DNA of 16,743 bases, from contig JBNJGY010000045.1 of assembly GCA_051748045.1 (NCBI GenBank), positions 1 to 16,743 of the forward strand. The letters are read 5' to 3'. This stretch comes from Thermotogota bacterium. GTDB lineage: Bacteria; Thermotogota; Thermotogae; Petrotogales; Petrotogaceae. Positions 1 through 16,743 of this stretch are shown here, piece by piece. How positions within the stretch are numbered: the stretch's first letter is position 1; each line of letters begins with the position of its first letter. The notes beneath the pieces are model-generated. The model worked only from the letters and a program-made list of their open reading frames with translations. It had not been told where the DNA came from and did not search any database. Made by a program: the position numbers and the translations under genes.

Positions 1-69
1 GGAACTGGTCATGCATTGTTTTTTGAAAGAATAACAGACTTTATGAAAATTATTAATGACTTTCTATGA
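1..69 (+). CDS. 3' end (partial) of an alpha/beta-fold hydrolase
   Basis: Not in the ORF track. Frame +1 from base 1 reads GTGHALFFERITDFMKIINDFL-TGA, the typical C-terminus of alpha/beta hydrolases (catalytic His in GH, then E and a final helix ending FL). A terminator hairpin follows directly. Confidence 0.8.
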   Translation, partial: GTGHALFFERITDFMKIINDFL

Positions 70-74
70 TAAAT

Positions 75-114
75 AAAATGGTGGATATATAAAAATATAT
101 ATCCACCATTTTTT
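75..114. terminator. Bidirectional intrinsic terminator between convergent hydrolase and TetR genes
   Basis: Perfect 17-bp inverted repeat AAAATGGTGGATATATA (75-91) / TATATATCCACCATTTT (96-112) with a 4-nt loop and A/T runs on both sides, lying between two convergent stop codons. Confidence 0.9.
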
Positions 115-1237
115 ATTTTTTTATTCCGTTTATCATATGACATTTTAATTCTTTAATTATTTCTTTTTCGTCTAGTATTTTTTCTAAATAAAACTTTTCA
201 ATACCCATATAATGAGATATACCCATTAATATATTAGATATTAATACATTAGAATTATATTTTATATCTTTCAAATTTTTCAAATAACCTTTTTCAAAAC
301 TTTCATAATAATCTTTAACGTCTTTATTTACGACAAATTCTGCTTCTCTAACTATTTCATAATAATCTTTGTTTTGAGAGAAGAACTTCAAAAATAAATA
401 GATACCCCTTAGCTCTTTTTCAAATCTATTTATAGAACTTGTAGTATTTTTAGTGATAAATCTTCTTGTTACTTTACTAATCTTTTTAACTATGGTAGAT
501 AAAAATTCTTCTTTAGAATTAAAATAAATATAAAAGGTTCCAATGGCATAACCAGCGTCTTTAACTATATCATAGATATTTACATTATAATATCCTTTAC
601 TCCCAAATAACTCTATACCTGATTTTAATAATCTATTTCTTGTATCATCTCTTTCTTTTTTATCAACACAATCTGTATCTTCATCAAAAACATTATCAAA
701 GTTTACTTCTTGATTATAAAAAATACCATTTAAAATAATTTCTTTTAATTGATTTTTTTGATATTCTTTTCCATTAAAGAGATTCCTTATGTTGATAAAC
801 CGAGTAGCGCCTGCAATATATAGATATTCAGCTTCAGAAATGTCTCTATTAAAAATTCTAGAAATTCCTGTTATATAAATTCTTCTCAATCTTTTTTCGT
901 ATTCCGGAAATCTATATTGAGCTTCTCTATATATAATAATCTGTTTTCTATATTTAAGAGCGCTTTCAATAACAATATCCAAAAATTTATTTAATCTATC
1001 TTCTATAGTAACTCCACGAATTGAATTAAATTCTCTTTCGAAAAATTTAATTATTTCATTAAGCTGATATTCAAATATTCCTTTTTTGTTCCTAAAATAT
1101 CTATAAAAAACTCCATTAGAAACCCCTGCTTCCCTACATATTTCAGCTACAGAAACAGTTTCAAACCACTTTTTTGAAAACAAATCACGTGAGGCATCTA
1201 TTAACTTTTCTAATGTTTCTGTTCTTCTCCTAGACAT
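113..1237 (-). CDS. TetR/AcrR-family transcriptional regulator with two tandem TetR modules
   Basis: N-terminal HTH (LIDASRDLFSKKWFETVSVAEICREAGVSNGVFYRYFRNK) and a second HTH near aa 197 (TRNRLLKSGIELFGSKGYYNVNIYDIVKDAGYAIGTFYIYFNSKEE). 374 aa is about twice a normal TetR. RBS AGGAG upstream of the ATG. Confidence 0.92.
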   Translation of the reverse strand: MSRRRTETLEKLIDASRDLFSKKWFETVSVAEICREAGVSNGVFYRYFRNKKGIFEYQLNEIIKFFEREFNSIRGVTIEDRLNKFLDIVIESALKYRKQIIIYREAQYRFPEYEKRLRRIYITGISRIFNRDISEAEYLYIAGATRFINIRNLFNGKEYQKNQLKEIILNGIFYNQEVNFDNVFDEDTDCVDKKERDDTRNRLLKSGIELFGSKGYYNVNIYDIVKDAGYAIGTFYIYFNSKEEFLSTIVKKISKVTRRFITKNTTSSINRFEKELRGIYLFLKFFSQNKDYYEIVREAEFVVNKDVKDYYESFEKGYLKNLKDIKYNSNVLISNILMGISHYMGIEKFYLEKILDEKEIIKELKCHMINGIKK

Positions 1238-1250
1238 CTTAAAGACTCCT

Positions 1251-2957
1251 TTAAGCTAAAAAACTAAGTAATTCTTTCTTGAATAATTCTGGATCTTCTA
1301 TTATTATAGAATGACCAACATGTTCATAATATTTTAATTCTCCATTTAATTTTTCTAATGTTTTTTTTGCCATATCTTTGCTTACTAATAAATCTTTTTT
1401 ACCAACGAAATAAAGAACTGGATTTTTAAAGTTTTCAGCAATATCAGAATAATCATAAGATTCTAAAGCTCTTGCGTTTTCAGTAAAGCATCTAGGATTC
1501 ATTAAAATTGCTTCATTAGTCAATATATTTAACATTTTTTTATCATTAGAAGATGGCATGGTTCCTTTTAATGAACTTTTTAATAATGATTTACTTGTTT
1601 TTAGTAGTTGTAATCCATTATAATTTTCTTCAGGAGTATTTAATCCATCAACAGGGGCTGAATCAACTAAAACCAATTTTTTAACCATTTCTGGATTATT
1701 ATAAGCTAAAGATTGAGCAACAGCTCCTCCAAGTGAATGAGCAACTAATATTGCTTTTTCTATTCCAATATTTTTCATAAATGCTTTAACATAATCAGCA
1801 TAAGTATCTATTTCAATATTTTCAATTCTATCAGAATGCCCAAAATTAGGTAAATCTAAAGCATAAGTTTTATAACCTTTTAAATCATTTACTTTATCAA
1901 ACCATCTATGTGAACCAAAGTTACCATGTATCATTATAACAGGTTCACCATTACCATTAACATTATAGTAAATATCTTTCCCATTAACAGTGGTTTTTTG
2001 AGAAGGTTTTGATTTTTCCTTCCAAATAAATTTAGTTATTTCAATAACAGGTCTTTCAAAATATTTATAATATCCCATGATTATTCCATATATTAATCCT
2101 TTTGGGAAGAATAAAACAAATATTATTAATAAAGTACCAAATATTACAGACATTGGTATATCAGTTCTTGAGAATAAGAAAGGCATTCCTGTTATAATAA
2201 ATGCTCCAATTAATCCACCCTCAATCGAAGCTAATCCACCTATTACAATCATTGCCAGTAAATTTAAAGATGTTGCTAGTGCAAAATCTGTAGGACCAAT
2301 ATAACCAATTGTATGAGCATATAATGCTCCAGCAATACCACCATAAACTGCAGAAACTATGAAAGCTTCTAATTTTGTTGTTGATATCCTCTTACCAAAA
2401 GATCTAGCTGCATATTCACTGTCCCTAGTCATTTGATAAGATATTCCATTTGGTGATTTGATTAATTTAGTTGCTATATAAGATAAAACTACATAAAAGG
2501 CTAAATTCAGTACATACATCCAAAAATCATTAGGCATTATATCTGGTATATCTCTAAGACCTATATGTCCTCCAAATACTTCTACTGAAGCTATCAGCTG
2601 TTCTACTGTAATACCAAAAGCCATAGTTGCAATAGCCAAATAGAAACCTTTTAATCTAAGTGCTGGAATTGATATAATTGCACCTAATACTCCAGAAAAG
2701 ACAATTGCTACAATTAAATTTAAAATAAAAGGAGTTCCAAAAGTTAAAGACATATAAGCTGTTGTATAAGCTCCTATTGCCATAAAAGCTGCATGTCCAA
2801 TTGACAATTGCCCTGTATATCCTATAAGGATATTTAATCCCATTGAGGCTATACCAAAAATAAATACTGAAGATAAAATCATTAAAAAGAATGATTCTTG
2901 TATGAAAATTATACCTAATAATAAACCAAAAATTAATAATAAAACTGATTTCTTCAT
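1251..2957 (-). CDS. LivM-like ABC permease fused to a C-terminal alpha/beta-hydrolase
   Basis: aa 1 to ~295 are hydrophobic with LivM motifs (GYTGQLSIGHAAFMAIGAY, LRLKGFYLAIAT, MIVIGG). aa ~320-568 form a hydrolase with HGN oxyanion motif, ALDLPNFGHS, nucleophile AHSLGG, GKKD acid and HVGH His. One uninterrupted ORF. Confidence 0.9.
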   Translation of the reverse strand: MKKSVLLLIFGLLLGIIFIQESFFLMILSSVFIFGIASMGLNILIGYTGQLSIGHAAFMAIGAYTTAYMSLTFGTPFILNLIVAIVFSGVLGAIISIPALRLKGFYLAIATMAFGITVEQLIASVEVFGGHIGLRDIPDIMPNDFWMYVLNLAFYVVLSYIATKLIKSPNGISYQMTRDSEYAARSFGKRISTTKLEAFIVSAVYGGIAGALYAHTIGYIGPTDFALATSLNLLAMIVIGGLASIEGGLIGAFIITGMPFLFSRTDIPMSVIFGTLLIIFVLFFPKGLIYGIIMGYYKYFERPVIEITKFIWKEKSKPSQKTTVNGKDIYYNVNGNGEPVIMIHGNFGSHRWFDKVNDLKGYKTYALDLPNFGHSDRIENIEIDTYADYVKAFMKNIGIEKAILVAHSLGGAVAQSLAYNNPEMVKKLVLVDSAPVDGLNTPEENYNGLQLLKTSKSLLKSSLKGTMPSSNDKKMLNILTNEAILMNPRCFTENARALESYDYSDIAENFKNPVLYFVGKKDLLVSKDMAKKTLEKLNGELKYYEHVGHSIIIEDPELFKKELLSFLA

Positions 2958-2959
2958 AC

Positions 2960-3841
2960 TCAGACTCTCCCTTCAAATTTAGATCCAAAGAGGCCTGTAG
3001 GTTTAACAACAAGCACTACGATTATTAAAATCAATATTATAGATAATTGATAATCTGGGGATATATAATACCCAACTAATTTTTCCATTATACCTAATAA
3101 TAATCCTCCAACTATAGCTCCAAATAAGTTATAAAATCCACCTAAAACTCCAGCAGTAAACCCATATAATTGGTAATTAACCATCATATTGGGATGAACA
3201 TTAGTTTTAGGTGCTGCTAATACAGCAACTAAAGCAGCTAATCCGATACCTATTCCCCATACAATTGAGTCAACCTTATTTATATTAATACCTACCACAC
3301 TAGCTCCTACTTCATCTTGTGATCTTGCTCTGATAGCGGTTCCTAATTTAGTATATTTTAAGAATAAAGCCAAAGCAATTGTAACTGATAAAGCAATAAC
3401 CATGTTTACCAAATCATTCATAGGTAATACTAATAAACTGTCTCCTAAGTTAAATAATAAAGGAGCGCTTTCTGTTATCTGTGGAAATTGATAATAGTCA
3501 GTTCCCCAAATAATTATTGCTAATCCTTCAAATATCATTAATAATCCTAAAGTTATAATAAGCATTGCTCCATGAGATAGATGTTTAACTGGTCTCATCA
3601 AAAACTTTTCTATTAGTTGAGCTAAAATAAAACCAAATAAAATAGCTCCTATAATAGCAACAAAAATATTTTGTGTCCACCCATATACGGTAAAAGCAAA
3701 AAATGCAGACATCATACCAGCAGATCCATGAGCAAAGTTCATAACAAATACTGTTTTAAATATTAAAGCAATCCCAAAAGCCATTAATCCATATAATGCA
3801 CCTTGAGGTATGCCTAATAAGACATTTTGTATAAAAGCCAT
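2960..3841 (-). CDS. LivH-like branched-chain amino acid-type ABC permease
   Basis: Motifs GALYGLMAFGIALIF..VMNFAHG, TKLGTAIRA, GVLGG, KPTGLFG. ATG at 3841 preferred over TTG at 3844 because it sits 4 nt from the GGGGTGA RBS, the same spacing as the binding-protein gene. Confidence 0.92.
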   Translation of the reverse strand: MAFIQNVLLGIPQGALYGLMAFGIALIFKTVFVMNFAHGSAGMMSAFFAFTVYGWTQNIFVAIIGAILFGFILAQLIEKFLMRPVKHLSHGAMLIITLGLLMIFEGLAIIIWGTDYYQFPQITESAPLLFNLGDSLLVLPMNDLVNMVIALSVTIALALFLKYTKLGTAIRARSQDEVGASVVGININKVDSIVWGIGIGLAALVAVLAAPKTNVHPNMMVNYQLYGFTAGVLGGFYNLFGAIVGGLLLGIMEKLVGYYISPDYQLSIILILIIVVLVVKPTGLFGSKFEGRV

Positions 3842-3851
3842 CAAATCACCC

Positions 3852-4544
3852 CTATATTCCTAAATACGCTTTTTTAACTGATTCATCATTCAATAAATCT
3901 TTTGCGTTTCCTTCTGTTGCTACTTTACCAATTTCTAATATATATGCTCTATCACTTATTTTCAATGATTTTAATGCATTTTGTTCTACTAAAAGTATCC
4001 CAACATCCATTTCTTTTAACTGAACCAAAACTTCAAAAATTTCATCTGTTATTAAAGGAGCTAATCCTAATGAAGGTTCATCCAGCATTAATATTTCTGG
4101 AGAACTCATTAAAGCTCTTCCAACTGCAAGCATTTGTTGTTCTCCACCTGATAATGATCCAGCTGCTTGTTTTTTTCTATCATTTAAAATAGGAAACAAT
4201 TTATAAACTTTTTGAAAGTTTTCTTTTTCATTACCTCTTACAAAACTACCTAACTTTAAATTTTCTTCTACAGATAACTGTGGAAAAACTCTTCTGTTTT
4301 CTGGAGCTAAAACTAATCCCTTTTTTACTTTTTCTTCTGTAGATGCTTTTGTCAAATTTTCTCCATTAAATTCAATATTTGCAGAGGATTTTATTATTCC
4401 CATAGTACCGAATAAAGTAGATGTTTTTCCTGCGCCATTAGCTCCAAGAATACTAACAATTTCACCTTTATCAATATTAAAAGAAATATCTTTTACAGCA
4501 GCAACATGACCATAATTTACTTTTAAATTATTAACTTTAAGCAT
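3852..4544 (-). CDS. LivF-like ABC transporter ATP-binding protein
   Basis: Walker A GANGAGKT, signature LSGGEQQM, Walker B LMLDEPSLGLAP, VEQN switch typical of LivF. Confidence 0.95.
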   Translation of the reverse strand: MLKVNNLKVNYGHVAAVKDISFNIDKGEIVSILGANGAGKTSTLFGTMGIIKSSANIEFNGENLTKASTEEKVKKGLVLAPENRRVFPQLSVEENLKLGSFVRGNEKENFQKVYKLFPILNDRKKQAAGSLSGGEQQMLAVGRALMSSPEILMLDEPSLGLAPLITDEIFEVLVQLKEMDVGILLVEQNALKSLKISDRAYILEIGKVATEGNAKDLLNDESVKKAYLGI

Positions 4545-5292
4545 TTTCGCTCTCCCCCAAATACACTTTTATAACTTCTTCGTTGTTTCCTATTTCTTCT
4601 GGTGTTCCTTCAGCAATTTTTTCACCAAAACTCATAACAGTAATTCTATCTGAAACTTGCATAACTAAATTCATATCATGTTCAACTAGTAAAATGGTTT
4701 TACCGTTATTTTTTAATAATTTCATTATATCTCTAATTTCTGAGGTTTCGTTATGATTCAACCCTGCTGCGGGTTCATCAAACAATAAAATTTTTGGATT
4801 GGATACAATTGCTCTAGCAATTTCAACTCTTTTTAAAATACCATAAGGAAGTGATGATGGATAAGAATTTAATCTATTTTTTATTTGTAATAATTCAGCA
4901 ATTTCTAAAATTTTCTCCCTTGCTATTGTTTCAAAATGTGATCTTTTTTTAGAAAAAAGGTAAAATATATTTTTATCATAATTATGTAGATAACCAGATA
5001 ATATGTTGTTATAAACATTCATCCCTTTAAATAACTGTAAGTTTTGGAATGTTCTACTTATGCCTTTATATATAATTTGATCCGGTCTAGTTTGCATTAA
5101 AGAATTTCCTTCAAAATTAACTTCTCCCTCTACAGGTTCCAAAACTCTAGTAATTACATTAAATAATGTAGTTTTCCCAGCACCATTAGGACCTATTAAA
5201 GAGTGAATAATTCCTTTTTTCACATTCATACTCATATCTTTTACAGCTATCAAACCACCAAAAGATACAGTGACATTTTTAACTTCTAACAT
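4537..5292 (-). CDS. LivG-like ABC transporter ATP-binding protein
   Basis: Walker A GPNGAGKT, RTFQN, LPYG signature, LLFDEPAAG, VEHDM. Overlaps the next gene by 8 nt. Confidence 0.95.
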   Translation of the reverse strand: MLEVKNVTVSFGGLIAVKDMSMNVKKGIIHSLIGPNGAGKTTLFNVITRVLEPVEGEVNFEGNSLMQTRPDQIIYKGISRTFQNLQLFKGMNVYNNILSGYLHNYDKNIFYLFSKKRSHFETIAREKILEIAELLQIKNRLNSYPSSLPYGILKRVEIARAIVSNPKILLFDEPAAGLNHNETSEIRDIMKLLKNNGKTILLVEHDMNLVMQVSDRITVMSFGEKIAEGTPEEIGNNEEVIKVYLGESENA

Positions 5293-5310
5293 TTATAATT
5301 ACACCCCTTT

Positions 5311-5337
5311 AAAAAAGCGGGGAAGTTTATTCCCCGC
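5311..5337 (-). terminator. Intra-operon GC-rich hairpin with U6 tail after the binding-protein gene
   Basis: GCGGGGAA (5317-5324) / TTCCCCGC (5330-5337), 5-nt loop. AAAAAA at 5311-5316 is a U6 tail on the minus-strand transcript. Confidence 0.8.
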
Positions 5338-5352
5338 ATTATTTAAATATGA

Positions 5353-6522
5353 TTAATATTCCATGTAGTATAGCCAGTCAGTTACTTTTTCAAATACTCC
5401 ATCTTTAATTTCCATAATGTACATAGAATCTTTACCAATTCTTGAAATATCTTTGTTAGGTCCTTCAAAGTCATAATAAGTAACACCTGTTGTTATGTCT
5501 CCTGACCAATTATCAAAAGTTTCTAAGGCGTCAACTAAAGTTTCTCTTGTTAGGTTATCTCCAGCTCTTTTTACGCCTTCTGTAAAAGTTTCAGCAGCTA
5601 TTAATCCTGCTACAGCGTAAGCGTTTGGAATTTCACCATTATTATATTTACCATAAATTTCTAATGCTGGAGTATCAGGGTCTGTGAAGTCTACATCAAC
5701 CCATGCCATTGATTTAACTCCTTCTGCATCTTTTCCTAATAAGTCAATGAATGAAACACTTGCGTTTGCATATGAAGTTACGTATTCAACATTTTTTAAG
5801 CCATATTGTTTAGCTTGTTTAATGAAGTTTGGTGCTTGTGTTCCATAAAGCATAACTCCAATAGCTTCCGGTCTGTTAGAAATTAATCTTGTAACTTCTG
5901 CTGAAAAATCTTCTGCGGAAGGATTTACTGGAATGAAAGTAGCATTAATTCCTCTTGATTCAAATAATTCTTTTGCTGCGTCTCTGAATTCTTTACCATC
6001 ATCTGCATTTCTGTAAACAATTGCAATTTTTGTATATCCAATATCAGCAAAATAATTAGCAACAATGTTTCCTTCTACAGTATAGTTTGGTTGAACTGGA
6101 AAAATGAATTCTTTAGCTGGGAAACTTAATAATGATGTTCCCGCACCTTGATAAACAAAAGGTACTTCATTACTGTTTAGATATTCCATAACAGCTAAAA
6201 CACCTGGTGTTCCTAATCCCCCAACAATTGAAAAAACCTCATCACTTTCAACTAATCTTTTTACTTCAACTGTTGTTTTTGCTGGTGAAAATTGGTCATC
6301 TGCTACTAGTAAGTTAATTTTTCTTCCGTTTACTCCTCCATTATCGTTTACCCAATTAAAGTATGCTTCCATACCTTTTGTCATAGGTTGTCCGATAAAT
6401 GATATAGGACCAGATAAAGCTTGGAAAGAACCAATGAGAATTTCATCATCTGTTACTCCAACTTCAGCAAAAAGTCCCACTACCATGAGTAAAGCTACCA
6501 TAAGTGTTAATACCTTTTTCAT
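5353..6522 (-). CDS. ABC transporter substrate-binding protein, LivJ/LivK (periplasmic binding protein type 1) family
   Basis: Signal peptide MKKVLTLMVALLMVVGLFA|EVGVTDDEILIG, then ALSGP and VNDNGGVNGRKINLLVADDQFSP typical of the HAAT family. RBS GGGGTGA. Confidence 0.92.
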   Translation of the reverse strand: MKKVLTLMVALLMVVGLFAEVGVTDDEILIGSFQALSGPISFIGQPMTKGMEAYFNWVNDNGGVNGRKINLLVADDQFSPAKTTVEVKRLVESDEVFSIVGGLGTPGVLAVMEYLNSNEVPFVYQGAGTSLLSFPAKEFIFPVQPNYTVEGNIVANYFADIGYTKIAIVYRNADDGKEFRDAAKELFESRGINATFIPVNPSAEDFSAEVTRLISNRPEAIGVMLYGTQAPNFIKQAKQYGLKNVEYVTSYANASVSFIDLLGKDAEGVKSMAWVDVDFTDPDTPALEIYGKYNNGEIPNAYAVAGLIAAETFTEGVKRAGDNLTRETLVDALETFDNWSGDITTGVTYYDFEGPNKDISRIGKDSMYIMEIKDGVFEKVTDWLYYMEY

Positions 6523-6533
6523 AAGATCACCCC

Positions 6534-7742
6534 TTATTTTATATTACGTACTACAACTGCAGTACCCATGCCTCCTCCAATACAGAGAGAAGCCAATCCA
6601 ATTTCTTTTTCTTGTTTTTTCATTTCGTGTAGTAAAGTTACAATGATTCTGTTTCCTGACGCACCTATTGGATGTCCTAATGCTATTGCTCCACCATTTA
6701 CATTAGTTCTTTCAATAAACCAATTTTTATCTTTACCAAATTCTTGGCCTAATTCTTTAATTACTCCTAAAGATTGTGCAGCGAATGCTTCGTTTAATTC
6801 GATTAATTCTATATCCTCTATAGAAATATCGTTTTTACTTAAAACATTTTTTACAGCAGGAACTGGTCCTAATCCCATGTATGCTGGGTCTACTCCTGCT
6901 TCATCATAAGCAACTAATTCAGCGATTGGTTTTAGATTATATTTTTCTACAGCTTCTTCAGATGCTAATATTATAGCACTTGCACCATCGTTAATCCCAG
7001 AAGCATTAGCAGCTGTAACAGAACCATCCTTTTTGAATGCAGGTCTTAGTTTTGCTAAACCTTCTATTGTTGCGTTTAATCTTGGGTGTTCATCAGTATC
7101 AAAAAGAAGTGTACCTTTTCTTGTTTTTATTTCATAAGGTATAATTTCATCTTTAAATTTTCCTTCTTCGATTGCTTTTTGAGTTCTATTTTGAGAAATA
7201 ACAGCAAATTCATCTTGTTCTTCTCTAGATAAATTGTGTTTTTCTGCAATATTTTCTGCCGTCATTCCCATGTGATAGTTATTAAAAACATCAGTTAATC
7301 CATCTAAAATCATATGATCAAGCATTTTTTGATGACCAAATTTACTTCCAAATCTATTTTTAGAATCAATCATTAAAGGCGCTTGTGACATATTTTCGAT
7401 CCCAGCTGCAACTACTATTTCTGCGTCTCCAACTTTTATATCAGTAGCTCCAATCATAACTGATTTCATACCACTTCCGCAGAGCATATTAACAGCGTAA
7501 GCGGGTTTATTTTCAGGAATACCTGCATATAAAGCTACTTGTCTACCTGGACCCATTCCTTCGCCAGCTTGTAGAACATTACCTACTATTGTTTTATCTA
7601 CATAATCTGGTTTAACATTTGATTCTTCTAAAATTGTTTTAACTACATGAGCACCTAATTTTGTAGCTGGTTCATTTTTTAATGTACCACCAAAAGTTCC
7701 AATAGCAGTTCTCTTAGCAGCAACTATAAATACTTTTCTCAA
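6534..7742 (-). CDS. Acetyl-CoA C-acetyltransferase (thiolase II; ThlA/AtoB/PhaA-like)
   Basis: Catalytic motifs NMLCGSG, NASGINDGA, ELNEAFA, GGAIALGHPIGASG, LCIGGGMG. TTG start with GGAGGA RBS. Confidence 0.95.
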   Translation of the reverse strand: MRKVFIVAAKRTAIGTFGGTLKNEPATKLGAHVVKTILEESNVKPDYVDKTIVGNVLQAGEGMGPGRQVALYAGIPENKPAYAVNMLCGSGMKSVMIGATDIKVGDAEIVVAAGIENMSQAPLMIDSKNRFGSKFGHQKMLDHMILDGLTDVFNNYHMGMTAENIAEKHNLSREEQDEFAVISQNRTQKAIEEGKFKDEIIPYEIKTRKGTLLFDTDEHPRLNATIEGLAKLRPAFKKDGSVTAANASGINDGASAIILASEEAVEKYNLKPIAELVAYDEAGVDPAYMGLGPVPAVKNVLSKNDISIEDIELIELNEAFAAQSLGVIKELGQEFGKDKNWFIERTNVNGGAIALGHPIGASGNRIIVTLLHEMKKQEKEIGLASLCIGGGMGTAVVVRNIK

Positions 7743-7754
7743 GACAATTCCTCC

Positions 7755-9071
7755 TTATAATATGTAACCAATTTCTTTTGCTTCCTTTTTCAATTGATCT
7801 CTAAAATCTGGATGAGCTATTGAAATTAATAATTCAACTCTTTCAGCTAAACTCTTTCCTCTTAAATGAGCTACTCCATATTCAGTTACTACATAATCTA
7901 TATCATGTCTTGGAACTGATATCGTTGCACCTCTTGGATGAGCTACAGTAATTGTCGATATTTTACCGTCTTTAGCAGTAGATCTTAAAGCTATTATTCC
8001 TTTTCCGTTCTTACTTTTTATAGCTCCTCTATGAGTATCGAGTTGGCCACCTGTTCCAGAAAATTGTTTTGTACCTATAGCTTCACTCACAACTTGTCCT
8101 TGTAGATCCACAGAAATTGCAGTATTTATAGAAACCATATTATCATTTTGTGCTATTACATATGGATCATTAACATAATTACCTTTCATTACCCAAACTC
8201 CAGGATTATTATTCAACCATTTATACATTCTTTTTGAACCAAGTGCAAATGTACAAATTGATTTACCTTTCCAAAGTGTTTTATTAGTATTCGTTATTGC
8301 TCCACTTTCAAAAAGATCTATCATTGATTCTGTAAACATTTCAGTATGTACACCAAGATCTTTTTTATGATCAAGAAGTTTTGCAACTGCATTAGGAATT
8401 CCACCAATTCCAATTTGGATAGTTGATCCATCTTCCACTAAATCAGCAATAAACTGAGCAATTGTTATTTCTGTTTCCGTTGGTTCTACAATTGGTAGTG
8501 GTGGTACTTCCCAACTGCTTTCAACAATCATATCAGCTTTGTTAATATGTACACCAGTTTCTCCGTGTATAAAAGGCATTTGATCATTAACTTCAAAAAT
8601 AACTTTATCTGCTTGTTCCATTACTTCCATTTCATAAACATTAGATAAACCTAAATTAAAAAAACCATTTTCTTCAAGCATTGGAGCTACAGCACCCCAA
8701 AAAACTAATGTTCTTCCTTCTTCTTTCTCTGCAACTAATTTATCAGTTCCAGCCATATGTAAGTTGTTAGGTATATAATCTACTGTTTTTAAATCATTTT
8801 TTCTTGCTTTTCTTGTTGGTGGGCTGAAAAACCAAGAATGATTGTTCATTTTGTCTTCATATTCTTTGTCTGCAAAAAAAGGATATTCTTTCATATTTAA
8901 ACAAGTCAAAACTCTTAGTGAATCAAAGTGATCTTTATATTTATGAACATTGCTTAAAAAACCTTGAGCTTCTGTTGCGGCTAATCCAACAACTACTGTT
9001 ACTGTTTTTGGCAATGATAATATTGCTTCTTCTATAGATTTTAATTTATTATTATATACATCTTTCCACAT
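7755..9071 (-). CDS. Acetyl-CoA hydrolase/transferase family protein (4-hydroxybutyrate CoA-transferase Cat2/AbfT-like)
   Basis: DGSTIQIGIGGIPNAVA, LGVHTEM (catalytic Glu), SGTGGQLD, DYVVTEYGVAHLRGK, LISIAHPDFR. Confidence 0.9.
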   Translation of the reverse strand: MWKDVYNNKLKSIEEAILSLPKTVTVVVGLAATEAQGFLSNVHKYKDHFDSLRVLTCLNMKEYPFFADKEYEDKMNNHSWFFSPPTRKARKNDLKTVDYIPNNLHMAGTDKLVAEKEEGRTLVFWGAVAPMLEENGFFNLGLSNVYEMEVMEQADKVIFEVNDQMPFIHGETGVHINKADMIVESSWEVPPLPIVEPTETEITIAQFIADLVEDGSTIQIGIGGIPNAVAKLLDHKKDLGVHTEMFTESMIDLFESGAITNTNKTLWKGKSICTFALGSKRMYKWLNNNPGVWVMKGNYVNDPYVIAQNDNMVSINTAISVDLQGQVVSEAIGTKQFSGTGGQLDTHRGAIKSKNGKGIIALRSTAKDGKISTITVAHPRGATISVPRHDIDYVVTEYGVAHLRGKSLAERVELLISIAHPDFRDQLKKEAKEIGYIL

Positions 9072-9091
9072 TTATTATCCCCTCACAATTC

Positions 9092-9832
9092 TTATAATAC
9101 TGTACCACCATTTACACTTAAAACATGCCCTGTTATATAAGATGCTTCTTCTGAAGCTAAGAAAAATACAGCATCTGCAATTTCTGATGATTCACCCATT
9201 CTGCCTAAAGTAACTTTTTTTGCTATCGCGTCTAATACTTTTTCAGGCATTTTTTCTGTCATAGGAGTTTTTATAAATCCTGGAGCAACTGCATTCACTC
9301 TTATATTTGCACCTTTTCTTGCAAATTCTTTAGCCCATGAATATGTCATTGAAATAACTCCACCTTTAGTTGCAGCATAGTTAGTTTGTCCGATATTTCC
9401 TTTTTCTCCAACTATAGAAGAGATATTCACTACATTACCTTCACCATTTTCTAACATCGTTGGAACTATCGCTTGTGTCATATTGAAAACACCCTTTAAG
9501 TTAACGTTTAATACGAAATCCCAATCTTCTTCTGACATTTTTTGAATTAAAGCGTCTCTTGTTACTCCTGCATTATTAACTAATATATCTATTTTTCCAT
9601 ATTCATTTTTTACATTATCTACAAATTCTTTTATAGCATCTCTATTAGTAACATCTAAAACATAGCCTTTTACATTAGAAAATTCTTTTTCGACTTCTTT
9701 TAAAGCTTCTTCATTCATATCAATAGCGAAAACCACTTTTGCTTCTTCTTTAGCCATTTTAGAAACTATTGATAAACCAATTCCTCTTGCTCCACCTGTA
9801 ACGACACATACTTTGTCTTTCATTCTATTCAT
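9092..9832 (-). CDS. Classical SDR, FabG/PhaB-like 3-oxoacyl (acetoacetyl)-CoA/ACP reductase or 3-hydroxyacyl-CoA dehydrogenase
   Basis: TGGARGIG, NNAGVTRD, NISS, GNIGQTNYAATK (YxxxK), VNAVAPGFIKT. Confidence 0.9.
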   Translation of the reverse strand: MNRMKDKVCVVTGGARGIGLSIVSKMAKEEAKVVFAIDMNEEALKEVEKEFSNVKGYVLDVTNRDAIKEFVDNVKNEYGKIDILVNNAGVTRDALIQKMSEEDWDFVLNVNLKGVFNMTQAIVPTMLENGEGNVVNISSIVGEKGNIGQTNYAATKGGVISMTYSWAKEFARKGANIRVNAVAPGFIKTPMTEKMPEKVLDAIAKKVTLGRMGESSEIADAVFFLASEEASYITGHVLSVNGGTVL

Positions 9833-9865
9833 GATGATACCTCCTAATGTATTTTGAAATTTTTA

Positions 9866-10879
9866 TTAACCTTTATATTCTCCCCAATGAACATGAGCTG
9901 CGGCCCAAACAAACCCTATTCCAGCTCCAACCATTATTACATCGTCTCCATCGTGAAGTCTTCCTTCTTCAAGCGCTATTTTCATTGATAAAACTTGATC
10001 ATTTTGTCCTATGTGCCCATATTTTTGAAGATATGTAGTTTGATCTTCTTCTAAACCAAATTCTTCAATAACAGCATCATGAGATGATTTCTTGAAATGT
10101 AAAATAGCTAAATAATCAATATCTTTATCTGTTTTATCAGATTCTGCTAATGCTTCTCTGATAACTGCATAGAAATTAGGCATAGTTCTTTCACCAAGTT
10201 TTTGTTTAAATGAATCAACATCATCTATAACAAAATGCATTTTATCTGCATCTTCTGGTTTCATAGGCCAATTTTTTGTTCCACCAACAGGTACAACACA
10301 ATCTTCAGAAAAATCACCGTCTCCTTTGAATGCAGTTCCTAAAATAACATTTTTATTAAAGTCTTTCCTAAGCAACATAGCAGCTCCACCAGCTCCTATA
10401 TCGAACATAAAAGATGTTTCAGCTACTTTATAATCTATTAAATCTCCGTTTCTATAACCACTTACTAGTAAAGCGGTTTTATATTTTTTATTTCCCAATA
10501 ATAATGATTTTGCTGTTTCCATTCCAGCCATCATAGAACCACACATTGCTTCCATATCAAAACCCCAAGCATTTTTAGCTCCTATTTCGTCAGCAACTTT
10601 CAAACTAGCTAACCAACATGGATAATCTTTGTGCTGGGCTCCATTCCAGATTACAATATCAATTTCTTCAGGATTAATTCCTGATTCCTCAATAGCTTCC
10701 TTAGCAGCTTGAATTCCCATATAACTTGTTGTATCTTTTTTTCCTGGAATAGGTTTTTTACTAACTCCAAATTTTTCTCTAATAACCCATTCTGGTATAC
10801 CTGATTTTTCTGCTATTTCATCAGATGTAATATAATTATCCGGAATGTATATTCCCATTCCCATTATTCCAACGTTCAC
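9866..10879 (-). CDS. FabH/KAS III-like (thiolase-fold) enzyme with a non-canonical active site
   Basis: GMGIYIP N-terminus, catalytic AMCGS, GAGGAA, LAILH, YGHIGQNDQ where FabH has YGNT, and C-terminal VGAGIGFVW. GTG start with GAGGTGA RBS. Confidence 0.88.
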   Translation of the reverse strand: MNVGIMGMGIYIPDNYITSDEIAEKSGIPEWVIREKFGVSKKPIPGKKDTTSYMGIQAAKEAIEESGINPEEIDIVIWNGAQHKDYPCWLASLKVADEIGAKNAWGFDMEAMCGSMMAGMETAKSLLLGNKKYKTALLVSGYRNGDLIDYKVAETSFMFDIGAGGAAMLLRKDFNKNVILGTAFKGDGDFSEDCVVPVGGTKNWPMKPEDADKMHFVIDDVDSFKQKLGERTMPNFYAVIREALAESDKTDKDIDYLAILHFKKSSHDAVIEEFGLEEDQTTYLQKYGHIGQNDQVLSMKIALEEGRLHDGDDVIMVGAGIGFVWAAAHVHWGEYKG

Positions 10880-10925
10880 TTTAAAATCACCTCTTTATTA
10901 ATCTAATAAAAACCATATATTATAT

Positions 10926-10943
10926 AATGAATCACTTCTCATT
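10926..10943. promoter_or_regulatory. Candidate TetR operator O1 (AATGA-N8-TCATT)
   Basis: AATGAATCACTTCTCATT is an imperfect palindrome overlapping the -10 box and the predicted transcription start. Confidence 0.6.
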
Positions 10944-10969
10944 TTAATATATTTTAATCTTTTTTTCAA
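10941..10969 (-). promoter_or_regulatory. Predicted sigma70-type promoter of the 10-gene operon
   Basis: Minus strand reads TTGAAA (10969-10964), 17 nt, TAAAAT (10946-10941), about 60 nt upstream of the GTG start. Confidence 0.7.
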
Positions 10970-11051
10970 GAGTGATTTTTTAGGGTTTAGAGATAAACAA
11001 CATTAATTATTATTAAATATATTAATAATATTTAAATTTGTGCATTTTTGA

Positions 11052-11069
11052 AATGATTCGCCTCTCACT
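11052..11069. promoter_or_regulatory. Candidate TetR operator O2 (AATGA-N8-TCACT)
   Basis: AATGATTCGCCTCTCACT is 14/18 identical to O1 and lies 126 bp from it. Confidence 0.5.
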
Positions 11070-11081
11070 AATGTTCTCATT

Positions 11082-11114
11082 AAAAAAGACGGTTTTTTAA
11101 AAACCGTCTTTTTT
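11082..11114 (-). terminator. Intrinsic terminator overlapping the end of the PfkB-like gene
   Basis: AAAAAAGACGGTTTTT (11082-11097) / AAAAACCGTCTTTTTT (11099-11114) inverted repeat spanning the TAA at 11097-11099, with a U6 tail on the minus strand. Confidence 0.8.
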
Positions 11115-11855
11115 TTCTAATGTTTTAATCTTATTATACGCGCCTTTAATTTCATTTGTCATCTCAATCTTTTCAATAATTTTATATAAATTATTATTAC
11201 TGATTCTATTCTTTAAATAATAATCTATAAAAATTACATCTAAAAGATCGCCAGTACCAAATTTATACTTAAATTTTTTCCCGTTTGAAGGATAGAATTC
11301 ATCTTTATAATAAAAACCTTCTATATCCATTTTTCCAAGAGCAATGAGATCTGTTGATATTTCACTATCTTTATTAGATATTAGAATATGATTATCTTTT
11401 TTAAAATAATTTTTCAGAATAAAATGCCTAGGCCCACTGTCAATAAAAATCAACTTATAATCTAAATTGATAATTTTATCGAAATCATTTTTATTAATTT
11501 CCGTATTTACAAAAGCATATTCAGCTTTTTTTTGTGGGAATTTAATATCTTTTTCATTATTATTTCTCTGAATTGCAAAAGGCTTTTCATTTTGGCTAAT
11601 AAAAATATCTGATTTTTCATTTCTAATATTTAGTAAATCTATATTTATACCTTTATCTTTTAATATTTTTAAAGTCGTATTGGCATTTTCATCATTACCA
11701 ATATTTCCAATAAATCTAACTTTATTTTTCAATATGGATAGTCCTAGAGCAATATTAAAACCAGATCCACCAGGAAATATATCAATTTGTTTTTTATGAG
11801 GTGTATCACCATTTATATAAATATCTGTAAATACACCCCCATAAACGTCAATCAT
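11097..11855 (-). CDS. Divergent PfkB/ribokinase-family carbohydrate kinase
   Basis: PGGSGFNIALGLSILKNKVRFIGNIGND matches PfkB signature 1. GTGD matches the anion-hole/catalytic Asp motif. Short (252 aa) and degenerate in the middle. Confidence 0.72.
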   Translation of the reverse strand: MIDVYGGVFTDIYINGDTPHKKQIDIFPGGSGFNIALGLSILKNKVRFIGNIGNDENANTTLKILKDKGINIDLLNIRNEKSDIFISQNEKPFAIQRNNNEKDIKFPQKKAEYAFVNTEINKNDFDKIINLDYKLIFIDSGPRHFILKNYFKKDNHILISNKDSEISTDLIALGKMDIEGFYYKDEFYPSNGKKFKYKFGTGDLLDVIFIDYYLKNRISNNNLYKIIEKIEMTNEIKGAYNKIKTLEKKDGF

Positions 11856-11856
11856 T

Positions 11857-12963
11857 TTAAATTTTTATTAAATTATAATCAGTTGTTCCCATTCCCATTT
11901 CTTCACCATAACTTATTTGCACATAACCTTGAGAATTTTCTCTCATGCCAACGAACTTATCCTTTCCAGGTTCAAAGTTATTTTTTAGATGAGATCCTTC
12001 AAAACCATGTTGATTATTTACTAGATCATAGCAAGCTTTATCCAAAGCTATTGGATCTTTTGAAGCTAAAATACCAATATCTGGAACTATTGGTGCATCA
12101 GACCAAGGAGCACAATCACAGTCCGGAGTTACTTTCATAACAAAATTAATATAGCCAACTTTATCTTTTTTATTTTTTACAGCACCATATGCGTATTCTG
12201 TCATTCTTTCCATAAAGTCTTTTATTTCTGTTTTCCAATTAACCCCTATAGCATCTACAGGACAAACTTGCATACATTCTCCACAACCTATACATTTACT
12301 AACGTCTATTTGTGCTTTTCCTTCAATCATAGTAATTGCATTTTCAGGGCAGTTATTTACACATGTTTGGCATCCTATACAAGAATCTTTATCAACTTTT
12401 GGCCTCATAGAATGTTGTTGCATTTTTCCTACCCTTGGAGCACAACCCATGGCAATATTCTTTAACGCTCCACCAAATCCAGCAAGCTCATGACCTTTAA
12501 AATGAGACATAACAATCATGCTATCTGCATTTTCTATATCTCTTGCTATTTTAACTGTTTTAAAATTTTTTTGATTAATCTCAACATCAGATATATTTTT
12601 ACTCAACATTCCATCTGCAATAATAACAGGAGCACCAATAACTGAGTATACAAAACCGTGTTCAGTAGCAGTTACCAAATGATCAACAGAATTTTTTCTC
12701 TCACCTTTATATAAGGTATTTGTATCAGTTGCAAAAGGTTTACCTTTCGCTTCTTTTACCTTATCTACAACTGGTCTTACAAATACAGGACTTATAAATC
12801 CGTCATTACCTCTTTCGCCAAAATGAATTTTTATTGCAGTTAAATCATTTTCACTTATCAAATCTGCAAATCCTGCTCTTTCAAATAATCTTTTAATTTT
12901 ATTTACTTTATTATCTTGCGGTTTTCTAGCTCTTAAATCTGCAAAATAAACTTCTGCTGCCAT
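11857..12963 (-). CDS. DUF362-domain Fe-S protein with an inserted 2x[4Fe-4S] ferredoxin domain
   Basis: AIKIHFGE, TDTNTLY, SHFKGH..GFGGALKN.AMGCA, two CxxCxxCxxxCP motifs (CIGCQTCVNNCP, CIGCGECMQVCP), PDCDC, DIGILASKDPIALD. Confidence 0.88.
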   Translation of the reverse strand: MAAEVYFADLRARKPQDNKVNKIKRLFERAGFADLISENDLTAIKIHFGERGNDGFISPVFVRPVVDKVKEAKGKPFATDTNTLYKGERKNSVDHLVTATEHGFVYSVIGAPVIIADGMLSKNISDVEINQKNFKTVKIARDIENADSMIVMSHFKGHELAGFGGALKNIAMGCAPRVGKMQQHSMRPKVDKDSCIGCQTCVNNCPENAITMIEGKAQIDVSKCIGCGECMQVCPVDAIGVNWKTEIKDFMERMTEYAYGAVKNKKDKVGYINFVMKVTPDCDCAPWSDAPIVPDIGILASKDPIALDKACYDLVNNQHGFEGSHLKNNFEPGKDKFVGMRENSQGYVQISYGEEMGMGTTDYNLIKI

Positions 12964-13044
12964 AATAACACCTCCGGAAAATTTTAAATCAACCCTATAT
13001 ATATTATAATATAATTAATAAATAAATTATAGGGAGGAAGAAAA

Positions 13045-13794
13045 ATGAATTTATATGATGATTTTTCTAAAATTTATAATAATAAGTATTTAGAATACAG
13101 TAAAAAAATGTCAGAAATTTTCCCGTTATTAATAAAAAACTACACTGATAAAACTGATAATATTTTAGATCTAGCTTGTGGAGAAGGTACTTTTTGTAGA
13201 GAGTTAACAAAAAAGGGTTTTCAAGTTGAAGGGGTAGATCTGTCAGAGCAACAAATAGAAAATGCCAAAAAAAAGTCGAAAAAAGAGGATTTAAATATTA
13301 ATTTCTATAATGAAAATATAATTGATTTTAAAATTGATAAAAAATATGATGTTATAACAAGTTGGTTTGACTCACTAAATTATATCATTCATAAAAATGA
13401 TATCAAAAAAGTATTCATAAATACTTTTAACATGTTGAATGATAATGGAGTTTTTATGTTTGATATGAACACTATACATGGTTTGATAACTTTATGGAAT
13501 GACCTTCCTTATTATATTTTTGAAGATACAGATGACTTATTCGAAGTTCACAAATCTGATTATGATTACGAAAATAATTTAGCATACATGAAAATTATCT
13601 TTTTCTTGAGACGAGATAATAATAAATGGGAAAAATTCGAAGAAGAACACATTGAAAAAGGTTATAAAAAAACAGAAATCAACGAGTTGTTGACTTCTGT
13701 TGGTTTTAATGAAATTTATTTTTATGGAAATTTAAACCCTTTATTACCTGATTCAGAAGAGTCTAATAGAATGTATGTTGTTGCAATAAAATAA
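13045..13794 (+). CDS. Class I SAM-dependent methyltransferase
   Basis: Motif I ILDLACGEG, GVDLS, YDVITSWFDSLNY, L..NGVFMFD, EEEHIEKGY. RBS AGGGAGG. Confidence 0.92.
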   Translation: MNLYDDFSKIYNNKYLEYSKKMSEIFPLLIKNYTDKTDNILDLACGEGTFCRELTKKGFQVEGVDLSEQQIENAKKKSKKEDLNINFYNENIIDFKIDKKYDVITSWFDSLNYIIHKNDIKKVFINTFNMLNDNGVFMFDMNTIHGLITLWNDLPYYIFEDTDDLFEVHKSDYDYENNLAYMKIIFFLRRDNNKWEKFEEEHIEKGYKKTEINELLTSVGFNEIYFYGNLNPLLPDSEESNRMYVVAIK

Positions 13795-13796
13795 AT

Positions 13797-15074
13797 CTAT
13801 TTTTTATCTCTACCTTCAAGAATTTCTATAATCAGATTATCTATTTTGTCCATACCTTTTAAATTTATTTTTGAAATATTTTTAATACTATCGCTACAAC
13901 AATCCCCTAAGAATCCTTGGTTTTTTTCAACATATATATTATTCATAGCCATAACAGCTGACATATAAGCTTCATGAGTTGCTATTCCAACTCTAAAAGC
14001 ACAACTTTCTTTTGCTCCATCGCACAAAACACCGGTAGTGTTGGAAATCATTGTATCTATAGCATTAATAGTACTTTTTTCATCAAGATCTTCTAAAAAA
14101 CAAATTCCTGCAGTAGCCCCAGCTCCAGCAGAATAGAACGCTCCACAAATAGGAGCTAGTTTACCAACCAAAAATTTTATATAACCAGAAAGCATATGAC
14201 TTATTGCTAAACCTTCAGCGATTTTTCTTTTATCTTTATTATGGTACATACCGTATAAGTATACAGGTATTGTAGTAGCTATGCCTTGATTTCCTGATCC
14301 ACCAGAGCTCATAATATCTACTAATTCTCCATTCATCCTTGTGTATGAAGCAGCAGTGGAATATTTTCTAATTTTTTCATTCAAAATTTTTTCAGAAAAT
14401 ATTCTATTCAAACCATTTCCAGTTTTTTTTACACCTTCACTTTTTAATTCTAAAGTGAATTTTGCTGCATTAATATTAGTTTTAGCCCCCAAAAATAACT
14501 CTTCAATATCTTCATCATCTATTTTTTTAGCTGCCTCATGAATATCATTTAAGTCAATATTTTCTAAATTGTATTTCTTGAAAAAATCAACATTGTTGTT
14601 TTTATTCCCATCATTCTTAAAAATAGTAGTTTTATTTTTTCTTATTAACATTATGTTTGAATGGCCACCATCTATTATTACTTGTATATCATTTTCTAAA
14701 CTATCAGTTATTAAAGTATTTACATAAACACCATTTCTATTATTGGGTTTTATTGAGATGATCTCATTTTTTACCATTTCTCTGGCTAATTTTTGATGCT
14801 CTGGTTTTGTATGGTGTAAAATTTGTAAATCTTCTTTTACACTCTTTATAATTGTACCTAAAGCTGCAGCGATTTTGTTACCTCTTTCTCCATTTGCACC
14901 CGGTATTTTAACATACTTCCCATTTTTATAAATACTTTTGCTAACTTCTATTTCAATTTTCTTTATTTTTTTTTCAATATACTTATTTGCTATAAAAGTA
15001 GATAAAGCAACAGCTGCTGGCTCTGTACATCCAGTTGATAGCTTTACTTCTTCTCTAATGTACTCTTTAATCAA
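13797..15074 (-). CDS. L-cysteine desulfidase CyuA/YhaM-like (serine dehydratase alpha-like Fe-S lyase)
   Basis: STGCTEPAAVAL, IYKNG..VKIPG, RMNG..IMSSGGSGNQGI, GKLAPICG, GVLCDGAKESCA. TTG start with GGAGGGA RBS. Confidence 0.82.
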   Translation of the reverse strand: MIKEYIREEVKLSTGCTEPAAVALSTFIANKYIEKKIKKIEIEVSKSIYKNGKYVKIPGANGERGNKIAAALGTIIKSVKEDLQILHHTKPEHQKLAREMVKNEIISIKPNNRNGVYVNTLITDSLENDIQVIIDGGHSNIMLIRKNKTTIFKNDGNKNNNVDFFKKYNLENIDLNDIHEAAKKIDDEDIEELFLGAKTNINAAKFTLELKSEGVKKTGNGLNRIFSEKILNEKIRKYSTAASYTRMNGELVDIMSSGGSGNQGIATTIPVYLYGMYHNKDKRKIAEGLAISHMLSGYIKFLVGKLAPICGAFYSAGAGATAGICFLEDLDEKSTINAIDTMISNTTGVLCDGAKESCAFRVGIATHEAYMSAVMAMNNIYVEKNQGFLGDCCSDSIKNISKINLKGMDKIDNLIIEILEGRDKK

Positions 15075-15111
15075 AATTATCCCTCCAAAATATTATTAAG
15101 TGTCATTAATA

Positions 15112-15140
15112 AGTTTATATCAACTCTTTCTTTTTTTCAA
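15112..15140 (-). promoter_or_regulatory. Predicted promoter of the desulfidase-like gene
   Basis: Minus strand TTGAAA (15140-15135), 17 nt, TAAACT (15117-15112). An overlapping TG-n-TATAAA extended -10 is also possible. Confidence 0.5.
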
Positions 15141-15284
15141 TTCTTTATAATGAAATATATTTCATGCTAGACTCAATATTTAGCCCTAACAAGCTGTCAT
15201 TATATATGACTATATTTATTACTTAAGTGTATATTAATTTAAATAATATTTTGCTATATTATGTTGAATTAACTAAATTTTAAC

Positions 15285-15322
15285 TTGACTTATGTTTTAT
15301 AGTGTATTAATATATTAATACA
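15285..15322 (+). promoter_or_regulatory. Predicted promoter of the NlpC/P60 gene overlapped by a perfect 20-bp palindrome
   Basis: TTGACT (15285-15290), 17 nt, TAATAT (15308-15313). Palindrome TGTATTAATATATTAATACA at 15303-15322. Confidence 0.45.
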
Positions 15323-15358
15323 GTAATATTCGTGATGGTGTAAATGGGGGTGTTTAAG

Positions 15359-16642
15359 ATGAAAAAATATTTTTTTATATTTAATGCTTTGATTATGCAT
15401 GTTATTTGTATAATTATAAACAAATTTGGTCTGTTTGGAGAAGATTCATACGAAATATCTACATTCTTTTTGTTCAGTGGATGGGGAGTTTTTATAATCA
15501 AATCTATATATTTTTCAATGGTGAAATTATCAAAAAATTTCAAAGTTTATAATAACTTTAAATTTTATATTTTTTCTTTAACAAAAACTTTCTTACTTTC
15601 TCTTTTGACATTTGGTTCTGATATTTTTGGTAATTATAGTTTTATTTTAAATATAGCTTTATTTATTTCCTTCAATTTATTGTTGATATTATTAATAGTA
15701 AAAATATTTATGTTATTTGCTATAAAACTAAGTTTCCTGAAAAATATAGTATCAATATTTTTAGTAATTTCTATATCTTTAATGTCCTTCTCGTATGATT
15801 TTAATAGTAATTTAAATACAAGTTATAACCCAGTTTTTGATTATTATGATAATTATTCAAAAATATCAAGAAATTCTTTTGATTTCATTATAGAATATCT
15901 AGCAAAAGCAATTACAGGAAGAGAATTAACTAACAGAAAAAACAAATTTATTAAAAACAGTCAACAAAATGATATTCAAAAAAGATTAGAACCAGGAGAT
16001 ATTCTTTTAAGAAGAATGAATTGGCAATTGACCAACATAGGAGTTGGAGGATTTTGGACACATTCTGGAATGTATTTAGGAAATCTAGATGAACTAGATA
16101 GATATTTCAAAGGTACAAAGCAATTAGGAGATTTAAATTATTCTGAATGGTTAAAAAAAGAATACAGTTTGATATATGATCTTATGATAAAAAATCCTGA
16201 TTTTGTTTTGTATGAATCAAATTATAAAGGTGTTGTTTTAAATGAATTTGATTCTATGGGTAGATCTGATTTTTTTTCAGCGTTGAGACCTAATTTAACA
16301 AAAGAAGAAAAATTTGAAGCAATTAATAATTCTTTTAAATATTTTGGAAAAAATTATGATTATAAATTCAACTTCCATGATGATCAAGAACTAGTTTGTT
16401 CAGAATTATTGTATGTTGCATATAAAAAAACAAATTTAATAAATTTTAAACCATACTACTCAACTGGAAAATATTTTATGAGACCAGACGATTTTGTCAA
16501 ATTCTATCTAGAAAATCCAAATGAATTAGATTTTGTAGTTTTCTATGATTCATCTGAAAAGAAAAAGATCGCTTTTGAAGCATCTGAAGATAGCTTTAAA
16601 AAGAGTATAAATAGAACTCCATTAGATATAATGATGAGGTAG
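15359..16642 (+). CDS. Membrane-anchored permuted papain-like NlpC/P60 protein (YiiX/YaeF/YebB-like)
   Basis: About 145 N-terminal aa with several hydrophobic segments, then LEPGDILLRR..GGFWTHSGMYLG (His) and GKNYDYKF..ELVCSEL (Cys after His, the permuted order). ATG 15359 (MKKYFF) preferred over 15344 because GGGGGTG at 15346-15352 is a well-placed RBS. Confidence 0.82.
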   Translation: MKKYFFIFNALIMHVICIIINKFGLFGEDSYEISTFFLFSGWGVFIIKSIYFSMVKLSKNFKVYNNFKFYIFSLTKTFLLSLLTFGSDIFGNYSFILNIALFISFNLLLILLIVKIFMLFAIKLSFLKNIVSIFLVISISLMSFSYDFNSNLNTSYNPVFDYYDNYSKISRNSFDFIIEYLAKAITGRELTNRKNKFIKNSQQNDIQKRLEPGDILLRRMNWQLTNIGVGGFWTHSGMYLGNLDELDRYFKGTKQLGDLNYSEWLKKEYSLIYDLMIKNPDFVLYESNYKGVVLNEFDSMGRSDFFSALRPNLTKEEKFEAINNSFKYFGKNYDYKFNFHDDQELVCSELLYVAYKKTNLINFKPYYSTGKYFMRPDDFVKFYLENPNELDFVVFYDSSEKKKIAFEASEDSFKKSINRTPLDIMMR

Positions 16643-16666
16643 ACTTTTATAAAGTCTACCTTTTTT
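16637..16666 (+). terminator. Intrinsic terminator overlapping the stop codon
   Basis: AGGTAGACTTT (16637-16647) / AAAGTCTACCT (16651-16661), followed by a T run. Confidence 0.85.
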
Positions 16667-16706
16667 GACATTTTATTCCAAAATATGACAGTTTGTCTTA
16701 ATTCGC

Positions 16707-16735
16707 TTGTAGTTTTAACAATAAAGTTATATAAT
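16707..16735 (+). promoter_or_regulatory. Predicted promoter for a gene beyond the right edge
   Basis: TTGTAG (16707-16712), 17 nt, TATAAT (16730-16735), downstream of the terminator. Confidence 0.55.
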
Positions 16736-16743
16736 ATAAATAT

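Follow-up and report, generated by a model that had tools for sequence, protein, structure and literature searches.

Why should a member of the Thermotogota keep, in one operon, a KAS III-like enzyme (hereafter K), a short-chain dehydrogenase (SDR), a CoA-transferase, a thiolase and an importer of the branched-chain amino-acid (LIV) type fused to a hydrolase, and which compound would such an assembly handle? The operon lies in a window of 16,743 nucleotides, the whole stretch of DNA that was analysed (GenBank assembly GCA_051748045.1, contig JBNJGY010000045.1). The original prediction read it as a route that imports 3-hydroxybutyrate oligomers, hydrolyses them, activates the products with CoA and degrades them to acetyl-CoA. 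Its description of ten tightly packed and co-oriented genes was confirmed: they run on the minus strand from 10879 to 113, between two terminator hairpins, with the following features.

11082-11110, minus strand: hairpin and T-run ending the upstream PfkB-like gene, the operon's upstream limit (read directly)
10919-10969, minus strand: a pair of overlapping matches to sigma-70-like promoters, within the 217 nt that precede the first gene (10/12 hexamer matches each)
10928-10945, minus strand: conserved 18-nt motif lying between the hexamers of the promoter, a candidate operator for the double TetR (alignment of four genera)
9866-10879, minus strand: K, KAS III-like enzyme of family NF005308/PRK06840 with His for the FabH Asn, signature gene of the module
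9092-9832, minus strand: FabG/PhaB-like SDR with NAD-type Asp38, paralog of housekeeping FabG
7755-9071, minus strand: family I CoA-transferase, 4-hydroxybutyrate / butyryl-CoA:acetate type (TIGR03948, 3eh7)
6534-7742, minus strand: thiolase II, acetoacetyl-CoA thiolase type (TIGR01930)
5353-6522, minus strand: HAAT-family substrate-binding protein with signal peptide, lacking the LivJ alpha-amino contacts
5317-5337, minus strand: GC-rich hairpin (8 pairs, 6 of them G-C) and T-run in the gap between the binding-protein gene and livG
4537-5292, minus strand: LivG-type ABC ATPase
3852-4544, minus strand: LivF-type ABC ATPase
2960-3844, minus strand: LivH-type permease
2058-2957, minus strand: LivM-type permease part of the fusion, about residues 1-300 (BPD_transp_2, residues 25-282)
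1251-2027, minus strand: alpha/beta hydrolase domain, C-terminal on LivM, about residues 311-568 (Ser-Asp-His triad, HGN oxyanion motif)
113-1237, minus strand: double TetR, a single chain with two complete TetR units (two TetR_N stretches)
75-112, minus strand: terminator-like hairpin of 17 pairs after the last gene (TetR)

Read from the ORF coordinates, the gaps between genes measure 2 to 33 nt, with one overlap of 8 nt and a sole wider gap of 60 nt, the one that contains the hairpin at 5317-5337; the PfkB-like ORF upstream ends at 11097. Besides the PfkB-like ORF, the rest of the window encodes a DUF362 Fe-S protein, a methyltransferase, an SDH_alpha-like protein and a C92 peptidase; it therefore contains no ACP, FabD, FabZ, acyl-CoA dehydrogenase, crotonase or PhaC. 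The framing in the original prediction needs one correction, as the genome does contain a FAS II cluster (FabF, DegV, FabZ, FabK, FabD) on another contig, C70, and two ACP genes.

The occurrence of this gene set is far from chance. Of 18 loci from the same order, 16 combine K, SDR, CoA-transferase, thiolase and LIV genes (a further one misses the thiolase alone), and the full set recurs in three phyla, Thermotogota, Spirochaetota and Bacillota. Within the order, 35 of 41 genomes have a K that scores above the cut-off of its family. Cultured carriers include Geotoga, Oceanotoga, Petrotoga mobilis, Kosmotoga olearia, Mesotoga and Spirochaeta isovalerica. Among 80 loci from other genomes, 28 had at least 9 kb on both sides, and 17 of these contain all six component classes; counted separately, LIV genes occur in 25-27 of the 28, the CoA-transferase in 26, TetR in 25, the SDR in 24, the hydrolase in 23 and the thiolase in 21. 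The genes form one conserved functional unit, so that the original prediction withstands its own refutation test, a gene order confined to this genome. A publication describing the module was not found. Farther away the composition varies. K exceeds the cut-off in 25 of 301 sampled Bacillota genomes and lies beside HAAT genes in 9 of the 10 loci retrieved, where an AMP-ligase, a MaoC (R)-hydratase and an NHL/SGL propeller replace the CoA-transferase, SDR and hydrolase. Haloarchaeal plasmids gave 12 K matches; in both loci opened K directly follows two HAAT permease genes, and one of the two adds an alpha/beta hydrolase, an AMP-ligase and MaoC. A core that combines the KAS III-like gene with a HAAT transporter, a hydrolase and acyl-CoA activation is thus present on such plasmids as well. 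No member of the module is better conserved or more constant than K, whose most constant partners are the transporter and the hydrolase, archaea included. In some modules (e.g., locus L042) SDR and thiolase are missing within 9 kb; therefore, the three-enzyme route first proposed is not the conserved core, and it leaves K, despite its constancy, without a role.

The transporter consists of a Peripla_BP_6 binding protein, LivG- and LivF-type ABC ATPases and two BPD_transp_2 permeases. One alternative regards it as an ordinary branched-chain amino-acid importer, with enzymes handling the derived branched acyl-CoAs, K as a branched-primer FabH and CoA transfer to acetate yielding ATP. The LivG, LivF, LivH and LivM models are indeed the best family matches, all below cut-off, and K is carried by Spirochaeta isovalerica, a branched-chain amino-acid fermenter. 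Against this, the binding protein scores 67 bits with the LivJ-type subfamily model (cut-off 477). Profile alignment of 25 module binding proteins with LivJ/LivK (probability 99.1%) places three invariant residues, Tyr251, Gly128 and Ile43, at LivJ Glu226, Thr102 and Tyr18, respectively. These LivJ residues are reported to contact the ligand in crystal studies of LivJ/LivK, and the positions that we take for them agree with the retrieved LivJ sequence. As far as a profile alignment at 20% identity can tell, the alpha-amino contacts appear to be absent and the protein does not look like a Leu/Ile/Val binder, in line with the original prediction. The operon moreover encodes no aminotransferase or 2-oxoacid oxidoreductase, and K's active site is rewired, with His for the FabH Asn. 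We regard the branched-chain explanation as very improbable, the least probable of those considered here.

The second permease, LivM, carries at its end an Abhydrolase_1 domain (residues 339-556) within a single ORF (1251-2957, minus strand). The fusion is a single open frame in 27 loci, while 33 matches show the hydrolase as a gene of its own, and its Ser-Asp-His triad is kept in 46/46 sequences. The stand-alone gene of spirochaete loci has no space for a signal peptide, hence the hydrolase is cytoplasmic and acts on the imported compound. As for its substrate, the intracellular scl-PHA depolymerase model NF050089 was the best family match for the three hydrolases scanned, and B. thuringiensis PhaZ (8ynv) is the best solved relative by sequence and fold. 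The HGN..S..W motif is common to the hydrolase and PhaZ; it is also typical of haloalkane dehalogenases. However, the PHB-depolymerase score is 118.5 bits, far under the cut-off of 300, and aryl esterases and perhydrolases almost equal PhaZ as fold relatives, 8ynv (E 1.7e-21, TMq 0.87) and 8pi1 (E 8.7e-21, TMq 0.88) being in near tie. Together with the lack of any Esterase_PHB (PF10503) match in the source genome or its genus (matches in the rest of the order, in 16/41 genomes, are only weak), this speaks against the claim of PHB oligomers as the specific substrate. It is possible, if somewhat doubtful, that the same logic of import, cytoplasmic ester or lactone opening, CoA activation, oxidation and thiolysis serves another small oxygenated acid: a lactone, a beta-keto-acid ester, a 3-oxoadipate-like or triacetate-like polyphenol product, or an aromatic-acid ester. 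The hydrolase matches 3-oxoadipate enol-lactonase, BioH, BphD/HsaD C-C hydrolases and aryl/feruloyl esterases at similar strength; the propellers that replace it in Bacillota are of the lactonase/arylesterase kind and may indicate lactones as much as oligoesters; and many of the solved HAAT binding proteins among the structure matches are presumably aromatic-acid binders. Hydrolase, CoA-transferase and thiolase also mirror PcaD, PcaIJ and PcaF of the established pathway, the thiolase matching pcaF models at 389 bits (below cut-off). In contrast, the thiolase and CoA-transferase are nearest to C4-type enzymes, the MaoC hydratases of variant modules suggest (R)-3-hydroxyacyl-CoA, and no ring-reducing or decarboxylating enzymes are encoded in the window.

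The CoA-transferase (domain match AcetylCoA_hyd_C) has 4-hydroxybutyrate CoA-transferases as best solved relatives (3eh7, 328 bits), and its best NCBIfam match is butyryl-CoA:acetate CoA-transferase (TIGR03948, 287 bits, below the cut-off of 674.8). The thiolase scores 488 bits against TIGR01930 (cut-off 240.55), nearer PhaA/BktB than FadA models, and these C4-type and PhaA/BktB likenesses suggest a short chain. The SDR reaches 297.7 bits with the FabG model TIGR01830 (cut-off 297.75); its stereospecificity is taken from likeness to FabG and PhaB only. An Asp closing strand beta-2, the classical SDR marker of NAD over NADP, is found in 66/66 module SDRs versus 0/4 FabG paralogs, which supports the view of a catabolic dehydrogenase. 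The same three enzymes, the SDR being (R)-specific, could also form an endogenous fermentation branch that disposes of electrons by making 3-hydroxybutyrate or butyrate from acetyl-CoA, with the transporter as a mere neighbour, since acyl-CoA dehydrogenase (Bcd), EtfB, EtfA and MaoC hydratase lie in a row on contig C63 of the source genome and the CoA-transferase has the family match just given. Yet this dehydrogenase occurs in 13/41 relatives and 0/16 genomes of the second family, as against 35/41 for K, and in a genome of the same genus, G001, it adjoins the FAS cluster; the constancy of transporter and hydrolase as partners of K and the fusion that couples the enzymes to import further weaken this explanation, which we hold to be quite unlikely.

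K matches NF005308/PRK06840 at 469 bits (cut-off 315) and shares the fold of FabH (8vd9, E 3.6e-28, TMq 0.83), with BioZ and FabH2 also among the structure matches. This brings in a biosynthetic alternative, modelled on BioZ with CaiB (pimelate) and Vibrio FabH2 (octanoyl-CoA), whereby the CoA-transferase activates an imported acid, a condensation with malonyl-ACP or malonyl-CoA by K follows, and reduction by the SDR leads to an unusual primer for lipid or metabolite synthesis. K keeps the Cys and a His of FabH. In most layouts it adjoins the SDR, as one would expect if a reduction came after a condensation, which counts against a catabolic reading; no other FabH-like gene was found in the source genome, nor in the Thermotoga maritima control. 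On the other hand, in two independent alignments FabH Asn274 falls on His289 of K; His261, His289 and Asp294 are present in 13/13 K sequences, Bacillota and haloarchaea included, and the nucleophile Cys is replaced by Ser in 2/13. The second KAS III-like gene of spirochaete modules lacks both His and Asn (5/5 sequences). Canonical FabH scores above cut-off elsewhere in the genome in 4/5 spirochaete and firmicute K hosts, and relatives without K retain the FAS cluster including FabG. PMC5674127 places the FabH (Kole_0969) of Kosmotoga olearia, another carrier of K, in the FAS cluster. K also occurs in haloarchaea, while the ACP model had no match in the Haloferax control genome; and biosynthesis would leave the NAD signature unexplained and the thiolase and hydrolase without a role. 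K is thus distinct from housekeeping FabH and is no fatty-acid primer synthase, and we consider the biosynthetic alternative unlikely. Ester synthesis by K, the reverse direction entertained in the original prediction, is conceivable but fits poorly with the importer, the hydrolase and the NAD-type SDR. Because of its Cys (or Ser), its His, the His replacing Asn and its invariant Asp, K more likely transfers an acyl group, malonyl-unit condensation fitting less well. It is tempting to speculate that K moves the acyl half of an ester-linked hydroxyacyl-CoA straight to CoA, conserving the ester bond energy.

With regard to expression, a single promoter is plausible given the hexamers at 10919-10969, but consensus matches are not enriched (98 in the whole window, 104.7 in shuffles). 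The 18-nt motif is an invariant block across four genera, in tandem double copy in two of them, and in the double TetR the two TetR_N stretches cover approximately residues 12-56 and 193-260. The hairpin at 5317-5337 is probably a partial terminator or stabiliser setting the ratio of binding protein to transporter; one metatranscriptome contig (5081-5378) spans it. Four salt-lake metatranscriptome runs (two studies) contain short, near-identical contigs that map onto operon genes, some bridging gene junctions. They give a hint of expression, although these RNA libraries are contigs and may contain DNA.

Taken together, the operon most likely imports a small hydroxy-acid ester and converts it to acetyl-CoA. 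The HAAT system would import the compound, the hydrolase on the cytoplasmic end of LivM would open its ester bonds during entry, and the Cat2-type CoA-transferase, judging from its family, would convert the free hydroxy acid to its CoA ester, with acetyl-CoA as the CoA donor; the SDR may then oxidise (R)-3-hydroxyacyl-CoA to 3-oxoacyl-CoA, which thiolase II would cleave to acetyl-CoA, with ATP gained via acetate formation, while the double TetR might sit on the conserved motif and keep the operon repressed as long as no CoA ester of the pathway is present. The catabolic part of the original prediction is partly supported by the conserved unit, the NAD-type SDR, the intact cytoplasmic hydrolase, the non-LivJ binding protein and the (R)-specific MaoC hydratase of variant modules; its specific substrate is not. 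We tentatively see a self-regulated catabolic module for a non-amino-acid small carboxylate arriving as ester, oligomer or lactone, with (R)-3-hydroxybutyrate/valerate units such as PHB breakdown products as its most likely substrate; 3-hydroxybutyrate or PHB oligomers are our best single guess, held with similar reserve. As PhaC, an ECH_1 crotonase and a convincing Hbd-type dehydrogenase were all missing from the source genome (99.65% complete), the route is limited to external short 3-hydroxy or 3-oxo acids, and, as no extracellular PHB depolymerase of the Esterase_PHB type was found, the organism would depend on fragments produced by others.

The ten open reading frames that run co-oriented on the minus strand from 10879 down to 113 form the tight operon that the original prediction had described, as judged from ORF calls and family scans. 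Adjacent genes are separated by 2-33 nt or share an 8-nt overlap (from the ORF coordinates), and the widest intra-operon gap, of 60 nt and 3' of the binding-protein gene, contains a GC-rich hairpin with a T-run at the usual site for a device yielding more binding protein than membrane parts. According to family scans, the operon begins with K, a KAS III-like protein (ORF 9866-10879) whose top match is from Geotoga (93% identity), which places the host in the Petrotogaceae, followed by a FabG/PhaB-like SDR, a single-chain family I CoA-transferase, a thiolase II, a Peripla_BP_6 protein, LivG- and LivF-type ATPases, a LivH-type permease, a fusion of a LivM-type permease with an alpha/beta hydrolase and a two-unit TetR protein; the remaining ORFs of the window, whose GC content varies between 22 and 34%, are of unrelated content in the same scans. 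The borders and neighbours are as follows.

75-112, minus strand: 17-pair hairpin, 3' of the last gene
5317-5337, minus strand: GC-rich hairpin with T-run inside the operon, after the binding-protein gene
10919-10969, minus strand: two overlapping promoter-like matches, within the 217-nt gap 5' of the first gene
11082-11110, minus strand: hairpin with T-run terminating the upstream PfkB-like gene, as read in the sequence
11097-11855: upstream neighbour, PfkB-like protein, short at 252 aa, which covers no more of the kinase family than its N-terminal third
11857-12963: upstream neighbour, DUF362 protein with two 4Fe-4S motifs

The hairpin at 5317-5337 is read through by one RNA-library contig. 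The DUF362 and PfkB-like genes adjoin the operon as conserved neighbours in the same genus only.

The synteny search that had been proposed to probe this gene set bears it out as one conserved unit, in 16 of the 18 loci fetched from the order, across Thermotogota, Spirochaetota and Bacillota, and on haloarchaeal plasmids. At the cut-off of its family (NF005308), K is present in 35 of the 41 genomes of the order that were scanned; in those 16 loci it stands together with the SDR, the CoA-transferase, the thiolase and the LIV genes, one of the remaining two lacking the thiolase only and the other having K alone. A pattern scan of species genomes yielded 321 K relatives, and the best 80 of these 321 loci come from Thermotogota, Spirochaetota and Clostridia/Bacillota MAGs. 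When neighbourhoods were counted in the 28 of these best 80 loci with at least 9 kb on either side of K, all six component classes were found in 17 and each single class in 21 to 27; the order of the genes differs between lineages and the set remains clustered. The LivM-hydrolase fusion is a single open frame in 27 loci, and the hydrolase is a separate gene in 33 hits, so that the hydrolase is part of the pathway and not there through a chance fusion. Reduced spirochaete loci (e.g., L042) hold only the CoA-transferase, K, the hydrolase, the transporter and TetR between unrelated flanks.

In a sample of 301 genomes from another phylum, centred on a Firmicutes MAG, K passes the cut-off in 25, and in 9 of the 10 loci fetched from it K (34-48% identical) adjoins HAAT transporter genes. 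Here the Bacillota variants replace the CoA-transferase by an AMP-forming ligase and the alpha/beta hydrolase by an NHL/SGL beta-propeller, and carry an extra MaoC-type (R)-specific hydratase whose stop overlaps the start of K. Ten of the 12 records returned by a plasmid search for K are haloarchaeal: a Salarchaeum plasmid reads MaoC, alpha/beta hydrolase, AMP-ligase, regulator, binding protein, two ATPases, two "branched-chain amino acid" permeases and K, and on a Halobaculum plasmid, too, K comes after the permeases, with genes for a propeller protein and an acyl-CoA dehydrogenase next in line. Judged from gene content, K and a HAAT importer form a constant pair around which the activating enzyme and the hydrolase are swapped for non-orthologous ones, a pattern characteristic of a catabolic route acting on an external substrate. 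K also occurs alone among unrelated neighbours, in a Bacillota locus (L147) and in a Marinitoga-like (M. piezophila-like) genome:

G018, contig C1, 879000-895000 (locus L018): K flanked by genes for an MFS transporter and an Fe-hydrogenase/MCP fusion, the other module genes being absent

Since a genome profile search found no FabH-like gene besides K in the genome that carries the window, and since the operon SDR is the best FabG match of that genome (297 versus 121 bits), K and the SDR were initially suspected to be the housekeeping FabH and FabG. A FabH match was likewise absent altogether from the Thermotoga maritima control, and the SDR just misses the FabG equivalog model (297.7 bits versus a cut-off of 297.75). 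The housekeeping identity is ruled out by a separate FabG in the cluster for type II fatty-acid synthesis (FAS) of a same-genus genome, at the point where the contig of our genome breaks, by relatives without K (G007, G008) that retain the FAS cluster, and by the canonical FabH of Kosmotoga and of other hosts. Two contigs of the window's genome bear on this point.

Contig C63, 1-8490: ACP, indolepyruvate-type ferredoxin oxidoreductase (two subunits), acyl-CoA dehydrogenase, EtfB, EtfA and MaoC hydratase; the contig ends there
Contig C70, 1-7096: FAS cluster contig

C70 encodes FabF, DegV, FabZ, FabK and FabD and ends 22 bp past fabD, exactly where the same-genus cluster continues with a FabG that is just 45% identical to the operon SDR; the housekeeping fabG was therefore probably lost in an assembly gap. 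In the same-genus genome (L031) the dehydrogenase lies about 6 kb from a FabG-FabD-FabK-FabZ-DegV-FabF-TetR cluster, a spacing from which C63 and C70 are probably neighbours with the housekeeping fabG in the gap between them. A FabH (Kole_0969) is placed within the FAS cluster of Kosmotoga olearia by PMC5674127, and four of five spirochaete or firmicute hosts of K have a canonical FabH above cut-off elsewhere in the genome. Taken together, the FabH of other hosts, the presence of K in haloarchaea and the FAS clusters that do without K are indirect evidence that speaks against a service of K in fatty-acid synthesis with malonyl-ACP.

K itself scores 469 bits against NF005308/PRK06840 (cut-off 315) and 133 bits against the curated FabH model TIGR00747, below its cut-off of 292.1. 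Its AlphaFold model (pLDDT 87.1) has the FabH-type thiolase fold, the top Foldseek matches being FabH structures (8vd9, E 3.6e-28, TMq 0.83). The active site is another matter. Cys113 aligns with Cys112 of E. coli FabH (HMMER and hhalign) and is shared by 14 of 14 close relatives, with Ser in 2 of 13 members of the wider family, and the invariant His261 falls one column off FabH His244 in the hhalign alignment. The catalytic Asn274 of FabH, which is needed for malonyl decarboxylation, aligns with an invariant His289 of K, a pairing obtained both by HMMER against B. subtilis FabHA and by hhalign against E. coli FabH. His261, His289 and Asp294 are present in all 13 K sequences from Thermotogota, Bacillota and haloarchaea, the nearby Asn293 is variable in the wider family, and the loop that corresponds to the acyl-pocket loop of FabH has conserved polar residues. 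Known KAS III-fold enzymes without the Asn, such as CerJ and DpsC, are acyltransferases and not condensing enzymes, which provides a lead towards K as an acyl-group transferase. Many modules of spirochaetes and Bacillota have, beside the CoA-transferase, another gene of the KAS III-like kind, as at the following and similar loci.

L040, 16249-17235: second KAS III-like gene
L106, 7675-8661: second KAS III-like gene
L144, 7437-8414: second KAS III-like gene

In 5 of 5 sequences its product retains the Cys, and the positions of the FabH His and Asn are occupied by Thr and Tyr. PqsB pairs with PqsC, and by analogy the second protein may pair with K. One may go further, at a level of confidence that we would place low, and speculate that PRK06840 is a new class of KAS III-fold enzymes, a Cys(Ser)-His-His/Asp acyltransferase moving ester-derived acyl groups to CoA. 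From an imported oxygen ester K would pick up the acyl half, for instance the 3-hydroxybutyryl unit of 3HB-dimer-CoA, and would pass it on to CoA, so that ester bonds would become thioesters at no cost in ATP and with no second CoA transfer. Such a thiolytic de-esterification would be coupled to HAAT import and conserved from Thermotogota to haloarchaea and, if true, the ATP gain of an anaerobe per ester-linked unit would be about doubled.

The importer is complete in its HAAT parts, with the Peripla_BP_6 protein, two BPD_transp_2 permeases and two ABC_tran proteins, one of them with BCA_ABC_TP_C. Two HAAT subtypes serve the module (L012-L030, L035-L114), and some loci have both: the first, arranged as binding protein, G, F, H, M, is 45-59% identical to that of the window, and the second, arranged as binding protein, H, M, G, F, is 22-34% identical. 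Twenty-five module binding proteins, 46-56% identical to that of the window, were aligned to E. coli LivJ/LivK (hhalign: probability 99.1%, 20% identity). The Leu/Ile/Val pocket of LivJ comprises Tyr18, Ser79, Thr102, Tyr202 and Glu226, positions that are consistent with the fetched sequence, Glu226 and Thr102 holding the alpha-ammonium group. The aligned residues of the module proteins are Ile43, Thr105, Gly128, Tyr/Phe226 and Tyr251, which is not a pocket of that type. The alpha-amino group would lose both of its side-chain contacts (Glu226 is replaced by an invariant Tyr251 and Thr102 by an invariant Gly128), and Tyr18 has become an invariant Ile43; these predicted pocket residues argue against an alpha-amino acid as the ligand.

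The SDR bears on the sense of the pathway. All 66 module SDRs have Asp38 at the end of strand beta-2, a classical marker of NAD preference, and their pocket is not of the NADP(H) type, four FabG paralogs (three in FAS clusters and one further) having Ser or Ala at that site. An SDR predicted to use NAD would suit the oxidation of a 3-hydroxyacyl thioester more than a biosynthetic reduction. The thiolase is a member of the thiolase II family (TIGR01930, 488.5 bits versus a cut-off of 240.55) with both N and C domains, acetoacetyl-CoA thiolase models scoring closest, and the Cys, His and Cys motifs are visible in the translation. The CoA-transferase matches AcetylCoA_hyd_C (212 bits) and, over residues 6-432, the 4-hydroxybutyrate CoA-transferase 3eh7 (E 6.7e-97); these transferases and the butyryl-CoA:acetate model are its closest matches, and it does not reach the equivalog TIGR03948 (287 versus 674.8 bits), so that the matches define the family and not the substrate. 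Genome profile searches of the window's genome, which is 99.65% complete, found neither PhaC of either type nor an ECH_1 crotonase nor a convincing Hbd, and the operon enzymes can therefore only take an external short 3-hydroxy or 3-oxo acid to acetyl-CoA. The MaoC hydratases of the variant modules point to (R)-3-hydroxyacyl-CoA as an intermediate. The acyl-CoA dehydrogenase-EtfB-EtfA-MaoC set of C63 could convert (R)-3-hydroxybutyryl-CoA to butyryl-CoA. A Bcd-Etf-MaoC set was rejected as a partner of K, being found in 13 of 41 relatives and in none of the second family, versus 35 of 41 for K.

Numbered within the hydrolase domain, Ser98, Asp212, His239 and the His34-Gly35-Asn36 stretch are retained by 46 of 46 sequences; a Ser-Asp-His triad with an oxyanion motif is common to most alpha/beta hydrolases. 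The top NCBIfam match of the window domain and of two stand-alone copies is the intracellular scl-PHA depolymerase family NF050089, at 95-118 bits over the three hydrolases, and the match of the window hydrolase covers mainly its N-terminal half. By sequence the nearest solved relative is B. thuringiensis PhaZ (72 bits), and a fold search puts its structure 8ynv first (E 1.7e-21, TMq 0.87) with the aryl esterase 8pi1 next (E 8.7e-21, TMq 0.88); aryl esterases, perhydrolases, a feruloyl esterase, an AHL lactonase and an enol-lactonase all come less than one order of E-value behind PhaZ. In the Bacillota variants, the propeller proteins resemble lactonases. A cytoplasmic location is suggested for the hydrolase by stand-alone copies that leave no room for a signal peptide and by the Lys/Arg-rich linker of the fusion. 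The extracellular PHB depolymerase family Esterase_PHB (PF10503) was not found in the window's genome or its genus, and its weak matches elsewhere follow no pattern with K. A hydroxy-acid ester, oligomer or lactone is thus a well-supported substrate class, within which 3-hydroxybutyrate units are the best single guess and no more. The catabolic reading first proposed is favoured by the NAD-type SDR, the non-LivJ pocket and the restriction to an external acid, while specificity for PHB is weak, the window domain scoring 118.5 bits against an NF050089 cut-off of 300 and PF10503 being missing.

The operon regulator has two TetR_N stretches, each the N-terminal HTH of TetR, in a single 374-aa chain, and the Bacillota variant modules have a single 204-aa TetR instead. 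An 18-nt motif between the promoter hexamers, invariant across four genera and tandemly doubled in two, is a candidate operator; a search of the window's genome for a regulon gave three further sites, one of which resembles a ribosome-binding site.

10928-10945, minus strand: 18-nt motif, candidate operator between the promoter hexamers, 5' of the first gene
Contig C23, near 7102: near-copy before an MBL-fold hydrolase gene
Contig C59, near 1132: near-copy before an MscS-like channel gene

For the 14-nt core a rough base-composition estimate gives about 0.13 chance matches, versus 4 found, one of them RBS-like; in this genome scan the sites near the MBL-fold and MscS-like genes point to no regulon. 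In four salt-lake metatranscriptome runs, from two studies, there are short contigs that differ from operon genes at 0-2 positions, and some span gene junctions and the internal hairpin. They cover the operon genes more than the flanks, in contigs that cannot rank expression and libraries that may contain DNA, and give a weak hint that the operon is transcribed in nature.

Among known systems, the fermentation of 3HB and PHB by Ilyobacter shares three enzyme types and the logic of conversion with the operon. Reportedly, the route described by Janssen and Schink in 1993 consists of CoA transfer, oxidation of 3-hydroxybutyryl-CoA and thiolysis; it is known from enzyme assays and not from genes, and to our knowledge no KAS III-like enzyme, HAAT importer or transporter-fused hydrolase is on record for it. 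PMC10096456 describes the anaerobic conversion of external 3-hydroxybutyrate to acetate (and butyrate) by Ilyobacter polytropus and I. delafieldii. PHB mobilisation (B. thuringiensis PhaZ 8ynv, PhaB and PhaA) resembles the operon through PhaZ, the top sequence and fold match of the hydrolase, and through the PhaB and PhaA models, which give 218 and 420 bits with the SDR and the thiolase. It differs in that all these scores fall below the family cut-offs, the SDR Asp is of the NAD type and not for NADPH, PhaC is missing from the genome, and the hydrolase is tethered to a transporter and not to a granule. The lower beta-ketoadipate pathway (PcaD, PcaIJ, PcaF) follows the same order of chemistry, from ester or lactone opening through CoA-transferase to thiolysis of a 3-oxoacyl-CoA, and the hydrolase and thiolase match the PcaD and PcaF models with scores far below the cut-offs; the operon CoA-transferase, however, is of the single-chain Cat2 type and not PcaIJ, the operon has an SDR and a KAS III-like enzyme in addition, and the hosts are strict anaerobes.

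Other likenesses concern single parts. BioZ with its CaiB-type CoA-transferase (pimeloyl-ACP) and Vibrio cholerae FabH2, both among the fold matches of K, pair a KAS III-fold enzyme with a supplier of an unusual acyl-CoA. They keep Cys-His-Asn and use malonyl-ACP, whereas K has His at the Asn site and is found in haloarchaea. CerJ and DpsC, which are among the sequence matches of K, share the KAS III fold, carry Asp in place of the Asn and transfer acyl groups to or from oxygen, DpsC with a Ser nucleophile; K has His at that site and an invariant Asp five residues on, two K sequences have a Ser nucleophile, and CerJ and DpsC belong to antibiotic gene clusters whereas K belongs to an uptake operon. 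E. coli LivJ-HMGF has the same five-part HAAT architecture and families as the operon importer, but the operon binding protein is 20% identical and without the alpha-amino contacts, LivM is fused to a hydrolase, and the genes lie inside an acyl-CoA operon.

Literature searches found no paper on the module gene set or on PRK06840, and no characterised operon of this composition, in agreement with the original prediction. Automatic annotation calls the K proteins "3-oxoacyl-ACP synthase" and their transporters "branched-chain amino acid" importers, both names probably wrong here. The operon is real, deeply conserved, misnamed and, as far as these searches reach, uncharacterised, and the catabolic reading is favoured. 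Several hosts of the module are cultured, so that the hypothesis is directly testable. If the catabolic reading holds, it would be the first gene-level account of the use of hydroxy-acid esters (e.g., PHA fragments) by strict anaerobes and haloarchaea, with relevance to carbon turnover in mats, sediments and digesters and to the anaerobic recycling of bioplastics. ABC importers that carry a catalytic domain at the exit are rare, and the LivM-hydrolase fusion is one such case. Whatever the substrate, the module marks out KAS III-like enzymes with a rebuilt active site as a large clade that has gone unstudied.

Follow-up and report, generated by a model that had tools for sequence, protein, structure and literature searches.

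A single open reading frame on the minus strand of contig JBNJGY010000045.1 from a Thermotogota bacterium encodes a LivM-type permease that runs on, through a basic helical linker, into an alpha/beta-hydrolase, and it raises the question of why a membrane subunit of an ABC importer should carry an enzyme, and on what that enzyme acts. It is rare for an ABC importer to have an enzyme built in, and a search at the level of titles and abstracts found no literature on this permease–hydrolase architecture or on any system for taking up 3-hydroxybutyrate oligomers; the fused permease–esterase design appears to be unstudied. The reading that we favor, to which we give a probability of about one half, is that the gene belongs to a HAAT-family importer of a short hydroxy-acid ester, and that the ester is cut by the tethered hydrolase at the cytoplasmic exit. 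The features of the gene are as follows, with coordinates given in the window (the whole stretch of 16,743 bp that was analyzed).

1251..2957, minus strand: whole fused gene, 568 aa plus stop, ATG start, from the list of open reading frames
2097..2957, minus strand: permease domain, residues 1–287, from Pfam, the AlphaFold2 helices and loop charges
1998..2096, minus strand: linker, residues 288–320, two basic helices (288–300 and 302–315)
1254..1997, minus strand: alpha/beta-hydrolase domain, residues 321–568, from Pfam and Foldseek
1920..1928, minus strand: presumed oxyanion-hole motif His344-Gly345-Asn346 (HGN), invariant in 108/108 homologues
1734..1736, minus strand: predicted nucleophile Ser408 (codon TCA), within AHSLGG at residues 406–411, Ser in 108/108
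1392..1394, minus strand: presumed triad acid Asp522, within GKKD at residues 519–522, Asp in 108/108
1311..1313, minus strand: presumed triad base His549, within HVGH at residues 546–549, His in 108/108

The initial annotation had described an in-frame fusion of two domains, and Pfam places a domain in each of the two ranges that it gave. BPD_transp_2 (PF02653) corresponds to residues 25–282 (E 3.3e-34; 118.7 bits against a gathering cut-off of 26.8), with the profile covered end to end (positions 3–269 of 269), and Abhydrolase_1 (PF00561) corresponds to residues 339–556 (E 4.4e-26; 92.5 bits against a cut-off of 25.8; positions 2–245 of 245). In the AlphaFold2 model of the fused protein (pLDDT 92.5, pTM 0.79) the permease has ten predicted membrane helices, the last at residues 269–283, and a cytoplasmic coupling loop at residues 168–190, and the linker is helical and confidently modeled (pLDDT 83–92). 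The linker region, with its charged stretch FIWKEKSKPSQK (residues 310–321; 1993–2030), contains neither a stop codon nor a usable internal start, as had been noted at the outset: the in-frame methionines after the last membrane helix are M294, within the linker, and then M342, already inside the hydrolase core, so the hydrolase domain could not be produced alone. The DNA here has a G+C content of 27–30%, at which stop codons are frequent, and a search of the genome recovers the gene at 100% identity in one open frame. The spacing between G287 and H344 is 52–62 residues in 104 of 108 fused homologues.

The fusion is real. A DNA contig of a public sequencing run spans 1644–3100, over the junction, without an indel, and 92 of 151 Thermotogota genomes (the source genome included), several of them single-contig assemblies, have a stop-free frame across the domain boundary; in one genome beyond these 92 the frame spans the boundary with two TGA codons. 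Of the 120 best cluster representatives listed, at least 119 have both Pfam domains, and the named sources include Marinitoga, Petrotoga, Kosmotoga, Thermosipho, Pseudothermotoga, Tepiditoga, and metagenome-assembled genomes (MAGs) of Spirochaetes and Bacillota. The fusion is evidently common to most Thermotogota. A scan of genome contigs with the single protein returned only one close relative, and contigs from the RNA libraries of two studies contain short identical fragments of the gene, none spanning the junction, by which transcription is not proven. A check of reads and related genomes had been proposed earlier; the public contig and the related genomes agree with the fusion. A stop in the linker of close relatives had been expected to mark it as strain-specific or as an artefact; one genus does encode permease and hydrolase in two neighboring genes, but the fusion is neither of these things.

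The hydrolase is predicted to be catalytically intact. First, the motifs HGN, AHSLGG, GKKD and HVGH all lie where they had been placed from the letters alone, with the Ser408 codon at exactly 1734–1736. Second, the nucleophile elbow Sm-X-Ser-X-Sm is present as A-H-S408-L-G-G. Third, Ser408, Asp522, His549 and HGN do not vary among the aligned fused homologues, which are 41–90% identical, a pattern indicating that the catalytic residues are under selection. The roles of the triad acid (after strand 7), the histidine (after strand 8) and the oxyanion residues are ones that we take from analogy of fold.

The association of the hydrolase with the importer is not restricted to the fused form. The genus with separate permease and hydrolase genes supports a functional partnership of the halves, and in the split form (G024, G027 and G030) the hydrolase still adjoins a Liv-type importer. 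In Mesotoga a stand-alone hydrolase lies behind a paralogous Liv system, and on two high-G+C contigs (L073 and L138) it is again found beside a Liv-type importer. Of 80 loci kept from a metagenome scan, six were checked and five of these contain a relative of the hydrolase, the two high-G+C contigs among them; the remaining loci are ordinary LivM genes, as judged from the matched residues. Stand-alone relatives are named in the databases as ‘alpha/beta fold hydrolase’, under a permease label or, in one instance, as ‘pimeloyl-ACP methyl ester carboxylesterase’. Candidate fusions with long linkers (open frames of 637–716 aa in G025, G028, G029 and G030) were also considered and rejected; in G030 several stops lie between what are two separate genes. 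Whether fused, split or stand-alone, the hydrolase and the Liv importer constitute a conserved gene partnership.

The hydrolase very probably faces the cytoplasm, as the initial annotation had suspected. First, the tail at residues 284–320 is strongly basic, with a mean of 8.5 Lys+Arg over the 108 homologues, the coupling loop has a mean of 4.1, and the loops assigned to the outside are neutral or acidic. Second, 13 LivM-first proteins of 580–629 aa were chosen among the 150 best representatives, and every one has a complete BPD_transp_2 domain followed by ABC_tran, an ATPase in the same C-terminal place; in this sample the initial annotation is thus right that the usual fusion partner of LivM is the ATPase. 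Third, split or stand-alone orthologues from three other lineages lack a signal peptide. The separate hydrolases of G024, G030 and a metagenome contig of 62% G+C all start at the core with no leader, and 11 of 15 stand-alone representatives begin within 24 residues of the start of the domain. The 321-aa stand-alone Mesotoga orthologue has a possible N-terminal hydrophobic segment, and if this is a signal peptide then the Mesotoga version would lie outside the cytoplasm. Sequence searches of the PDB with the permease half gave only chance matches to TAL-effector repeats (E 1e-3 or weaker), and a solved homologue could therefore not be used for the topology.

The nature of the cargo is addressed by the genes around the fusion, which form a conserved operon in the order KAS III-like enzyme, SDR, CoA-transferase, thiolase, binding protein, LivG, LivF, LivH and fusion, followed by a double TetR regulator.

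9866..10879, minus strand: KAS III-like enzyme, 337 aa, first gene of the operon, from NCBIfam and PDB relatives
9092..9832, minus strand: SDR, 246 aa, FabG/acetoacetyl-CoA-reductase-like, from NCBIfam and PDB
7755..9071, minus strand: Family-I CoA-transferase, 438 aa, from Pfam and PDB
6534..7742, minus strand: thiolase, 402 aa, acetoacetyl-CoA type, from NCBIfam
5353..6522, minus strand: substrate-binding protein, 389 aa, Peripla_BP_6 (Pfam E 3.3e-60)
4537..5292, minus strand: LivG-type ATPase, 251 aa, with a BCA_ABC_TP_C tail, from Pfam
3852..4544, minus strand: LivF-type ATPase, 230 aa, Pfam ABC_tran
2960..3844, minus strand: LivH-type permease partner, 294 aa (BPD_transp_2 E 2.1e-36)
113..1237, minus strand: double TetR regulator, 374 aa, two TetR_N domains (Pfam), directly downstream of the fusion

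The enzymes of the operon are those of CoA esters. The KAS III-like enzyme matches NF005308 (469 bits against a cut-off of 315), the SDR has 4nbt and 4nbu as its top PDB matches (E about 2e-75) and falls in the FabG/PhaB group, the nearest solved relatives of the CoA-transferase are 4-hydroxybutyrate CoA-transferases (E 6.7e-97), and the thiolase scores 483–489 bits with acetyl-CoA C-acetyltransferase models versus 305–333 with FadA models. The binding protein has an N-terminal hydrophobic leader, and its PDB relatives are distant (E 1e-20 or weaker), so its ligand cannot be read from them. The genes for binding protein, LivG, LivF and LivH lie directly upstream of the fusion or the split form in 20 of 20 loci; of these same first 20 loci, 15 contain a close KAS III-like gene, 14 the SDR, 12 the thiolase and 17 the double TetR gene. 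The CoA-transferase is found in 26 of 32 loci taken from genomes and is absent from the retrieved stretch in the other six. By Pfam the operon contains no acyl-CoA dehydrogenase and no crotonase, and entry at the 3-hydroxy level fits this absence. The gene context argues for a cargo other than an amino acid, and the CoA-transferase, SDR, thiolase and KAS III-like neighbors fit the suggestion, made from the letters alone, of an ester-type cargo.

We therefore propose the following scheme. The fused gene would encode the LivM-type membrane subunit of a binding-protein-dependent HAAT importer, together with LivH, LivG, LivF and the Peripla_BP_6 protein, whose cargo would be a small carboxylic ester rather than a branched-chain amino acid; the likeliest candidate is (R)-3-hydroxybutyrate in the form of dimers or short oligomers, or else an ester of some comparable short 3-hydroxy acid. 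The tethered hydrolase would cleave this ester where it leaves the transporter on the cytoplasmic side, the CoA-transferase would activate the hydroxy-acid products, the SDR would then oxidize them to 3-oxoacyl-CoA, and the thiolase would finally cleave the 3-oxoacyl-CoA to acetyl-CoA, with the operon controlled by the double TetR regulator. This ester-uptake scheme does not account for the KAS III-like enzyme, a point against it. The components differ in their strength: the substrate of the hydrolase is probably the imported compound or a direct derivative of it, and a 3-hydroxybutyrate ester is a tentative identification of the cargo. It is a doubtful extension that hydrolysis is vectorial, with the active site docked at the cytoplasmic mouth of LivH/LivM, and that Thermotogota scavenge in this way the 3-hydroxybutyrate oligomers of others. 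Were hydrolysis vectorial, uptake would be irreversible and intact cargo would never be held in the cell; were the scavenging reading true, this would be a so far unidentified route by which anaerobes take up the 3-hydroxybutyrate oligomers of storage polyesters.

The sequence of the hydrolase domain is consistent with a polyhydroxyalkanoate (PHA) substrate without being diagnostic of one. Its best NCBIfam model is that of the intracellular short-chain PHA depolymerases (NF050089), which scores 118.5 bits with the whole protein and 122.9 with the domain alone and so fails the cut-off of 300, and which aligns only over model positions 5–177 of 288 (the N-terminal 60%); orthologues of the domain score 94–109 bits, and three neighboring hydrolases of other subfamilies score 83–91. 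The best PDB match by sequence is PhaZ of B. thuringiensis (8ynv/8ynw; E 7e-18). Within the source genome there is no match to PhaC_N, which argues against turnover of a polymer of the organism's own, and no extracellular depolymerase of the Esterase_PHB type, so that the oligomers would need to come from other organisms. A ‘PHB depolymerase-like’ gene, Kole_0508, that figures in an excerpt of PMC5674127 is unrelated to the fusion.

An ester of another kind (of a different hydroxy acid, for instance), a lactone or a short amide could also be imported by the same architecture on the same side of the membrane, to be opened by the hydrolase after import and finished by the CoA-transferase, SDR and thiolase, and we consider this unlikely but deserving of weight because the structural neighbors of the domain are generic. 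Foldseek matches it to solved esterases with a probability of 1.00 and target TM-scores of 0.73–0.85 over 257–300 columns, and an AHL lactonase (Est816), an enol-lactonase, aryl esterases, haloperoxidases and C-C hydrolases of the BphD type lie near the E-value of PhaZ (about 1e-14), with target TM-scores for the lactonase, esterase, haloperoxidase and C-C hydrolase group of 0.81–0.85 versus 0.73–0.75 for PhaZ. With the whole model the rows listed are hydrolases only and do not discriminate among substrates; sequence and fold together narrow the domain no further than to the generic esterases, lactonases and C-C hydrolases. Models of PcaD, BioH and MenH score the domain at 64–74 bits, Pfam Hydrolase_4 (serine aminopeptidase S33) matches it as well, the clusters that carry the fusion contain additional PcaD-like hydrolases, and the HAAT family takes in amide and urea importers. 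However, the thiolase, SDR and CoA-transferase indicate a short 3-hydroxy or 3-oxo acid as the product, even if they leave the alcohol part unnamed, and the clusters examined have no amidase-specific or nitrogen-handling gene.

It is improbable that the domain is instead an acyl-CoA thioesterase or acyltransferase acting later in the pathway (to release CoA, for example, or to transfer an acyl group between an ester and CoA), without contact with the cargo, and tethered only for co-localization or stoichiometry. The pathway does work with CoA esters and the first gene of the operon encodes a putative acyltransferase of KAS III-like type, the second-best NCBIfam model is an AcoC-type alpha/beta-fold acetyltransferase subunit (92–94 bits), and there is a weak match to Pfam Thioesterase (E 0.0031); yet all matches to such families are far under their cut-offs, and there is no obvious reason why such an enzyme should be kept beside the permease through fusion, fission and a change of paralogue. 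More remote still is a mainly regulatory or ligand-sensing gate (exerting product-side inhibition, for example) of the transporter, in which catalysis, if there is any, would be secondary. ABC importer subunits are well known to bear C-terminal regulatory domains, some receptors have the alpha/beta fold (DAD2, one such receptor, is among the Foldseek matches), and the linker is rigid in the AlphaFold2 model, but an invariant nucleophile, acid, base and oxyanion motif in 108 of 108 homologues down to 41% identity is poorly explained by such a role, and the free-standing orthologues could not gate a transporter through a tether. An origin of the fusion in an error of assembly or sequencing, or in an accident of one strain, for which one might point to the 158 contigs of the source assembly and to the genus with separate halves, is already refuted by the identical open frame throughout the phylum (in single-contig assemblies too), by the fusion in nearly all of the best-scoring protein clusters listed and by the public contig across the junction.

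If the hydrolase acts on the cargo, as we propose for a short hydroxy-acid ester, the fusion would represent a simple and widespread case of transport coupled to processing at the inner face of an importer, and proteins annotated as ‘branched-chain amino acid permease’ or ‘alpha/beta fold hydrolase’ in most Thermotogota and in some Spirochaetes and Bacillota MAGs would be reassigned to ester uptake. The locus offers a testable candidate for the uptake of polyhydroxybutyrate fragments or similar esters by anaerobes. The fused, split and stand-alone natural forms are ready-made controls, and thermostable forms from relatives in culture should lend themselves to biochemistry and cryo-EM.

The system resembles several known ones in part. 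Like E. coli LivHMGF, which with LivJ/LivK we take to be among the HAAT-family ABC importers of TC 3.A.1.4, it has two BPD_transp_2 permeases, two ATPases (one with BCA_ABC_TP_C) and a Peripla_BP_6 protein. In contrast to LivM, however, the permease scores only 128.5 bits against the cut-off of 366 for NF008450, and would be a member of the HAAT-permease family rather than a LivM orthologue; it bears an enzyme of 250 residues, and its neighbors are CoA-ester enzymes and not amino-acid genes. With the LivM-LivG fusions it shares a complete BPD_transp_2 domain, a linker, a C-terminal domain predicted to be cytoplasmic and a total length near 600 aa, but all 13 of those append the transporter's own motor, whereas here the appended domain is a serine hydrolase and LivG is a separate gene. 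The alpha/beta fold and nucleophile elbow are shared with B. thuringiensis PhaZ; PhaZ is soluble and acts on the cell's own granules, unlike the membrane-tethered domain.

In the lower beta-ketoadipate pathway, which comprises the PcaD enol-lactonase, the PcaIJ CoA-transferase and the PcaF thiolase, the logic is the one proposed here: an alpha/beta-hydrolase first acts on an ester or lactone, the acid is next activated by a CoA-transferase, and cleavage by a thiolase follows. The CoA-transferase of our operon is nevertheless of another family and an SDR step is added, PcaD models score 66–74 bits with the fused domain and 112–122 with the neighboring hydrolases (all below the cut-off of 255.85), and we know of no PcaD fused to a transporter. 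Finally, in the PCATs and in the peroxisomal ABCD/Comatose transporters (with their intrinsic thioesterase) a hydrolytic activity is built in and the cargo is cut in step with transport, and the fusion is like these in principle only, as a hydrolase joined to an ABC transporter, with no homology implied. PCATs and ABCD proteins have the exporter fold, the PCAT enzyme is an N-terminal cysteine peptidase and the ABCD activity resides within the transporter itself, whereas the fusion would combine a binding-protein-dependent importer with a C-terminal serine alpha/beta-hydrolase.

The permease and the hydrolase lie in one 568-aa frame in which both domains are matched by Pfam (BPD_transp_2 at residues 25–282, E 3.3e-34; Abhydrolase_1 at residues 339–556, E 4.4e-26), as the initial annotation had proposed for a single in-frame ORF, and the motifs that it placed, Ser codon included, were recovered residue by residue.

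1251..2957, minus strand: fusion ORF, 568 aa, ATG start
residues 310–321: linker sequence FIWKEKSKPSQK
residues 344–346: HGN motif
residues 406–411: A-H-S-L-G-G motif, Ser408 codon at 1734–1736
residues 519–522: GKKD motif
residues 546–549: HVGH motif

The DNA around the ORF is only 27–30% G+C. The linker has no stop codon in the window's reading frame, and downstream of the last membrane helix of the permease (269–283) the first in-frame Met residues are M294, in the linker, and M342, inside the hydrolase core, consistent with the earlier statement that the domain boundary holds neither a stop nor an evident internal start. Because there is no linker stop and these are the next Met residues, the hydrolase cannot be produced separately from this gene.

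Among 5.8 billion proteins, a word-indexed search picked out 2762 relatives of the fusion, and at least 119 of the 120 best contain both Pfam domains, nearly all of these 120 being 557–606 aa long; the named sources among them are Marinitoga, Petrotoga, Kosmotoga, Thermosipho, Pseudothermotoga, Tepiditoga, and Spirochaetes and Bacillota MAGs. The fused family is compact, since HMMER, run exhaustively over 1.84 billion representatives at 50% identity, gave, among the matches listed, eight full-length fused representatives (40–47% identical). The boundary is crossed in one stop-free frame in 92 of 151 Thermotogota genomes (the window's own counted in), several of them single-contig assemblies. 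The linker stop that had been envisaged in relatives is thus absent from these 92 genomes and does apply to one genus (g27; genomes G024 and G030), where stop codons divide the locus into two neighbouring genes, one for the permease (307–308 aa) and one for the hydrolase (251–252 aa). As to the suggested check against sequence data, a public DNA contig spans 1644–3100 with six substitutions and no indel, on which we place little weight because the source sample may be its origin. Identical or nearly identical gene fragments of window 1631–3100 occur in salt-lake metatranscriptome contigs from two studies, and the holder of the best DNA match carries the label soil metagenome. In one genome beyond the 92, the full-length fused gene (G026:C40:23459-25147) crosses the boundary with two in-frame TGA codons, for which pseudogene decay, an error in sequencing or recoding might account.

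Among 108 aligned fused homologues (41–90% identical to the window protein), residues H344, G345, N346, S408, G410, D522 and H549 are invariant (108/108), and the spacing from G287 to H344 is 52–62 residues in 104. A confident AlphaFold2 model of the fusion built on this alignment (mean pLDDT 92.5, pTM 0.79) predicts ten helices in the membrane, a pair of short ones at 169–186 (which we take to be the position of the loop meeting the ATPase in HAAT-type permeases), a linker formed by helices 288–300 and 302–315 rather than a disordered tether, and a classical alpha/beta core for the hydrolase.

Three independent lines point to the cytoplasmic side for the hydrolase, the location that the initial annotation thought probable. 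First, across the 108 homologues the tail at 284–320 averages 8.5 Lys+Arg (net +7.2) and the loops at 168–190 and 100–103 average 4.1 and 1.9, with the alternate loops neutral or acidic apart from one conserved Arg in 262–268. Second, from the 150 best representatives we took 13 proteins of 580–629 aa with a LivM match at the start, and in every one of the 13 a complete BPD_transp_2 is followed by an ABC ATPase, in keeping with the earlier remark that LivM is usually fused to the ATPase; because that ATPase is necessarily cytoplasmic, the LivM C-terminus is inside, and the hydrolase sits at the same C-terminal position. Third come the free-standing orthologues: the split hydrolase of g27 (42–47% identical to the fusion's domain) begins straight at the core strand, a 258-aa orthologue without a leader closes a Liv-type operon on a 62% G+C metagenome contig, and in 11 of 15 stand-alone representatives among the matches listed the protein begins no more than 24 residues from where the domain does. 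Genome G027 gives the same two matches as the g27 pair. The longer form of the Mesotoga orthologues may be an exception.

L059 7992-9131, minus strand: Mesotoga stand-alone hydrolase orthologue
L060 7989-8954, minus strand: Mesotoga stand-alone hydrolase orthologue

Database annotations list this protein at two lengths, 321 and 262 aa. The longer one opens with a poorly conserved N-terminal extension that includes a hydrophobic stretch; a signal peptide, a membrane anchor (perhaps left over from the last LivM helix) and an over-extended ORF are the candidate explanations for it.

The fusion is the penultimate gene of an operon that runs on the minus strand from 10879 down to 113.

9866-10879, minus strand: KAS III-like enzyme heading the operon (NF005308, 469 bits)
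gene 2, minus strand: SDR, FabG / acetoacetyl-CoA-reductase-like
gene 3, minus strand: Family-I CoA-transferase (Pfam AcetylCoA_hyd_C / AcetylCoA_hydro)
gene 4, minus strand: thiolase (Thiolase_N / Thiolase_C)
after the thiolase, minus strand: binding protein (Peripla_BP_6)
next, minus strand: LivG, LivF and LivH in that order (ABC_tran, ABC_tran, BPD_transp_2)
after LivH, minus strand: the fusion (BPD_transp_2 + Abhydrolase_1)
113-1237, minus strand: double (tandem) TetR, 374 aa, two complete TetR_N domains, directly downstream of the fusion

The window's proteins were searched against 32 loci from other Thermotogota genomes, with per-gene counts made on the first 20. Upstream of the fused or split form, every one of the 20 has the binding protein, LivG, LivF and LivH; the double TetR accompanies the cluster in 17, a close KAS III-like gene in 15 (at many related loci adjoining the CoA-transferase), the SDR in 14 and the thiolase in 12. 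For the CoA-transferase the count is 17 of the 20 and 26 of all 32; of the six loci without it, three (L044, L068, L070) are stretches shorter than 10 kb that break off at a contig end or close to one. Upstream of the window's operon lie a short PfkB-like ORF (11097-11855, minus strand, 252 aa), whose match is confined to the first third of the kinase profile, and a gene for a DUF362 protein bearing two 4Fe-4S motifs (11857-12963, minus strand); both are kept beside the operon in a same-genus genome.

Three arrangements bring the hydrolase together with a Liv-type importer: a fusion in most genera, split but adjacent genes in g27, and in Mesotoga a stand-alone gene behind a paralogous Liv system adjoining the same CoA-transferase, thiolase and TetR. 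Of two high-G+C metagenome contigs, L073 holds the KAS III-like gene, SDR, CoA-transferase, TetR, Liv system and hydrolase together, and L138 a subset of these. Two Petrotoga-like loci (L042 and L043) add a gene for a methyl-accepting chemotaxis protein and two further alpha/beta hydrolases; both have a second, paralogous Liv-type importer beside the first (L042 846-7257; L043 9506-14894), in L042 with its own stand-alone alpha/beta hydrolase behind it, and a third hydrolase, PcaD-like, lies downstream of the TetR gene. The g27 loci also encode a second alpha/beta hydrolase of 262–264 aa (L052 12755-13543; L053 12853-13647; best model PcaD, 112.6 bits), overlapping the end of the first hydrolase gene.

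The domain is a predicted serine alpha/beta hydrolase, to which we assign no narrower specificity class. Among solved structures the closest by sequence is the intracellular PHB depolymerase PhaZ of B. thuringiensis (E 7e-18), with carboxylesterases, epoxide hydrolases and haloperoxidases close behind. We do not class it as a PHA depolymerase because the top NCBIfam model, for intracellular short-chain PHA depolymerases, gives 118.5–122.9 bits against a cut-off of 300 and aligns over positions 5–177 of 288 only, three unrelated neighbouring hydrolases reach 83–91 bits on it, and Foldseek places AHL lactonase, PhaZ, aryl esterases, haloperoxidases, BphD and enol-lactonase all at about E 1e-14.

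Taken together, the operon enzymes suit entry of the substrate at the level of a short 3-hydroxy acid. The thiolase scores 483–489 bits on acetoacetyl-CoA thiolase models versus 305–333 on FadA models, the CoA-transferase is nearest to 4-hydroxybutyrate CoA-transferases (E 6.7e-97), the nearest PDB entries to the SDR are 4nbt and 4nbu (E ~2e-75), presumably NADH-dependent FabG homologues active on acetoacetyl-CoA, and the operon contains neither an acyl-CoA dehydrogenase nor an enoyl-CoA hydratase. Ester hydrolysis would be followed by CoA transfer, oxidation to a 3-oxoacyl-CoA and thiolysis to acetyl-CoA, a route by which Ilyobacter reportedly ferments 3-hydroxybutyrate anaerobically. The genome (completeness 99.65%) has no match to PhaC_N or Esterase_PHB, which argues that the organism neither makes the polymer nor secretes an Esterase_PHB-type depolymerase, and oligomers would therefore have to come from other organisms.

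We give a probability of about 0.5 to the reading in which a small ester is taken up by the importer and cut at the transporter exit by the tethered cytoplasmic hydrolase, after which the remaining operon enzymes complete the conversion of the products. The identity of the cargo is drawn from gene neighbours only, and 3-hydroxybutyrate esters specifically are a tentative choice. That the same design serves another ester, a lactone or an amide is rather unlikely, and that the domain is a thioesterase or acyltransferase acting at a later pathway step is more doubtful still. A regulatory module is quite improbable, given the invariant active site, and an artefactual fusion can be dismissed in view of the uninterrupted Thermotogota genomes and two-domain relatives.

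By domain content and operon make-up the transporter of this predicted small-ester importer belongs to the HAAT family, and its permease is not the orthologue of E. coli LivM. Relatives of the fusion are already in public databases under generic names, and no description of the permease–hydrolase architecture was found in the literature searched, coverage of which lay outside subscription journals. LivM–ATPase fusions are common; the unusual point is that the LivM-type permease is here joined instead to an enzyme. Hydrolytic activity in ABC transporters is known from peptidase-containing exporters and from peroxisomal ABCD transporters with thioesterase activity, both of which resemble the fusion in principle but differ from it in fold, direction of transport and enzyme class.

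Follow-up and report, generated by a model that had tools for sequence, protein, structure and literature searches.

Genes and features of the locus

The window analysed here is a stretch of 16,743 nucleotides, positions 1 to 16,743 of contig JBNJGY010000045.1 from the Thermotogota bacterium assembly GCA_051748045.1. It contains an operon of ten co-directional genes on the minus strand, starting with a KAS III-like gene and ending with a regulator that has two TetR domains. From the promoter side onwards, the features are:

10919..10969, minus strand: promoter-like sites, two that overlap, ahead of the KAS III-like gene (matched by consensus only)
9866..10879, minus strand: gene for a KAS III-fold protein, with an intact open reading frame of 337 aa that starts at GTG; first gene of the operon, member of NF005308/PRK06840
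9092..9832, minus strand: FabG/PhaB-like short-chain dehydrogenase (SDR) of the 3-oxoacyl thioester reductase type (TIGR01830 297.7 bits, TIGR01829 260.4 bits)
7755..9071, minus strand: CoA-transferase of the 4-hydroxybutyrate / butyryl-CoA:acetate family (PDB 3eh7, E 6.7e-97)
6534..7742, minus strand: acetyl-CoA C-acetyltransferase (thiolase; TIGR01930 488.5 bits)
5353..6522, minus strand: Liv/HAAT-type substrate-binding protein with signal peptide
3852..5292, minus strand: two ABC ATPases, LivG-like (4537-5292) and LivF-like (3852-4544)
2960..3844, minus strand: LivH-like permease
1251..2957, minus strand: LivM-like permease with a C-terminal alpha/beta hydrolase fusion (GHSLGG serine nucleophile)
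113..1237, minus strand: last gene, for a regulator that carries a pair of DNA-binding domains of the TetR type
75..112, minus strand: hairpin with a 17-bp stem that follows the TetR stop codon immediately and resembles a terminator on either strand

The original prediction had placed the KAS III-like gene at the head of an operon, and this is what is found: the operon encodes enzymes of CoA thioesters, an ester hydrolase and an importer. It has no malonyl-CoA-supplying gene and no ACP gene. A Shine-Dalgarno-like AGAGGTG can be read in the sequence 8 nt upstream of the start of the KAS III-like frame.

Promoter-like sites number 14, versus 9.0 +/- 2.9 in shuffles, which is not above chance, and the spacer is AT-rich. 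The inverted repeats in that spacer are AT-rich too, and no clear operator is seen there. Terminator-like hairpins number 2, versus 0.2 in shuffles. Rfam has no match in the window. Read contigs over the operon are 150-386 nt long, too short to reveal transcripts, transcript ends or joint transcription of the genes, and operon stretches without a read contig in a given run are uninformative.

The hydrolase fused to the LivM-like permease has a PHB depolymerase as its nearest solved relative (8ynv, E 4.6e-19); with NF050089 it scores 118.5 bits, below the cut-off. A Lys-rich linker in the fusion suggests that the hydrolase domain faces the cytoplasm. Acyl-CoA-related TetR models match the double TetR regulator, all below their cut-offs.

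Family and fold of the KAS III-like protein

The protein scores 469.2 bits with NF005308 (PRK06840), for which the curated cut-off is 315. This match is full length, covering residues 1-334 and profile positions 3-337 of 339. The FabH model TIGR00747 gives 131.5-133 bits, under the NCBI curated cut-off of 292.1. Pfam PF08545 (ACP_syn_III, 47.7 bits) and PF08541 (ACP_syn_III_C, 73.2 bits) are both above the gathering score; Thiolase_N and Thiolase_C are absent from the Pfam matches of this frame.

An AF2 model (pLDDT 97.4) has the KAS III fold, a thiolase-like predicted structure of five layers. Foldseek aligns the model with 8vd9, a FabH fold, at TM 0.85, and a FabH structural match has Z 40.6 and rmsd 1.8 over 310 residues. 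The lists of structural matches are dominated by FabH, BioZ, ZhuH and PqsD, with PqsC and OleA present too. CerJ, DpsC and ChlB3 are not in the rows shown, which is no evidence that their folds differ. The N-terminal half also matches archaeal models of HMG-CoA synthase, at E 8.8e-20 and under their cut-off, and the ESM Atlas matches are just generic '3-oxoacyl-ACP synthase' clusters. Among the proteins of 591-2000 aa that were searched, no fused form was found at E <= 1e-30, which is weak evidence.

Taken as a whole, in sequence as in fold, the protein resembles FabH more closely than it does the known acyltransferases. FabH reaches E 8.3e-28 at best, versus 8.1e-11 for CerJ, 6.8e-11 for ChlB3 and 4.7e-9 for DpsC. 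With the family profile A1 as query, FabH is at 1.8e-65 versus 4.5e-38 to 1.3e-35 for the acyltransferases. FabH chains are the five best structure-sequence alignments for the whole protein, for the representative P0162, for the C-terminal 112 aa, for profile A1 and also for the Ser-type representative P0133. ChlB3 and CerJ rank 6 and 7 in the search with the C-terminal 112 aa; a 37-aa fragment around the YGHIGQNDQ motif had 0 matches in the structure-sequence search.

The NF005308 label, '3-oxoacyl-ACP synthase', implies ACP-dependent condensation, but no result of this analysis speaks for that, and the active-site signature and the gene context argue otherwise. No paper was found under the family name PRK06840, and wider literature searches on KAS III acyltransferases, PHB catabolism and thiolysis brought up nothing on the family. 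In a paper on PHB mobilisation in B. cereus, '3-oxoacyl-ACP synthase' denotes PhaB only. The Kosmotoga FabH (Kole_0969) sits in a fab cluster and is apparently another gene.

Active site

The residues that are proposed to make up the active site, and the motif that holds two of them, are:

10541..10543, minus strand: Cys113, codon tgt, in EAMCGS; aligned to FabH Cys112, proposed acyl-carrying nucleophile
10097..10099, minus strand: His261, codon cat, in LAILH; conserved in the clade, one column past FabH His244
9995..10021, minus strand: YGHIGQNDQ motif, with His289 at the FabH Asn274 position and Asp294 five residues on
10013..10015, minus strand: His289, codon cac, within YGHIGQNDQ
9998..10000, minus strand: Asp294, codon gat, within YGHIGQNDQ

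In HMMER alignments, the E. coli FabH chains 3il9 and 9ka2 included, Cys113 falls on FabH Cys112 and His289 on FabH Asn274 (kyGHigq versus KYGNTSA). The catalytic Asn is therefore replaced, within a motif GH-x4-D. Both the retained Cys (AMCGS, codon 10541-10543) and the exchange of the Asn for GHxGxxD at 9995-10021 had been predicted, and the alignments bear them out. The further claim that the FabH His is kept in LAILH needs correction. A conserved His261 is there, but it comes one residue after the His244 column: FabH His244 aligns with Leu260 and FabH Gln245 with His261 in the alignments that have no gap at this place, one other being gapped differently. FabH HQAN thus corresponds to LHFK, and not to HFKK as had been supposed. 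Of the FabH Cys-His-Asn triad (C112, H244, N274), the protein would by these alignments retain the Cys only.

FabH and the protein share the fold, the position of the Cys, both Pfam domains and a Trp (Trp31, aligned with FabH Trp32) that we take to be the CoA-stacking residue. They differ at Asn274, which is His, and at the His244 column, which is Leu. They differ also at E. coli FabH Arg249, Lys256 and Lys257, presumably the basic patch for ACP docking, which in the family-profile alignment face Ser265, Glu272 and Glu273. The gene moreover lies outside the fab cluster of its own genome, which is on another contig (C70).

The nucleophile and the H-x4-D that characterise the DpsC/CerJ/ChlB3 type are, judged by sequence, both there. 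DpsC, CerJ, ChlB3, ChlB6 and OxaC share with C113/H289/D294 the KAS III fold, a nucleophile at the FabH Cys112 position and the H-x4-D spacing. We assume that the His of CerJ, ChlB3 and DpsC occupies the FabH Asn site. On that assumption, on the spacing and on the alignment with FabH Asn274, His289 and Asp294 would be the equivalents of their His and Asp. The active sites are given as C113/H296/D301 for ChlB3 and C116/H295 plus an Asp for CerJ (PMC9573744), and as S118/H297/D302 for DpsC and S113/H292/D297 for OxaC (PMC12308425). The same two papers report or propose acyltransferase activity for CerJ, ChlB3, DpsC and OxaC.

These enzymes use acyl-CoA or acyl-carrier thioesters, and the CerJ product is described as an oxygen ester. 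They belong to actinomycete secondary metabolism, whereas the gene studied here is part of a catabolic operon of anaerobes that includes an importer, and it has relatives reaching into the archaea. There is no polyketide or antibiotic cluster here and no carrier protein nearby. The family of the protein has an extra conserved motif, His261-x-Lys263-x-Ser265, that sets it apart from the DpsC/CerJ type, and the kinship in sequence is distant (E 1e-9 to 1e-10, versus 1e-27 for FabH).

DpsC has been described as Ser-His-His, with both histidines stabilising an enolisation step (PMC9573744). Should His261 reach the active site, it would together with His289 resemble this arrangement, and condensing chemistry would be possible.

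Conservation

The combination of Cys113, His261, His289 and Asp294 (C-H-H-D) is kept in 120/120 closest homologues, at 62-93% identity, so the change in the active site is no chance event. A wider set holds the 87 other full-length (>=300 aa) representatives within the best 150 50%-cluster matches, FabH-type rows included. There, Cys113 is found in 78, His289 in 72, Asp294 in 76 and His261 in 36, with Gln (35) or Asn (9) in its place elsewhere. The alignment A1 has 84 sequences, chosen for carrying the Cys and GH..D, and its invariant columns are solely C113, G288, H289 and D294. In the tree, which does not include CerJ, ChlB3, ChlB6, DpsC, NphT7 or OleA, the C-H-H-D clade has 48 rows and an SH-aLRT of 99%. 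NF005308 members above the cut-off occur in 83 of 151 Thermotogota genomes.

Related loci and the own genome

A set of 31 related loci from Thermotogota, Spirochaetota and Bacillota/Clostridia repeats most of the operon. The SDR is present in 27/31, the CoA-transferase in 26/31, the thiolase in 25/31, Liv ABC parts in 27/31, the double TetR in 23/31 and the LivM-like/hydrolase fusion in 16/31. The two genes upstream of the operon in the window are at 0/31.

In one metagenome-assembled genome (L001), the immediate upstream neighbour in the same orientation is a PHA depolymerase gene, with NF050089 at 448.5 bits and above the NCBI cut-off, and such a gene is placed likewise in six Thermotogota genomes (G081-G085, G067). 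This strengthens the link to 3-hydroxybutyrate (3HB) esters. Depolymerase-bearing Thermotogota genomes number 14, and 13 of them have the KAS III-like gene. The own genome has its PHA depolymerase on contig C75 (NF050089 446.6 bits).

More distant relatives are found on haloarchaeal plasmids, at 36-38% identity and with the same C/H/H/D. They are the last gene of Liv-type ABC operons, with overlapping stop and start; the Halobaculum operon is transporter and KAS III-like gene only. Relatives in Bacillus sp. and Brevibacillus (tblastn with P0124, 30.5-31.5% identity to it) have as neighbours a TetR, an acyl-CoA ligase and a MaoC (R)-hydratase-type protein. They also have an NHL/SGL propeller, which matches lactonase and arylesterase types weakly, together with either a Liv ABC system or an SDR. 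MaoC and FabG-type enzymes of this kind are (R)-specific. The common theme of these clusters is CoA activation, a MaoC/FabG-type enzyme, an esterase-type protein and an importer. The Salarchaeum cluster likewise has a ligase and a MaoC protein, and in none of these three groups is there a thiolase beside the KAS III-like gene. No operon examined, be it in the window, the related loci or the Bacillus/Brevibacillus loci, has a carrier-protein gene.

The own genome is 99.65% complete. It has FabF, FabZ, FabK, FabD and two ACPs, and a search of it found no other FabH-like gene; in this organism, the enzyme might therefore take part in starting fatty-acid synthesis. As a control, the FabH profile is listed as matching 13/14 control genomes. 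Thermotoga maritima is not among these, so a member of the phylum does without FabH. Outside Thermotogota, 3/5 of the cluster-bearing genomes searched have a real FabH elsewhere. The ACP model has no match in the control haloarchaeon Haloferax volcanii. A PHA synthase was not found in the own genome: PhaC_N has no match, and class III PhaC has just weak hydrolase-like matches (24.8 bits).

Proposed function

We put at about even chances the reading that this is a KAS III-fold acyltransferase, and not a FabH that initiates fatty acids, in a TetR-controlled operon for the uptake and degradation of PHB oligomers, which are esters of (R)-3-hydroxybutyrate. The operon itself probably imports and degrades PHB fragments. 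The original prediction of an acyltransferase rather than a FabH agrees with the failure of the FabH model (133 versus 292.1 bits) and with the Cys...His-x4-Asp signature, while the reaction is predicted from sequence. On this reading the protein would be an acyl-Cys acyltransferase acting on CoA thioesters and 3HB esters, and it possibly cleaves imported oligomers with CoA. The analysis establishes the fold, the family, the residue replacement with its conservation and the conserved gene neighbourhood; which substrates are used, in which direction and by what chemistry is inferred.

Cys113, activated by the His289-Asp294 pair, would take a short (3-hydroxy)acyl group as thioester, and this group would then be exchanged with coenzyme A in one direction or the other. 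Physiologically, the likeliest reaction would be (3HB)n + CoA -> 3HB-CoA + (3HB)n-1, in which CoA cleaves an oxygen-ester bond of the imported oligomer. Transfer from ester to thioester is thermodynamically uphill, by roughly +12 kJ/mol, and needs removal of the product. The FabG/PhaB-like dehydrogenase would turn (R)-3HB-CoA into acetoacetyl-CoA, and the thiolase would split this into two acetyl-CoA. Free 3HB, where released, may be activated by the adjoining CoA-transferase, and the permease-fused hydrolase may trim the oligomer that the acyltransferase leaves.

There is precedent for the net reaction, since PhaZ1 of R. eutropha is described as converting PHB and CoA to 3HB-CoA (PMC3430594). 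Together with the 3HB-oligomer hydrolases, PhaZ1 (PhaZa1) thiolysis is among the nearest known systems; it shares this reaction with the proposal, and also the downstream reductase and thiolase steps. PhaZ1 is, however, a PHB depolymerase acting on intracellular granules, while here a KAS III fold is predicted to act on imported oligomers, in organisms where no PHA synthase was found.

A more specific form of the proposal is tentative, and we consider it rather doubtful. It would make the enzyme an energy-conserving 'thiolytic depolymerase' of KAS III fold, converting imported 3HB oligomers and CoA to 3HB-CoA at the exit of the Liv-type ABC importer, and the C-H-H-D family would be ester/CoA transacylases of primary metabolism. 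If so, a fermenting anaerobe would save one thioester, or about one ATP, per ester bond compared to hydrolysis, and the transacylases would comprise PRK06840 and its C-H-H-D relatives in bacteria and haloarchaea alike.

If the acyltransferase reading holds, '3-oxoacyl-ACP synthase' is the wrong name for many genes in Thermotogota, Spirochaetota, Bacillota, Chloroflexota, enterobacteria and haloarchaea. All KAS III-like acyltransferases with Cys-His-Asp that we found described in the literature are from natural-product pathways of actinomycetes; a far bigger branch, at work in central catabolism, would be added to them. The reading would further explain how anaerobes of digesters, oil reservoirs and salt lakes live on PHB fragments freed by other microbes, and it could contribute a CoA-dependent depolymerisation of a commercial bioplastic straight to its CoA-activated monomer.

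Other explanations

The likeness to FabH raises the matter of a decarboxylating condensing enzyme akin to FabH or NphT7, which would join acetyl-CoA and a malonyl thioester to give acetoacetyl-CoA or acetoacetyl-ACP. His261 and His289 would work in it like the two histidines of KAS I/II. FabH being the best match in sequence and fold, the kept Cys113, the two histidines present in every one of the 120 close homologues and the lack of a second FabH-like gene among FabF, FabZ, FabK, FabD and ACP all speak for it, as does the enolisation attributed to the DpsC histidines (PMC9573744). It is nonetheless unlikely, given that Asn274 is replaced and His261 is out of register with His244 by one residue. 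His261 is moreover Gln or Asn in 44/87 wider relatives, while His289 and Asp294 are kept. DpsC is itself described as an acyltransferase and not a ketosynthase (PMC12308425). Another reading is a DpsC-like loading acyltransferase, moving acetyl, acetoacetyl or (R)-3-hydroxybutyryl from CoA to ACP, by which organisms lacking FabH would prime fatty-acid synthesis with the substrate they import. Fatty-acid synthesis normally passes through (R)-3-hydroxybutyryl-ACP, the genome has two ACPs and the elongation genes, and the triad is of the type of DpsC and OxaC, which load carrier proteins (PMC12308425). Thermotoga maritima, of the same phylum, apparently manages without FabH, however, and we find such loading distinctly unlikely. 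Much of the contrary evidence applies to condensation and loading alike. The ACP-docking positions are Ser/Glu/Glu, the operons have no carrier-protein gene (nor, in the operon of the window, one that supplies malonyl-CoA), true FabH coexists with orthologous clusters in the 3/5 genomes mentioned, and transporter-coupled relatives live on haloarchaeal plasmids, with Haloferax volcanii having no ACP match.

Membership of the thiolase superfamily, together with the sub-threshold HMG-CoA synthase matches of the N-terminal half, would suit Claisen or retro-Claisen chemistry without decarboxylation, with CoA thioesters as substrates. This would proceed as in thiolase, OleA or HMG-CoA synthase with His-Asp as acid/base, for example to form or split a 3-oxoacyl-CoA beyond the reach of an ordinary thiolase. 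The Bacillus, Brevibacillus and Salarchaeum clusters, with ligase and MaoC and no adjoining thiolase, fit this as well. It is quite improbable all the same, because a genuine thiolase is already in the operon and in 25/31 related loci, the Halobaculum operon pairs the gene with a transporter only, and an acyltransferase role is reported or proposed for the H-x4-D members CerJ, ChlB3, DpsC and OxaC (PMC9573744, PMC12308425). A passing remark in PMC9573744 does credit all these enzymes save CerJ with Claisen condensation. The proposed transacylation might also run the other way, in an ester synthase of KAS III scaffold, analogous to PhaC, that makes oligo- or poly-3-hydroxybutyrate from 3HB-CoA. 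Thiolase and PhaB-like reductase are the classic pair for PHB synthesis and would act as PhaA and PhaB, PhaC also uses Cys-His-Asp, and PhaC itself was not found in the own genome. To our knowledge, PHB granules have not been reported from Thermotogota, though, and the operon has a catabolic look due to its binding-protein-dependent importer, hydrolases, CoA-transferase and TetR. Its recurrent neighbours are depolymerase genes and not phasins or synthase partners. That CerJ makes esters from acyl-CoA (PMC9573744) does favour synthesis, but we regard it as very improbable.

It counts against the proposed function that the operon is complete for a 3HB pathway without the KAS III-like enzyme, having hydrolase, CoA-transferase, dehydrogenase and thiolase. 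Four other themes for the operon were dropped, namely lysine fermentation and the catabolism of phloroglucinol, 3-oxoadipate enol-lactone or acyl-homoserine lactones. The Pfam table has none of the enzymes typical of them, and true PHA depolymerases recur beside the KAS III-like gene.

Gene and family

The active site of the KAS III-like protein, in which the catalytic asparagine of FabH is replaced, is real and strongly conserved. On re-reading the sequence, the coordinates of the original prediction were all correct. The gene has the following features:

9866-10879, minus strand: KAS III-like open reading frame, GTG start, 337 residues
5' of this frame, minus strand: ribosome-binding site AGAGGTG
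10543-10541, minus strand: Cys113 codon (tgt), within EAMCGS
10099-10097, minus strand: His261 codon, the His of LAILH
10021-9995, minus strand: YGHIGQNDQ motif
10015-10013, minus strand: His289 codon, within YGHIGQNDQ
10000-9998, minus strand: Asp294 codon, within YGHIGQNDQ

The protein (the query) carries both KAS III domains in Pfam. In NCBIfam it is a member of NF005308/PRK06840 (469.2 bits, cut-off 315), and it stays under the cut-off of FabH model TIGR00747 (133 bits versus 292.1). On this evidence, the family is catalogued but misnamed and uncharacterised.

An AlphaFold2 model of the query has a pLDDT of 97.4 and a pTM of 0.94; its input was an alignment of 84 sequences, chosen for having Cys and GH..D. 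The top structural matches of this model are FabH enzymes, with a TM of 0.85 to B. subtilis FabHA (8vd9). A second comparison also has FabH as top match (Z 40.6, rmsd 1.8 over 310 residues). BioZ, ZhuH, PqsD and PqsC are effectively level with FabH.

Catalytic residues

HMMER alignments against solved FabH chains, E. coli FabH included, put Cys113 on FabH Cys112 and His289 on FabH Asn274. This means that the catalytic Asn is indeed replaced, as had been predicted. The FabH histidine was also thought to be kept in LAILH, which fails in detail: the His244 column holds Leu260, and His261 falls on Gln245. This register is taken from alignments that are ungapped across the stretch; one other alignment is gapped differently. 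P0133, a representative homologue, retains the FabH proline, with P-L-H versus P-H-Q in FabH.

All of Cys113, His261, His289 and Asp294 are present in each of the 120 closest homologues (62-93% identity). A wider set holds the 87 other full-length representatives among the 150 best 50%-identity clusters, true FabH-type rows included. There, Cys is found in 78, His289 in 72 and Asp294 in 76, and His261 in only 36, with Gln in 35 and Asn in 9. Only C113, G288, H289 and D294 are invariant in the 84 sequences that were picked for Cys and GH..D. Given that His261 is kept less widely than the other three, the universal core is, as read from these alignments, Cys plus a His and an Asp five residues apart.

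Arg249, Lys256 and Lys257 of E. coli FabH form the ACP docking site; aligned to that enzyme, the query has Ser265, Glu272 and Glu273 in these columns. FabH Trp32, the CoA-stacking residue, is retained in the alignment as Trp31.

Likeness to acyltransferases

PMC9573744 gives the ChlB3 triad as Cys113/His296/Asp301, where the Cys is made more reactive by the His-Asp pair, as it also is in CerJ (Cys116, His295). The same paper describes DpsC as Ser-His-His, with His266 and His297. PMC12308425 has Ser118-His297-Asp302 for DpsC and Ser113-His292-Asp297 for OxaC, reports acyltransferase and not ketosynthase activity for DpsC, and calls CerJ an O-malonyl transferase. Cys113/His289/Asp294 of the query have the spacing of the ChlB3, DpsC and OxaC triads. 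In acyltransferases of the ChlB3/CerJ/DpsC type, the His presumably occupies the FabH Asn site. Together with the alignment on Asn274 and the spacing, this position suggests that His289 and Asp294 are equivalent to the His and Asp of those enzymes. Overall, FabH (E 8.3e-28) stands nearer to the query, ahead of CerJ (8.1e-11), ChlB3 (6.8e-11) and DpsC (4.7e-9).

A tree of 96 rows (IQ-TREE quick maximum-likelihood search, SH-aLRT support) places the query in a clade of 48 rows (99% support), almost all of them x-H-H-D. The FabH-type rows form a separate clade, with 100% support. On the other side of the root, which is drawn open, are 37 rows, mostly of the Cys/Asn/Gln/His/Asp type (85% support).

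The FabH-type clade also takes in a further KAS III-like paralogue, with 22-25% identity. It adjoins a CoA-transferase and a thiolase in six Clostridia/Spirochaetota loci (L012, L015, L016, L017, L020 and L027; for example L017:7657-8664, minus strand). Its Cys is retained, with Thr in the His244 column and Tyr in that of Asn274 (YTGSGC).

The operon

Ten consecutive genes share the minus-strand orientation, with spacings of -8 to 60 bases; the last two entries are non-coding features:

9866-10879, minus strand: KAS III-like gene, listed first of ten
Minus strand: FabG/PhaB-like SDR (TIGR01830, 297.7 bits; acetoacetyl-CoA reductase model, 260.4)
Minus strand: CoA-transferase, 4-hydroxybutyrate family (PDB 3eh7, E 6.7e-97)
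Minus strand: thiolase (TIGR01930, 488.5 bits)
Minus strand: Liv-type binding protein, two ATPases, two permeases
1251-2957, minus strand: the second of these permeases, LivM-type, fused to a C-terminal alpha/beta hydrolase, GHSLGG serine motif
113-1237, minus strand: regulator of 374 aa with two complete TetR DNA-binding domains (two TetR_N stretches)
10969-10919, minus strand: promoter-like sites, by sequence match
112-75, 3' of the regulator: hairpin with a 17-bp stem, a near-perfect palindrome with T-runs flanking on both strands

The hairpin resembles a bidirectional terminator closing the operon. Genes for an ACP or for forming malonyl-CoA are absent from the operon.

The closest solved relative of the fused hydrolase is PHB depolymerase 8ynv (E 4.6e-19). 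Among NCBIfam hydrolase models, it matches that of the intracellular short-chain PHA depolymerase best, at 118.5 bits and below the cut-off. A Lys-rich linker past the last membrane segment, in a crude hydropathy scan, probably puts the hydrolase on the cytoplasmic side, which would physically couple hydrolysis to import.

Conservation and PHB depolymerases

A scan of species-representative genomes gave 31 loci with orthologues 59-70% identical, in MAGs of Thermotogota, Spirochaetota and Clostridia/Bacillota. Scored by tblastn (E <= 1e-10, at least 50% query coverage), the SDR is present in 27 of these, the CoA-transferase in 26, the thiolase in 25, at least one Liv ABC part in 27 and the double TetR in 23; several absences are contig ends. 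The permease-hydrolase fusion is found in 16; in other loci the hydrolase has a gene of its own. One locus, of Fervidobacterium, holds no more than the KAS III-like gene, CoA-transferase, ABC system and a free-standing hydrolase, which looks like a minimal core.

In one MAG locus (L001), the gene immediately 5' of the orthologue matches NF050089, the intracellular short-chain PHA depolymerase model, with 448.5 bits (cut-off 300). Compared by coordinates, a depolymerase is immediately 5' on the same strand in G081-G085, five genomes of one genus, and in genome G067. The KAS III-like family is over cut-off in 83 of 151 Thermotogota genomes and NF050089 in 14, all of the window's own family. The KAS III-like gene is present in 13 of these 14, and the one without it is 62% complete; since the genomes are kin, the counts are not independent of one another.

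The own genome has one too:

C75:5380-6273 (locus L042): short-chain PHA depolymerase, intracellular type, 446.6 bits, at the contig's end

It adjoins a MalT/LuxR-type regulator. Model searches found no PHA synthase in this genome.

Wider relatives

P0124, an enterobacterial representative with 39% identity to the query, served as tblastn probe against a plasmid collection and found homologues on haloarchaeal plasmids. In Salarchaeum pJOR178 and Halobaculum salinum the homologue is last in a Liv-type ABC operon, its start overlapping the permease stop:

L043:9001-10011 and L044:8944-10011: haloarchaeal homologues, annotated '3-oxoacyl-ACP synthase'

Identity to the query is 38% for the Salarchaeum protein and 36% for the Halobaculum one, and both retain Cys, His261, His289 and Asp294. 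In Salarchaeum, genes for a MaoC dehydratase, an alpha/beta hydrolase and an AMP-binding ligase are just upstream. The order in Bacillus sp. N5-665 and Brevibacillus laterosporus is TetR, AMP-ligase, MaoC, KAS III-like gene and NHL/SGL propeller, beyond which lies a Liv ABC system or an SDR:

L045:10990-12855 and L046:11016-12917: NHL-repeat beta-propeller, 620-630 aa, directly 3' of the KAS III-like gene

The propeller has weak matches to SGL lactonase and arylesterase types, and occupies the place of the alpha/beta hydrolase in other clusters.

Across domains of life, the gene recurs with a CoA-activating enzyme, an esterase-type protein and a Liv-type importer, and also with a MaoC hydratase-type protein or FabG/PhaB-type dehydrogenase. 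Both of these last classes act on (R)-3-hydroxyacyl-CoA.

Function

For this organism alone, the gene may be the cell's FabH. Its 99.65% complete genome lacks any further FabH-like gene, yet contains two ACPs and, on contig C70 (L047), a fatty-acid cluster in the order FabF, DegV/FakB-like, FabZ, FabK and FabD; that explanation therefore stays. Thermotoga maritima, however, is not one of the 13 control genomes, out of 14, for which a FabH model match is listed, and in three of five cluster-bearing genomes of other phyla a true FabH is over cut-off elsewhere. Also against it, the haloarchaeal relatives are on plasmids; Haloferax volcanii, the haloarchaeal control, gives no match to the ACP model, and to our knowledge archaea generally lack ACP.

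An acyltransferase rather than FabH, as originally predicted, remains the best-supported reading, from residue signature, family and operon context. The fold, Asn replacement, Cys/His/Asp conservation, family and operon with its PHA-depolymerase links are established; the reaction we infer. An acyl-Cys113 intermediate would form, and short 3-hydroxyacyl groups would pass between oxygen esters and CoA. Taken as a whole, an acyltransferase in 3-hydroxybutyrate (3HB) ester catabolism has about an even chance of being right.

In the favoured version, imported 3HB oligomers would be cleaved with CoA to 3HB-CoA. Released free acid would be activated by the CoA-transferase, and the FabG/PhaB-type SDR, a class that is (R)-specific, would complete the route with, after it, the thiolase. 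Such cleavage would account for the co-occurrence of the gene with a CoA-activating enzyme and an importer, and for the Halobaculum case, in which a transporter is its only partner. Fermenters would keep it because one thioester is saved per ester bond. Against this, the 3HB pathway is complete without the KAS III-like enzyme, and transfer from ester to CoA is uphill. CoA-dependent thiolysis specifically is a tentative proposal, less likely than not. That net reaction has a precedent in a PHB depolymerase of R. eutropha (PMC3430594).

Metatranscriptome matches and upstream genes

Metatranscriptome contigs of 150-386 nt, mostly at least 99% identical, match much of the operon and the upstream genes, within 405-11997; the KAS III-like gene is covered at 10106-10256. 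They come from four libraries of two studies, labelled salt lake metagenome. These matches are compatible with operon expression, with DNA carry-over as an alternative source.

Two genes upstream of the operon are found by tblastn in none of the 31 loci:

11097-12963, minus strand: DUF362 protein (two 4Fe-4S motifs), and a protein of 252 aa whose match is confined to the N-terminal third of PfkB sugar kinases
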